DNA from: Spirochaetia bacterium
GTDB taxonomy: Bacteria; Spirochaetota; Spirochaetia; SZUA-6; Bin103
NCBI GenBank assembly: GCA_965198005.1
Contig: CBDAOI010000004.1
Coordinates: 736,001-800,000 of the forward strand
Reading direction: 5' to 3'
Length of the DNA: 64,000 bases
The position numbers were made by a program, and so were the translations under genes. The notes below the pieces were generated by a model. The model ran no database searches. It saw only the letters and a program-made list of their open reading frames with translations, and had not been told where the DNA came from. The first letter of the stretch is position 1; every line of letters begins with the position of its first letter. This document shows positions 1 through 64,000 of the stretch, piece after piece.

Positions 1-129
1 CGCTGGAGCCAGCGCTCCGAGCGCCGGATCGGCGAACGCGGGCGGCGCCGCACCGAGAAATTCAACGGCTACGGGGAGTGGGTGGCCTCGATGTACGAGG
101 GGATGGACCTGATCGACACTGACTATTGA
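1..129 (+). CDS. msrP: Protein-methionine-sulfoxide reductase catalytic subunit, C-terminal end (partial at window edge)
   Basis: Frame 1 reads [11 protein letters not shown]...[20 protein letters not shown], the typical MsrP/YedY C-terminus; directly upstream of msrQ. Confidence 0.85.
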
Positions 130-159
130 AGTGGTCTGAAGTAGTCTGAGGTAGTCGTC

Positions 160-789
160 ATGCCCGCCGCCCAAGCGAAGCGCCGATCCGCCATCCAGAT
201 GGCCAAGCGAGCCAAGCCGGTAGTGTTACCGCTGACGATGGTGCCGCTGGCGGTGGCGCTGATACGGTACCTCGGCGACCAGTTCGGGGCCAACCCGATC
301 GAGGCGTTCACGCTCGACACCGGCAACTGGGGCATCCGGATGCTGCTGATCACGCTCGCCGTCACCCCGTTGCGCGAGCTGACCGGCTGGAACTGGCTGA
401 TCACCTACCGCCGGCCGCTGGGGCTGGCAGCGTTCTACTATCTGTGCGTCCACCTGCTGGTCTACCTGTACCTGGACTTCGCGTTCGACCTGGAGTTCAT
501 CCTGATCGACGTCTCCACCTCGCTGTACGTAATCGTGGGGGTGGCGTCGTTCCTGCTGCTGATCCCGCTGGCGGTCACCTCCACCACCGGCTGGATCCGG
601 GCGCTGGGCAAGCGCTGGCGCTGGCTGCACCGGCTGGTGTACCCGGCGATCACCCTGGGCGTCGTGCATTACCTGTTGCAGGTCAAGGGTCTCAGCTTCC
701 AGCTCTGGTTCTACATCATCGCTGGCGGCGTGCTGCTCGCCTACCGGCTGGCAGCGCCGGCGCTGAAACGCGCCCGCGCCGGCAAGTAG
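160..789 (+). CDS. msrQ: Sulfoxide reductase heme-binding membrane subunit
   Basis: GANPIE, LAVTPLR, RRPLGL..FYY..H, LAVTS, W..LHRLVY motifs; start may be ATG 199. Confidence 0.9.
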   Translation: MPAAQAKRRSAIQMAKRAKPVVLPLTMVPLAVALIRYLGDQFGANPIEAFTLDTGNWGIRMLLITLAVTPLRELTGWNWLITYRRPLGLAAFYYLCVHLLVYLYLDFAFDLEFILIDVSTSLYVIVGVASFLLLIPLAVTSTTGWIRALGKRWRWLHRLVYPAITLGVVHYLLQVKGLSFQLWFYIIAGGVLLAYRLAAPALKRARAGK

Positions 790-876
790 CGCGCGCGCCG
801 TTCCCCCAGACTTGGTTGCCCCGCGCCGTGGAAGCGGGTACGTTTTTGCGTATCGGTAATTCATACAGGAGGAGAC

Positions 877-1092
877 ATGCATATCTCCGAGCGAGGTCAG
901 ATCACCATACCCAAGTCGCTGCGTGAACGGTTCGGGATGAACCACAATGTCGAGGTCGACATTACGCCGACCGAGAACGGGTTGCTCATACGCAAGCGAA
1001 CGACCGCCGAGCATCCGGTTGAACGCGTCTACGGGTTGCTTGGCCCCGGTGGGAACACCGACGACTATCTCGAGGAGATTCGCGGCAGGTGA
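877..1092 (+). CDS. AbrB/MazE/SpoVT-family antitoxin
   Basis: ISERGQITIPKSLRERFG motif; AGGAGG RBS; GTGA overlap with a PIN gene. Confidence 0.85.
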   Translation: MHISERGQITIPKSLRERFGMNHNVEVDITPTENGLLIRKRTTAEHPVERVYGLLGPGGNTDDYLEEIRGR

Positions 1093-1232
1093 TTACCGCA
1101 GTCGATACCAGCGTGCTGCTGGACGTGTTCCAGGCCGACAAACAGCACGGCCCATCGTCGAAACAGCGGCTGCGCAGCGCGTACGACCGCGGCGCCTTGA
1201 TCATCTGTGGAGCGAGTGCGGCTGCCGGTTGA
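1089..1232 (+). pseudogene. VapC/PIN toxin, N-terminal fragment only
   Basis: MITAVDTSVLLDVF...AYDRGALIIC, then unrelated sequence and a stop after about 47 codons. Confidence 0.75.
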
Positions 1233-1239
1233 GCGCAAG

Positions 1240-1604
1240 GTGCAGCTCGCGGTCCAGCTCCACGACCGGCTCAGCGACCCCTCGGGCACCTACCTGCTCG
1301 GCACCGATCAGCTCGGCCGGGACGTGCTGAGCCGGCTGGTGTACGGCGCCCGCACCTCGCACGGGGTGGGCTTTGCCGCCACCCTGCCGAGCACGCTGGT
1401 GGCGCTGCCAGTGTTTCGATGATCCGCCGCCGGCTCTCTCCCTGTATCCGGCTGCCCCCCGTGGCTGGCGCTGTGGCCCGGGATATGCCTGACGCTCATG
1501 GTGTACAGTTTCAACATGTTGGGTGATGCGATGCGGGACTTGCTCGACCCAAGGCTCAGGGGTGGTGGCGGTCGTCTCGCGGCCGATGCCGCCAGGGCGG
1601 TTTA
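1240..1604 (+). pseudogene. Dpp/Opp-type ABC permease (DppC-like) fragments
   Basis: YLLGTDQLGRDVLSRLVYGARTS followed, after a large internal deletion, by WLALWPGICLTLMVYSFNMLGDAMRDLLDPRL. Confidence 0.8.
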
Positions 1605-1680
1605 GATTTAGACGGGTCTAGACGGTTTGGACGTGCGTCTGATGGTACGCCGCACACAGGCGGCGGGAGAAACGCCGCCG

Positions 1681-2416
1681 TCACTGTGCCGTATAACCTC
1701 CGTCAATGACTAATTCCGCCCCGGTCATGAACGAGGTCTCGTCAGAGGCCAAGTACAACACACCATAGGCGATCTCTTCCGGCGTACCAAGTCTGCCAAG
1801 AGGGATTGTATGCAGTCCTCGTGTCAGAATCTCCGGGTCCTTCAGGGCCTCTTCGGTCATCGGGGTGCTAATACGGCCGGGGTGAATCGAGTTACACCGG
1901 ATGTTGTCTTTGGCGTGCTGTACGGCAGTTAACTTCGTAAACACGCGTACCGCACCCTTGGAGGCGTTGTATGCTGGAGCGCCTTGGGCGACCATGCCAG
2001 AGATAGACGAAATATTGACGATTGACCCACCACCGGCCCGGCGCATCGCCGGAATAGCGTATTTCGTCCCTAGAAAAACACCGGTGGCGTTCACTGCCAT
2101 CACGGCGTCCCAGAGTTCTTTGCTGGTCGCTTCGATGGCTTGAGTTCGCAGAATCCCAGCGTTATTCACGAGGATGTCCAGCCGGTCGTAGTTCGACTCG
2201 GCAGCAGCGACCGCTTGCTGCCAATCCTCTTCCTCGGTGACGTCGAGATGGATGTAAGTGGCTTCTCCACCGGCGCGGCGAATGTCTTCTGCAACCTGCT
2301 CGCCGGCGTCATCCAACACGTCTCCCAAGACGACCTTGGCGCCTTCGGTGGCAAAGAGCCTAGCCTCTGTGGCGCCTTGTCCACGTGCGCCACCGCTGAT
2401 GAGCGCCACTTTCTCT

Positions 2417-2430
<14 letters not shown>
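1681..2430 (-). CDS. Short-chain dehydrogenase/reductase (SDR)
   Basis: SGGARGQG, NNAG, YNASK catalytic motif, IDGG; start MGRLEEK at 2430. Confidence 0.92.
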
Positions 2431-5089
<2,659 letters not shown>

Positions 5090-5208
5090 CGTTCGCTCCC
5101 TCCATTGCGAAGATACGCGCCGGCACGCCCTCCCGGCAAAAGCGTTGCCGGCGGACTGCCTGCCCGTCCGGTGCTCTCCATGTCAACGCGTCTGGAAGTG
5201 CGAAAGCC

Positions 5209-5690
5209 TTGGCTGACGGCTCAATAAGGGTCATCCGAACTGTTGGTCAGGACCCAGATGCGCCGGCGGTCGGCGTGCAGTTCCTGCCGCTCCGGGGAGA
5301 GCCGATGCCGGCGGGCCACACTCTCGACGTGACGCTCGACGGCGAATTGGCCGCCACCGCACAGGTCGCGCCGGGCGCGACGGCGGCGACCTTCAGCGGG
5401 TTGCCGGCCGCCGCCAAGGTGGTGGAAATATGGCTGCCGCACACCAGCCCGATCGAGGTCACCGGCTTGGCAGTGAGTCCGGGATGCTGCTGCGAGCCAG
5501 TGGCCGACGCACGTCCCCGGTGGATCACCTACGGCAGCTCGCTGACCCATTGCCGGCGGCCGCACAGCCCGGCGCGCACCTGGCCGGCGATCGTGGCGCG
5601 GCGGCGTGGACTCCACCTTACGTCGCTGGGATTTGGCGGCAACTGCTGCCTGGAGCCGATGCTGGGAGTCACCATCCGCGCCCTGCCCGC
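5209..5690 (+). pseudogene. SGNH/GDSL hydrolase fragment
   Basis: VEIWLPH, WITYGSSLTH, PARTWPAIVAR, LGFGGNC; C-terminal half absent. Confidence 0.65.
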
Positions 5691-5699
5691 CCCTTGCGA

Positions 5700-6247
5700 G
5701 CGAACGCTCCGATGCCGCCATTCTCGCGGCGCGGATCATGCGGCGCGGCAGCGGCCAGTTGCTGCTCGATCTCTCGGCACGCGGTGAACTGGAACGGGAG
5801 CTTGCTGAGGCGCTCCGACAGGTCCGCACGGGGAACCCGGAAGTTGCCGGGATTCATGCCCGCGAGCGATATCGACCGTCCATGCTGATCGTCGGGCTGG
5901 AGCCGCCGTTGCTGAAGCGTGTGCTGGGCATGTTCGACCGCGCCGGGAGGGTGGTTACGCTGCGAACCGGCAATGCCGAGCTGGACACCTTGAACGCTGA
6001 GGTGGGGTTGCGCGGCGCCAAGTCCCTGGGATCGCTCGGGGTCATCTTCTGCTACGGCCCCGAACTCAACGTCGTCGCGGCAGCCGCAGCGTATTCGAGA
6101 CTGGACGGGGTGAGCTACGCCGAGCCCGACACGCGTCTGGGAGACGGCCCTGACATCGAGGCGGCGCGGGTGAACGGGGCCATCAGGGAGGCCGACTCCA
6201 CGGAGGCTCCGTTCCGCCTCCTGATGGCTAGACGCTGGGGACGATGA
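5700..6247 (+). pseudogene. Hypothetical protein fragment
   Basis: Protein-like frame within ORF 5606..6247 (LAEALRQVR...YAEPDTRLGDGPDIEA); no clear start. Confidence 0.35.
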
Positions 6248-6388
6248 CTCCGGCTGAGCCGGCGGTCCGGTCTGACTGTCCCTATCGATATACCTCTCTC
6301 CGGTGCGCGACGGCGAGCACCAGGATAATGAGACGGGCATGCTCCAGGCGGGTGGCTTGGTCTGGCGGCTAAGACTATCATAGTCATT

Positions 6389-6670
6389 ATGACGACGGTG
6401 TCGATTTCCAGCTTGAAGGCCAATCTCTCGCGCTACATCCGTGAGGTTCGTCGCGGCGGGGAGGTACAGGTCCTGGATCGAGGCGTGCCGGTTGCGAGGC
6501 TGGTCCCCGCCGCGGCGAGCGACGCTGGCGAAACCCGGGACCGGCTGATCGGCACCGGTCTGCTGCGACCCGGCCGCGGAGACGCGGCATCTATTCTGGA
6601 CCAGCCGCCGCTGAATCTGTCAGCCAGCATCGCGCAGGCGCTGGCCGAGGATCGCGCCGATCAGCTGTGA
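6389..6670 (+). CDS. Phd/YefM-family antitoxin
   Basis: SISSLKANLSRYIREVRRGGEVQVLDRGVPVARLVP; palindrome GACTATCATAGTC just upstream. Confidence 0.9.
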   Translation: MTTVSISSLKANLSRYIREVRRGGEVQVLDRGVPVARLVPAAASDAGETRDRLIGTGLLRPGRGDAASILDQPPLNLSASIAQALAEDRADQL

Positions 6671-7170
6671 GATATTGGGATGCATCGGCGCTCGTCCCGC
6701 TACTCGTCGCTGAGACGAACAGCGCGACGGTGCGAAACTGGCTCGCCGAAGACGACCGAATCGTCACCTGGGTGTGGACGAGCACGGAGATTACCAGTGC
6801 GCTGGAGCGCCGTACCCGCGAGGGCTTGCTTACCCGGCGGCAGCGGCGCGAAGTCGTCGATCGGTTGGATGACTTGGCATCCCGGTGGGATGAAGTAACC
6901 GACGTGCTGGCCGTTCGTACGCGCGCACGCTCGCTGTTGGCGCGCCATCCGCTGCGAGCTGCCGATGCGGGTCAGCTTGGCGCGGCGCTGTTGGTGGCTG
7001 AGCAACTGGCCGGCACCCTCACCTTCCACTGCCTGGACGGGAGATTGACCCTCGCGGCAGAACAGGAGGGCCTACATGTGATCGCCTCCCCATCGGTGAC
7101 AACGTCGCTGGAGCACGACCCCGGCGCCCCGGAGGCCCGCGAAAGCGACGATCAACCCCCCGAAACTTAG
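6667..7170 (+). CDS. VapC/PIN toxin
   Basis: MRYWDASALVPL...EITSAL...LRAADAGQL...DGRL; GTGA overlap with antitoxin. Confidence 0.9.
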   Translation: MRYWDASALVPLLVAETNSATVRNWLAEDDRIVTWVWTSTEITSALERRTREGLLTRRQRREVVDRLDDLASRWDEVTDVLAVRTRARSLLARHPLRAADAGQLGAALLVAEQLAGTLTFHCLDGRLTLAAEQEGLHVIASPSVTTSLEHDPGAPEARESDDQPPET

Positions 7171-7352
7171 GGACGGCGCAAGTATTACTACAGATTACGT
7201 AGCGCACCTATAACCGGCGGGGCTCTCGCAGATCATCACGATACAGCGGGAGATGGCTGAGAAATATCTTTCCCACATAAATAATTATACACGATCCTGG
7301 GACTTCCCGTCCAGCACCACGGATGTTATAGTTGCGCCACCATGGAGCGTAA

Positions 7353-8963
7353 TCATAACATGACGCCGCCCGCTGAGATCGCTCGTTTCGACCAGCTCGG
7401 GCTGTGGTCACTAGCATAGCCGCTCCAAAATTTACCCGATACACCAAGTGGAGGAGCCTTTTTGCCCCCTACTGTCGAACTCATACCATAATCTCCAGTC
7501 ATCTCTCTACCGTCATATCCCGCAGGCTCCTCTACCACAATATCCACATCAACGCCAATCTCACGCCAGTATGCGGCCTGTAATTCTGTAAAGCTCAAAT
7601 CATAGTTCACGAAGTGATTGAACAAGGTCTTGAATCTAATGCCATCCGGGCCGCGCGGATACCCAGCCTCATCAAGGAGCCTCTCGGCCCCTGCCACGTC
7701 ATAGGTATAGTATCCCTTGAGCTCTTCGGACCACTCTTCAAATGGGACGGTATACCCCGCAGCGCCTAATTCCCTGCCTACATACCCCTGAGGTATCCAA
7801 TCTGCATAACCCTTATAGTAGGTATCGTTCATTGTCTCGAGGTCCAGTGCCATCTGCATTGCGTGGCGCACCAGGATGTCGTCAAAGGGCGGCTTGCTCA
7901 CGTTAAGCAAAACACTAGTATTCGACCGTTCTGCCCACGGGATGATCACGAGTTCGGGGTTGGTCCGTATGAGGCTCTCTGCTTCGTCTAGAGAGGTTAA
8001 GTAAGTGGAGCCCTGGCCACCTATGAAATCGATCTTAGCCGTGCGCAGTCCCGCCATTATTGTTGCCGTTTCCGTGATAACAAGGGCCTTTAACTCGTCA
8101 ATATAGGGCAAGCGGTTCTCCGGGTATTTTTCGTCGTAGCCCCAGTAGTTGGGATTCTTGGTCCAGGTTATAGAGGTGCCCGGGACGGAGTCAGTCAGCT
8201 CAAAGGGCCCGGTGCCGACCACATTCCTCCAATCCTTCATGTCCCCGTATTCCTCGATTACCTCGGGGGGCTGTATAACCATACCGGCATAGTCCAAGAT
8301 ATAGTTCAGGGCCGCGAGTCTTAGCTCCTTCAGCTTCATAACAACCGTATATTTGTCGGTGGCCGTTACCGATTCCCAAGGCAAAGCTACGAGGGCAGCT
8401 GCAGCTGGGGAAGGTTCGGCTTCACTGAACTGGGTCCCTGTCAATTTATTTCCCAACATGCGGTGAAAGGTATGTTCTACATCCTGGGCAGTTAGCTCCC
8501 GACCGTTCATCGGCGCCTTATCATGCCAGTGAACGCCCTGGCGGATGTGGAAGGTAAAGGTGAGGCCGTCCTCGGAAGTATCCCAGCTTTCAGCCAGCGC
8601 CCCCCTTAGGGCAGATACAGGCACCATACCGCGGTCGATAAAAGGCCACATGTCCCTATCTATTGCCCAGTCCGCGATGCTTAGTTTCTCTAGAACGCCA
8701 CTGGTGAAATACCATAACGCATTTATGTGAAACCAGGCGTCAGCACCAACACTGCTGACGTCGTATTTCAGGGTGTTGGTTAATGTCCCGCCGTACTCTG
8801 GCGCCACCACCACCTTGCCGGTGACGGGGTCGGTTACATACTTCTTGTCGGCGGCGGCTGCCGGCTCCTCTTCAGCGCCAACGGCCCAGAGGCCGGTCGC
8901 GGTCAGCACCAGGACCAACGCAACAGCGAAGGTCCTTGTAATTGTATTTTGTACAATAATCAT
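7353..8963 (-). CDS. ABC transporter family-5 substrate-binding protein, probably C-terminally truncated
   Basis: Signal peptide, LAESW, GTGPF, KNPNYW, VRHAMQMA; lacks the last ~60 aa seen in paralogue 17327..19132. Confidence 0.85.
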   Translation of the reverse strand: MIIVQNTITRTFAVALVLVLTATGLWAVGAEEEPAAAADKKYVTDPVTGKVVVAPEYGGTLTNTLKYDVSSVGADAWFHINALWYFTSGVLEKLSIADWAIDRDMWPFIDRGMVPVSALRGALAESWDTSEDGLTFTFHIRQGVHWHDKAPMNGRELTAQDVEHTFHRMLGNKLTGTQFSEAEPSPAAAALVALPWESVTATDKYTVVMKLKELRLAALNYILDYAGMVIQPPEVIEEYGDMKDWRNVVGTGPFELTDSVPGTSITWTKNPNYWGYDEKYPENRLPYIDELKALVITETATIMAGLRTAKIDFIGGQGSTYLTSLDEAESLIRTNPELVIIPWAERSNTSVLLNVSKPPFDDILVRHAMQMALDLETMNDTYYKGYADWIPQGYVGRELGAAGYTVPFEEWSEELKGYYTYDVAGAERLLDEAGYPRGPDGIRFKTLFNHFVNYDLSFTELQAAYWREIGVDVDIVVEEPAGYDGREMTGDYGMSSTVGGKKAPPLGVSGKFWSGYASDHSPSWSKRAISAGGVML

Positions 8964-9069
8964 ACGTAGCTCCGTATATAGATTTTTCGAGAGTATTGCG
9001 TAGCGGATTGCCGCTCCCTGGCTACTCTCGGGCCCGCAACGCGGGCGACCAGTCTGAGTCAAATTCACT

Positions 9070-9122
9070 AAAAGCGCGCGGCGTGTGACTCAGCCCGGTT
9101 GACCCCGGCTCACGCCGCGCGC
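9070..9122 (-). terminator. Terminator-like hairpin in the leader of the SBP gene
   Basis: 12-bp stem GCGCGCGGCGTG/CACGCCGCGCGC followed by TTTT on the minus strand. Confidence 0.5.
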
Positions 9123-9504
9123 GCGTGCGGTTCTTTGAGTATCATGCGAACCTCCTTCTTCTCTAGATTTACGTCGGGATCTGCGTTACAACGCCACGCG
9201 TGGCGGTGGTCTGAGCAGCAGTGAGTCTGAATGGCCGCCAACGCAGGCGGTGGGTATTGCGCGCAGTTAGTCGCGGGCGGGGATCCGGGACGGTTGCGGT
9301 CGCCTGGAAGGACGCGCGCGGTCCGCATGCCGGTTCGGCGATGGACCGAGCGGGCGCCACCGATAGCTACGGCGGTGGTGAAGGCGACGGTGTGCGCGGG
9401 GTCGCGTAGGGGGCGATCAGCCCGAGCGGTTAGTTGTTTCTCGGTTTGAAAAAGTTGGGGGGGGGTATGATGCGGGTATGATGCACCGGTCGCGTCACAG
9501 CGAA

Positions 9505-10160
9505 CCGGTCACTGCGCTGCCTGTCATCGTGACGCTTCATGACCATCCGTCGAACCCCAAGTGAGGCACGCTAGCATAGGCGCGGCGCGCCGTCAACGAC
9601 TCGTGGGGGTCACCGGGGTGAGCGAAGGTCACCGGCAACCGGTCACTGCGCTGACTGTCATCATGGCGTTTCATCACCGTTCCATCGGACCCCAAGCGAA
9701 GCAAGCTTGCTCTGGACGCGGCCACCCTGTCAACGACTCGGACGTCACCGACCGTGACCGCCAACCGGTCACTGCGCTGACTGTCGTCATGGCGCGTCAT
9801 CATCGATCGGTCGAACCCCAAGCGAGGCAAGCATGCGATGGACGCGACCACCCGGTCAACGACTCGGAGGTCTCCGAACGTCACCGGCCACCGGCCACTG
9901 CGCTGACTGTCATCATGGCGCGTCATCATCGATCCGTCGAACCCCACACGAGGCAAGCTTGCTATGGACGCGACCAGCCTGTCAACGACTCGGACGTCAC
10001 CGAACATCACCGGCCACCGGCCACTGCGCTGCCTGTCATCATGGCGCTTCATCATCGATCCGTCGAACCCAGGCGAGGCAAGCTTGCTATGGACGCGACC
10101 ACCCGGTCAACCACTCGGAGGTGACCGACCCTGACCGCCGAACCCCAGGCGAGGCAAGGT
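9505..10160. repeat. Tandem array of about five 126-bp units
   Basis: Anchor CACTGCGCTG at 9510, 9644, 9770, 9896, 10022 (spacing 134,126,126,126). Confidence 0.92.
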
Positions 10161-10279
10161 GCGCGGCGCGCCCTGCAGCTGGTCAAGCGCAGCTCGCTGG
10201 TGATGGTGTTCCCCGAGCGGCCGTCCGTCCGTGCTCGGGCTTGCGTATCCCCGACACGGTCAGTGCACGGGCCCCGAGC

Positions 10280-10582
10280 TCAGAGCGGCTTCCGCGGTGC
10301 TTCCAGCGTAGCCAACGCGGCCAGTACTGACTCGCCGCTGGCGTTGCCCGTGGCACCCAGCGCGGCAAGGCGGTCGAGGGCTTCCCATAGTGTCACTCCC
10401 AGTAGACCGGCAGCTTGCCGTAGGCTGACCTCCCCTACCCGGTGCTGGCCGGCGACGTAGGCTTCGAATCCCATTCGGGCCAGCTTGCGCAATGACTGTG
10501 CCTGCGCGGCGTGTTCCCGGTCGGCGACATACCGGACGGCTGTCTCAATTTCCTCGGTAATCCGTATGCTGCGAACACTCAT
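10280..10582 (-). CDS. UPF0175-family antitoxin-like protein
   Basis: C-terminal GEVSLRQAAGLLGVTLWEALDRL HTH pattern; downstream of PIN gene. Confidence 0.75.
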   Translation of the reverse strand: MSVRSIRITEEIETAVRYVADREHAAQAQSLRKLARMGFEAYVAGQHRVGEVSLRQAAGLLGVTLWEALDRLAALGATGNASGESVLAALATLEAPRKPL

Positions 10583-10585
10583 TGC

Positions 10586-10831
10586 TCAAGTCCTCTCATC
10601 AGGTGGCGAACGATCTGATATTCTTCGCTGCTGATGGACTGCTGAAGACGCTGCAGCAACCGCTCGGCCTCTTGTCGCGATGTTCGTGGCAATCAGTTCT
10701 GACGCCGCGCGACCAGAACCTTGGACCACGGCCTCCTTCACGACGGGCTCCGGGACGACCACCTTGAAGGCGTCGAGGACATGCTCCTTGTATCCCGCCT
10801 GCGTGATCTTGATCAGGCAATCTGCGTCCAT
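10586..10831 (-). pseudogene. PIN-domain toxin, internally deleted
   Basis: VLMDADCLIK...VVVPEPVVKEAV; only ~80 aa, later acidic PIN residues missing. Confidence 0.6.
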
Positions 10832-11099
10832 CAGCACGTGAAGCACGTAGTGCATTGTAGTCCGGGAAGGACAACGAGGCAAGGCCAGCCTGAGCGCCTA
10901 GTGGATCGGACGACGTTGAACGACCTCTCGTACGAGACCTCGGGTGGAGAGAAGGCACGCATGCCCTCCAGGCGGGCAGCGTCGAGGCGCCAGCGGTCCA
11001 CCTCGAGGCCGAGCTCCCTCATGCCCCGTTCCACGCAGTTGACCTGCACCTCGTAACCAATCAGAAGCGCCACGAAGATTTCGACAGTCGTACAGTGAT

Positions 11100-12518
11100 A
11101 TGGCCACTCAAGTTGCGCTCGCTGCCACCGCCGGGCACAAACGGTACATTGCGCGCGGCAAGAACCAGTTGCACACCATCTTCGAAAACCACTTCAGTGA
11201 GTTCTGCGATCAGTACGATGAGCGCTTCGCCCAGAAATACGGAAGGTTCCGTCTACGACGGATAGAAAGCGTCGCCGAACGGTTTGGCACGTGCGGCGAC
11301 TATCGACACGGGGTCGCCCGTATCCGCTGCACCAATCCCGAATGTGGCCACGACCACTTTCGGCCATTCAGCTGCTTAACGTAAGCGAAGCGTCGTCGGG
11401 TTCTACCTCTGCCCGTCGTGTAGCCAGAAACGGACGCTTCTATTTGCCGAGCATCTCACTGACGAGGTGCTTCTGAACTTGCCGCATCGCCAGTTCGTGT
11501 TCGCCCTGCCGAAGGCGCTGCGCATCTTCTTCCGCCACGACCGCCGGCTATTCGGCCATGTCTCGCGGCTGATCTACCACATCATCCAGGAGTTCTATCA
11601 TCAAGCTGCCGGTAGGCCGATTCGGACCGGTGTCGTAATCGCTCACCAGACATTCGGCGACATGTTGCGCTGGAACCCTCATTTCCACGCAATCGTCTTG
11701 GAAGGCGGTTTCGACGAGCAGGGTACCTTCGTGTACATACCGCTTGGCCACCTCCAGGCCATGACCGAGCTGCTGCGTCGCCGGGTGGTCGCGTTGCTGG
11801 TGGATCAGAAGCTACTCGACCGCCGCTTCGCGCGTAACATGCTCTCCTGGCGGCACTCCGGCTTCAGCATTGACAATTCAGTTCGCATCCTCGATCGAGG
11901 TGTACAGCGATCTCTGGCTGAATACGTCTCGCGCCCTGCGATCTCCGCGCAAGCGCTGGAACAAGATCCGCTATGAACCCTTCAAAGGTCGTGTGTTGTT
12001 CCACACCACATACTCGGACTATTTCAAGCGCTGGGAATGCCAGCGCCAGAAATCGTACACCTCTTCGACGCTCTGGACTTCCTTGCCGAGCTCGGAGATT
12101 GCCTGCGGCAACTCTACAGCACATCCCACCGGCGCGGGTGCAACTCATTCGTCGTTATGGTTTGTACTCCTCGCGGATCAAGGGTCACTGGACCCGCATG
12201 CCCTACGTTCTGCAGCGGGCGCCATCAGGTTGGACGAGCCAAGATGACGACACGGCCGCCACCGCATCCAACAGGGCCGCGAGCTCAGAGGTGCCTGCAA
12301 CGGAAACCGACGCTCCAGACGCGCGTGAACGTCGGCATGCGTGGGCCCGCCTGCTCGCTCGAGTCTACGAAATCGACCCACTTGTCTGCCCCCGCTGCGG
12401 AGCCCGGTTACGGGTGATTGCAGTGATCCGGAATCCCGTGCAAATCATAAAGATCCTGAACCACTTGGTGAGAACCGGTCGGGCACCGCCGGGGCTCGAT
12501 CCGACCACCCTCGACTGA
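11100..12518 (+). pseudogene. IS91-family (Y2/HUH rolling-circle) transposase with four frameshifts
   Basis: Zn-binding CGD...C...PFSC..FYLCPSC, PHRQFVF, HQTFGDMLRWNPHFH, GFSIDNSVRI, QHIPP...IRRYGLYS, WARLLARVYEIDPLVCPRCG; element probably extends to ~12782. Confidence 0.9.
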
Positions 12519-12782
12519 ACAGGTTACTCGGCGCTGAGCCGAACTGCCGCTCGGATTGCGGCGGCGGTTCCACCCAGGGCAAGGTGCGAACGCCCGCGTC
12601 GGCGGCAGTCTTCACCGAGCCTCATCGCAGCCCCTATGCGCGGCATTCTCACCGGCACGCGCCGGCGTCAGCTGTCGTTATCGCTGCTTCAGCCAGCCGT
12701 TCGCCATCGTGTCGATCAGTTACCATCCCGATGCTGCTCGCGGTGCTTTTACGCTCGTTCGCTCTCGATTACTCTTCCTATC

Positions 12783-13080
12783 ATTTGACAAGAACCATCA
12801 ACGCGTTCGCGAACTCCTCGCGCGCACCAAGACCGATCTGGTAACCACCTGGCCGGTCATGACCGAGACTTGTCACATGTTGGACTTCCGCGTGGATGCC
12901 CAGTTGAGCTTCCTGGAATGGATGCAGCCTGGCGCACTACAGCTGCACGAACTGAGAGCGACCGATCTGCAGAGGATCATCAGCTTGACCCGGGACTACC
13001 GCGATCGACCCATGGACCTTGCCGATGCGAGTTTGCTGGTGACCTCAGAAACACTCGATGTGCGGCAGATTATACGCGCC
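12783..13080 (+). pseudogene. PIN/VapC toxin lacking its N-terminus
   Basis: DKNHQR...LVTTWPVMTETCHML...YRDRPMDLADASL; begins where the IS91 downstream region ends. Confidence 0.75.
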
Positions 13081-13144
13081 GACAAGAAGCCGCACGAGAA
13101 CCTGCTGTATGGGTGAGACATGCGTGGCCTGCCGCAGGCGACCA

Positions 13145-13250
13145 CCCCAGCTGGGAATCTCGATCGGCAGGTCGAATCCAAGGAAGCTCAACGCCGCCTC
13201 CGAGATAATCACCCCGCCGCCGTTGATGCTGAAGACGACGATGATGCGAG
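13145..13250 (-). pseudogene. DppC-like permease fragment
   Basis: IIVVFSINGGGVIISEAALSFLGFDLPIEIPSWG, near-identical to part of 15368..16282. Confidence 0.8.
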
Positions 13251-13779
13251 CCGAATCGGTCACGTTTATGAGTCGGGGTCTATCGCTGTGGGTCTCTCGA
13301 CAGACGCCTCGCCGGCAAGGGCCACGAGGCGAGAGCAGAGTTCGTCCGACAGACGGTAACCGGTCGCCTGCAACGCGTCCAGGGCACCGGCAACGCTAGC
13401 GATCAAATTTCGTTGTTTGGCGGCGACGAGTACGCGCCCCGTGCCGATGATCGTGAGCTCATGATTCCGTGCGGCAATTCGACCGCGGCGTTCGTGTCGT
13501 CAGATCGGAACCTGCAGTTCGTCGTCGAGCTCGGCCGGCGGATAGTCAACGGCCACGGAACTGCTCGCCCAGGCCGGACGGTGTGAGGGACCAGCACACC
13601 ATCGGCTGCCTCGAATGGGCTCATACCGGTGTGCCTTCCCGCTGAATATTCCAACCGAGGGGAAACCGGCTGAGCTCACGCCATTGCTCCTCGCTGTACA
13701 ACAGCGCTGCAAACACCTGGTCGTATTCGCGTAGTCGGAGTATTCGGCGCTCCCCTCCCTCTACAATCTCTCTTGCCTG

Positions 13780-13833
13780 GGGTGGGTCAATTTCCGACCG
13801 GCGCCCTGGGTCACTTTCCGGCCGGTGTCAGCA
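13780..13833 (-). mobile_element. IS21-family terminal repeat remnant
   Basis: Minus strand TGCTGACACCGGCCGGAAAGTGACCC...GCCGGTCGGAAATTGACCCACC: TG end with two internal repeats; no istA/istB follows. Confidence 0.6.
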
Positions 13834-13930
13834 TACGTCGGACAGAATGGAGCGCAATCTCTTGCGCAACTTAGGCGAGAGCTTGCGAATGTCTTTCAGC
13901 GCTTGCTTGGTGATCCGGACCTCGTAGGTA
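13834..13930 (-). pseudogene. RelE/YoeB-type toxin N-terminal fragment
   Basis: YEVRITKQALKDIRKLSPKLRKRLRSIL, cut off by the IS21-like end. Confidence 0.65.
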
Positions 13931-14189
13931 GCTCTTTCCCATCAAACACCTCGTCGACTGAGTACGTCTGGCCGTTCGCTATTTCTTGGTCGGCTGCACG
14001 CACGCTTTCTTTGAGGCCCGCGACGGAGAGCAGCTCGAGCGTCTCGATGAGGTTCTCGTAGTCCACCTCCGACATCAGCACCGCACTCCCCTCGTTCGAG
14101 GTGATTCTGACCTGTCGATGCCCCCTGACCGTGTTCTTGATCAGATTGAGGAGCTCGGCTCGCGCGCTGCTCGCGGTGATCGTTTTCAT
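13896..14189 (-). CDS. Phd/YefM-family antitoxin
   Basis: MKTITASSARAELLNLI...SAVLMSEVDYENLIETLELLS. Confidence 0.88.
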   Translation of the reverse strand: MKTITASSARAELLNLIKNTVRGHRQVRITSNEGSAVLMSEVDYENLIETLELLSVAGLKESVRAADQEIANGQTYSVDEVFDGKELPTRSGSPSKR

Positions 14190-14588
14190 TGCACGTACGC
14201 AGTTATGTACAGCGCTCGAGGCGGAGGCGGCGGCGTCGGCGACTTCAGTGTGCAAAAGGCCGGGCCGAATATGGTGTCAAGCGCACCCCAACCCGCTCAA
14301 CGCGCTGCGTCACCGCTAGCCGGCGACTGGGGTGGATGGCGTCGGTGCCCATACGCCGAGGAGCAGGATCTGTGCACACACGGCTGCGCCGCGCTTAGGC
14401 GCACGCGCGGGCTTAGCAATGGCTCCTGCCCCGTGGATCGGGCGCACTTCAGTTGAGGCCCCCCAAAAAGGGCTGTTCAGAGAATCGTGTGCGTAGCCTG
14501 TAGCTGGGCGGCACCAGAATCGGAAGGTTGGCGAGGTGGTAGAGGCCCACCTCCTGTGGCATTGATACGGGAAATCGTACCGCGGCCG

Positions 14589-14849
14589 TTACTCCGCCAT
14601 CTCCCGCCCATCAGCGATGCGATCTGTGTCCTCTAGCGGTGCATCGGCCACGGCGGCGAGAGCCTCGGCAAATGCGCGCGGATCGTAGTTGGCCGCGGCG
14701 TCCCTGAAGAAATCCCGCGTCTCCTGTCGGATCACCTCGTTGTTCACCGACGTTACGACCAAGCTGTTCAGCGAAACACCTTCTTCCTTGGCGAGCGCTT
14801 TGAGTCGCCCATGGACGCGGTCGGGGAACCTCACTTGGATCGTCTTCAT
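14589..14849 (-). CDS. Ribbon-helix-helix (HicB-like) antitoxin
   Basis: IQVRFPDRVHGRLKALAKEEGVSLNSLV; AAGGAG RBS; downstream of PIN gene. Confidence 0.8.
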   Translation of the reverse strand: MKTIQVRFPDRVHGRLKALAKEEGVSLNSLVVTSVNNEVIRQETRDFFRDAAANYDPRAFAEALAAVADAPLEDTDRIADGREMAE

Positions 14850-14859
14850 GTCTCACTCC

Positions 14860-15288
14860 TTACTCGTCGGATGATACTCGTCGAATGAAGTCTCCAGGGC
14901 GTAGCACCTCTATGGGGTACTCGAGCTGCGGATTCTCGAAGTCGCCTACGTTGTGCGTAACGATAACTTCGGCATCGAAGTTCGCCGCACATTCGTACAC
15001 CATGTCATCGTTCGCGTCCCTGAGATTGGGGCGAAGCCGGTAGTAGATAGGAACCTCTTCGGTGTAGTGCGCAAGAGCCGCGAGGATTGCCTCCACCTGT
15101 CGCTCTTCAAGGCTCGTATTCCCCTCGGTGAGCGTCCTGATCAGCTGCGCCCGATACTCCAGAAACAGCGCCACCGACGTTCCAAAGTGGAAACGCCGGT
15201 GCGGGATCTCCGACAGAAGCGCGAAACTCGCGCCCTGACGACTCCGAACGGCTGAGACCCAGACACAAGTATCGATAACTACCCTGAT
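14860..15288 (-). CDS. PIN-family toxin with no canonical start codon
   Basis: Frame reads IRVVIDTCVWVSAVRSRQGAS...LFLEY...LRDANDDMVYECA...IVTHNVGDF; PIN N-terminus lies upstream of the ORF-track start. Confidence 0.8.
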   Translation of the reverse strand: MRVVIDTCVWVSAVRSRQGASFALLSEIPHRRFHFGTSVALFLEYRAQLIRTLTEGNTSLEERQVEAILAALAHYTEEVPIYYRLRPNLRDANDDMVYECAANFDAEVIVTHNVGDFENPQLEYPIEVLRPGDFIRRVSSDE

Positions 15289-15295
15289 GGCGGCA

Positions 15296-15325
15296 TATAT
15301 ACACCTGCAGATGCATCTGTGTCAA
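15296..15325 (-). promoter_or_regulatory. Sigma70-like promoter with palindromic operator for PIN/RHH pair
   Basis: TTGACA-N18-TATATA with palindrome CAGATGCATCTG in the spacer. Confidence 0.55.
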
Positions 15326-15367
15326 GGAACGCATGCGCGCGGGAACCAGCCGTGTTGTGGGCCCGCG

Positions 15368-16282
15368 TCAAGCCGACCGGGCGCCCGCGGCGCCATGGGC
15401 ACCCAGCCGCCCGGCGCCACCGACCAGCCGCGGGTCGAGGAGGTCGCGCACCGCGTCGCCGAGCATGTTCAGGCTGTACACGGTAACCGTCAGAGCCAGG
15501 CCGGGCCAAAAGGCGAGGTGTGGCGCCGCCTCCATATACTGGCGTCCCTCCCTGCTGAGTAGGCCACCCCAGCTGGGAACCTCGATCGGCAGGCCGAATC
15601 CAAGGAAGCTCAACGCCGCCTCCGAGATAATCACGCCGCCGACGTTGATACTGAAGACGACGATTATGGGAGCCGCGATATTGGGAAGCACATGGCGCAG
15701 CAGTATCTGCAATTTCGAGGCGCCAATCGCCAGCGCGGACTGAAAGTAGTCGTTCTCCTTTACCGCGATAACGGCGCTCCTGAGCACTCGCGAGCCGACG
15801 ATGCCTCCCGAGATGCCCAGCACCAGGATGAGCTGCAACAGCCCCTTTCCCAAGATGGATATGATGGTCAACAACAGCAGCAGTCCCGGGAACGACATCC
15901 AGGCATCGACGAACCGCTGCACCACCAGGTCCAGTCTGCCGCCGAGGAACCCTGAGGTGCCGCCTATCAGAACAGCGACCAGAACGTTGAGCGTGGTGGC
16001 GGCCAGACCCACCGTCAGGGAGATACGGGCGCCGTGGATGATGCGGCTCAGGAAGTCGCGCCCGAGGTGGTCGGTACCCAGCAGATACTGGGCTGATGAG
16101 CCCTGCAATCGGTCGGGCAGGTGCCTCTCACCATAGGGGTAGGGAGCGATCACGTCAGCGAAGACGGCCACCAGAATCAGGATCACTACGGCAATGCCGC
16201 TGGCCGTTCCCAGCGGTTTCTCCTTGACCAGCCGGGTCAAGAACCGCGTGCGCCCGCTGTTTTGACTGCTTTGACCCACCAC
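15368..16282 (-). CDS. ABC transporter permease (DppC/OppC-like)
   Basis: LLGTDHLGRDFLSRIIHGARISL, RHVLPN, EAALSFLG, GDAVRDLLDPR. Confidence 0.93.
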   Translation of the reverse strand: MVGQSSQNSGRTRFLTRLVKEKPLGTASGIAVVILILVAVFADVIAPYPYGERHLPDRLQGSSAQYLLGTDHLGRDFLSRIIHGARISLTVGLAATTLNVLVAVLIGGTSGFLGGRLDLVVQRFVDAWMSFPGLLLLLTIISILGKGLLQLILVLGISGGIVGSRVLRSAVIAVKENDYFQSALAIGASKLQILLRHVLPNIAAPIIVVFSINVGGVIISEAALSFLGFGLPIEVPSWGGLLSREGRQYMEAAPHLAFWPGLALTVTVYSLNMLGDAVRDLLDPRLVGGAGRLGAHGAAGARSA

Positions 16283-16293
16283 TGTTTGACCGC

Positions 16294-17237
16294 CTACTGG
16301 TAGCGGACCCGGGGATCCAGGACCGCATAGACCAGGTCAATCATCAGGTTGATCCCCATCACCGCGCTGCCGAACACCAGGTTGATGCCGGCGACCACCG
16401 GGAAGTCTCGGTCGTTGAGAGCCACCAGCATCAGACGACCCAACCCGGGCAGGTTGAAGATGTTCTCGATGATGACGGCACCACCCACCAGGATGGGCAA
16501 CTGCAGGCCGATCATCGTAACCACCGGAATGAGGACATTCTTGACCGCATGCCGCACCACCACCACCCGCTCCTTCAGGCCCTTGGACCACGCCGTCCTG
16601 ATGTAGTCCTGCCGCAGCACCTCCAGCATCATCGTGCGCGTCATCCGCATGGTAGCCGCAGCCAGGTAGGTCCCCAGAATCAGACTCGGAATCAGGAACA
16701 TGCCCAGATTCCCCAGCGGGTCTTCGCTGAACGTGATCAGCCGCATCGGCGGCGACCAGCCCCACCAGATGGCCGGGTAGATCATGACCATGAGGGCGAG
16801 CCAGAAGTTGGGCGTTGCCAGGCCCAGGATGGCGATGGAGCGGCCGGCGTAGTCGACCGCCGTATCCTGGCGAATTGCCGAGTAGATGCCGACCGGCAGG
16901 GCTATCGACAGCCCGATGACGATTGCCATGACACCCAGCTCAATGGTTACCGGCAATCTACCGAGAATCTTCTCCTCTACCGCCCAATCGCCCATCAGTG
17001 AGCGCCCAAGGGTGCCGTATCTCCCAACCAGCGGCCATACTGCACGTAGACCGGCTGGTCCAGTCCCAGCATGCGCTCGAGCGCTTCTCGGTCCACCCGC
17101 CCGTGGCCTGCCAACTGACTTTGCATGACGTCGATGACATCGCCGGGGATGAAGCGGACCGAGAGAAAGACCAGGATGCTCAGGATGAACAGGGTGGGGA
17201 TGATCAGCAACAACCGCCTGATGATGTGGGCTCTCAT
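16294..17237 (-). pseudogene. ABC transporter permease (DppB/OppB-like), frameshifted near 17020
   Basis: N-terminal ORF 16995..17237 (IRRLL, IPGD, LGLDQPVYVQY) and C-terminal ORF 16294..16995 (RLPVTIEL, QDYIRTAWSKG) in different frames. Confidence 0.85.
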
Positions 17238-17288
17238 ATGCTAGAGCGCCTGTGCCGCCTCATCGCGATCTTCCCGTCGTTGCACCCT

Positions 17289-17316
17289 GGAGGGGGACAA
17301 TCCCTTGTCCCCCTCC
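17289..17316. other. Intercistronic stem-loop after SBP gene
   Basis: GGAGGGGGACAA-TCCC-TTGTCCCCCTCC, perfect 12-bp stem. Confidence 0.65.
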
Positions 17317-17326
17317 GGAGAGAGGG

Positions 17327-19132
17327 CTAATATCCCATTTCTGCCTTCAGCTCACTATCAATCCAGAGGCGCGGGAGGACGGTGAGGCGGTCCATAAATC
17401 CAAGCAACGTTTCACCGTTAAATCCGACGACCCACGGCTGGTTCGCCATGTATTTTCCAGCTTTAGGACCCCATATCCACCAGTGGTTCTCCATGGTGTA
17501 CATATCCACCTCTTTGACCAGCCTCTGTTGCTCCTCAATGGAAGTAGTGGCTTGGGCGGCGTCGAGAAGGGAGTCCAACTCAGGGTACCTGATTCCGTGT
17601 AACTCTTCGTGGCTGCTCGAGTGTACCAGGCTGCGTACCATACGAATCGGGGCGCCATTCCAGCCCAGAGGTGTCCACATCAGACCTTCCCAAGTACGGT
17701 CCTTTCGAGCAGCAGCATTGGCAGCTCCATCCAATGGGTTGATCTCCACATCAACGCCAATCTCAGCCCAGTAGGTAGCAGTTAGTTCGCTGTAGCCTAA
17801 ATCCAAGCTAGCAGGAAGGGTCAGTGTGGTCTTGAATCGAATGCCGTCCGCCCCGCGCGGATATCCGGCCTCGTCCAGCAAAGCTTCCGCCCCTGCCGGA
17901 TCGTACCGATAGCCCTTCTTGACCTCTTCGGGCCACTCTTCAAAGGGAGTGAAATACCCGCCGATGGCTTCCCCTACTATACCCTGAGGCTGCCACAGTG
18001 CAGTGCCCTTGTAGAAGTCGCGGTCAATGCCCTCGAGGTCTATTGCCATCTGCATGGCCCGGCGCACCCTGACGTCGTCAAAGGGTGGCTTGCTCGCGTC
18101 CAGAACATAAGTGTTTTCGGAACGATCCCACCACGGTTGCAGCACGATTTCGGGGTTGTTCTTCCGGAGGCTCTCGAGCACGTCGACCGATGTGATATCA
18201 GCGGTACCAGCAGGGAAACCCAGGAAATCAATCTTACCGGCGCGCAGTCCCGCGATGTAGGTCGCTTCCTCTGCGATGAAAAGGCCATGTATCTCGTCAA
18301 TATAGGGTAGACGATTCCCCGGGTACTTCTCGTCGTCTTTCCAGTAGTCAGGATTCTTCTGCAAGGTAAAAGAGCTGCCGTCGGTCCAGTCGGTGACGGA
18401 ATAGGGCCCGGTACCGACCAGGTTCCTCCAGTCCTTCACGTCACCGTGCTCCTTGATGACCTCGGGCGCGTTTATATAGGTGAGGCTCTGGCCGAGATAC
18501 TGTGCAAGCGCTGCGTTACTGGGCTCCGCCAGCTTGATAACAACCGTGTATCGGTCGGTGGCCGTTACCGACTCGCCAGGTGGCAGCTGCCACGTAAGGG
18601 CGGTCGGTCCGGCTTCCGCAAAGTCGCCCAGGCCCAGCATGCGCTGAAAGTTGAATACGACATCATCAGCGGTTAGTTCTCTCCCATCCATCGGCGCCTT
18701 GTTTTGCCATTTAATACCTTTGCGGATCTTGAAGATAATCGTGAGTGGGTCGGGAGTGTCCCAGCTCTCAGCCAGATGCGGTCTAAAGAGGGATAGAGGC
18801 AGGTACTGGCTACTGAACGAAAATATGTCCCTATCTATTGCCCAGTCCATGATTCCCAGCTTCTCTGTGGTGGCACCGGTGACCAGTGTTGGGACATGGC
18901 TGAAATGGGTGTCAGCATTAAATGGCATCCAGGTGGCGTTCGTTGCAACGATCAATGTCCCGCCATACTCTGGTGCCACCACCACCTTGCCGGTGGTGGG
19001 GTCGGTCACATACTTCTTGTCGGCAGCGGCTGCCGGCTCCTCCTCTGCGCCAGCCGCCCACAGCCCGGTTGCGGTCAGCATGAGGCCACACAGCACTGCG
19101 AGCCCCGTCTTAAATAGAATTGTCTGTCTCAT
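17327..19132 (-). CDS. ABC transporter family-5 substrate-binding protein
   Basis: 601 aa, signal peptide, PHLAESW, GTGPY, VRRAMQMAID; GGAGG RBS; upstream of permeases. Confidence 0.93.
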   Translation of the reverse strand: MRQTILFKTGLAVLCGLMLTATGLWAAGAEEEPAAAADKKYVTDPTTGKVVVAPEYGGTLIVATNATWMPFNADTHFSHVPTLVTGATTEKLGIMDWAIDRDIFSFSSQYLPLSLFRPHLAESWDTPDPLTIIFKIRKGIKWQNKAPMDGRELTADDVVFNFQRMLGLGDFAEAGPTALTWQLPPGESVTATDRYTVVIKLAEPSNAALAQYLGQSLTYINAPEVIKEHGDVKDWRNLVGTGPYSVTDWTDGSSFTLQKNPDYWKDDEKYPGNRLPYIDEIHGLFIAEEATYIAGLRAGKIDFLGFPAGTADITSVDVLESLRKNNPEIVLQPWWDRSENTYVLDASKPPFDDVRVRRAMQMAIDLEGIDRDFYKGTALWQPQGIVGEAIGGYFTPFEEWPEEVKKGYRYDPAGAEALLDEAGYPRGADGIRFKTTLTLPASLDLGYSELTATYWAEIGVDVEINPLDGAANAAARKDRTWEGLMWTPLGWNGAPIRMVRSLVHSSSHEELHGIRYPELDSLLDAAQATTSIEEQQRLVKEVDMYTMENHWWIWGPKAGKYMANQPWVVGFNGETLLGFMDRLTVLPRLWIDSELKAEMGY

Positions 19133-19461
19133 AGAGATAGACCTCCAAAAAATATTGTTTGAGAGCAGTCATTCCACTGCCGGCCCCTCGCCTGCTCCAT
19201 TCGAGCGAGGGCGACACCCCTTAGCGGCGCAGCCGCCCGGTCTCTGCGTTATTCCTTTACCCCGTACCTCCTTTGACGCGCGCCACGCCGTGGTGGCGGT
19301 CGTACAGCCGGTAGATACGGCGTGGTAGCGGTTGCGACGCGTCGACGCCTCGCGGTGACGACGTCGACCGGCGGACGCGCGGAAACGTGCGGCTGTGCGC
19401 CACACGGATCGATACCGCCGCGCTCAGCACCGGCGCCGAGCGGCTGGCTGTCGCGCGGTTA

Positions 19462-19493
19462 GGTAGTCGGGTAGTCGGGTAGTCGGGTAGTCG
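19462..19493. repeat. 8-bp tandem repeat (GGTAGTCG)x4
   Basis: Four perfect copies. Confidence 0.9.
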
Positions 19494-19547
19494 GGTGACC
19501 GCTAGCCGGCGGCTGGGCTGGATGGCGTCGGTGCCCATACGCGGACG

Positions 19548-19577
19548 AGTATAAAGGCGCGTCCAAATCCGTGTCAA
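19548..19577 (-). promoter_or_regulatory. Sigma70-like promoter pointing toward the SBP/permease operon
   Basis: TTGACA-N18-TATACT on the minus strand. Confidence 0.55.
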
Positions 19578-19980
19578 GCACGACCCACCGCGTTCAGCAA
19601 TTCTCGGTGAACGGCTGGTAGAGGGGCAGAGTGTCATAAGCTCAAGCTCTCCGTATGTGAAATGCGACCATGCCCACCTGTTGGCCCACCGCGTGAACGC
19701 ACGACCCATAATACCCATTCCACCCGTGAACGGCAAGCACCGGACGCCCCGACCCGGAAGAAATTCTGTAACTGATTGCAGGTGATGTATTTAGCCACCG
19801 TCAAGCCAGCCCGGTGCGATGACCTGACCACCGTCAGCCACCGCCGGTCGGCCGATTCTGCGGGCTGGCGCGGTGCGGCGATCGGCCTTCGGGGGCGGTG
19901 CTCAGCCGCGGCCGGCACACCTGCGCCGCGGCCCTCGTCAGGGATCGTTCAGGGAGCAGGTTCAGTTCTCCAGGGAGCGG

Positions 19981-20240
19981 CTACCCGGACAGCGGCTGAG
20001 GCGGCGAGTTCATGCGCACCAACACTTGGTCCCACGAGGTAAACAGAAACAGCCGGAAGGCGGAGCGCACCTCGTCCCAGAATGCGCGGCGGGAACTGAA
20101 GAAGGTGCGGACCCGCTGGTACAGGCCGTCGACCAAGTCAAAGATCTGGTGCATGAGGAACGCCAGCAGATTAAGCACGAAGAACGCCTCCGACAGGTGC
20201 TGGTGGCCGTGGCCGAAGTTATGCTCCAGGTGGTAGCTGT
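19981..20240 (-). pseudogene. ISNCY-type transposase C-terminal fragment
   Basis: YHLEHNFGHGHQHLSEAFFVLNLLAFLMHQIFD. Confidence 0.7.
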
Positions 20241-20389
20241 CGGGTCTCACAATGTTCTGCAAGGATTTCTCCCGGTAATCTGGAGTCCACATTATTCTGG
20301 GGAATGGGCTCGGAAGTTGGCGTTCCGTTCCGAGCGCGTCCCTGGTGCGGAACGGGGGAACGGGGAACAGCGGCAGAGACACAGGGTGG

Positions 20390-20860
20390 TCACGCTGGCA
20401 GGTGCCAGCCGTGAGGGCCGCGGACGGCGAGGCCGCGCTGTTCGAGGGTTTGCAGGGCGCCACCGAGACGGGCGTTGTTGACGCGCAACTGTTGGCGCAG
20501 GGCGGTCCTGGAGAGCGGCTGGTCGGCGCTGCGGAGGGTAGCGCGCACCGCCTCGGGCAGCGGGGGCGGCGCGGCGGCGGCACGGTCGACGAGCAGCGAG
20601 AGCGGCGTCTCACCGCCGCCTGAGAGGCGCAGCAGGAGGGGATCGGGTGCGGGAGCACAGCGGTGCTCGACGGTGAGTTGCAGACGGTCGTCGGCGCGCC
20701 GCAGCAGATAGCAGGCGGAGTCGGTCCAGGCGTGCAGATCGGAGGAGCCGCGCAGGGACTGGCCGAGATTGCGGCGGGAACGCTTTGCCATGTGGTGGAC
20801 GAGGACCACAGCGAGTTGATAGCGGCGGTTGAGGGCGCGCAGAAAACCGAGCAGAGAAGA
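20390..20860 (-). pseudogene. AAA/RecA-like ATPase C-terminal fragment (mobile-element type)
   Basis: LLGFLRALNRRYQLAVVLVHH...GQSLRGSSDLHAW; N-terminus missing next to IS1182. Confidence 0.65.
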
Positions 20861-20905
20861 GATGTCTGAAGCGCTGTTCTCGTCGAGACAATGAAGTCGG
20901 ACTAG

Positions 20906-22777
20906 GAGTCTGTCGGAGTCATGGTCGCGGGGTTACGAAGTGAGCGAGCCGAGGGGAACGCCGTAGGCGGCCGCCTAGCTCGCCAGCGCTTGGTTGCGCT
21001 CGGTCGGGTGCCCAAAGCAGCCCTGCGGGAGGGATTGAGGCCCTGCGGGAGGGATCGTGATGCCAGCAACACCCTCCAAGGTGTCTCCGGCGCCCGTTCC
21101 GGTGCCACAGCTCGTCCACCGGGACCCACTGACCCCACTTATCCTCCTGCCAGGGCATACATCCGCTTCAGATTCCACGCCGTGCACACCAGACTCCATT
21201 CCCCCTCGGCGCCGCGTAACCCGCGCAGATGAAAGCGCCGGAATCCCAGCACCTCCTTGATCACCCCGAACACCGTCTCCACCGTGGACTTCCGCTTGCT
21301 ATAGATCGCCTTCCCCTCAGCCGTCTGCAAACGATGCTTCATCGCCGTCACCGCATCCGCATCAGCAGGACACTCCGGGGGTGCCTTGAGACGATCTTCC
21401 AGCGGCTGGTTGTGGCGTTCCCGGCTCCCCGCGATATACGGCTCGATGTCCTGTTCCACGCACCGATCCACGTTCTCTTTGCTGTGGTACCCGGCATCCG
21501 CCACCAGCGCCTCCGGCTTGCCCAGCTCGTCTGCCACCTTTCCCAACTCGGTCAGCGCCGGCGCCACTTCCTGCTTGTCGTTGGCCGCTTGGCTGACGTG
21601 GTTGCCCACCACCATGTGACTGTCATGCTCCACCACCGCTTGCGCGTTGAAACCCTGTATGAACTCCCCGTTCGCGCCCGGCATGATCCGTGATTCTTCA
21701 TCCGTGAAGTTCACTTGGTCCTTGTCTTTCGGTCCTGCTTCCGGCTCCTGCGGCGGCTCCCTCCCAGGCTTCTTACCAGTCGCTGCTTCCCGTTCCTGCC
21801 GTCGCTTCAGCTTCGCTTCGTACTCCGCCCGCTCCGCCGCATGCCGCTCCTGCGCCCGCTCCTTTATCTTCTCCTGCGCTTCCCGAATCGCCGCCAGCCG
21901 CTCCTCCCGGCGCTGTAATTCTTCCGGGATGTCCAGCTCCTGCTGTTCCTGCTCCCCCTCCTGGTCCGCTCGCTGCGCCAACTCCAGCAGCTTCTCTACC
22001 TCCCCCTCCAACTGCCGCTCCAGCTTCGTAGCATGCCCCCAGCTCATCGCTTTGTGCTTGCTCGCGTTCCCCTGCACCTTCGTCCCATCCAGGCTCACCC
22101 GTCCCAGCCGCAGCGTCCCCAGCGTCTTCGCCAGCACCAGAATCTGCTTGAACAGCCCTTGTAACTCCGCCAGAAACCGCTTGCGAAAATTCGCTATCGT
22201 ATCATGGTCCGGATGCTCATCTCCGCTGATGTAGCGAAACGCCACCGAATCGTACGTCGCCTGCTCCAGCTTCCGGCTCGAAAACACTCCAGTGGCGTAG
22301 CCGTAGAACAACAGCGCCACCAGCATGGCCGGATGATACGCCTGCTTGCCGCCGCTACCTCCATACTGGCTCGTTATTTCACCGAGCTCCAGTTGCTCTA
22401 CAATATCAACTACAAAACGCGCCATGTGCCGCTCCGGTAGCCACTCTTGAATGGACGCCGGCAGCAGCATCGGCGTGTCTCGATCAAGCGCACGAAAATC
22501 CTCGGCCATGAACACCTCGTGTGCAGAGTATGTGCCTGCAAGACTAACCTAAATCAATAACCATGTCCAGCCATCACCGCATCAGTGCAGCACGCTATTC
22601 CGGGTCCGTGATGGGCACTCTCGACTAATCCATGTGGCCATCCCTTCTGATCAAGGGGCCGCACAACCCAACGATCCGTGAGAACATGAATTCATACAGC
22701 CGCTCACAGCCGCTACTCTCTCTGGAGACCGCTGCCAGTCCCTTCCACCTGCTCCGTACGGTCAATCCGACAGACTC
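20906..22777 (-). mobile_element. IS1182-family insertion sequence, apparently complete
   Basis: TIRs GAGTCTGTCGGA / TCCGACAGACTC flanked by CTAG direct repeats at 20902-20905 and 22778-22781. Confidence 0.9.
21139..22509 (-). CDS. IS1182-family transposase
   Basis: YHPAMLVALLFYGYATGVFSSRKLE, PDHDTIANFR, LDGTK, ADAGY, RKSTVETVFG. Confidence 0.93.
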   Translation of the reverse strand: MAEDFRALDRDTPMLLPASIQEWLPERHMARFVVDIVEQLELGEITSQYGGSGGKQAYHPAMLVALLFYGYATGVFSSRKLEQATYDSVAFRYISGDEHPDHDTIANFRKRFLAELQGLFKQILVLAKTLGTLRLGRVSLDGTKVQGNASKHKAMSWGHATKLERQLEGEVEKLLELAQRADQEGEQEQQELDIPEELQRREERLAAIREAQEKIKERAQERHAAERAEYEAKLKRRQEREAATGKKPGREPPQEPEAGPKDKDQVNFTDEESRIMPGANGEFIQGFNAQAVVEHDSHMVVGNHVSQAANDKQEVAPALTELGKVADELGKPEALVADAGYHSKENVDRCVEQDIEPYIAGSRERHNQPLEDRLKAPPECPADADAVTAMKHRLQTAEGKAIYSKRKSTVETVFGVIKEVLGFRRFHLRGLRGAEGEWSLVCTAWNLKRMYALAGG

Positions 22778-23034
22778 CTAGTGACGGTTGGCCGGTAGTG
22801 CCCGCGTGGATGGTGGCGGCGTGAGAGGTAGCGCTGCTCGCTCCTTGACCTGTTGCTCGACTGGGCCGACGACGAAGGCACCCGCTGTCGCAGCAGCTCG
22901 AATGGTCAGACCCCGATTGTCTCCGCAGCGATCACGCTCTGGTCAAGCGCAGCTCGCTGGTGGTGCTGTTCCCGAGCGGCCTGCCGACCGGCAGTGGGGT
23001 CCAGGCTCGCGGCTTGCGTATCGCTCGGCGCTCT

Positions 23035-23411
23035 ACCATATACCTGTGGGAGTCCGCCGTGAAGGAGGTATCGCCCGAGGTCGAGGTCCGGGAGCTCCGC
23101 GGTCGTGAGCGGGAACAGGTTGGCTTGCCAAGCGCGCCCGCCGAGCAGGTTCACGCCGCCGCGCTTGAGCTTGCGGCCGCTGGAGCCGCTCAGCACGAAG
23201 TGAATCCCCTTCGTCTCGATCAGATCGTGCACCTCAGCCGCGACGGATTCTCGGCAAGCGGCAGGTACACGCTGCTGCGCAGGAGATTGATGATCGCGCG
23301 CGAGTTGAATTGCGTGCGCAGCAGTGTGGTCTTGCCGGTACTTCTGGGACCGAACAAGAACATCGACTTGCGCGTGGCAAGCTGCCTGACGTCCAGCGTG
23401 CGCGGGTACAC
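23035..23411 (-). pseudogene. AAA+ ATP-binding protein (AAA_14/DUF4143 type) fragments
   Basis: FLFGPRSTGKTT, then shifted frame FVLSGSSGRKL...LLGGRA...HGGLP; Walker B region deleted and C-terminus missing. Confidence 0.75.
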
Positions 23412-23498
23412 GAAGCTGTAGACTATCGGTACCGGGATACAAAATCAACGCCGCAGCCGCTGATTTTCGCGTTAATTCATCGGCGGGGCTGCGGACCA

Positions 23499-23518
23499 CT
23501 AGCTAGCTAGCTAGCTAG
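23499..23518. repeat. (CTAG)x5 tandem run
   Basis: CTAGCTAGCTAGCTAGCTAG. Confidence 0.95.
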
Positions 23519-23590
23519 CGCCCGCGAGCGTGGTGAGCCTGATCCTGGCTCGTGCGCGCCGCGCGGACCGGGTACAATAGGGGCCGCATC

Positions 23591-24448
23591 ATGAGAATCG
23601 TACGCTATGCCAAGGGAGCGACGGTCGGGTACGGCTGTCAGCGGGAGGATGGATCGATCGTTGCCATTGACGGGGATCCGATCGAGGGAATGGCCGTGGC
23701 CGGCGCGGCCGGCGGCACGCGCGGCGGGATCGCTCCCTACTCGGTGAGCCGGCGGGTGATCGGCGGCGCGCGGCTGCTGGCGCCGGTGGTGCCGCGCAGC
23801 ATCCTGTGCATCGGCCTCAACTATCGCCGCCACGCCAAGGAGTCGGGAGCCGCGGTCCCCGACCATCCCGTGCTGTTCATGAAGATGCCGTCGTCGGTGC
23901 AGCATCCGGGCGCGCCGATCGTGCTGCCGCGTACGCTGCGCAGCGACGCGGTCGACTACGAGTGCGAGCTGGCCGTGGTGATCGGCAAGCGCTGCCGCAA
24001 CGTCAGCCGCCAGCAGGCGCTGGACTACGTGCTCGGCTACACCTGCGGCAACGACGTCAGCGCGCGTGACTGGCAGCTCCGGTGGGGCGGTAGCCAGTGG
24101 TGCCGCGGCAAGACCTTCGACACCTTCTGCCCGCTCGGCCCCGCACTGGTCACCGCCGACGAGATCCCGGATCCCAACGCGCTCGCCATCAAGACCGTGG
24201 TCAACGGCGACACGCTGCAGGACTGGAACACCTCCGACATGATCTTCGACGTGCGTCACCTGATCGCCTTCCTCAGCGGCAGCAGCACGCTGGAGGCGGG
24301 TACTGTGATCATGACCGGCACCCCGCACGGCGTCGGCTCGGCGCGCACGCCGCCGCGCTACCTGCAGCCGGGCGACACGGTCACCGTCGCGATCGAAAAG
24401 ATCGGGGCGCTGACCAACCCGGTGGTGGCCGAGGGCTCGACGACGTAG
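23591..24448 (+). CDS. Fumarylacetoacetate hydrolase family protein
   Basis: ILCIGLNYRRH, DYECELAVVIG, NDVSARDWQ, GKTFDTFCPLGP, TGTP. Confidence 0.93.
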   Translation: MRIVRYAKGATVGYGCQREDGSIVAIDGDPIEGMAVAGAAGGTRGGIAPYSVSRRVIGGARLLAPVVPRSILCIGLNYRRHAKESGAAVPDHPVLFMKMPSSVQHPGAPIVLPRTLRSDAVDYECELAVVIGKRCRNVSRQQALDYVLGYTCGNDVSARDWQLRWGGSQWCRGKTFDTFCPLGPALVTADEIPDPNALAIKTVVNGDTLQDWNTSDMIFDVRHLIAFLSGSSTLEAGTVIMTGTPHGVGSARTPPRYLQPGDTVTVAIEKIGALTNPVVAEGSTT

Positions 24449-24498
24449 TCCAACCTGGCCCGGACCTGCGGAGGGGCGGCGGCGGCCGCCCCTCCGCG

Positions 24499-26010
24499 TC
24501 AGCGGCGCCAGAAGGTGGGGGTGAGCAGCACCAGCACGCTGTATACCTCCAGCCGTCCGGTGAGCATTGCGAAGCACAGCCACCACTTCACGGCGTCGGG
24601 GTAGAACGCGTAGTTGCGCGTCGGTCCGATCCCCCCGAAGCCGGGGCCGACGTTGCCGACCGTGGCCACGCCGGTGGTGAGCGCGGTGGTCAGGTCCTGG
24701 CCGGCGCCGGCCACTACCAGGGTGGTCGTGAGTACCAATCCAATATAAAGGAAGAAAAACACCGCCACCGGATAGAGGATGTCCTTCTTCACCCGCCGGT
24801 CCCCGATCCTGAGGGTGAAGATGCCCTGCGGGTGGACCAGGTACCGGAGCTCGTTCAGCGCCTGCTTGAACAGCGTGGCCACCCGGATCACCTTGATGCC
24901 GCCGGCGGTGGAACCGGAGCAGCCGCCCACGAACATGACCACCAGCAGCACGGCGCGCGCCAGGTGCGGCCAGGCGTCGTAGTCCGCGGTCGTGTACCCG
25001 GTGCCGGTGAGGAGCGAGGCTGCCTGGAAGGAGGCGAACCGCAGCCCCTGTCCCAGCGACTCGTACACCGCCCCGGTAACCGACAGGGTCACCAGCGCCG
25101 CCGCCACCACGTAGATGCAGAAGAACGTACGCAGCTCCAGGTTGCCGAGCAGCTTGGCGGGGCGGCGGCGGAAGATCTGGAAGTAGAGCGAGAAGTTGAC
25201 CGCCGCCAGCAGCATGAACACGGTCACCACCACGTCCACGAAGGCCGAGTCGTAGGCGCCGACGCTGGCCGCGCGTGGCGAGAAGCCGCCGGTGGCAATG
25301 GTGCTGAAGGTGTGGGTCAGCGCGTCGAACGGCGCCAACCCCGCGGCCAGCAGCAGCGCCACCTCCGCCGCCGTCAGCCCGAGGTAGACCAGCCACAGGA
25401 TCTTGGCCGTTCCCGTGACCCGCGGCGTGAGCTTCTCCAGGGTCGGGCCGGGCGCCTCCGAGCGCATCAGCTTGAGGCCGCCGATCCCGAGCCGCGGCAG
25501 GATCGCTACGGTGAGCACCACGATCCCCATCCCGCCGAGCCACTGGGTGAGCGAGCGCCAGAACAGGACCGACCGCGGCAGCGACTCGATGTCGGTCAGC
25601 ACCGTGGCCCCGGTAGTGGTGAACCCCGACATGGTTTCGAAGAAGGCGTCGGTGTAGCGCGGGATGCTGCCGGTGATCACGTACGGCAGCGCGCTGAACG
25701 CGGACACCACCAGCCAGCTCAGCACCACCACCAGGAACCCGTCGCGGGTCAGCAGGGTGGCGTCGCGGTAGCGGCGGAAGTTGAGGAAGCCGCTCAGCGC
25801 GCACACCAGCGCCACGCCCGCCGCGACCGCGAACCCGATCATCGCCCGCCGCTCCCCGTGGATCAGCGCCACGACGATGCCGGAGGTCATGCACAGGGCG
25901 ACCAGCAACAGCAGCGCGGAGATGGTGTAGAGCACGGTCCCGGCCCGGTGCGGCCGCTCGCCCACCGCCGTCAGCGAGCGCCGGTCCGGCTGTGGCGTAT
26001 CGCGTATCAT
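24499..26010 (-). CDS. trkH: Trk potassium uptake membrane protein
   Basis: FETMSGFTTTG, QWLGGMG, TGGFS, GSTAGGIK, GNVGPG, GRLE. Confidence 0.95.
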   Translation of the reverse strand: MIRDTPQPDRRSLTAVGERPHRAGTVLYTISALLLLVALCMTSGIVVALIHGERRAMIGFAVAAGVALVCALSGFLNFRRYRDATLLTRDGFLVVVLSWLVVSAFSALPYVITGSIPRYTDAFFETMSGFTTTGATVLTDIESLPRSVLFWRSLTQWLGGMGIVVLTVAILPRLGIGGLKLMRSEAPGPTLEKLTPRVTGTAKILWLVYLGLTAAEVALLLAAGLAPFDALTHTFSTIATGGFSPRAASVGAYDSAFVDVVVTVFMLLAAVNFSLYFQIFRRRPAKLLGNLELRTFFCIYVVAAALVTLSVTGAVYESLGQGLRFASFQAASLLTGTGYTTADYDAWPHLARAVLLVVMFVGGCSGSTAGGIKVIRVATLFKQALNELRYLVHPQGIFTLRIGDRRVKKDILYPVAVFFFLYIGLVLTTTLVVAGAGQDLTTALTTGVATVGNVGPGFGGIGPTRNYAFYPDAVKWWLCFAMLTGRLEVYSVLVLLTPTFWRR

Positions 26011-26030
26011 GCTGCCCTGATCGTGACCGC

Positions 26031-27428
26031 TCAGATGTTGAACATCTCCTCCATGCGGGCGATCGACTCGGTCTTGGCCACCATCGTGAGCTTGTCGCCG
26101 TCACGGAGGATGAAGTCGCCGCGGGGCACGACCTGCGTGCCGTCGCGGGTTACCGCCACCACCAGCGAGTTGTCCGGCATCCTGATTTGCCGCACCGCCT
26201 TGCCGACGAAGCCGCGCGACCCGTCCAGGGTGGACTCGATCACCTCGGCCAGGCCGCCGAAGATGCTGTGCACGCTCTTGACCTTGCCGCGCCGGATCAC
26301 CTTGAGAATCGTGTTCACCACGCTGTACTTGGGGCTGATGATCACGTCCGCGCCCAGCCGCGACGCGACGGTGAGGTAGTTGAACTTGTTGACCAGGGCG
26401 ATGGAACGCTTGATTCCGAAGGTCTTGGCATAGATCGCCACCAGGATGTTGAGCTCGGGATTGTCGGTGGTGGTGATGATCAGGTCGTGGCCGGCGAGCG
26501 CTTCCTCCGCGAAGAATCCTTCGGTGGAGACGTCGCTGTTGATCACCACCGCCTCGGGGAACAGCTCGGCCAGCCGCTTGCAGTTTTCGTAGCTGGCGTC
26601 GACGATCTTGAGGGTCTTCTCGCGCACGCCGAGGTAGCGCAGGACGCGCCGCGGGTGCTTTCCGTTGCGCCGGTCGGTCAACTCGCGCGCGACGAAGCTG
26701 CCCACCCGGCCGCCGCCCACCAGGATCACGTTCCTGAGATCCACCCGCGGGCGCCCGGCCCGGACGAACACCCGCTCCAGGACCTGTTCCGCGCCGATCA
26801 GGTACAGCTCGTCGCCGGCCGCCACCGTGGCATCGCCGCGCGGCACGAAGAACTCCTCGCCACGCGAGATACCCGCCACCAGAAACTCGTCGTCCAGCTT
26901 CTGCTTGATCGCAGCGATGCTACGGCGCGCGAACAGAGTGCGGTCGTCGACCAGGAAGTTGCGCATCTGGAGGTCGGAGTTCTCGAAGCTCATCACGTCG
27001 CTGGTGGCGCCCTGCTCGACCGACCTGGCGATGGCCCGCGCCGCTTCGATCTCGGGATTGACGAAGAAGTCGACGTCCGCGAAGGAGTGCCCGGAGTGGT
27101 TGGTGTTGGCGTACTCGGGGTTGCGCACGCGCGCGATCTTGCACGGCACCTCATGCTCGCTGGCCACCAGACTGCAGGCGACGATGTTGAGTTCGTCGCT
27201 ATTGGTGACGCTGATGAAGAAGTCCGCCCCGTCGATACCCGCCTCGCGCAACGCCGGCAGGCGGTTGCCGGAGTCGTTGATGACCATGCAATCGAGATGG
27301 TTGACCGCGTACTTGGCGGTCTCCGGGTCCTTCTCGATCAGCACCACGTCCTTGTGATCCGCGATCAGGTGGCGGGCGACCTGGAACCCGGTGGTGCCGG
27401 CGCCCGCAATCACGACCTTCTCAGACAT
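26031..27428 (-). CDS. trkA: Trk potassium uptake NAD-binding subunit
   Basis: Two RCK units (IAGAGTTG, VGGGRVG), SDELN, KIARVR; adjacent to trkH. Confidence 0.92.
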   Translation of the reverse strand: MSEKVVIAGAGTTGFQVARHLIADHKDVVLIEKDPETAKYAVNHLDCMVINDSGNRLPALREAGIDGADFFISVTNSDELNIVACSLVASEHEVPCKIARVRNPEYANTNHSGHSFADVDFFVNPEIEAARAIARSVEQGATSDVMSFENSDLQMRNFLVDDRTLFARRSIAAIKQKLDDEFLVAGISRGEEFFVPRGDATVAAGDELYLIGAEQVLERVFVRAGRPRVDLRNVILVGGGRVGSFVARELTDRRNGKHPRRVLRYLGVREKTLKIVDASYENCKRLAELFPEAVVINSDVSTEGFFAEEALAGHDLIITTTDNPELNILVAIYAKTFGIKRSIALVNKFNYLTVASRLGADVIISPKYSVVNTILKVIRRGKVKSVHSIFGGLAEVIESTLDGSRGFVGKAVRQIRMPDNSLVVAVTRDGTQVVPRGDFILRDGDKLTMVAKTESIARMEEMFNI

Positions 27429-27500
27429 CGACTCCAATATGGCGCCGGCGCGGGCGACCGGCAACAGCCACGACAGCCGCACCGCCGCGCTGATCGCGGC

Positions 27501-30152
27501 TCATCGCGGCAGATACCGGTCGTGCAACTGGTCGGCCACCACACCCTCCGCCATCCACTGGTCGATGCGGGCATCGAGGTGGCCGAGCTCGCGCAGCACC
27601 GCGCGGGTGTCGCTGCCGACCTTGGGCATCGGGGCGGTCAGACGCGGCCAAGCGCCGCCGAACCGCGCGTAGGTCGGCGCCGGCAGGTAGGAGGCGCCGC
27701 CGAACGGGTGCTCGGGCATGCGCACGATGGCGATCGAGCGGCCGTCGTCCCAGCCGCTACGCCGATCCGGATACACGGTGTGCAGGTAGCGCGCGCGAAT
27801 GTCCTCCAGGGAATCGACGCGGTGACAGCCGAGGCCGGCGGCCCGGAACGCGTCCTCCCAGAAGGCAACCGGTTGGCGGGCGATCGCGGCCTCCAGCCGT
27901 GTCACCCGCTCCGCGTCCGCTTCGGCGCCGGCGGCGAGCGGCACCTCGGCCAACTCCTGAATCGCGCTCAACCGGTCCACCTCCGACGGCAGCCCCGCCA
28001 GGAACAGCCAGCCGTCGCGCGCCCGGTAGATGCGCTGCAGGGCATGCTCCCCTTGCAGCTCGCAGCCGTGCGGCTCGGAGCCCGGGGCGTGCGCCGCGGT
28101 GGCCCACAGGAACGGCGCCTGCACCAGTTGCGCGCCCTGCGCCAGCGAGGTGAACACCAGGTCGCCGCCGCCGCGCACGCGCCGCTGCAGCAGCGCCAGC
28201 GCCACCCCCAGCGCGCCGGAGTAGCCGGTCAGGTAGTCGACGCACGATGCATAGCCGTGCAGCTCCGGTTTGCGCCCGCGGCCGCCGTAGCGCAGCATGA
28301 TGCCGGTGGCGGTCTGCAGCACCGGATCGAACCCCGCCAGATTCATCCACGGTCCGGGGCGCGGCCCGTTGAACGCGGTCAGGCTGAGGTACACGATCTC
28401 TGGATTGCGGCGGGCGACGCTCGGGTAGTCGATCTCCAACCGTTCGGCCACGCCGGGACGGAAGTTGTGGACGATTACGTCGGCGCGTTGCAGGAGCTGG
28501 TCGAAGATCGCCCTCCCGGCCGGGCGCTTGAGGTCGAGAATGATGCTGCGCTTGCCCTGGCTGACCTCGATCGGGCTCCAGCAGGTCGTGCGCGGCCCGA
28601 AGTAGGGGTTCGGCGAGTCGATCTTGATCACCTCGGCGCCGTACTCGGCCAGGGTGCGGGCCGCGCACGGTCCGGCCAGGACGGTGGACAGGTCGAGCAC
28701 GGTGATGCCCTTGAGGATGGCGGCGGCGGCGCCCGCGTCCGGGGCCGGCGGGGTGTCCGGGGCCGCCGCCGTGTCCGGGGCCGCCGCTGCCGCCGCGTCC
28801 GGCTGGCCGCCGCGGTTGCCGGCGTGGCCGCTCGGGTGGGCGGCGGGGTGGGCCCTGGGGTCGGCGCCGCCGTTCAGGAGTGTGGCCAGATCGGCCGGGC
28901 GGGCCGGCCTCGGCTGCAGCCACGCGTCCGGCGTGCGCGCCAGCGAGGTCTGCACCCCGAACTGGCGCACCGGCCCGTGCCCGGGGTCGTCCACCGTGAC
29001 GGTCAGGGCGGACGCCTCCGGTTCCGGCGCCTGCAGCCACGCGCGGGTGGTGCGGTGGACGCTGAACGGCACGCCGAAGCGGGCCATGATCGCGGTCCAC
29101 TCCGCCGCCGGCCGGCGGCGGAAGGCGGCCGCCATGCGCGCGCGCACCAGCTCGGTCCAGTGCGGCGACAGATTCTCCATGTACTGCACGTTGTCGGTGC
29201 GGGTCAGATCCTCCCACGCCGGCCGGTCGGTCATGCCGGCGGCGATCAGGTCGTCGTAGATCTCCAGCGCCTGCACCAGCTGCGTGCTGTGGCGGCGGTT
29301 GGAGCCGGCCCACATGAAGACCCACTCGCCGTCGGCGGTCCGATAGCTGTCGGTCAGGGGCGGCGTCAGGGGGGCCAGCTCGTCGATCAGTTGCCGTTGC
29401 TCGGCGGCGTCCGCGTGCTGCATCCGCTGCCGGCGCTGCGCCAGGTCGGCGGGGCCGCGCGGCCGGTATCCGGGCGGTGGCTCCTCCACCATCTGCAGCA
29501 CCATCGAGCCCATCGCCGACAGCATCGCGCCGCTCAGCGGCACCTCGATTACCTCCCCCCGCCCGCTGGCGGCACGAGCGTAGAGCGCCAGCGTGACCGC
29601 CAGCGCGCCGTGCACCGCGGCGTAGGCGGAGCTGACCGGCAGCGGGGTGTAGACCGGGGGCGCGGCCAGCGCCCGCCGCCGCGTATGCAGGTCGGTGAAC
29701 AGCCCGGTGGCGGCGCTCACCACGCCTTCGAACGCGCGGATCGACGCGCGCGGCTGGTCGCCGGACACGAAGCCGGGCAGCGACAGATAGACCAGGCGCG
29801 GGTTCTCGGCGGTCAGCGCCGCCGGGTCGAGGCCGTGACGCCGCATCACGCCCGGCCGGAAGTTCTCGATCGCGACGTCGGCCGACAGCACCAGTCGGCG
29901 CGCCTGTTCCCGGTGCGCGGCGTCGTGGAGGTCGAGCTGCAGCCGCTGCTTGCCGCGGTTGAGCACCGCGTCCAACGGGGAGCCGTCCGCGCCGACGCCG
30001 GGGCGATCGACCTTGATCACCTCGGCGCCCTGATCGGCCAGCAGCATCCCGGCCAGCGGCCCGGCCAGATAGTGCCCGAAGTCGATTACGCGGATGCCCT
30101 GCAGGGGCGGGGCTCCGTCGGCGGTCTGCGTGGTTTGCCTCTTCCGCGTCAC
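27501..30152 (-). CDS. Class III CoA-transferase with two tandem CaiB domains (DddD-like)
   Basis: IDFGHYLAGP...LNRGK...ENFRPG and LDLSTVLAGP...QGKRS...HNFRPG...GFDPVLQ; GTG start 30152 after AAAGGAG, ~883 aa. Confidence 0.88.
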   Translation of the reverse strand: MTRKRQTTQTADGAPPLQGIRVIDFGHYLAGPLAGMLLADQGAEVIKVDRPGVGADGSPLDAVLNRGKQRLQLDLHDAAHREQARRLVLSADVAIENFRPGVMRRHGLDPAALTAENPRLVYLSLPGFVSGDQPRASIRAFEGVVSAATGLFTDLHTRRRALAAPPVYTPLPVSSAYAAVHGALAVTLALYARAASGRGEVIEVPLSGAMLSAMGSMVLQMVEEPPPGYRPRGPADLAQRRQRMQHADAAEQRQLIDELAPLTPPLTDSYRTADGEWVFMWAGSNRRHSTQLVQALEIYDDLIAAGMTDRPAWEDLTRTDNVQYMENLSPHWTELVRARMAAAFRRRPAAEWTAIMARFGVPFSVHRTTRAWLQAPEPEASALTVTVDDPGHGPVRQFGVQTSLARTPDAWLQPRPARPADLATLLNGGADPRAHPAAHPSGHAGNRGGQPDAAAAAAPDTAAAPDTPPAPDAGAAAAILKGITVLDLSTVLAGPCAARTLAEYGAEVIKIDSPNPYFGPRTTCWSPIEVSQGKRSIILDLKRPAGRAIFDQLLQRADVIVHNFRPGVAERLEIDYPSVARRNPEIVYLSLTAFNGPRPGPWMNLAGFDPVLQTATGIMLRYGGRGRKPELHGYASCVDYLTGYSGALGVALALLQRRVRGGGDLVFTSLAQGAQLVQAPFLWATAAHAPGSEPHGCELQGEHALQRIYRARDGWLFLAGLPSEVDRLSAIQELAEVPLAAGAEADAERVTRLEAAIARQPVAFWEDAFRAAGLGCHRVDSLEDIRARYLHTVYPDRRSGWDDGRSIAIVRMPEHPFGGASYLPAPTYARFGGAWPRLTAPMPKVGSDTRAVLRELGHLDARIDQWMAEGVVADQLHDRYLPR

Positions 30153-30203
30153 AGGGTCTCCTTTGGGTAGCCCAAGGGTACCGGGCCGGGCTACGGTCCG
30201 TCC

Positions 30204-30986
30204 ATGATCGCTACCCTGATCAACGCGGCGGCGGTGGTGGCCGGCGCCGCCATCGGCCTGCTGTTCCGCCGCTCGATCAACGAGTCGGCCCACGGCGAAC
30301 GCTATCGGACGGCGGTGTACGGCGGCATCGGGGTGATCACGCTGGTGATCGGCTTCCGGCTGAGCTTCGAGTCGCGCCAGATCGTGTTCCTCGCGCTGGC
30401 GGTGGCCAGCGGCGGGCTGCTCGGGGAGTGGTGGCGGATCGAGGACGGCATCACCCGCCTGGGCGGCGTGCTGCACCGGCTGGTGGAGCGCGGTCGGGGC
30501 GGTCGGGGCGGTCGGGGCGTGCACCGGGATGACGCCTCCGCCGGCGAGAGCGCCAGCGACAACGACAGCGCGCGCCAGGGGTTCGCCGCCGCTTTCCTGA
30601 ACGCCTCGGTGCTGTTCTGCGTGGGCGCGATGACGCTGGTGGGGTCGTTCCGGGCGGGGGCCGAGGGCGACTACGAGCTGCTGCTCACCAAGTCGGTGCT
30701 GGACGGCTTCATGTCGGTGTTGCTGGCGGCGGCCATGGGGATCGGGGTGGCGTTCGCCAGCCTGGTGATTCTGGTCTACCAGGGTGGGCTGACGCTGCTG
30801 GCCGGCACCCTGCAGCCGCTGGTAACCCCGGCGCTGCTGGCGGAGCTGAGCGCCGTGGGCGGCGTGCTGATCGTGATGATCGGCATCAACCTGCTGGGGC
30901 TGCGGCGGCTCCGGACCGCCAACTTCCTGCCCGCCTTCCCGGTCATGGTCGGGCTGGTGGCGCTGCAACCGCTGCTCCCGGGCTGA
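30204..30986 (+). CDS. DUF554-family membrane protein
   Basis: MIATLIN...FLNASVLFCVGAMTLVGS...KSVLDG...ANFLPA. Confidence 0.88.
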   Translation: MIATLINAAAVVAGAAIGLLFRRSINESAHGERYRTAVYGGIGVITLVIGFRLSFESRQIVFLALAVASGGLLGEWWRIEDGITRLGGVLHRLVERGRGGRGGRGVHRDDASAGESASDNDSARQGFAAAFLNASVLFCVGAMTLVGSFRAGAEGDYELLLTKSVLDGFMSVLLAAAMGIGVAFASLVILVYQGGLTLLAGTLQPLVTPALLAELSAVGGVLIVMIGINLLGLRRLRTANFLPAFPVMVGLVALQPLLPG

Positions 30987-31049
30987 GCGGGCGTGGCGGG
31001 CGCGCGGGGCGGCGGCGTGGCTGGGCGAGTTCGGGCCGCGGGACGGGCA

Positions 31050-31344
31050 GGCGGCGCTGGCGCTGGGGCTGCTGGTGGCGGTGTGCTACTTCCCGGCGCT
31101 GGCTGGCGGGTTCGTGTGGGACGACGTGATCTTCGCCGAGGAGCCGGTGATTCACTCACCGTCCGGCCTGCGCAGCATCTGGTTGGCACCGGCCGACATC
31201 AAGAACGAAGGGCACTACTGGCCGCTGGTCTACACCGGTTTCTGGCTGGAGCACAAGCTGTGGGGGCTGGCGCCGGTCGGGTACCACGCGGTGAACATCG
31301 TTTTGCACCTGCTGAACAGCCTGCTGCTGTGGCGGCTGCTGGTG
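31050..31344 (+). pseudogene. TMTC-like membrane glycosyltransferase/TPR protein, N-terminal fragment
   Basis: YFPALAGGFVWDD...HYWPLVYTGFWLE...GYHAVNIVLHLLN; cut by DUF222 fragment. Confidence 0.65.
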
Positions 31345-31596
31345 CGGGCGGCGCCGAGGTCGAGGCCGGTGCGCCAGTTGAGCCAGTGGGCGCAGGAGCG
31401 GAAGCCTTCCCAGCCGTGGCGGCGGTCGAACTACGCGTAGGTCACAGAGCAGGTCGCAGGTGGCGGCCTGGATGCGGGCGGAGAGTTCGGCGATGCGGTC
31501 GCCGAGCTGATCCAGGTCGAGCGGGGCGGCCGGCGCCGGGGGCGGGGCCGGTGGCGGCGCCGTGCGGGATGCTGATTGTTCCATGGCGGTTTCCAT
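31345..31596 (-). pseudogene. DUF222/HNH endonuclease N-terminal fragment
   Basis: LDQLGDRIAELSARIQAAT, then shifted frame FDRRHGWEGFRSCAHWLNWRTGLDLGAAR. Confidence 0.75.
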
Positions 31597-32001
31597 GGCT
31601 GTATGGTACACCCGGTTTTGGACGGGGCCGTAGGCGGCCGTGGCGGGCTTGGTTCGGCGATTTTGGAGTTTCGTGGCCGGATTGGGGTTGGCGGCCGCTC
31701 CAGCGCAGGCTAGGGCCCGGGTGCGGGAGATGGTGGCGTGGGTTGGCGCGGGGCCGCGGCGGGCTGTGAAAACCGTGTCAAGCTCCAAACGCCGCTCAAC
31801 AGCGATTTTTCGATTTTTTTGGAGAGAGCCCCGCGCCCGGTCGCACGCGCTCGCACCGCCCTGCGTGACACTTTGTCACCCCTGCGCTGCAATCGTCCTC
31901 CAAACCAGATCTTGCCCCTCTGATTCACTCAATACGAGACCTACACCCAATTGACAGGCAGCGGCCCGAAGGGCTCACTAAGGGCGACGTGACGAGCGAC
32001 G

Positions 32002-32709
32002 ATGAGTGACCTGCAGACGACGGCCGGCGAACAGCTTGCCGGGACCGTCAAGCCGTACCGGCGCCACGTGGTGGTGCTGACCGCGGCCGCCGACTGGCCG
32101 GCCCACCTGGAGGAAGGCTCCGGACTCGAGGCGGCTCTGCTGGCCGCAGTGAACGCCCACCCCGAGCGGCTCGCGGGAGTCAAGATTACCGCCGCCACCG
32201 GCAACCGCGCCGCCCGCGGGCATGACGTGCTGGTGTTTCCCGACATGGTGCGCTTCCGCGCGGTCGGCGCGGACGGTGCGGACGGAATCGAGGAGGACGC
32301 CGCCGCGCTGGTCGAGGACCACCTGCTGGGGGACCGGGTGTCCACCCGTCTGCAGAGCGAGCCGCTGGCGGGGCGGCACCTGTTCGTGTGTGTCCACGCG
32401 GCGCGTGATCAGCGTTGCGGCGACCACGGTCCGGGGCTGGCGGCGGCGCTGGAGCGCGAGTTGGAGCGCCGCGACCTCGATGACGTGGTGGTACGGTGCT
32501 CGAGCCACGTCGGCGGCCACCGCTTCGCCGGCTGTCTGATCGCCTACCCGGCCGGCGACTGGTACGGCTTGCTCGAGGTCACGCTCGCGGCGCGGTTCGT
32601 CGACCGGTGCCTGGTCCAGGACCGGATCATGACGGCGCATTGGCGCGGCCGGCAGGGGATCGACCCTGCCGTCCAACTGCAGGCCGCGAGCGGTTTCAGT
32701 TCATCCTGA
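32002..32709 (+). CDS. Sucrase/ferredoxin-like thioredoxin-fold 2Fe-2S protein
   Basis: FVCVHAARDQRCG and SHVGGHRFA motifs, WYG. Confidence 0.82.
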   Translation: MSDLQTTAGEQLAGTVKPYRRHVVVLTAAADWPAHLEEGSGLEAALLAAVNAHPERLAGVKITAATGNRAARGHDVLVFPDMVRFRAVGADGADGIEEDAAALVEDHLLGDRVSTRLQSEPLAGRHLFVCVHAARDQRCGDHGPGLAAALERELERRDLDDVVVRCSSHVGGHRFAGCLIAYPAGDWYGLLEVTLAARFVDRCLVQDRIMTAHWRGRQGIDPAVQLQAASGFSSS

Positions 32710-33569
32710 CCACCGACCTCACACTGCTCGCCGTTCCGGGGGTGGCCAGCGGCGCGGCGCTGGTTCTGGCCGTGCTGGTGGGGGCGGTCATGGGCCTCAT
32801 CGGCGCCGGCGGGTCGATCCTTACCGTTCCGATCCTGGTCTACGTCGTGGGGGTCGACGTGGTCACGGCGACCGCCTACTCGCTGTTCGTGGTGGGGGTG
32901 ACCAGCGCGGTCGGGGCGGCCAGTTACTGGCGGCGCGGATTGGTGCACGGACGGGCCGCGGTGGCGTTCGCCGTCCCCTCCCTGACCGCGGTCTTCGTGA
33001 CCCGGCGCTTCCTGGTGCCCGCCATCCCCGCGCAGCTCGGCACGGTGGCCGGGCTGGCGGTGAGCAAGGAGCTGTTCATTTTGCTGCTGTTTGCGGTGAT
33101 CATGGCGGCGAGCGCGCTGACGATGATCCGGCCGCCGCGCCGATTGCGGGACGCGCCGGCGGACGGCGCCGGCGGCGGCCCCCGGACCAGAGTGAACGTA
33201 CCGGTGGCGGCGGCGGAAGGCGCGGTGATCGGCGTATTCACCGGCATGGTGGGGGCCGGCGGCGGGTTCGCCATCGTGCCCGCCCTGGCGGTGTACCTGC
33301 GGCTGCCGATGCGGGTGGCGGTGGGCACCTCGCTGACCATCATCGCCGCCAAGTCCCTGATCGGGTTTCTCGGCGACGTCTCGCTGCCGGTTGAATTCGA
33401 CTGGCCGCTGCTGGCGGCGTTCACGGCCCTGGCGGTGGCCGGCGTTCTCGCCGGCAGCCGGCTCGCCCGTCGCGTGCCCGCCGACAAACTGCGGCCGGCG
33501 TTCGGCTGGTTCGTGCTGGCCGCCGCCGCCGCCATCCTGCTGCGCGAGACGGGCGCCCGCTTCCTATAA
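32706..33569 (+). CDS. TauE/SafE-family sulfite exporter
   Basis: GLIGAGGSILTVP and GMVGAGGGFAIVP repeats, AVGTSL; start uncertain (in-frame CTG overlapping upstream TGA, or ATG 32790). Confidence 0.85.
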   Translation: MTTDLTLLAVPGVASGAALVLAVLVGAVMGLIGAGGSILTVPILVYVVGVDVVTATAYSLFVVGVTSAVGAASYWRRGLVHGRAAVAFAVPSLTAVFVTRRFLVPAIPAQLGTVAGLAVSKELFILLLFAVIMAASALTMIRPPRRLRDAPADGAGGGPRTRVNVPVAAAEGAVIGVFTGMVGAGGGFAIVPALAVYLRLPMRVAVGTSLTIIAAKSLIGFLGDVSLPVEFDWPLLAAFTALAVAGVLAGSRLARRVPADKLRPAFGWFVLAAAAAILLRETGARFL

Positions 33570-34032
33570 CATGGGCGTGTCTCCCGCACGAGGTACAATC
33601 GATGATTGAGCTACTGGATTTCGATAAGAGACCGGTCAGTACCGTCTCGACGCGGCTGCCGTCCAGGTCCCATCATCAGCGTGTATTCCGGCCCTACCGT
33701 CCGAGAGTCGCCGTCGGCTGGTACCAGTCCCTCGCGTATGGCTTTGCTTCTCGAACGGCGGGCGAGAGCGATGACCTACGACGATACAGTCAGTATTGTC
33801 CTCACCACCGCTTCGTCGAGAGTGCCCTCTACCAGGCACGGCACCGGTTGTACGAGCATTCAGAAGTCGAACCGAAACTGGTCGGAATGGCCCCCCCTGG
33901 CGCTGATTCTGTGTATACACTGATATAGCTCTGGTAGCGCGCGATAGAGCCCATTCAGCGTGTGATCTGAACCGCTTTCAGGCCATGTTCTGAGCTATAT
34001 GACTTGCTCTCGCCGATCTTGGCCCGTTCTGC

Positions 34033-35775
34033 TTGACAAAGGTCGTCTCTATGTATACACTGAGCGTGGTGGCGACTATCCAAAAGAAGGTCTCCCGCGG
34101 GCGCACCTACTGGCAGATCGTGGAGTCCAGACGCGTCAACGGTAAGCCCCGTCCCATCGTCCTGGAGCACCTGGGCAGTGCAGAGAAATTGCTCCAGCGA
34201 CTGCGAGAATCTCCCGCGCGCCCGGCCAAGGCGAAGGTCATTCAGTTCGGTGCGTTGGCCGCGCTCTGGCAGATCGCCCAAGAGTTGGATGTGGTCGGCC
34301 TGATCGATGCGCAGGTGCCCAAGCGAGACCAAGGACTGTCCTGCGGGCAGTACTTGCTGTTGGCGGCGCTGAACCGCTGTGTGGCCGCCTCCAGTAAGGC
34401 TTCTCTGTATCAGTGGTATCGACGCACGGTCCTGAACCGGCTGCTCCCCACTGCGCAGCGTTCGCTCTGTTCTCAGCGCTTCTGGGATCACATGAGCATG
34501 CTCGACAGCGCTGCCATCGGCGCGATTGAGCAACAACTGGCCCAGCGGGTGATCGACCGCTACCGGATCGATCTGCGGCTACTGATCTTTGATGCGACCA
34601 ACTTTGATACATTCATCGACAGCCGCACCCTCAGCGAGTTGGCACAACGCGGCCCCGCGAAGAGCAAACGCGCCGATCTGCGGATCTTGGGCTTGGCACT
34701 CCTGGTGAGCTGCGATTACCACATTCCGCTGCTCTCCCACCCGTATCCGGGAAACCAGAATGACGCCGCGTTGTTCGCCAGCCTCACCGAGGCGCTGATC
34801 AGCCGCTGCCAGCAGTTGGCCCAGGAGTGCGACGATATCACGCTGGTGTTCGATGGTGGCAACACCTCCAGAGAAAATATCGAAGCGCTCCAAGCCAGCC
34901 CGTACCATTTCATCACTTCCTTGACCGTGACCTGGCACGAGGATCTGCTGGCGGTTCCCCTGAGCCGGTTTCACTCCTTCGATGACCCGCGGCTTGCCGG
35001 GGTGACGGCTTACCGCACCCACAAGGAGATCTGGGGTGAGCGCCGCACGGTGGTGGTCACCAACAGTCGCCGGTTACGGGAAGGGCAGCTTGCCGGTATC
35101 AACCACGCGTTGCGCAAGAAGCGCGCTGCACTGCGCGCGTTGCGGAGGAAGCTGGCGCGCAGCCAGAAACCGGGGGCATCGGGCAAAGGCTACAGCCGAG
35201 CATCCTTGCAGAAGCATTTCGACGCGATCACCTCGGGTCAGTACGTAGCGCAGATTCTCAAGATTCAGATCAGCGAATCCGACGGCGCACTCAGTTTTCG
35301 ATTTCACACCGATTGGGCAGCGTACCAGCGCTTGCAACGCAGGCGCTTGGGCAAGCGCATCCTGTGCACCGACAACGAGTCGTGGAGCGACCAAGACATC
35401 ATCTTGGCCAGCCGCGCACAACACCATGTGGAGCGGGCGTTCAAGCAGATGAAGAATCCCCACTGGGTGAGCTTCTCGCCGGCCTTTCACTGGACCGATC
35501 AGAAGCTGCGCGTACACGTGTTCTATTGTGTGCTGGCACTGCTGCTGAGCTCGCTGCTGCAACGCAAGGCGGCCCACGGCGGACACCCACTTACCATCGA
35601 GCAACTCCTGGCGGAACTCAGCGGCGTGACCGAAGTGGTCAACCTCTACGCCGCGCCTGAACAGGCCACCTCAACCAGAGGGCGCTACCGAGCCCAATAC
35701 GTGCTCTCTGAGCGCTCCTCCCTGCAAGACAAACTGTGCCGGCTACTTGACGTATACCAACACGCCCATCCCTGA
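34033..35775 (+). mobile_element. IS1634-family transposase
   Basis: YWQIVESRRVNGKPR, SQRFWDHM, FDATNF, FDGG, VERAFKQMK, HWTDQKLRVHVFYC; element ends not clearly resolved. Confidence 0.88.
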
Positions 35776-36055
35776 CGGCACCACTGTCAGTGTATACAAG
35801 CCTCCTCCGACAGGCTATCGAGTAACTTGTTATGCTCAAAACACTTATCCACTCAGACTATCAGATACCCGAGATAACTAGGAAACTCACGCCTGCCTCG
35901 CATGCAGTGAGCGCACGTCGCGCATGCCACCACGTAATGCGACGGCTTCGTCAAGCCCAACTCCGGCCTACCAGTGCGCCGGGTCACGAGGCAACCGTAG
36001 TGCCGGCTCAGCCGGCGGTGGGCGGGGGTCGATCATGTGAATAGATCGCCGTCCG

Positions 36056-37060
36056 ATGAGTGCTCAGGCCCGCATCATCCTCGCGTTCATACTGCTGACC
36101 AGCGTCGTGCTGGGCGGCACCGCGGGGTTCATGGGGATCGAGGGGTGGACGTTCGGCGACAGTCTCTACATGGCGGTGATCACCGTGTCCACGGTGGGGT
36201 TCGGCGAGGTGCGGCCGCTGTCCGGCGCCGGGCGCGCGCTGGCGGTGGTGATCATCGTGTTCGCGGTAGCGTCCCTCGGCTACTCGGCGACCGCCATCGG
36301 CGCATATCTGGCAGAGGGACATCTACTGCTCGACTTCAGGAGGAAGCGTATGGAACGGGCGATTCGCAGGCTGCGCGACCACTACATCATCTGCGGCGGC
36401 GGCCGGTTCGGCCGCGAGGTGGCGGCGGAGTTCAGCCGTTCGGACGCCCCCTACGTGGTGGTCGACCTGGCTCCCGAGGAGTGCGAGCTGGCGGGATTCA
36501 AGGACGCCGTGTTCGTGCAGGGCGACGCCGGCAACGACGAGGCGCTGCAGGCCGCCCGCGTCGACTCCGCCCGCGGACTGGTGTCGGCGCTGCCGGCGGA
36601 CGACGCCAACCTGTTCGTGGTGCTGACCGCGCGCCAGCTCAATCCGAAGCTGACCATCATCACTCAGGCGACGCGCCCGCGCTCGATCGACAAGCTGCGG
36701 CTGGCGGGCGCCGACCGCGTCGTGTCGCCCTATCGTCTGGCCGGCCACAGCATGGCATCGGCGCTGCTGCGGCCGGCGGTGGTGAACTTCATCGACGTCG
36801 CGCAGCGCGAGCGCACCGGCCTGCGGCTCGAGGAGGTGCGGGTGCCGGAGCACTCGCGGCTGATCGGGAAGTCGATCCGCGACGCGGCCGTGAGCGACCA
36901 CACCGGCGCCACCGTGATGGCCATGCAGCAGTCGGACGGCGAGTGGGTCAACATGTTGGACTCCGCCGCGCTGGTGAATACGCCGCTCCAGGCCCGGAAC
37001 GTGCTGATCGCGGTCGGCACCGACCAACAACTGCGCTCCCTGCGCGACTTCGCCGGCTGA
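36056..37060 (+). CDS. Potassium channel protein with TrkA-N/C (RCK) domains
   Basis: Selectivity filter STVGFG, HYIICGGGRFG. Confidence 0.92.
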   Translation: MSAQARIILAFILLTSVVLGGTAGFMGIEGWTFGDSLYMAVITVSTVGFGEVRPLSGAGRALAVVIIVFAVASLGYSATAIGAYLAEGHLLLDFRRKRMERAIRRLRDHYIICGGGRFGREVAAEFSRSDAPYVVVDLAPEECELAGFKDAVFVQGDAGNDEALQAARVDSARGLVSALPADDANLFVVLTARQLNPKLTIITQATRPRSIDKLRLAGADRVVSPYRLAGHSMASALLRPAVVNFIDVAQRERTGLRLEEVRVPEHSRLIGKSIRDAAVSDHTGATVMAMQQSDGEWVNMLDSAALVNTPLQARNVLIAVGTDQQLRSLRDFAG

Positions 37061-37094
37061 CCCGCGCGGCGAGGCTACCAGATCTTGCTGAGAT

Positions 37095-38097
37095 CAAGGC
37101 GAAAGCCAGACAGGACCGGGGCGCCGTCAACACTGTCGGGGTTGCGCAGCAGCACCAGGTTGTCGCCGGCGGTGCGCAGCGCTTCCAGCTCCTCCGCCGA
37201 CAGCGGGCTGTCGCCCAGGGCGACCTGCACCTTGAAGTCCAGCACGGCGTCGGCGCCCACCCGCGCCGGCGTCTGAGTGCCGATCGTGACCGCCACCTAC
37301 GGCCGCGTACGCTTGCGCCACCAGTTGGGCACCCGCACCGACAGGCCGCTCCGCTCCAACTCGGGCACGCTTTGCAGGAACCGATAGGCGTGCGCCGGCG
37401 GCCAGGCCAGCGGGCGGTACAGGTCGCCGGAGTCGGCCAGCTCCCGCACCCAGTCGCACGCCGTGGCGGCCTCCTCCACCGGCGCCAGCAGGTTGATCAG
37501 CGCCGTCCGGTTGTTGGCTCCGGCGTACTGCTGCAGCGCGTTGCGCAGCGGCAGGTGCTTGAGCCGCCCGCCGGCGCCGAAGCCGGCGGCGTAGGTGGCC
37601 AGAAACGCGAACGGCCGCTCCTCGCCGTTCCGGTTCTCGGCCAAGTGGAAGCAGACCCGCCCCACCTGCCGCCAGCGCGGCGCCCGCGCCCGCAGCAACG
37701 CCGCCGGGCCGCCGGCCGCCGCGGCCGCCGCGCGCACCCACTCGTCGAGCCGCCCCCACACGCGTTGCAGGAGTTCGGGCGACAGATACTCGCCACCTTC
37801 CATCGGTGGCGCGTTCAGCACCCAGGTGGCCAGCAGGCCGTCGCCGGGCGCCTCGACCGCAACCTCCTCCGCGTCCGCCGGCAGGTGGCACAGGCCGGTC
37901 AGGTAGTGCTCGGCCAGTTGCCGCCAGTAGCGCAAGCTGGGGATCTCCTGCGCCGGCAGCTTCTCCGCCGCCAGCGTAAACAGCGCCCCGCGCCAGTCGG
38001 TCCGAAATGCGTCCAGCACCGGAGCCAAGTCGGCGGCCCCTGCGCGGGGCTCGGGTTCCCAACGCAGGGCCCCGCCCGGCGTCAATCGTACGCCCAT
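37095..38097 (-). pseudogene. SNF2-family helicase, N-terminal part
   Basis: APPMEGGEYL, VGRVCFHLAEN, PFAFLATY, VRVPNWW; TAG at 37297; helicase core missing. Confidence 0.75.
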
Positions 38098-38261
38098 GGA
38101 CGTCGACTATCCACGGAAGGATGAGGCGCCGGCCTCAGAACATGCGACACTTCGTGCCACCGGGCAGCAGCCCACCACGTCCACATAGCCATGGCAATGC
38201 TGCCACAGCTACGTTTGCTCAACGTAAATGAGTTGTAGATAACGAATCATGAACGGGCTGC

Positions 38262-38980
38262 CTAATCGAGCTTTGCCAAGAGGGTCTCAAGGGGCTCATC
38301 ACCGGGCCATGATCCTGCAAGCTGAATAGGGTCGAAAGATGCTGCCCTAGTGCTTTGACCCTCGGGAATCTTGCCCGCGATCTTATCGGCCACCGCTTTC
38401 CACGCATCAAAATCAGTCACCCGGGATCTCGAAATACATAATCTTGAACAGCCACAAATTGATGTCAAATTCCGAATTACGGATTTCTCGAGTATTGCCG
38501 GCAGCCATGGACTAAGAGAAATATGCTCTATCCATTCGACTTCGATCTCGAATCCCCAACTCTCTTGCGCACGATCGTCGGCATATACAATCCGATATTC
38601 GCGCTCATCCCCATATGGGGACCACTTCAGAAATGGCAGGTCGTCTACACATCGATGATTGCTTTTCAGTTCGCTGATCTTGACGTATTCCACGCACCTG
38701 TCGACTGGCCTGGCACCGCCGTCTTCACATTGGTTCCTGAACGCATCCAATATGCGATCCTTATTGAATCGAATGCTGACTCCATCGGCGCCACTTGAGA
38801 ATACTCGCCAGTGATGATACGTCTCTCCCGTTTGGTCGGCGAAACAGAGCGCTAGCAGTGTCTTCAGGCTCTTGGACTCCTTGTACTTCTCCAAGAAATA
38901 GGCGTCGTTCTTATCATCCCACTTCGTCGGATCCCGCAGTAGTATCTTCTTCTCGCGAAGAATATATATTAGATCGGAAT
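38262..38980 (-). pseudogene. DUF2971-like protein, 5'-damaged, lower GC
   Basis: DPTKWDDKNDAYF...LALCF...ETYHHWRVFSSGADGV...FLK...EREYR. Confidence 0.55.
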
Positions 38981-38983
38981 CGA

Positions 38984-39850
38984 CTACGAGGCGCTGGTGG
39001 GCGAGTCGGCGCCGGCGAGGCCGGCGGCGCGGAATGACTCGATCTCCGCCGCCAGCTCCGGGTCGCGCGCCGCGTACTCCAGGATCGACCGCAGGTAGCC
39101 GGCCGGCGTGCCGACGTCGAGCCGCCGGCCGACCATGCGCTGGATCACGACCCGCCCCTGCCGCGCCAGCTCCTCCACCCCCTCGGTGTAGTTGAACTCG
39201 CCGCCGCCGTGGCGCTCCCAGCGGCGCCGCAGCGCCGGGTAGATCTCCGGCGTGTACAGGTAGCGGCCGATGGAGATGTCGCGGCTCGGCTCGGTGCCCG
39301 GCGCCGGCTTTTCCACGATGCCGGTGACGTACAGGCCGTCGTCGGCCAGCGCCACCACGCCGTAGCGTTCCAGGTGCGGCGGATTGTGCTCGACGGCCAG
39401 CACGCTGCAGCCGGTCCGCTGGTGGGTGTCGATCAACTGCCGCGTGAGCGGCGGGTCGCCGACGTGCAGGTCATCGGGGAACACCACCACGAACGGATCG
39501 TCGCCGGTGAACGGCTCGGACAGCAGGATCGCGTGCCCCGTGCCCAGCATCCGCTGCTGGCGCAAGAAGAAGAACCGGCCCGGCGGCACGGTGATCGCCT
39601 GCTGCCTGGCCACCGCGCCCTCGGACTCGAACACCTGCTCCAGCTCCACCTCGCGATCGACGTAGTCCTCCAGCGCGCGCTTGCGGCGCGAGGTGATGAA
39701 CAGGATGTCTTCGATCCCCGACTCGCGCAGCTCCTGCAGTATGAAGTCGATCGCGGGTCGGTCGATGACCGGAAACATCTCCTTGGGTACCGTCTTCGAA
39801 GCCGGCAGGAACCTGCTGCCATACCCGGCAGCGACGATGACCGCTTTCAT
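38984..39850 (-). CDS. galU: UTP--glucose-1-phosphate uridylyltransferase
   Basis: AAGYGSRFLPASKTVPKEMFPVIDRP, LGTGHAIL, IVEKP, GRY. Confidence 0.9.
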   Translation of the reverse strand: MKAVIVAAGYGSRFLPASKTVPKEMFPVIDRPAIDFILQELRESGIEDILFITSRRKRALEDYVDREVELEQVFESEGAVARQQAITVPPGRFFFLRQQRMLGTGHAILLSEPFTGDDPFVVVFPDDLHVGDPPLTRQLIDTHQRTGCSVLAVEHNPPHLERYGVVALADDGLYVTGIVEKPAPGTEPSRDISIGRYLYTPEIYPALRRRWERHGGGEFNYTEGVEELARQGRVVIQRMVGRRLDVGTPAGYLRSILEYAARDPELAAEIESFRAAGLAGADSPTSAS

Positions 39851-40046
39851 GCGTGCCTCCTGGAGTGAACGATGCACCCATTCCAATCGTATCATGATGC
39901 CTGCCGAGATCCGCGAGCCGGCATCCGGGACCAACCGGCCATCGTGCCAGCCCGGCACCGCAGAACCGACACCCGTCCTCGACCCGACCGCCCGCGGGTT
40001 GACATCCCGGGCAAAGAGCATCATCTTATCACCCAAAGGGTGATGG

Positions 40047-40343
40047 GTGGAAGTTTCCTTCCAATCGCGCAGGCTCCTCGGATGTTACCAGGAGTCGTCC
40101 CGGGCAATTCGTGAATGGGGCTCGGTCGTCGGCCGGCGTTACATACGGATCGTGAACGAATTGAGCGCACTTCCGACGTTCCCCGACCTGTTCTCGGTCG
40201 TCCGGATGCGTGCCCACCCGTACAAGAGTCGTCCTGGATCGTATGCGCTCGACATGACCGGGCGCTGGCGCCTGATAGTCCGGCAGGGCGAGAGGCCCGA
40301 TCAGGTGGTCGTAGAGGAGGTGAGCAACCATTATGACGATTGA
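40047..40343 (+). CDS. HigB-like (RelE/ParE family) toxin
   Basis: MEVSF...HPYK.RPGSYALDMTGRWRLI; toxin-first order before HigA. Confidence 0.8.
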   Translation: MEVSFQSRRLLGCYQESSRAIREWGSVVGRRYIRIVNELSALPTFPDLFSVVRMRAHPYKSRPGSYALDMTGRWRLIVRQGERPDQVVVEEVSNHYDD

Positions 40344-41415
40344 CGACCGTGGTGAGGTCTATTCCGATCTCGTCATCCCGCCAGGAGAGACACTCGCCGA
40401 CGAGATCGCTTCCCGTGGCATCAGCCAGACGGAGCTTGCGGCCCGTCTCGGACGACCCGTGCAGGTGGTTAACGAGATCATCCACGGCAAAAAGGCGATC
40501 ACCGACAACACAGCACTCGGCCTGGAGAATGTCCTGGGCATACCCGCAGCGTTCTGGGTCAACCTGGAGCAGAACTACCGGATGACCGGAGCCAGACTCC
40601 AGGAGCGGGACCGCCTCAAGGCCGAGGAGAACTGGCTCAAGGAACTCCCGGTCAGGGAAATGGAGAGGCGCGGCTGGATATCCGTCGGACGGAACCCCCA
40701 GGAGAAGATGCGCGCCCTGCTACAATTCTTCGGCGTCGCGAACGTGACCGCCTATCGAAAGACCACCGAGGTGCTCGGCTTTCGGATCTCCGACAAATCG
40801 AAGCTGTCCCCCGGTGCCCTGGCGGCGTGGCTGCGCAAGGGAGAACTTGAGGCGCAGACTATCGACACCCGCCCATTCGACTCTGCCTTACTCCTGGACG
40901 CGGCTCGCGCAGCCCGTACGATGACCGAACAGCCGCCGCTGGAGTTTGCCACGCGCTTGACGCAGCTATTCTCCGACGCTGGCGTGGCGTTGGTCGTGGT
41001 GCGCGAGTTACCCAAGACCGGAGCCAACGGAGTTGCCCGTTGGCTCTCCGACCGGAAAGCTCTGATCCAGTTGAATCTGCGCTACAAGTGGCAGGACATC
41101 TTCTGGTTCACGTTGTTCCACGAAGTCTGTCACGTCCTCAAGCACGCCAATCAGAAAATCATCATTGACGGCATCGACAAGAATTGGCCGTTTGAGGACG
41201 AGGCTAACCCGTGGGCTGCCGACTTCCTCGTGCCCCCTGATGCCTGGTCGCAGTTTTGCCGCAGGACACCGTTCAACCGCGGCAGCATTATTGCGTTCGC
41301 TCGGGAAATCGGGATAGCGCCCGGAATCGTCGTCGGACGCCTGCAACGCGAGCGACGTCTGAAGTATTCAGAAATGACCGATCTCAAGGTCCGATTCGGA
41401 TGGACAGATGAGTAG
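40333..41415 (+). CDS. HigA-type XRE antitoxin fused to ImmA/IrrE-like metallopeptidase domain
   Basis: PPGETLADE HTH...FWVNLE; FWFTLFHEVCH (HExxH), E.EAN. Confidence 0.88.
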   Translation: MTIDDRGEVYSDLVIPPGETLADEIASRGISQTELAARLGRPVQVVNEIIHGKKAITDNTALGLENVLGIPAAFWVNLEQNYRMTGARLQERDRLKAEENWLKELPVREMERRGWISVGRNPQEKMRALLQFFGVANVTAYRKTTEVLGFRISDKSKLSPGALAAWLRKGELEAQTIDTRPFDSALLLDAARAARTMTEQPPLEFATRLTQLFSDAGVALVVVRELPKTGANGVARWLSDRKALIQLNLRYKWQDIFWFTLFHEVCHVLKHANQKIIIDGIDKNWPFEDEANPWAADFLVPPDAWSQFCRRTPFNRGSIIAFAREIGIAPGIVVGRLQRERRLKYSEMTDLKVRFGWTDE

Positions 41416-41633
41416 CGCGATTTCCAAAATGGCTATTCGTCGCCAGAGATCGGCGGTGAGTTGGTTCCTCCTTTTTCCAAGCGTGCTATGTACTCGGAAG
41501 GTGCAGCCGGGAAGGCGAGTTGCTCACGTAGCGTATGGGTCATGCGGCCAACTCCGCGCGCGCCGCATCGCGGGCCGACCACGGTACGGGGTGTACGCCG
41601 TACGTGCGCATCGCGTCCAACAATAACGACCCC

Positions 41634-44779
<3,146 letters not shown>

Positions 44780-44908
44780 CTACCCCAGTGCGCGAAGCGA
44801 TTCGAGCCGAGCGAGCCACCCGGCGAAGTGACGGCACTCGTCCCGGATGCGGTCCAACCCGATGCGCTTTGCAACGGCCGTCCCGTGGCGAACCACTACG
44901 AAGATCAA
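44780..44908 (-). pseudogene. DUF4276-like protein remnant
   Basis: Only HGTAVAKRIGLDRIRDECRHFAGWLARL remains, downstream of the ATPase. Confidence 0.6.
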
Positions 44909-46028
44909 CGCGCCGGCCCGCCGCCGACGACCTCGGCTTTCCAGAGCTGCCCCACCGAGTACTCCTTCAGCCAGTCCTGCCAGACATCCGAATCCAACCT
45001 CTCGAACACTGACTCGCCATTTCTGCGGTTCACCACCACGACATCCTCCGGCTCGAACTCGCTGACCAAGTCCGCCGATTGCGTGGACACGATCACCTGC
45101 CGCGCCTCGCTTGCGCCTCGAACCATCTCCGCCAACAGCTTCAGCGCGAGGGGGTGCAGCCCCAGCTCGGGTTCGTCGATGATGATCGGATCGGGTTGCA
45201 GCTCCGGCGGCTGCCGCAGCAGCGTCGCCAGGCAGATGAAACGGAGCGTACCGTCCGAGAGCTGCAGCGGCCCCAGTGGTGTGTCCTGATCCTCCCTGTG
45301 GTGCCATTCAAGCTCGATACGCTCACCGACGTCCTTACGGTATACGAAATCGCCAAAGAACGGCGCCACGATCCGCACCGTCCGGACGACGTCCCGATGC
45401 CGGCGCGGATGGCGTTCGCGCAGAAACCGCAGAAACGGCGCCAAGTTGCTTCCGTCCGCCTTCAGCCGCAGATTGTCGCGCACCGCCTGCGGACAGCGCA
45501 CGCCCGCCACGTTACTCGTGTCGCGAAAGTGGTACACGCGCCAGTCCCTGATAGCCGGCAAGGCGTAGGCTGCAAAGGTACCGGCGTCGAGGCTCGCCGG
45601 ATGCGCTTCTCCGCGACCCCCTGACCATACGGCGCCCCCCTCGGCAGCGAGCCGCGTGCCGGCAGCCGCCAGCGCTGCCTCCTGCGGCACACCCGGAGAA
45701 AGCTGTTCCTCGCCGATCACCAGCCCGTCGCCCGCAGCCTCCGCCGAGAACCGATACTGGCAGCGTCCCCTCTCGAAGAACAGCTCCACCTCAAGGCTCG
45801 AAGTCCTCCTGCGCCCCCCGAACAGCACCGCATCCGGCCCGCCCTCCTGTTTGACAAAGACCTGAAGCCTTCCGCGAGCAAGCTGTGACAAGAGCCGAAA
45901 CACGCCGAGAAGGTTGCTCTTGCCCGCCCCATTGGCCCCGATGAGCACGCTAACTCCCGCAGCTCGAAGTTCTCCGGCTCACGAATCGATTTGAAACCGC
46001 GAACGGTTAGCCGGCCCAGCGTCGCCAT
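44905..46028 (-). pseudogene. AAA_21/RecF-SMC-like ATPase, frameshift near N-terminus (~45950)
   Basis: LTVRGFKSI then IGANGAGKSN in another frame; LSDGTLRF, IDEPELGLHP, STQS. Confidence 0.85.
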
Positions 46029-46094
46029 GTTCCGGTTGCCCTGTCATGCCCCGGCGCTGCCTCAGCGGCCGAATGATCTCGGTCAGTCGCTCCG

Positions 46095-47861
46095 TCAACG
46101 CCACCGCCACAGGTTCCCTCGAAGTTTCGGAATCCACTCTTCCAAGGCATCAAGCCATCGCATGCAATCCTCAGCCGTATCGCCAATGATGCCGGCGGAT
46201 ACGAGCGGTGACTCGGTGTTCCCTGTAGAAAGCGCCTTGCGAATCTCTTGCAGGATATTCTTTGTATTCTCTACACGGTACGCGAAAGAACCCGCGACGA
46301 AGTACGGATCGCCGCCCGGATACCTGGCGTTCTGGTGACGTGCCGCACTCAACGAGATCAGTATCTCAAGCTTGTCGAACAAGAGCGTGTATTGTTCGTC
46401 GTTCGAAACAAAATCTCTGGCTGACTCTCGTAACACTTCACATATCCAATCGTTAAGCGGGGCTTCCCTCCTTTCCATCCCCTCCAGTCTCCTTGCATCC
46501 TGCCCAATTCCATCATACATGCCGAACGGCGGAAGCAACTCCACTGCCGAAACATCCTCATGACGCTGCCGAATCGGTGTCGCGAATAAATACTCGAGAA
46601 AACCAAACCGCTCTGCCTCCACGGCTCCTAGACCCAAGGCGTAGAGGAGGAGAGTCCCAGGATATCGTTGCATGCCTAGCCAGAATCCCCGGCCGTTGCC
46701 CCCGAACGGCGACAATCTTGACAGGGCTCGTCGCCAAAGTGGGAAGTGGTCCTCCTCGGCCCAATAGCCGCCGATAGGCGCCATGGCGAGCAACGTCGAA
46801 CAAGCTGACTCGTAGCCGCGTGCACGTGCGGTCGCCGATTCGGTAGTGACAGCCGAAGCTCCGCTGACCGCGTAATCCCCACCGGACGTAGCCTCGATGA
46901 CCCGATCGACCGTCGCGTCAATGAGATCCGATAGCTGAATACGGTAACGTCGCTCGGAGACAAATCGCTTCAAGCTCGAAACGGCGGCTTCGACCGATAA
47001 CGGGTGCGGTCTCGAGAATTCCTCGATCGACTCGACGTACTGCTGAACATCGCGGAAAAAAGCGTCTGCACCCTCGATGCGGATCGTCTGTGCGCCGCGA
47101 TGGTCGATCAGTCGCCGCGCCTTGTCGCTCTCCTTTCCGTGCAGTGTCCAGTACGTGGCGAATCTCCGCGATCGAGCACGCAAGATGGCATTTCGCAACG
47201 CCTCGTCCCACTCGGCCGACCAGCCGCACACGACTAGACCAAACTCGTCAAGAATCCGATCGATCAGCGTATCGTATACGGCAGGATAGGACGAGAGTTC
47301 GGCCTGCGTGTTTCGAATACGCGTATCGAGATAGTCACCATGTACCTTGAACACGCAGCACCGTGTGTGAACGATCGGAACCGCTCCCTGCACTTGATCC
47401 GGAGAACTGAGAACTGCAGGTACCACACCGGCGTCGTTCAATGCGGCTTCCATCAAGCGGTCGAAATTCGTGGTTATGATCACTTTGACGAAGCCTTGCG
47501 CGCTCAGCGCCGCGACCGAACGATGCGCGGCTGTCGGCTGCTTCCAGCCATCTTCTCGCTCGCGTTCGTCTGGCTCCCAATACGCCCGCAACAACTGCTG
47601 CCGCTCGGCGGGCGTCTTCGCTATGGCGTCGAGAAGATCGGAGTATTCTGGCGCCGCTCCGAACCGGTCCCGGTACCATCGCTCGGGATCCGGTTCACAG
47701 GTCTGCTTGCTGAGAGCCGCGAGCTTGCGGATCAAGTCGAGGGTGATGTCCCAACCTGTCGGGATCTTCGCCGCCCGTGAGACGCCCGAACCAAGGAGAA
47801 CGGCGTAAACGCCCGGGTTGGCCTGCATCGAGAATGCGAGCGACTGGACCGGATCAATCAA
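46095..47861 (-). CDS. SIR2-domain protein
   Basis: LLGSGVS, ITTNFD, FKVHGD, VVCGWS in the N-terminal half; unrecognised C-terminal half; overlaps hsdS stop. Confidence 0.88.
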   Translation of the reverse strand: MIDPVQSLAFSMQANPGVYAVLLGSGVSRAAKIPTGWDITLDLIRKLAALSKQTCEPDPERWYRDRFGAAPEYSDLLDAIAKTPAERQQLLRAYWEPDEREREDGWKQPTAAHRSVAALSAQGFVKVIITTNFDRLMEAALNDAGVVPAVLSSPDQVQGAVPIVHTRCCVFKVHGDYLDTRIRNTQAELSSYPAVYDTLIDRILDEFGLVVCGWSAEWDEALRNAILRARSRRFATYWTLHGKESDKARRLIDHRGAQTIRIEGADAFFRDVQQYVESIEEFSRPHPLSVEAAVSSLKRFVSERRYRIQLSDLIDATVDRVIEATSGGDYAVSGASAVTTESATARARGYESACSTLLAMAPIGGYWAEEDHFPLWRRALSRLSPFGGNGRGFWLGMQRYPGTLLLYALGLGAVEAERFGFLEYLFATPIRQRHEDVSAVELLPPFGMYDGIGQDARRLEGMERREAPLNDWICEVLRESARDFVSNDEQYTLLFDKLEILISLSAARHQNARYPGGDPYFVAGSFAYRVENTKNILQEIRKALSTGNTESPLVSAGIIGDTAEDCMRWLDALEEWIPKLRGNLWRWR

Positions 47862-49398
47862 GGCGTTCCTCCATGAATCGGTTGGTCCGCAATTGACCCG
47901 CGATCAGCCGCGGCAACAGGGTGTCGCGTATCCTGGATACACGGCGAGACTCGCAGGCCGCCGCGCTAGCGCGGGCCATGACCGACTGAACTATCTTCCC
48001 GAATGCTTGAGCGACGCGTGCTGAGGGACTGATGCACATGAACTGCGACAGCGCTTGTGCAGGCACGCGCTGTCGTCCACTCGTCCCCGACATGTTTCTT
48101 ATGAGAAACTCCCGAAAATGAGGGCTGCGAGCGAGACAATAGCCGAACTCTGTCGGAAGCGGCGGTCTTGGCCGCATGACGATGTACTCCGTCGACCCCC
48201 AACCTATAGCTCCGGACTGCAGAAAGTCTACGTAGGCCGTTTTTCCGTTCTCCAGACACGGTGTAATGCGCGCCACCAGGGTATCGCCGCTCGTGAATCG
48301 CATCCCGGATCCATAAGGCCTATCGACTACCGTATGAGGTGTGTGTCCCGTTGTCGGCATGTTCGCCATGTCCAGGTACGTTGCCATCTGTCCCTTCCGC
48401 AACCGCCGCGTCGGGTTGACGTCGATTATGTTGCTCAGTGGGGCCACTTCCCATCCTATTGGGACTTCACCAGTTTCTGACTCCACGAGCCGGCAGGGGA
48501 AGAGACCGACGATGTCCTTGGGCAAACCGGTGTCGCGGCCTTCCATCTTGGCGCGCACGGGGTCGAAGTCGACGAACCAGGACTTGAACAGTGCCCGCGC
48601 CAGCGCCTCCAGCGTCGCGTTCATCCGCCGGTTCAGCTCCATCTTGTCGTCGAGAGTGCCGAGAACGTGGGCGATAGCGCGCTGTTCGCCAACGGTCGCC
48701 GGGATGCGTACGATCTCTTCATGTAGGTGGTTCCGGTTTATGCCGGGAACTGCTGCCTTGTCCGAACACGACGAGAAGTCGAGTGATCTCAGGAAGTAGC
48801 TGATGAACCGAGGATCGTTTCCCTTGAAGTCTCGAACGTACAACGCGGTATTAAGGGGCCAGAAGGCGTCTGGGATGAAGAACACCTTCCCCAGCGTGCC
48901 ATATCGACCGGTCACAACCCCCGGACCCGGTACCCTACTCTCGGAGTGATAGTCTGTGACCCCCGATGAGGACACGACCGGCACAGCGCCCTCGACGCGT
49001 CTATGCTTCGGCAGGTCGTAGCCACGCTTGAGCGTAATCACTTCGCCCAATGTAGTCTCACGCCATCCATCGCTGTCGATTCGTTCCGTATCGCCGCCGA
49101 ATACCGAATGCTCGGCCTTGATCCCGTCGCGGAACGACTCCGGCACTTCATCCCACACAAACAGGTCGACCCGGAACGGCAGGTTGCTGTCCTCGAACGC
49201 CTCCCGCAGATCGCCCACTTGGCGCCGCTGTTCCGGTGTAGAGAACACCACTAGGTCAAGATCGGACCGCGGGGTGGAGGTCCACTTCGCCCGGGAGCCG
49301 TAAACCCAGGCTGTCGTACCCGGCAGATGCCGTTCCAGCAGGGCAAGAACGGTACTGCGCTCCGCCGCCGTGATGTCGATAGCCGGGTCTACTCCCAT
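47854..49398 (-). CDS. hsdS: MNT nucleotidyltransferase fused to type I RM specificity subunit
   Basis: N-terminal GSRAKWTSTPRSDLD and LPFRVD; then two TRDs, EQRAIAHVLGTLDDKMELN helix, RDTLLPRL. Confidence 0.9.
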   Translation of the reverse strand: MGVDPAIDITAAERSTVLALLERHLPGTTAWVYGSRAKWTSTPRSDLDLVVFSTPEQRRQVGDLREAFEDSNLPFRVDLFVWDEVPESFRDGIKAEHSVFGGDTERIDSDGWRETTLGEVITLKRGYDLPKHRRVEGAVPVVSSSGVTDYHSESRVPGPGVVTGRYGTLGKVFFIPDAFWPLNTALYVRDFKGNDPRFISYFLRSLDFSSCSDKAAVPGINRNHLHEEIVRIPATVGEQRAIAHVLGTLDDKMELNRRMNATLEALARALFKSWFVDFDPVRAKMEGRDTGLPKDIVGLFPCRLVESETGEVPIGWEVAPLSNIIDVNPTRRLRKGQMATYLDMANMPTTGHTPHTVVDRPYGSGMRFTSGDTLVARITPCLENGKTAYVDFLQSGAIGWGSTEYIVMRPRPPLPTEFGYCLARSPHFREFLIRNMSGTSGRQRVPAQALSQFMCISPSARVAQAFGKIVQSVMARASAAACESRRVSRIRDTLLPRLIAGQLRTNRFMEERLD

Positions 49399-49805
49399 GT
49401 CGCTCCGCTCATGGTCTGGTAGATGCCGATCGCGTCGTCTATGAAGTCAGGGACCAGTGCGAGGCAGTTTAGCGCTTTCTCACCGTCGTAGTCGTGTGAC
49501 GTGTCGATCCGAGCATCGGCGTAGCGCAGCCACCGCTCCGACGGCGATGCGAGCAGGTGGTTCTCATGGGCGAGCCTGAAGATCGGCTTGGGGCTGTTGG
49601 GTACTTCCGCGACTCCCAGTTCCTCGGTGAGATACCTCTTCAGAACCTTCCACAGGCAGTCGTAGCAGGTTTCAAACCGCTGAATGACCGATTCCGCGAT
49701 TCCCTCACGGTCCAGCTCGGAGCGCTCATGACCGCCGTGTTGGTGGTTGTCGTACTGCTCCTCCAGACGCTTGAGCGATAGCTGGAACTTGTCGTACTCG
49801 ATCAT
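49389..49805 (-). CDS. HEPN / nucleotidyltransferase substrate-binding family protein (HepT-like toxin)
   Basis: [27 protein letters not shown] (RX4HXY); ATGA overlap with hsdM stop. Confidence 0.85.
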
Positions 49806-50345
49806 CCGCGGTCTCCATTTGACGTTCCCTGGCTGCCCGACACGCTGAACCCGAGCGTCTTCAGATTCTCGGCGATGGCGGTGTCGAGGCGTGCTCCGTC
49901 GGCCTGCTGAACTTCCAGCTCTGCGACCAGCCGCCGCATTTTCTGCTCGAACGGCTCGCGGTCGTCTTCCGGCACCTCCACTCCGACGTAACGTCCGGGC
50001 GTGAGCACGTGGCCGTGCTTGCCCACCTCCTCCAACGTCGTGCTCTTGCAGAAGCCGGGAATGTCGGCGTAGTCGCCGGCCGCTTTTTCTCCACGCCATG
50101 CATGGTAGGTGTCGGCGATGCGGGCGAGGTCGTCTTCGGTCAGCTCCCGGTGAGTTCGGTCTACCATGCGGCCAAGCTTGCGAGCGTCGACAAATAGCAT
50201 CGCACCGCGTCGGTCGCGGAACTTATCGCGTTGGCGGTCTCGCGCCAGAAACCAGAGGCACGCGGGGATCTGCGTCGAGTAGAAGAGCTGGCCTGGCAGC
50301 GCAACCATGCAGTCGACCATGCCTTCGAAGATCGCTGAAGGAGCG
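49802..50345 (-). pseudogene. hsdM: Type I RM methyltransferase, C-terminal fragment only
   Basis: [40 protein letters not shown]-binding and NPP motifs absent. Confidence 0.85.
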
Positions 50346-50349
50346 ACAG

Positions 50350-51615
50350 TCACGATACCTGTTCCTGACGTCCGGTAGCCCACTCGCCGGCGCGCATCAC
50401 CGGTTCGGTGGAGCCGTCGGCGAGCACGCCGTCGAGGTCCAGCCGGTCGGAGCCGATCATGAAGTCCACGTGGGTGGCGCTGGAGTTGGCGCCGGCGGCC
50501 GCGAGCTGCTGTTCCGACATGGCGTCGGCTCCGCTGAGGCATACCGTGTACGCTTGGCCGAGGGCGAGGTGGCAGGAGGCGTTCTCGTCGAACAGCGTGT
50601 TGTAGAACAGCCGGCCGAGGGCTGCAATGGGAGAGCCGTGCGGCACCAGGGCGATCTCGCCCAGGCGGGCGGCGCCGTCGTCGGTCGCGATCAGTTTCTC
50701 CAGCACCTCGGCGCCGGATTCCGCCTCGATCCGGACGACTCGGCCGCGCTCGAAGGTCAGGCTGAAGTTGTCGATCAGCCGGCCGCCGTAGTTCAGCGGC
50801 TTGGTGGACGCTACCGTGCCGTCGACCCGCCGGCTGTGCGGCATGGTGAATACCTCCTCGGTGGGGATGTTGGGGACGAACCGGGTGCCCTGGGCGTTGT
50901 GGTCGATGCCGCCCTTCCAGACGTGGCCGTCGGGGAGGCCGACGGTGAGGTCGGTGCCGGGCGCGGCGTAGCGGAGCGCAGTGTAGGCGCGCCGGTTCAG
51001 GTGCGCGCGCCGCGCCTCCAGCGCGTCGACGTGGCGGCGCCAGGCTGCGCGCGGGTCCGGCTGGTCCGCCCGGCAGGCGCGGAAGATGGCGTCCCACAGC
51101 CGGGCTACCTGCTGATGCGCCGGCGCTTCGGGAAACACCCGTGCCGCCCAGGGGGCGACCGCGGCCGCGATCACGCACCAACTCACGCGCATGGTGGTGA
51201 CGTAGTCGCGACGGAAAGGTCTCACGTGCTCGGAAGCGACGCGCAGGGTGGTCGCCACGCGCGCGGGATCCTGGTCCTTGAGCAGGTCGGGATTGCCGCC
51301 GACCACCGTGAGAAACGCCGCGCCCTGCTCGGCGCGCTCGATCAGGCCCCTGACGCGCCAGGTAGGGTACTCCTCGAACGAGTCGGCCGGCGCGTGCTCG
51401 AATCGCACCAGCTCCAACTGGTCGTCGCTGTAGGAGACGTCCACGTAGGGGCAGCCGGCGTCGTAGGCGCGTGCCGCCAGCGCCCGGCTCAGCTCGACCG
51501 CCGCGATCGGTGCGCGGATGACCAAGCGCTGCCCGGGCTGCAGATTCAGGCCCACGCCGATCGCCAAGTCGGCGTAGCGCTGCAGGTTGGTCGTCACGGC
51601 GAGAGTGTAACGCAT
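50350..51615 (-). CDS. M29-family aminopeptidase (AmpS/PepS-like)
   Basis: [37 protein letters not shown]. Confidence 0.93.
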
Positions 51616-51736
51616 CCGGCATCGCCTATATTTCCCCGGATGGGATATTCGTGCGACATTTCTTCGCCATTATCCACCGCAACGAGGGCGCAACGTCCTC
51701 GAACAGACTGAGGGGCGACCCCCGAGGAGGATAACA

Positions 51737-52270
51737 ATGGCAGGCACGTCATTGATCACGTTATCGATGAGGAACACGCGCTGGCTCGCGGTGCTGATTG
51801 CACTGACGGCTGTGGCCGCGACCGGCGGTTGCAGCGGCATGGGCGACATGAATGCGGGCGAGCATGAGGCCGGCGAAGAGGGCGAGGAGGAATCCCGCGC
51901 CATGCTGGCCCTGGACCAGACCTACGATGGGGTGCGCAACGGTGCGCGGCTCATCATGCGCTACGACGCGGAGGCCAACGCCTTCGTCGGCACGGTGCGG
52001 AATGTCACCGACGGCACCCTGCCGCTGGTGCGGGTGGAGGTTCACCTGTCGAACGGCACGGAGCTCGGTCCCACGACGCCGGTTGACTTGGCGCCCGGCG
52101 AGACGATCGACGTGGAGTTGAAGGCGCCGGCCGCGGCGTTCACCGGCTGGACGGCTCACCCGGAATCGGGCCCCGGTCACGGCGCCGGTGGCGAACACGG
52201 TGGCCAACACGGCACGGGCGGTGACAGCGGCGGCGAGCACGGCGGGGGCGGCGAGAGCGGCGGCGGTTGA
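51737..52270 (+). CDS. Putative lipoprotein with His/Gly/Glu-rich termini
   Basis: Signal ending ATGGC; VRVEVHLSNGTELGPT core; GGEHG repeats; GAGGAGG RBS. Confidence 0.7.
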   Translation: MAGTSLITLSMRNTRWLAVLIALTAVAATGGCSGMGDMNAGEHEAGEEGEEESRAMLALDQTYDGVRNGARLIMRYDAEANAFVGTVRNVTDGTLPLVRVEVHLSNGTELGPTTPVDLAPGETIDVELKAPAAAFTGWTAHPESGPGHGAGGEHGGQHGTGGDSGGEHGGGGESGGG

Positions 52271-52354
52271 GGCCGCTTGAGACGACCTCGGTATACTCGG
52301 GCGCGGCGCTCATCGGGGCGCCGCGCCGTATCATTGCTTTTTCGCGGAGGCGTA

Positions 52355-53029
52355 ATGACCAGTCGCACGATTCTGATCGTCGAGGACGAACCGCGGATCG
52401 CCCATTGGCTCAAGGTCCATTTCGAACGAGCGGGGTTCCACGCCGAAGTCGCCGGCGACGGACGCACCGGCTTGGCTCTTGCCCGCTCTCGCCGTCCCCA
52501 CCTGATCGTGCTCGATCTGATGCTGCCGCGTCTCGACGGGATGCAGGTGTGCCGCATCCTGCGTCGCGAGTCGGCCGTGCCGATCATCATGCTCACGGCG
52601 CGCGAGACCCATGCCGATCGCATCGACGGGCTCGACCGCGGCGCCGATGACTACATTGTCAAACCGTTCGACCCCGACGAGGTCGTGGCGCGCGCCAAGG
52701 CGGTGTTGCGGCGCGTCGATGACAAAGTGCGGCAGGTTCTGACCTGCGGCGCCATCACGATCGACGAGACCACCCGCCAGGCTTCGGTCGGCGACCGGCC
52801 GCTCAGCTTGACCCGCGCGCAGTTCGCGCTGCTCGCCGCGTTCATGCGGCATCCCCGGCAGGTGCTCACCCGCGACCAGCTCATCACCCTGGCCTTCAAC
52901 GACGACTTCGAGGCGTACGAGCGCGCGATCGACAACCACGTTCTTCGTCTACGCAAACAGCTCGGCGGCGAGGGCCGGCAGCCGATCCAAACGGTGTACG
53001 GCGCCGGCTACCGTTTCGTGCCGGAGTAG
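52355..53029 (+). CDS. OmpR-family response regulator
   Basis: ILIVEDE, LDLMLP, GADDYIVKPF, IQTVYGAGY. Confidence 0.93.
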   Translation: MTSRTILIVEDEPRIAHWLKVHFERAGFHAEVAGDGRTGLALARSRRPHLIVLDLMLPRLDGMQVCRILRRESAVPIIMLTARETHADRIDGLDRGADDYIVKPFDPDEVVARAKAVLRRVDDKVRQVLTCGAITIDETTRQASVGDRPLSLTRAQFALLAAFMRHPRQVLTRDQLITLAFNDDFEAYERAIDNHVLRLRKQLGGEGRQPIQTVYGAGYRFVPE

Positions 53030-53031
53030 TC

Positions 53032-54459
53032 GTGAGCGAGCGCACGACGTCGTTGCGCGGGCGCATTCTGCGGGCGTTCGTCCTGATCGTCGCTCTGGCC
53101 GTAGTGCTCGGCGTAGCGGTCGGTTACTACGTCACCCAGGGTCAAATGGATGCGTTCGTGGAACAGCTCATCGCGGTCGAAGCGAACAACGTGGCGCGCA
53201 GCTTGAGCCGCGCCTACCGCTCTGCCGGCGGCTGGGCGACGGTCGACCGGGTGCTGGCCGACGCCGGCTATTTCTACGACGAGGGAGACGCGGAACACGA
53301 AGGCCGCGGTGAACGCGCCGAACACGGCTCCGAGACGTTCCACGTCGATCGCGTGCGGATCGTGGTCGTCGACGGCGACGGCACGGTGATCCGCGACAAC
53401 CTGTTCCGGCTGCGGCCGGGCACGCCGGCGCCGGAATTGGGCGGAAAGCGGGTCGCCGTGATCGACGACCAGACCGGACGGCCGGTCGGTGCCGTGTACG
53501 TGGACGCCGATCGCGCGTTTCTGGCGACCGAAGCGCATGGGTTCCTGCGCCGCACGCTGACCACGACCGCGTTCGGCGGGGTGCTGATCGCCGCCGCGGC
53601 GCTGGCGTTGGCGGCCTGGATCTCGGGCCGCATCACGGCCCCGGTCACGCGTCTGACCGCAGCCGCCCGGAGCGTCGCGCGACAAGGTGACAGCGCCCTC
53701 CTTCCGATCACTTCCGCCGACGAACTGGGCCAGATGAGCGCGGCGTTCAATCGCATGACGAGCGCCCTTCAAACGCAGCGTGATCTGCGCCGGCGGCTGA
53801 TCGATGATCTGTCCCACGAGTTGAACACCCCGCTGAGCGTCATCCAATTGGAAGCGAAGGGGCTGCTCGACGGAATGCAGGAACCGGCCGAGGCCGCGGA
53901 CCGGATCATTCGGGAGGTGACGATGCTGCGCAACCTGGTACGGGATCTGAACTGGCTGGCGGAAACCGATTCGGGCGAATTGCGGCTTGCCCGGGAATCG
54001 TGCCCGGTCTCCCAACTGCTCAGCACCGAGCTGCAACGGTGGCAGCCGCAGGCTCGGGTGCGCCGGGTAAGCTTGTCGTTCCAGCCGCAATCGGGCCTAC
54101 CGGCGCTGGATCTCGACCGGACGCGCATGAGCCAGGCGCTGGGCAACGTGGTGCGCAACGCGTTGCAGCATACCGCGGCCGGCGGACGGATCGCGGTCGC
54201 GGCAGGAGTGGAGCCGGACGGGCGAGTGGCAATAACGGTCGCGGACGATGGCGCGGGAATCGACCCCGCCGACCTGCCGCACCTGTTCGATCGCCTCTAC
54301 CGGGCCGACCAATCCCGCACCCGAGGCACCGGCGGCTCAGGTCTGGGACTGGCGATCGCGCGCGCCATCGTCATGGCCCATGCCGGCACGATCAGCGTGA
54401 CCAGCGCGGGATTGGGACAGGGGACGACCGTGCGCTTCTTTCTTCCCGGCGCGGCCTGA
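53032..54459 (+). CDS. HAMP-containing sensor histidine kinase
   Basis: DELG HAMP, SHELNTPL, NVVRNA, DDGAGI, GSGLGL. Confidence 0.93.
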   Translation: MSERTTSLRGRILRAFVLIVALAVVLGVAVGYYVTQGQMDAFVEQLIAVEANNVARSLSRAYRSAGGWATVDRVLADAGYFYDEGDAEHEGRGERAEHGSETFHVDRVRIVVVDGDGTVIRDNLFRLRPGTPAPELGGKRVAVIDDQTGRPVGAVYVDADRAFLATEAHGFLRRTLTTTAFGGVLIAAAALALAAWISGRITAPVTRLTAAARSVARQGDSALLPITSADELGQMSAAFNRMTSALQTQRDLRRRLIDDLSHELNTPLSVIQLEAKGLLDGMQEPAEAADRIIREVTMLRNLVRDLNWLAETDSGELRLARESCPVSQLLSTELQRWQPQARVRRVSLSFQPQSGLPALDLDRTRMSQALGNVVRNALQHTAAGGRIAVAAGVEPDGRVAITVADDGAGIDPADLPHLFDRLYRADQSRTRGTGGSGLGLAIARAIVMAHAGTISVTSAGLGQGTTVRFFLPGAA

Positions 54460-54555
54460 CAAAGTGCCGGCGTGCCCGCGCGCGGTCATGGCGCTGCGCT
54501 ACTCCCTCCGAGGAACTGCCCGAGTTGCACTCCGGCGCGTCTGGCAGCCACGCCC

Positions 54556-55335
54556 TCAGAGCCGGTAGGACGGGTCTTCCCGGTCCAGAATCTCCCGCAG
54601 CTCGCGAAAGTGGTCGTCGCTCAGGTGCGGATAGTCGCGCCACTGGCGCGCGGTCTTGGCCGCCACCCGGTCGGAGACGATGCGCAACTCCCGGCCGGTC
54701 TGCAGGGCGGTGAGGTAGGTCGCGCAGGCGCGCTCGAAATAGTAGAGATCGTCGAACGCGCGGGCGACCGTGGCGCCGGTCACCATGACCCCGTGGTGGC
54801 GCAGCAGCAGAACCGGTCCGGCGCCGGCCAGGCGGGCGACGCGGTCGGCCTCGTCGTCCAGCCCCATGCCGTCGAATTGGTCATCGACCGTCACGCGGCC
54901 CCAGAACCGCATGGCGTTCTGGTCGATTGGGGGCAGCGTCGGATCGGCCAGACAGGCAAGCGCGGTCGCATACCGGGAGTGCACGTGCAGCACGCACCGC
55001 GCCTGCGGCACCTGGCGGTGGATGACGCCGTGCAGCGCCCAGGCGGTGGGGTCGGGAGCATCCGGCCGCTGCATCGTTTGCTCGTCACCGGCCTCGAGCA
55101 GCAGCAGCTCGCTCGCCCTGATGCGCGCGAAGTGGCGGCCTCTGGGGTTGATCAGGAACCGCGTGCCCGCCTCGCCGACCGCGAGACTGAAGTGGTTGGC
55201 GACCGCTTCGTGCAGGTCGTAGCGGGCCGCCCAGCGGAAGGCGCAGGCGAGAGCGATGCGCTCGCCGGCGAACTCCATGCCCGGTTGGCCGAGCGGTGCG
55301 GGCTGATCAGGGTGATCGGGGTGATTCGCGGCCAT
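54556..55335 (-). CDS. Class II aldolase/adducin-family protein
   Basis: ANHFS, FLINP, LHGVIH, CVLHVHS, LLRHHG. Confidence 0.88.
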   Translation of the reverse strand: MAANHPDHPDQPAPLGQPGMEFAGERIALACAFRWAARYDLHEAVANHFSLAVGEAGTRFLINPRGRHFARIRASELLLLEAGDEQTMQRPDAPDPTAWALHGVIHRQVPQARCVLHVHSRYATALACLADPTLPPIDQNAMRFWGRVTVDDQFDGMGLDDEADRVARLAGAGPVLLLRHHGVMVTGATVARAFDDLYYFERACATYLTALQTGRELRIVSDRVAAKTARQWRDYPHLSDDHFRELREILDREDPSYRL

Positions 55336-55512
55336 GACTGATCTCCTCATGATGATCGCCGGCCACGGTAGCGGGCCGGCGGTCTGCCTGTCCATCGGCG
55401 GTGGCGGACGGCCGGCGGACGGGGCGGCCGGCGGGAACGGCAGGCGGCGGGAGCTCCGGGTCTCCGGGACGCCGGGACGTGCCACCGGCGCGGGCTGGGT
55501 TATGGTGTGCGC

Positions 55513-56512
55513 ATGCCGTACTTCGCCCCCGACCGTCTGTCCGCCCACGCCGCGGCCCTGCTCGAGGCCGCCGGCACGCCGTGTGACATCGCCCGACTGG
55601 TGGCGGATTCGCTGGTGCTGGCCGACCTGCTGGGCCATCCGTCGCACGGCGTGCGGCGTGTGCCCCGCTACCTGGAGCTGGTGCGCGAAGGCCGCACCGT
55701 GCCGGACGCGCGCCCGCGGCTGGCACGCGAGACCGCCGTGACCGGGCTGGTCGACGGCCGGAGCGGGTTCGGCCAGTTTGGCGCGCGCTACGCCGCCACG
55801 GTGGCGTGCGACAAGGCCCGCGCCGAGGGGCTGGCGGCGGTGGGGTTGTTCAACACCGGTCACGTCGGACGCCTGGGCGAGTGGGTCACGCTGGCGTCCG
55901 ACCGGGGCCTGATCGGGCTCGCGTTCTGCAACGGCGGTCCGCGCGGCGGGCAGGTGGCGCCGTTCGGCGGTGCCGGTGCCGGACGGAGCACCCATCGTGG
56001 TCGACTTCGCGACCAGCATGGCCGCCGAGGGCAAGCTGGCCGTGGCCCGCGACCGCGGCGTGCCGGTGCCCGCGGGCACCATCCTGGACCGTGCCGGCAA
56101 CCCGACCACGGCGCCCGAGGACTACTTCAATGGCGGCATGCTGCTGCCCGCCGGCGGGCACAAGGGTACCGGGCTGGCGCTGCTGGTGGACGTGCTGGGC
56201 GGGATCCTCACCGGCGCCGGCTGCCCGTCCTGCGAGCAGTCGACGCCGATCAACGGCGTGCTCTTCCTGATGCTGAATCCCGGGTTCTTCCGCGCGCAGG
56301 ACGCGATCGACCGCGACCTTGCCAGCCTGCTGCGCGCGATCAAGGCAACCCCGCCCGCTGCCGGTGTCGATGAGGTGCTGGTGCCCGGCGAGCCGGAACA
56401 GCGCAACCAGGCCCGGCAGGCCGGCACCGGCGTAGAACTGGACGAGCCGTCCTGGCGCAGCCTGCTGCGCGCCGCCGAGGAACTGAACGTCCCGCTTGAA
56501 GGCGCCCGCTGA
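55513..56512 (+). pseudogene. Ldh_2-family oxidoreductase with internal deletion/frameshift (~55975)
   Basis: GHPSHG, GFGQ, HVGRLG then shifted frame DFATS, GGHKGTGL, PGEPE; GTNP motif missing. Confidence 0.85.
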
Positions 56513-56562
56513 GCGTGGCGGAGCTGCGCAGATGTCGACCGCGGCTGAGGCGCCGCCCGCCG

Positions 56563-57021
56563 CTACCGGGCGCTACCGCTGTCGAGCGCCGGCAGCACGT
56601 TGATGCCCAGCGCCGCGGCGTTGCGCCGCATCCGCTCGTCCATTGACAGCAGCGCAAGCTCGGTAACCAGGCTGCGCGCCGCCAACAGGGTCGAGAGGTG
56701 GATCGCGTCGGCCGTCCGCACCGGCTCCTCCGGGAAGGTGCGCCGCGAACGTTCCACCACCTCCCGGTCGATCGTGAAGATAGTCCAGTGATCGGCCGTC
56801 GCGGTGAGCATCTCGCGGGTGCGCGCGGCCAGCGCCAGACTGATCACGCCGCGGGCCTGCCCGCGGTGCAATACGCGGTCGCACTCGATCAGGGTCAGGT
56901 CGGAGGTGAGCACCAGTGGCGCCGCGTGCAGCCACTGGCGGGTTTCGTTACCGGCGTCCTCACCCAGCAGCCACGCCAGGATGGCGCTGGACTCGGCGTA
57001 CAGATTGGTTGGCCGCGTCAT
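56563..57021 (-). CDS. VapC/PIN toxin
   Basis: LYAESSAIL, TLIECDR, VRTADAIHL, DERMR. Confidence 0.85.
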   Translation of the reverse strand: MTRPTNLYAESSAILAWLLGEDAGNETRQWLHAAPLVLTSDLTLIECDRVLHRGQARGVISLALAARTREMLTATADHWTIFTIDREVVERSRRTFPEEPVRTADAIHLSTLLAARSLVTELALLSMDERMRRNAAALGINVLPALDSGSAR

Positions 57022-57308
57022 CCCGCGCCGCGTTCCTCGTCCAGCAGCCGTTGCGCCACACCCACGGTCAGGGAACGGGGCACGCGTGGATACGAGGCGG
57101 CGAAGTTGGTGGCGCCGAGGCGCACCTTGCCGGCACGCGCGTGCCGGATCAGGCCGGGATAGGCGGAGTCCGCGGCCTCACTGGTGGGCTGCGACAACTG
57201 CGCCACTACCCGACCCCGATCGGTTATCAGAACCTCCTCCCCATCGCGTACGCGGCGTACGTACTCGCTGAGCCGGTTCCTGAGCTCTCGAATTCCGACG
57301 GATACCAT
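57018..57308 (-). CDS. Phd/YefM-family antitoxin
   Basis: VGIRELRNRLSEYVRRVRDGEEVLITDRGRVVA. Confidence 0.9.
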   Translation of the reverse strand: MVSVGIRELRNRLSEYVRRVRDGEEVLITDRGRVVAQLSQPTSEAADSAYPGLIRHARAGKVRLGATNFAASYPRVPRSLTVGVAQRLLDEERGAG

Positions 57309-57399
57309 GGCCCCGCCATTGTGCCCTCAAGGAGCCACATAGTCCAGCGGGGGTATTTGTGGTGGAGTCATGAGCCGCTTGCGTGCTACGCTGCGAACC

Positions 57400-58242
57400 A
57401 TGCTGTACGGCGTTCACATTTTCCCCACGGAGCACTCGATTCAGCCCGGTGAGCTGGCACGCGCCGCCGAGCAACGCGGTCTGGAGTCGGTGTGGGTGTC
57501 GGAGCACACCCACATTCCGCTCCGCTTTCTGCAGGGATCGGGGCGCGGGCTGCCCGACTACTACGGGCAGACCTACGATCCGTTCGTGGCGCTCGCGCAC
57601 GCGGCGGCGGTAACCGACTCGATCCGGCTGGGCACCGGCGTCAGCCTGGTCATCGAGCGCGATCCGATCGTGCTGGCCAAGGAGGTGGCGTCGCTCGACC
57701 GGCTGTCGAACGGCAGGTTCATATTCGGGGTCGGCGCCGGTTGGCTGAAAGAGGAGATGAACGACCACGGGGTCGATTATCGTACCCGCTTCCGGCTGCT
57801 GTGCGAGCAGGTACGGGCGATGCAGGCGATCTGGACCAGCGCGCAGGCCGAGTTCCACGGCCGGTTCGTCCGCTTCGACCAGATGCGGGCGTTGCCCAAG
57901 CCGCAGCAGCGGCCGTACCCGCCGATCATCCTTGGTGGCAGCGGCGGCAAGGCGCTGGAGTGCGCGGTGGCGGTGGGCGACGGCTGGGCGCCCTGGCTGC
58001 TGCCGGCGGAGCAGCGGCAGGGGATGATCGCCGAGCTGCGGCGGCTGGCTGCCGAGGCCGGGCGCGACCCCGACGCGCTGGAGGTATCGCTGTTCGAGGA
58101 AGCGGTCCCGGACGCGCGCGAAACGGCCAAGATGGCGGCTCTCGGGGTCAGGCGGGTGATCGTGACTCTGCTCGGCAACGGCCGGGACGAGTCGCTCCCC
58201 GTGCTGGACGCGCTGGCCGCGGCCGCGCAGCGGGGGGCCTAG
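57400..58242 (+). CDS. LLM-class (F420-type) oxidoreductase
   Basis: WVSEHTHIP, DPFVALA, LAKEVASLDRLSNGRF, PKPQQRPYPPI. Confidence 0.9.
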   Translation: MLYGVHIFPTEHSIQPGELARAAEQRGLESVWVSEHTHIPLRFLQGSGRGLPDYYGQTYDPFVALAHAAAVTDSIRLGTGVSLVIERDPIVLAKEVASLDRLSNGRFIFGVGAGWLKEEMNDHGVDYRTRFRLLCEQVRAMQAIWTSAQAEFHGRFVRFDQMRALPKPQQRPYPPIILGGSGGKALECAVAVGDGWAPWLLPAEQRQGMIAELRRLAAEAGRDPDALEVSLFEEAVPDARETAKMAALGVRRVIVTLLGNGRDESLPVLDALAAAAQRGA

Positions 58243-58985
58243 AAGCTGTCGCCGGCGGAGCGGGTGCGGTCTTCGGTGGCCGACTCCTGGGCCTCGTACT
58301 GGCCGCGCGCGGCGGCCACGTACTCCCGCCACGTGGCGCGATCGCGATACAGAATGTCGGCGTCGCTGACCGAAAACACGTTCTGGAACACCAGCAGGAA
58401 GATGTCGCTGTCCGCGGTTGCCCAGGCGGAGATCCGCGCCGGCATCCCCAACGCGTGCGTGAACTGGACGTTCTTGACGTCGTAGCTGACCGGATCGATC
58501 CCCAGCGACCTGGTGATCGCCTGTTCCAGGATCTCGGACACCTCGGTGTGGCTGCCGTCGCCGCCGGTGTCCAGGGTCTTGCGGACCATGAACAGCCGGT
58601 AGGAGCCGATGTCCGCGGGCGCGGTGTGGTCGCGGAAAAAGAACAGGTCGATCGACTGCACGTTCTCCCAGCTCGCGTGGCTCACGCGGTACCGGCGGGT
58701 CACCTCGACGCTGAGCTGGAGCTGCCCCAGCCAGTTGCGGTAGAGACCCTCGGTAAAGAAGTCGGGCAGCACCTCGTACTGGCCGATGAAGAACGCTTCG
58801 GCGCCCTCGTCGGTCTCGACCGTGGCCCCGCTCAGCTCACTCAGGATCCGGCGCGCGGTCTGCCCGAACGGGATGCTGCCGTAGGAGTACTCCGGCGGCG
58901 CCGCGCGCTGGGCGTGCCCGTCGAACGCCGCCAGCACCAGCACGACCCCGCCCACCAGCAGGCGGGAAGTGATTGTTCGTCTCAT
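58239..58985 (-). CDS. Hypothetical secreted protein
   Basis: GGAGG RBS, signal peptide MRRTITSRLLVGGVVLVLAAFDGHA. Confidence 0.65.
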   Translation of the reverse strand: MRRTITSRLLVGGVVLVLAAFDGHAQRAAPPEYSYGSIPFGQTARRILSELSGATVETDEGAEAFFIGQYEVLPDFFTEGLYRNWLGQLQLSVEVTRRYRVSHASWENVQSIDLFFFRDHTAPADIGSYRLFMVRKTLDTGGDGSHTEVSEILEQAITRSLGIDPVSYDVKNVQFTHALGMPARISAWATADSDIFLLVFQNVFSVSDADILYRDRATWREYVAAARGQYEAQESATEDRTRSAGDSF

Positions 58986-59005
58986 CTCATCCTCCAGTAA
59001 CCCGG

Positions 59006-59614
59006 CTAGCGCAGGAACCCCTGACGCTCGGCGTCCGCGACCAGCTCCTGCGCGAAGCGCCAGAGCGCCGGCGCGCCGGAGTCGATCACTGCGTTGACTT
59101 CCCGCACTTGGCGCGCGCTCACGCCGTGCTTGCGCCAGCCCGGGCCGCGGTTGAAGTAGTTGAGGAGCAACGGCTGCAGCCGATCCACGGCGAGGGCAAA
59201 CCGCGCCTCGGCGCTCTCCCGCGCCTCGAACTCGTCCCACAGCGCGCGCAGCTCCGGCGCCTGGTCCGGCGGCAGCAGCGCGAAGATCCGGTCGGCGGCG
59301 CGCCGCTCCCGCTCCGCCTGGTCGCGCCTGGCGGCCTGGTCGTACACGAACGTGTCGCCAGCGTCGATCTCCACCAGGTCGTGCAGCAGCAGCATCTTCA
59401 GCACCCGCAGCATATCCAGCTCCGCCGGCGCCGCGGCGTGCTCGGCCAGCACGACCGCCATCAGGCTGATGTGCCAGGAGTGCTCGGCGGAGTTCTCGCG
59501 CCGGCCGCGGCCGATGAGCACGCTCTGCCGCAGCACCTGCTTGAGTCTGTCCGCCTCCAGCACGAACCGGATCTGGCGCCCGATGCGCCCGGCAAACGGA
59601 TCCATCACCCCCAC
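59006..59614 (-). CDS. HD-domain hydrolase
   Basis: ENSAEHSWH, LHDLVEIDAGD, DRLQP. Confidence 0.9.
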   Translation of the reverse strand: MGVMDPFAGRIGRQIRFVLEADRLKQVLRQSVLIGRGRRENSAEHSWHISLMAVVLAEHAAAPAELDMLRVLKMLLLHDLVEIDAGDTFVYDQAARRDQAERERRAADRIFALLPPDQAPELRALWDEFEARESAEARFALAVDRLQPLLLNYFNRGPGWRKHGVSARQVREVNAVIDSGAPALWRFAQELVADAERQGFLR

Positions 59615-59648
59615 TGTAGCCGAATCGCAGCCCGTGCGCTACCTGCTC

Positions 59649-60266
59649 TCAACCAAACAGCCGCCGCAACCAAGCCACGAGCTGAACCGCACCAAGCGCA
59701 TCAACGTTCAGATCCCCAGCCTTGATTGCCACACCCATCTTTCGCGGTTCCTCCCTCGTTGCCAACCATGCATGGACTTTGGCCCGAAGTATCTTGCCGT
59801 CCCTGAACTTTCGGTCCCCGGCCGGTATCCCGTCAACATAATGTTGGGACAGTGGCCACACGGGATCGTCATCCGGGATCATCCCTTCGACAAACTCTTC
59901 CAGTTCGCCCGTCGACACGTTATTCGGCATCAGCCAAATGCCGACACGCGGGCGGCCATCGATAATAGTCCCGGACGGATCCGGGCTATCTGGCGGGGTG
60001 ATATTCACGCGTACAAGTCTGTCGACCACTGCTTGCCAACGACTCCGTACGTCGTCGTTTGCGTCAATCAGTATGCCAACCGCCTGCCGTCCCGGGACTC
60101 TCACCTCGTTGCCGATGGCGGTGAGAAGGGGATCTTTCCCTCCCTTGTCAGAAATGTCGAACTGGCAATCCGGCGTCGAACGTTCGCGGAGATGGATCAC
60201 AACGTGCTTGTCGTCGGGGCCTTCGACCAACAATACGCGTGGCTGCGGTGAAGTGGGACCGGGCAC
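59649..60266 (-). CDS. DUF3226-like (TOPRIM-like) protein
   Basis: LLVEGPDD, GILIDAN, GIWLMPNN..GELE, KVHAWLA...MG. Confidence 0.75.
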   Translation of the reverse strand: MPGPTSPQPRVLLVEGPDDKHVVIHLRERSTPDCQFDISDKGGKDPLLTAIGNEVRVPGRQAVGILIDANDDVRSRWQAVVDRLVRVNITPPDSPDPSGTIIDGRPRVGIWLMPNNVSTGELEEFVEGMIPDDDPVWPLSQHYVDGIPAGDRKFRDGKILRAKVHAWLATREEPRKMGVAIKAGDLNVDALGAVQLVAWLRRLFG

Positions 60267-60270
60267 AGCG

Positions 60271-61365
60271 TCAGCGAACCTCGATACCCTGCTCGGCAGC
60301 GATCTTCAAGTCTTCCTCTGAATACTCGACAGCTCGCAACTCCCTGTCATCCCGGTCGAGGCGTACCAAGACGCCGTCAGCGTCCCGATATTCCGCCGCC
60401 GCGTAGGCGAACCCCCTCACGCAGTCCCAGCTATGCGTGGTCGCCAGCACTTGGACGTCGTTCGCCTGCGCTGTCCGCAGGATCATCTTCCACAAGTCGA
60501 GCTGGACGCTGTGGTGGATCCCGTTCTCAGCTTCATCGATTAGCAGAAATCCGCCTCGGCTGTTGGCGAGCGCTACGGCAATGCCGAAAAGACGCACCGC
60601 GCCGTCACCCAGGCTCCTCAGCGGTACTGGTCGGTCTTGCCCCTTTAGTCTGACAATCACGCGTCGCACATCCCTCACGGTCCTCGACGCGCCGTCGCCC
60701 ACCATGGCGATCCCGGCGAGCTCGTTACCGACTACCAAGTCCAGTGCCGCTTGCACTCGGGTTTCGTCTTCTGTGAGAGCGACACTATCCCAGAGGCGTG
60801 ACGTGTGACGTTCGCTCAGCATTCCAGGTCCAAGGTATTCGCATGTGATGGCCGGTGGTGGCTCATCTTCGGTGGCTGAACGTCGACTGCGTGTGGACCG
60901 ATAGCGACCGGCGGATGAGAGATCCATGACGTATGGCTCATGTTTTCGAAAGGTAACTTTGAGACCAATACTATCAACTTGGTCCGGGAACCGTTCTTCT
61001 TGTGGATTGTCAATTACGTGTATGTTTACACGCTCATCCATGTTTGCTGGGCCAATTGATATTCCTGTACTTCGCGTCGGATTCCTTCCATAGAATAAAG
61101 ACGCCCAATCCAGCGCAAGTATTCGGTCGCCATCTTCGTCGGTGAAGTCGGCCACTTCTTGTCGATCCCTTAGGAGTTCAGAGAGTACGGAGTAGCGGCC
61201 ACGCGCAGCATACACGCGGACGGCGTCCAGTACCGTGGTCTTACCGACGCTGTTTACTCCAGCTAGTAGGGTCACACGCCCTAGCCGTGAGATGGCGAGC
61301 TCATTGATACCGCGGAATCCACTCATTGAGAATTCTGCAAGATGAAGGTCGTAGTCGTTTGACAT
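60271..61365 (-). CDS. AAA_15/AAA_21-type ATPase
   Basis: FRGI, GVNSVGKTT, LGDG, IDEAENGIH, TTHS; lower GC than flanks. Confidence 0.88.
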   Translation of the reverse strand: MSNDYDLHLAEFSMSGFRGINELAISRLGRVTLLAGVNSVGKTTVLDAVRVYAARGRYSVLSELLRDRQEVADFTDEDGDRILALDWASLFYGRNPTRSTGISIGPANMDERVNIHVIDNPQEERFPDQVDSIGLKVTFRKHEPYVMDLSSAGRYRSTRSRRSATEDEPPPAITCEYLGPGMLSERHTSRLWDSVALTEDETRVQAALDLVVGNELAGIAMVGDGASRTVRDVRRVIVRLKGQDRPVPLRSLGDGAVRLFGIAVALANSRGGFLLIDEAENGIHHSVQLDLWKMILRTAQANDVQVLATTHSWDCVRGFAYAAAEYRDADGVLVRLDRDDRELRAVEYSEEDLKIAAEQGIEVR

Positions 61366-61633
61366 GTTCAAGTCTCGGAACAGGCGAATAGCCCCACGCT
61401 CGTACCTATTGTAACACGTCAGGGCTGGCGGTTCGCAAGCGCTGCACGCGACGGTGCGAAATCGGCGATGGCGCTGAGCGCCTGCCGGGCGAGAGTGCCG
61501 ATCATGTACACGCGGGGCGTACATGTGGACGGCGCGGTAGCCCGCGGCCGGGCTGCGGATGATGTGCGCCGGGGATTTGCGGGCGGGTCTCCAGGAGCAT
61601 CGGTGCATGCTATAGTGGCGGCGAGGAGGGTGG

Positions 61634-62926
61634 ATGAGTCTGGCTGGGAGGCGGCCGCCGGCGGAGCAGTGGAACGACTGGCGGTGGCAGCTCCGTAATC
61701 GTATCTCGACGGTCGAGGAGCTGGCGCGCTATCTGGATCTGGACGCCGCCGCGCGGGCGCAGATCCGGGCCGCCGGGGCGCGCTACCGGTGGAGCATCAC
61801 GCCCTACTACGCGAGCCTGATGGATCCGTGCGATGCCGCCTGTCCCCTGCGCCTGCAGCAGGTGCCGTCGAGCGCGGAGCTGCACGACGAGCTCGGCATC
61901 GGCGACCCGCTGTCGGAACGCGGCAACTCGCCGGTGGACGCCGTGGTCCACGTGTATCCGGACCGGGTGGCGTTCAAGGTCACCAACGTCTGTCCCACCT
62001 ACTGCCGCTACTGCTTCCGCGACTACTTCGTCGGCAACCCGGACGAGCACCACAGCCGGCACAAGGTGCAGCAGGGCATCGACTACATCGCCCGCACGCC
62101 GGCGATCCGGGACGTGCTGATTACCGGCGGCGATCCGTTCCTGTTCTCGGACGAGCGGCTGGACGATCTGCTCGGGCGCCTGCGCGCCATCGACCACGTC
62201 GAGATCGTCCGCTTCGGCACCCGCACGCCGTGCACGCTGCCGCAACGGATCACGCCCGCGCTGTGCCGGATGCTGGCCCGCCACCATCCGCTGTGGGTCA
62301 ACACCCACTTCAACCATCCGCGCGAGCTGACCGCCGAGGCGGCCGAGGCCTGCGCGCGGCTGGCGGACGCCGGCATCCCGCTCGGCAACCAGACCGTGCT
62401 GCTGAAGGGCGTGAACGACGACCTCGAGGTGATGCTGGCGTTGATCCACGGGCTGCTGCGCATGCGCGTTCGGCCCTATTACGTCTTTCACTGCCAGCTC
62501 CTGCACGGCACCGCGCACCTGCGCACCAGCATCGAACGCGGGTTGGAGATCGCGGCGGCCCTGCGCGGGCGCGTGACCGGGTTCGGTGTCCCCACCTACG
62601 TGCTGGACACCCCCTACGGCAAGGTGCCGCTGGCGCCGCAGTACCTGCTCGGCCGGATCGGCGACGAGGTGGTGGTGCGTACCTCCGACGGGCGCGTCTG
62701 GCGCGAGCCCAACCCGCTCGACGGCGAGCGGCCGGCGACGCCGCTGCCGGCGTTGTCGCCGCGGCGCGCCGCGGCGGTCGCCGGCACTGCCGGCACGCCG
62801 CGCAACCCGTTCCCGCGGACTGCACGGCCGTCGGCGGCGGCGGCCGGCGCCGGTATGCAGTGCAACCAGTCTCAGACCGAGCGCGCACCGGAAGTGGCCG
62901 CGACCGCGGGTCGGGCGGCAGGTTGA
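61634..62926 (+). CDS. KamA-family radical SAM aminomutase
   Basis: WNDWRWQL, ITPYY, YPDRV, CPTYCRYC, TGGDP, HFNHPRE, NQTVLLKGVND, GKVP. Confidence 0.9.
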   Translation: MSLAGRRPPAEQWNDWRWQLRNRISTVEELARYLDLDAAARAQIRAAGARYRWSITPYYASLMDPCDAACPLRLQQVPSSAELHDELGIGDPLSERGNSPVDAVVHVYPDRVAFKVTNVCPTYCRYCFRDYFVGNPDEHHSRHKVQQGIDYIARTPAIRDVLITGGDPFLFSDERLDDLLGRLRAIDHVEIVRFGTRTPCTLPQRITPALCRMLARHHPLWVNTHFNHPRELTAEAAEACARLADAGIPLGNQTVLLKGVNDDLEVMLALIHGLLRMRVRPYYVFHCQLLHGTAHLRTSIERGLEIAAALRGRVTGFGVPTYVLDTPYGKVPLAPQYLLGRIGDEVVVRTSDGRVWREPNPLDGERPATPLPALSPRRAAAVAGTAGTPRNPFPRTARPSAAAAGAGMQCNQSQTERAPEVAATAGRAAG

Positions 62927-62944
62927 GCGAAGGCGGCGGCGACG

Positions 62945-64000
62945 ATGGCGAGCAGCTTCGGTCACCTGTTCCGGGTCACCACCTGGGGTGAGTCGCACGG
63001 CCCGGCGGTCGGCGTGGTGGTGGACGGCTGTCCGCCGGGGCTGGCCTTGAGCGCGGCCGACCTGCAGGCCGAGCTGGATCGGCGGCGCCCCGGCCAGAGC
63101 CGGATCACCAGTCAGCGGGCGGAGAGCGACCAGGCGGAGATCCTGTCCGGCGTGTTCGAGGGGCGCACTACCGGCACCGCGATCCACGTGCTGGTGCGCA
63201 ATCGGGACGCGCGCGCGCGCGACTACGACGAGATGAGCACCAAGTACCGCCCGTCGCACGCCGATTTCACCTATGACGCCAAGTACGGCACGCGCGATTG
63301 GCGCGGCGGCGGCCGGGCCAGCGCGCGCGAGACCGTGGGACGGGTAGCGGCCGGCGCGATCGCGGCGCGCGTGCTGCGCGCGACCTGCGGCGCCGAGGTG
63401 GTGTCGTACGTCAAGCAAGTCGGCTCGGTCGACGCCGCGGTCGACCCTGGCGGCGTGACCCGGGCGGCGGTGGAGGCGCACATCACCCGCTGCCCGGATC
63501 CCGCGGCCGCGGCCGCCATGCAGGAGCAGATCGAGCTGGCGCGCAAGGCGGGCGACTCCCTCGGCGGCGTGGTGGAAGCGGTGGCGCGCGGCGTGCCGCC
63601 CGGCCTCGGCGAGCCGGTGTTCGACAAGCTCGACGCCGACTTGGCCAAGGCGCTGCTGTCGCTGCCCGCCTGCCGCGGCTTCGAGATCGGCTCGGGGTTC
63701 GCCGGCACGCGGCTCACCGGGAGCACCCACAACGACCCGTTCTACATGGAGCAGGGGAGGGTGCGCACCCGCGGCAACCGCTCCGGCGGGGTGCAGGGCG
63801 GCATCTCCAACGGCGAGGCGATCGTGGTGCGCGCCGCGTTCAAGCCCACGGCGACCATTCTGCGCCCGCAGCAGACGGTAGACCGTGACGGCAACGAGGT
63901 GATCCTGCACCCGCGCGGCCGGCACGATCCGTGCGTCCTGCCGCGCGCCGTGCCGCTGGTGGATGCGATGATCACTCTGGTGCTGGTCGACCACCTGCTG
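62945..64000 (+). CDS. aroC: Chorismate synthase (partial at window edge)
   Basis: [47 protein letters not shown]. Confidence 0.96.

Follow-up and report, generated by a model that had tools for sequence, protein, structure and literature searches.

A HEPN-MNT pair related to type VII toxin-antitoxin systems, with the MNT domain fused to HsdS, in a decayed type I restriction-modification operon

Introduction

In the HepT/MntA systems of Shewanella oneidensis and Aphanizomenon flos-aquae, a HEPN toxin carrying the motif RX4HXY is paired with an MNT protein carrying GSX10DXD, and the toxin is neutralised by AMPylation of the tyrosine of RX4HXY (PMC7641770). In the HEPN-MNT module of L. pneumophila, the MNT poly-AMPylates Y105 of the HEPN, in which Q44 and E47 are Mg-site residues (PMC11586414). 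An MNT-first gene order is reported as almost universal for MNT-HEPN dyads (PMC3710099). HI0073/HI0074 of Haemophilus influenzae is described as a two-protein nucleotidyltransferase (title of the PDB entry, and a title in the reference list of PMC11586414). PrrC/EcoprrI is a HEPN-superfamily RNase encoded inside a type I restriction-modification (R-M) cassette and has been suggested to act as a second-line defence once restriction has been blocked (PMC3710099). These papers agree with the background given in an earlier note on the DNA studied here, namely that MNT proteins AMPylate the Tyr of RX4HXY (PMC11586414, PMC7641770) and that PrrC is linked to type I R-M (PMC3710099).

Here we analyse a locus in a window of 64,000 nucleotides from a Spirochaetia bacterium. 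In the window, as in most related loci, a HEPN gene is placed between hsdM and hsdS, and the MNT is the N-terminal domain of HsdS. Motifs, profiles and predicted folds relate this HEPN-MNT pair to type VII toxin-antitoxin systems. We assign a probability of roughly 60% to the reading that the locus represents, in decayed form, a type I R-M operon variant that is widespread and horizontally mobile, hsdM-HEPN-MNT::hsdS-hsdR, in which HEPN and MNT would most likely function as a type VII-like toxin-antitoxin pair of the HI0074/HI0073 type, built between hsdM and hsdS. Environmental bacteria often have this layout, which appears not to have been studied: no description of an MNT-HsdS fusion with a HEPN was found in the literature searched, which together with the homologue counts below bears out a guess in the earlier note that the fusion is common in annotations and uncharacterised.

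Results and Discussion

Organisation and Decay of the Locus

The HEPN, MNT-HsdS and SIR2-like genes are intact (Table 1); hsdM, the ATPase gene and hsdR carry lesions. The hsdM frame matches only residues 373-544 of the full-length HsdM proteins of two related loci (L010 and L020; tblastn) and corresponds to Pfam N6_Mtase positions 204-309 of 311, so that the 5' two thirds are missing. It adjoins the complete M29 aminopeptidase gene, a housekeeping gene with which the island ends on its upstream side. hsdR is recognised by TIGR00348 at E 1.5e-168 and by PADLOC REase_I at E 2.7e-302 over residues 6-992, and the match of its homologues moves to another frame from 41804 to about 41640. The ATPase gene matches HEC-01A at E 3e-111 (PADLOC), with homologue alignments split over two frames. 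A functional type I R-M system has an intact cognate hsdM and an intact cognate hsdR; the window copy has neither, and with hsdM truncated and hsdR frameshifted its R-M part is dead. The earlier note had missed this decay, which extends to the ATPase gene.

Table 1. Genes and domains of the locus, with positions in the window.
Feature	Position	Strand	Support
HEPN gene, 138 aa, HI0074 / NTase_sub_bind family	49389..49805	minus	Pfam PF08780
Fusion ORF MNT-HsdS, 514 aa	47854..49398	minus	PF18765 + PF01420
MNT domain, residues 1-101 of fusion	49096..49398	minus	PF18765, PF01909, PDB 1no5
Linker, short and flexible, residues 102-107 of fusion	49078..49095	minus	pLDDT <50
Complete HsdS: TRD1, central helix, TRD2, C-terminal helix	47854..49077	minus	PADLOC, AF2, Foldseek
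hsdM 3' remnant, about the last 172 of ~546 residues	49802..50371	minus	tblastn, Pfam N6_Mtase
SIR2-like gene, intact, 588 aa, directly after MNT-hsdS	46095..47861	minus	PF13289 SIR2_2, PDC-S65
AAA_21 / HEC-01A-like ATPase gene, frameshifted near 45900-45970	44905..46028	minus	PF13304, HEC-01A
hsdR, frameshift ~54 codons before end, near 41804	41540..44779	minus	TIGR00348, REase_I
M29 aminopeptidase gene, complete	50350..51615	minus	PF02073, E 4e-157, profile positions 3-406/406

The MNT-HsdS fusion is not an assembly artefact. Metagenome contigs identical to the window and derived from other runs (X1, X3, X5; two studies) span the MNT/HsdS junction, and the HEPN/MNT overlap is likewise spanned by window-identical contigs from other runs, one of the contig-supplying runs possibly being the window's own source. 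A stop or frameshift between MNT and HsdS, which the earlier note had named as evidence against its proposal, is absent: the fusion is in frame, and these contigs bridge the junction. The junction between the hsdM remnant and the M29 gene is spanned by identical or near-identical contigs (50043-50405; X1 and X7), and the frameshifted ATPase gene has an identical sequence in the X1, X3 and X5 contigs, which cover at least 45463-46670. For the hsdR frameshift near 41804, no confirming contig was present among the matches listed. The decayed state, a truncated hsdM beside an intact pair, is present as DNA in runs from three studies.

The HEPN Protein and the MNT-HsdS Fusion

The HEPN protein matches Pfam PF08780 (NTase_sub_bind) at E 7e-22 and 78.2 bits, against a cut-off of 31.8, and falls under the cut-off of NCBIfam TIGR01987 (HI0074; 54.7 versus 55.8 bits). 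RIDTSHDY at residues 99-106 fits RX4HXY (R99, H104, Y106), and a Q42-x-x-E45 motif is present. Profile searches matched PDB 1jog (HI0074) at E 1e-11 (profile A4) and the L. pneumophila HEPN 8xdj at E 1.2e-4, Q42/E45 lying opposite Q44/E47 and R99/H104/Y106 opposite R98/H103/Y105 in the latter alignment. The gene is adjacent to its partner in the order HEPN 5', MNT 3', its stop lying 10 nt inside the fusion ORF (overlap 49389-49398). The 138-aa HEPN gene with RIDTSHDY and the overlap of its stop with the 514-aa ORF were already described in the earlier note and hold on re-analysis (ORF 49389-49805, PF08780). The overlap with the hsdM stop described there stands as well, as ATGA at 49802-49805 shared with the HEPN start codon, except that the upstream hsdM-like frame is a 3' remnant only. 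The numbering of HI0073 and HI0074 suggests the MNT-first order.

In the fusion, PF18765 (Polbeta) covers residues 28-96 and PF01420 (Methylase_S) residues 110-264. The MNT domain is above the cut-offs of both PF18765 and PF01909 and under that of the NCBIfam MntA_antitoxin equivalog (30.9 versus 60 bits). From residue 34 it reads GSRAKWTSTPRSDLD, which fits GSX10DXD (residues 34-48), and G34, S35, D46 and D48 are invariant among the aligned homologues. The domain matches HI0073 (PDB 1no5) at E 4e-13 and 36% identity, and Foldseek aligned its predicted structure with 1no5 and with the MNT antitoxin 8xeo (TMt 0.85 for each). The AlphaFold2 (AF2) model of the fusion (mean pLDDT 89.2) comprises the MNT at residues 1-101, a low-confidence linker at 102-107 and an HsdS part with two TRDs and two long helices (236-276 and 460-499). 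Within the MNT, helices are found only at 11-24, 55-70 and 87-96, and a C-terminal alpha-4 helix is absent.

The HsdS part matches PADLOC Specificity_I PDLC03089 at E 2e-110 (residues 111-506, positions 4-436 of 446), and in the Foldseek search of the fusion HsdS structures ranked first (1yf2 and 1ydx at E ~1e-15), with further HsdS matches to 5ybb_D, 7vs4_C and 2y7c_A. Two TRDs parted by two conserved helical regions are present, as in ordinary type I HsdS, and over the region in common the fusion is 64-73% identical to unfused homologues of 407-413 aa. Unlike these, the fusion adds an N-terminal putative nucleotidyltransferase domain of ~101 residues with an intact catalytic motif. The suggestion of an N-terminal MNT with an exact GSX10DXD, fused in frame to a complete two-TRD HsdS, therefore agrees with the motif, PF18765 and 1no5 matches for its first part and with the PADLOC profile, AF2 and Foldseek for its second.

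Among the described systems, the pair resembles that of L. pneumophila (8xdj, 8xeo, 8xeh; PMC11586414) in architecture: that HEPN is ~139 aa long with QxxE and RX4HXY at aligned positions, and its MNT is short (~100 aa), lacks helix alpha-4 and shares the fold. The sequence similarity is low, however (the HEPN match given above), and the L. pneumophila MNT is free, whereas in the window the MNT is a domain of HsdS and the pair lies inside an R-M operon. HepT/MntA shares the two motifs but has a HEPN of family DUF86 instead of PF08780 and the reverse gene order; weak profile matches to 5yep_B and 6m6u_B were obtained (E 2-3e-3). The alpha-4 helix, which MntA needs for binding according to PMC11586414, is the one missing from the AF2 model of the window MNT. 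HI0073/HI0074 (1no5, 1jog) are the closest solved relatives of both partners and share PF08780, but form a free two-gene pair without a link to HsdS.

Spread of the Fused Operon

Of the 120 best homologues of the fusion protein, 99 have an N-terminal GSX10DXD; the other 21 are unfused S subunits or proteins without the motif. An MNT-anchored scan of one genome per species yielded 470 pattern matches and 435 relatives, and the best 80 of the 435 were analysed; many of the loci lie in long-read MAGs, in which frameshifts are frequent. These best 80 (63-81% identity) belong to Acidobacteriota, Latescibacterota, Rhodothermales, Nitrospira, Binatia, Opitutales, Spirochaetia, Alpha- and Gammaproteobacteria and others. 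GSX10DXD is kept in all 80 of these best 80 of 435, the MNT ORF is at least 450 aa long in 60, and in 63 a single open frame runs through MNT and HsdS. In 69 of the best 80 of 435 (68 by script, plus L074), the MNT start coincides with the end of a HEPN homologue, nearly always with the same 10-nt overlap, and an intact HEPN of exactly 138 aa is present in 53, with RX4HXY in 50 and QxFE in 47 of those 53. The survey proposed in the earlier note, of how often MNT-HsdS occurs beside a HEPN, thus gives a fusion in 60-63 and a HEPN directly upstream in 69 of the best 80 of 435 loci. HsdM is 76-81% and HsdR 75-80% identical across phyla, and these values point to spread of the whole cassette by horizontal transfer.

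Since the cassette moves horizontally, a single ancestral fusion could explain many loci. The arrangement might then be a frozen accident, in which a selfish HEPN-MNT pair inserted itself between hsdM and hsdS, MNT and HsdS became joined when a stop codon was lost, and the neutral fusion was carried along by the mobile cassette without functional coupling. The linker, which varies in length and sequence among homologues, would agree with this, as would the free-standing pairs of the same clade, which have the HEPN-first order and the overlap of the fused loci. Such pairs without HsdS make up 7 of the best 80 of 435 loci (L019, L036, L050, L052, L074, L085, L086), and hsdM remnants are present at L036 and L052. 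Nevertheless, we regard an accident as very unlikely. At least three MNT sequence classes are fused to HsdS (...KWTSRPQSDLD, ...NGRSHDGSDLD and ...TWTAKDYSDLD), and an equivalent layout on the Zymomonas mobilis plasmid pZMOB01, annotated as a plain S subunit, is only 31% identical. Moreover, a clean arrangement of an MNT stop followed by a separate hsdS did not occur among the best 80 of 435 loci, every unfused case among these 80 having a premature stop, frameshift, insertion or truncation.

Loss of Toxin and Antitoxin

A HEPN-anchored metagenome scan gave 221 relatives, the best 80 of which were analysed. In all 80 of these best 80 of 221 loci an MNT match begins at the HEPN end; 51 of the 80 matches lie in ORFs of at least 480 aa, 12 are short and 17 are cut off by the contig end. 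An intact HEPN beside a broken MNT was seen only in L113, 206 nt from the contig end. Among the 63 fused loci of the MNT-anchored scan, eight have no close HEPN, and all eight keep GSX10DXD. Scars of the HEPN 3' end are clear in four of the HEPN-less fused loci (L031, L046, L055 and L081), L081 retaining an in-frame stump of the first 25 and last 15 residues; L062 has a weak HEPN trace. HEPN-deleted derivatives that keep MNT-HsdS thus exist, and the reverse state was seen once. The loci follow the pattern that a toxin never occurs without its antitoxin and that an antitoxin may outlive its toxin, in two samples both biased by anchoring: each scan started from one of the two partners and was cut to its 80 top-scoring loci, so the asymmetry of loss is partly built in. 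With this limit, the comparative data fit toxin-antitoxin logic.

Retention of the GS/DxD motif in all eight of these loci could also be expected if the pair were a two-subunit nucleotidyltransferase with a role other than toxicity. The HEPN would then be the subunit that binds the substrate, as was originally suggested for the closest solved relatives, HI0073/HI0074, and the S-tethered enzyme would tune restriction by nucleotidylating another target, for instance an R-M subunit, DNA ends or a phage protein. Seven triple fusions HEPN-MNT-HsdS, which have Asp or Glu in place of the acceptor Tyr and keep the MNT motif, favour this account and are awkward for a simple toxin-antitoxin reading. In L. 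pneumophila, R98A and H103A are reported to have hardly changed RNase activity, the motif being suggested to aid ATP binding (PMC11586414). We consider this role improbable, however, because the deletion scars beside an intact MNT-HsdS better fit a dispensable toxin than an essential subunit. All 29 of the 29 aligned homologues have E45, R99, H104 and Tyr106, and conservation of Q42 is at least 90%, as would be expected of an RNase that is a target of AMPylation, and the tested relatives act as toxin-antitoxin pairs (PMC11586414, PMC7641770).

Proposed Function and Link to the R-M Complex

We infer toxicity, RNase activity and AMPylation from relatives that match at E 1e-4 (8xdj) to 1e-11 (HI0074). 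On the type VII-like toxin-antitoxin reading, the HEPN would be an RNase toxin, and the MNT domain would bind it and AMPylate Tyr106, as its counterparts do in L. pneumophila and S. oneidensis. If production of the S subunit stopped, by loss of the operon or shut-off of host expression, the cells would lose the neutraliser, because the antitoxin is part of HsdS. With the neutraliser lost together with the S subunit, the module would stabilise the R-M cassette (addiction), and it may add an abortive-infection layer. The HEPN-first order, opposite to that of the usual dyads, and the scores below cut-off for both the MntA_antitoxin and the TIGR01987 models speak against this reading.

PrrC, an anticodon nuclease that a type I R-M enzyme keeps latent, has its own ABC-ATPase sensor domain and is not known to have an MNT partner. 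As the earlier note proposed, a guard of comparable effect could be imagined for the fused operon. The HEPN would be silent only as long as MNT-HsdS sits in an intact M2S1(R2) complex, and anti-restriction proteins, loss of HsdM or HsdS, or stalling of the enzyme would set the RNase free, so that infection is aborted. In favour of such a guard, the subunit around which the complex nucleates carries the antitoxin domain covalently, the fusion persists through TRD swaps and in different phyla, and the module lies inside an R-M operon in most loci, with hsdM of at least 450 aa upstream in 61 and an hsdR homologue downstream in 51 of the best 80 of 435. There is also the precedent of PrrC/EcoprrI, and a role as back-up suicide RNases has been suggested for HEPN genes linked to R-M (PMC3710099).

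We nevertheless find such a guard unlikely. In the window, HEPN and MNT-HsdS are intact even though only the last third of hsdM is left and the closest other HsdM that the genome encodes is only 38% identical. As the pair is intact without HsdM, and this state occurs in runs from three studies, a lack of HsdM would seem to be tolerated if the pair is expressed at all; the window copy, as read from its genes, argues against a strict need for HsdM. The pair also stands free of R-M genes in the 7 of the best 80 of 435 loci named above, the linker is short and flexible, and contact of the MNT with the HsdS body was not evident in the AF2 model. Unlike PrrC, the 138-aa HEPN is a single PF08780 domain without an N-terminal ABC-ATPase (Pfam) or other PrrC-like sensor, the control element here being an enzyme domain fused to HsdS. 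If the guard were real, the MNT tether would bring the HEPN to the methylase/restriction complex, a type VII switch would read the state of that complex, and many environmental bacteria would possess a PrrC-like abortive-infection layer made from different parts.

Persistence of the pair in a decayed locus is a single case, in which the SIR2-like gene is intact too. That gene matches the PADLOC candidate defence profile PDC-S65 at E 8e-206, and full-length homologues occur at the equivalent position in L031 and L081.

An MNT Domain Is Fused in Frame to a Type I Specificity Subunit

All the genes at issue are encoded on the minus strand. The HEPN ORF was matched by PF08780 (E = 7e-22; 78.2 bits, cut-off 31.8) and carries its RX4HXY motif as RIDTSHDY at residues 99–106. 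Its ATG shares nucleotides with the stop of the upstream hsdM frame in an ATGA at 49802–49805, and at the other end the MNT-HsdS ORF starts before the HEPN stop, with an overlap of 10 nt. The MNT motif of the fusion reads GSRAKWTSTPRSDLD; the domain matched HI0073 (PDB 1no5, E = 4e-13), and residues 111–506 were covered by the PADLOC type I specificity profile. An AlphaFold2 model based on 43 fused homologues (mean pLDDT 89.2) comprises an MNT domain with three helices and without alpha-4 (residues 1–101), a linker at 102–107 with pLDDT below 50, and a full HsdS part that contains two TRDs, its long helices spanning 236–276 and 460–499. Searching Foldseek with this model returned HsdS structures as top matches (1yf2, 1ydx, 5ybb_D, 7vs4_C, and 2y7c_A), and its N-terminal domain resembled HI0073 and the MNT antitoxin 8xeo (TMt 0.85 for each). 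The sequence observation of the earlier note, a HEPN gene overlapping an MNT domain fused to HsdS, was thus borne out in every detail by Pfam, motifs, overlaps, HI0073, PADLOC, AlphaFold2, and Foldseek.

Features of the HEPN/MNT-hsdS locus in the window and of the related operon on plasmid pZMOB01 (NC_017180.1, loci L188/L189) of Zymomonas mobilis ATCC 10988
Feature	Replicon	Position	Strand	Remarks
DDE transposase gene	window	34033–35775	+	PF01609; about 6 kb past hsdR
HTH_3 + Peptidase_M78 gene	window	40333–41415	+	ImmA/IrrE-like; adjoins hsdR on the opposite strand
hsdR	window	41540–44779	-	frame change near 41804 (41640–41810), about 54 codons before the end
AAA_21 / HEC-01A-like ATPase gene	window	44905–46028	-	E 3e-111; frameshift near 45900–45970, toward the 5' end
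SIR2-like gene, 588 aa	window	46095–47861	-	intact; PADLOC candidate PDC-S65, E 8e-206; directly after MNT-hsdS
MNT-HsdS ORF, 514 aa	window	47854–49398	-	PF18765 + PF01909 nucleotidyltransferase at residues 21–96; PF01420 Methylase_S at 110–264
HEPN ORF, 138 aa	window	49389–49805	-	Pfam PF08780 NTase_sub_bind, HI0074 branch of the HEPN clan
M29 aminopeptidase gene	window	50350–51615	-	complete; directly upstream of the hsdM remnant
hsdM	pZMOB01	30878–32470
'HI0074 family' gene	pZMOB01	3–392
'restriction endonuclease subunit S', 527 aa	pZMOB01	389–1972		RefSeq name of the fusion
hsdR	pZMOB01	1969–5154

Logan contigs from four sequencing runs of three studies, one run being possibly the source of the window itself, were compared with the window over 41500–51700. 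Identical contigs in runs X1, X3, and X5 bridge the junction between MNT and HsdS, and they also span the HEPN/MNT overlap and the hsdM stop with the HEPN start. These bridging contigs, together with the conservation across homologues, rule out an assembly artefact or a read-through error as the origin of the fusion. In all four metagenome runs, summed contig depth over 42500–43900 (part of hsdR) and 48320–48660 (hsdS TRD2) exceeded that of neighbouring genes by 100–1000 times; those communities appear to contain many related copies from other organisms.

The Fused Operon Is Widespread

Of the top 120 homologues retrieved with the 514-aa protein, 99 have the N-terminal GSX10DXD domain; the remaining 21 were mostly unfused S subunits of 353–423 aa, along with three longer proteins lacking the motif (418, 482, and 543 aa). 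Fused members share the same MNT and differ in TRD1. According to precomputed Pfam annotation, some S-subunit homologues have two MNT-like domains and others additional DUF559 / MTES_1575 (REase-like) domains (P0014, P0064, P0075; P0028, P0072).

A pattern scan derived from a 7-row MNT alignment, run on one genome per species, gave 470 matches, 435 of them relatives, and the best 80 loci were examined. These loci come from many phyla (63–81% identity) and all 80 keep GSX10DXD; an ORF of at least 450 aa runs from the MNT start in 60, and MNT and HsdS share one open frame in 63. A survey for the adjacent HEPN, as envisaged in the earlier note, found a homologue ending at the MNT start in 69/80 loci (68 by script, plus L074), nearly always with the 10-nt overlap. 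The HEPN was intact at exactly 138 aa in 53 of the 80, and among these 53 RX4HXY is retained in 50 and QxFE in 47. An upstream hsdM of at least 450 aa was observed in 61/80 and a downstream hsdR homologue in 51/80 of these best loci. At the 17 loci that were not scored as fused, the reading frame is affected by premature stops, frameshifts, insertions, or truncations. Seven of these 17 (L019, L036, L050, L052, L074, L085, and L086) carry the HEPN-MNT pair in free-standing form, with hsdM remnants persisting at L036 and L052. A clean layout of MNT, stop, and separate hsdS occurred at none of the best 80 loci. When 40 genomes related to that of the window were compared, close copies (78–81% identity) were confined to three genomes of a sister genus, which fits horizontal transfer. 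The operon form with the fusion is both conserved and mobile. A neutral 'frozen accident' seems quite improbable.

When plasmids were searched with residues 1–130 of the fusion, only three distant matches emerged, one of them in Zymomonas mobilis. The HEPN of pZMOB01 has the motifs QRFE and RNLTSHTY, and the S subunit is headed by an MNT with the motif GSRARWTAKDYSDLD. On this plasmid, whose host is cultured and non-pathogenic, the hsdM-HEPN-MNT::hsdS-hsdR operon is intact. Since the PADLOC specificity profile PDLC03138 takes in the MNT part too, as does the annotated pZMOB01 protein, the fused form is already in the databases, unremarked. The suspicion that such fusions are common in annotations is upheld by the counts of homologues and relatives and by their RefSeq name, and no paper on the MNT-HsdS fusion or its operon form was found in the full-text literature outside subscription journals, in agreement with the earlier impression that it is uncharacterised. 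The MNT-HsdS fusion is real, common, and uncharacterised.

Predicted Mechanism and Comparison With Known Systems

In a profile alignment to the Legionella HEPN, Q42/E45 of the window's HEPN fall on Q44/E47, and R99/H104/Y106 on R98/H103/Y105. The passages of PMC11586414 on the Legionella pair place the Mg-dependent RNase site at Q44/E47, and describe a short MNT without helix alpha-4 that poly-AMPylates HEPN Y105 and thereby blocks toxicity. HEPN residues E45, R99, H104, and Y106 are invariant in 29/29 aligned homologues, and conservation of Q42 is 90% or more; in the MNT, there is likewise no variation at G34, S35, D46, and D48. Because of this alignment and the invariant residues, HEPN is predicted to act as an RNase toxin, and the MNT tethered to the S subunit would AMPylate its Tyr106. 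A complex prediction for MNT 1–112 and HEPN (both with 29-row alignments) scored 0.00, which speaks neither for nor against binding. A non-toxin role, in which HEPN and MNT form a two-subunit nucleotidyltransferase, seems improbable to us.

The module most likely acts in the manner of a type VII HEPN-MNT pair, which it resembles in part: the motifs and the Pfam family are present, whereas the pair stays under the cut-off for the NCBIfam MntA and HI0074 models and has HEPN first. In HEPN-MNT pairs as treated in the relevant part of PMC3710099, the MNT is almost always 5'. The text of PMC3710099 on R-M-linked HEPN domains reports fusions to nucleases, helicases, and ATPases, though not methylases, and makes no mention of an MNT-S-subunit fusion. 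The window's module is no PrrC, since its HEPN, unlike PrrC, has no ATPase domain.

The Copy in the Window Is a Relic

Homologues of about 546 aa align with the upstream 'hsdM' over no more than their residues 373–544, and the match of Pfam N6_Mtase to this remnant extends over positions 204–309 of 311. Contigs in runs X1 and X7 span the junction of the remnant with the M29 gene at 50043–50405. The ATPase frameshift site is spanned by identical contigs in X1, X3, and X5, and because contigs of other runs have the same sequence the frameshift is probably real and no assembly error; the hsdR frameshift site lies outside the clean contig pieces listed. Neither a second HEPN nor a second MNT copy was found elsewhere in the window's genome, and the nearest candidate for a partner HsdM is only 38% identical and belongs to a different family. 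As hsdM is truncated, hsdR is frameshifted, and the other HsdM is so distant, the locus cannot be a working R-M system, and this copy is a relic.

A further hsdM remnant lies in the window's genome (G000:C4:1500195-1500751; HsdM residues 38–80, N6_Mtase positions 237–310). No tRNA genes were found at the island borders (30000–60000 examined). The HTH_3/Peptidase_M78 gene may be a regulator or a component of the island. At L031 and L081, where the HEPN gene is deleted, full-length SIR2-like homologues occupy the same slot as the one in the window.

The earlier note had suggested that the HEPN RNase is silenced only by an intact R-M complex, as in a PrrC-like guard. The module does sit within an R-M cassette, and the MNT is tethered to the subunit that nucleates the complex, which lends the idea some appeal. 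However, the window's pair persists without HsdM, in DNA present in runs of three studies, and the same pair occurs free of R-M genes elsewhere; moreover, the modelled linker is short and flexible and leaves the MNT without contact to the HsdS body. We therefore consider such a guard unlikely, even though it could be squared with the HsdM-less window if loss of the hsdM promoter stopped expression.

Few defence and addiction elements are as common as type I R-M systems and HEPN-MNT modules. An enzymatic antitoxin covalently joined to an R-M specificity subunit would, if true, be a new coupling of two immune layers; alternatively, the link would make loss of the R-M cassette difficult. This architecture occurs often, with 435 relatives from one narrow pattern search of one-genome-per-species data, and the intact copy of pZMOB01 in a cultured host makes both the toxin-antitoxin and the guard reading directly testable. 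The biological weight of the window itself is smaller, because its R-M part is already broken.

Losses of HEPN and MNT Are Compatible With a Toxin-Antitoxin Pair

A HEPN-anchored scan of metagenome contigs gave 221 relatives, and in all of the best 80 that were examined an MNT starts at the HEPN end (51 ORFs of at least 480 aa, 12 short, 17 running off the contig end). An intact HEPN beside a broken MNT occurred among these 80 at L113 only, 206 nt from a contig end. The three identical metagenome loci L148, L152, and L157 combine a HEPN whose motif reads RIDTANDY (His to Asn) with a disrupted MNT, in which an insert containing many short repeats breaks the domain past the DLD motif. A close HEPN is absent from 8 of the 63 fused loci of the MNT-anchored scan, and the MNT motif is retained in 8/8. 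The last 11–14 HEPN codons are left at L031, L046, and L055, and at L081 an in-frame stump remains that joins the first 25 to the last 15 residues; a weak HEPN trace is left at L062, while L053 has a distant HEPN instead, and L028 and L061 have none. In the window, as a single case, the HEPN/MNT-HsdS pair is intact amid decaying neighbours. Counted in scans that were each anchored on one partner, over the best 80 loci and with frameshift noise in many MAGs, these losses fit the logic of a toxin and its antitoxin.

Seven homologues are triple fusions HEPN-MNT-HsdS of 666–676 aa (P0021, P0024, P0025, P0029, P0034, P0036, and P0037), in which Asp or Glu replaces the acceptor Tyr; P0021 lacks the His as well. 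Going by these substitutions, they do not appear to fit a simple toxin-antitoxin reading, and they hint that the HEPN-MNT module is open to rewiring.
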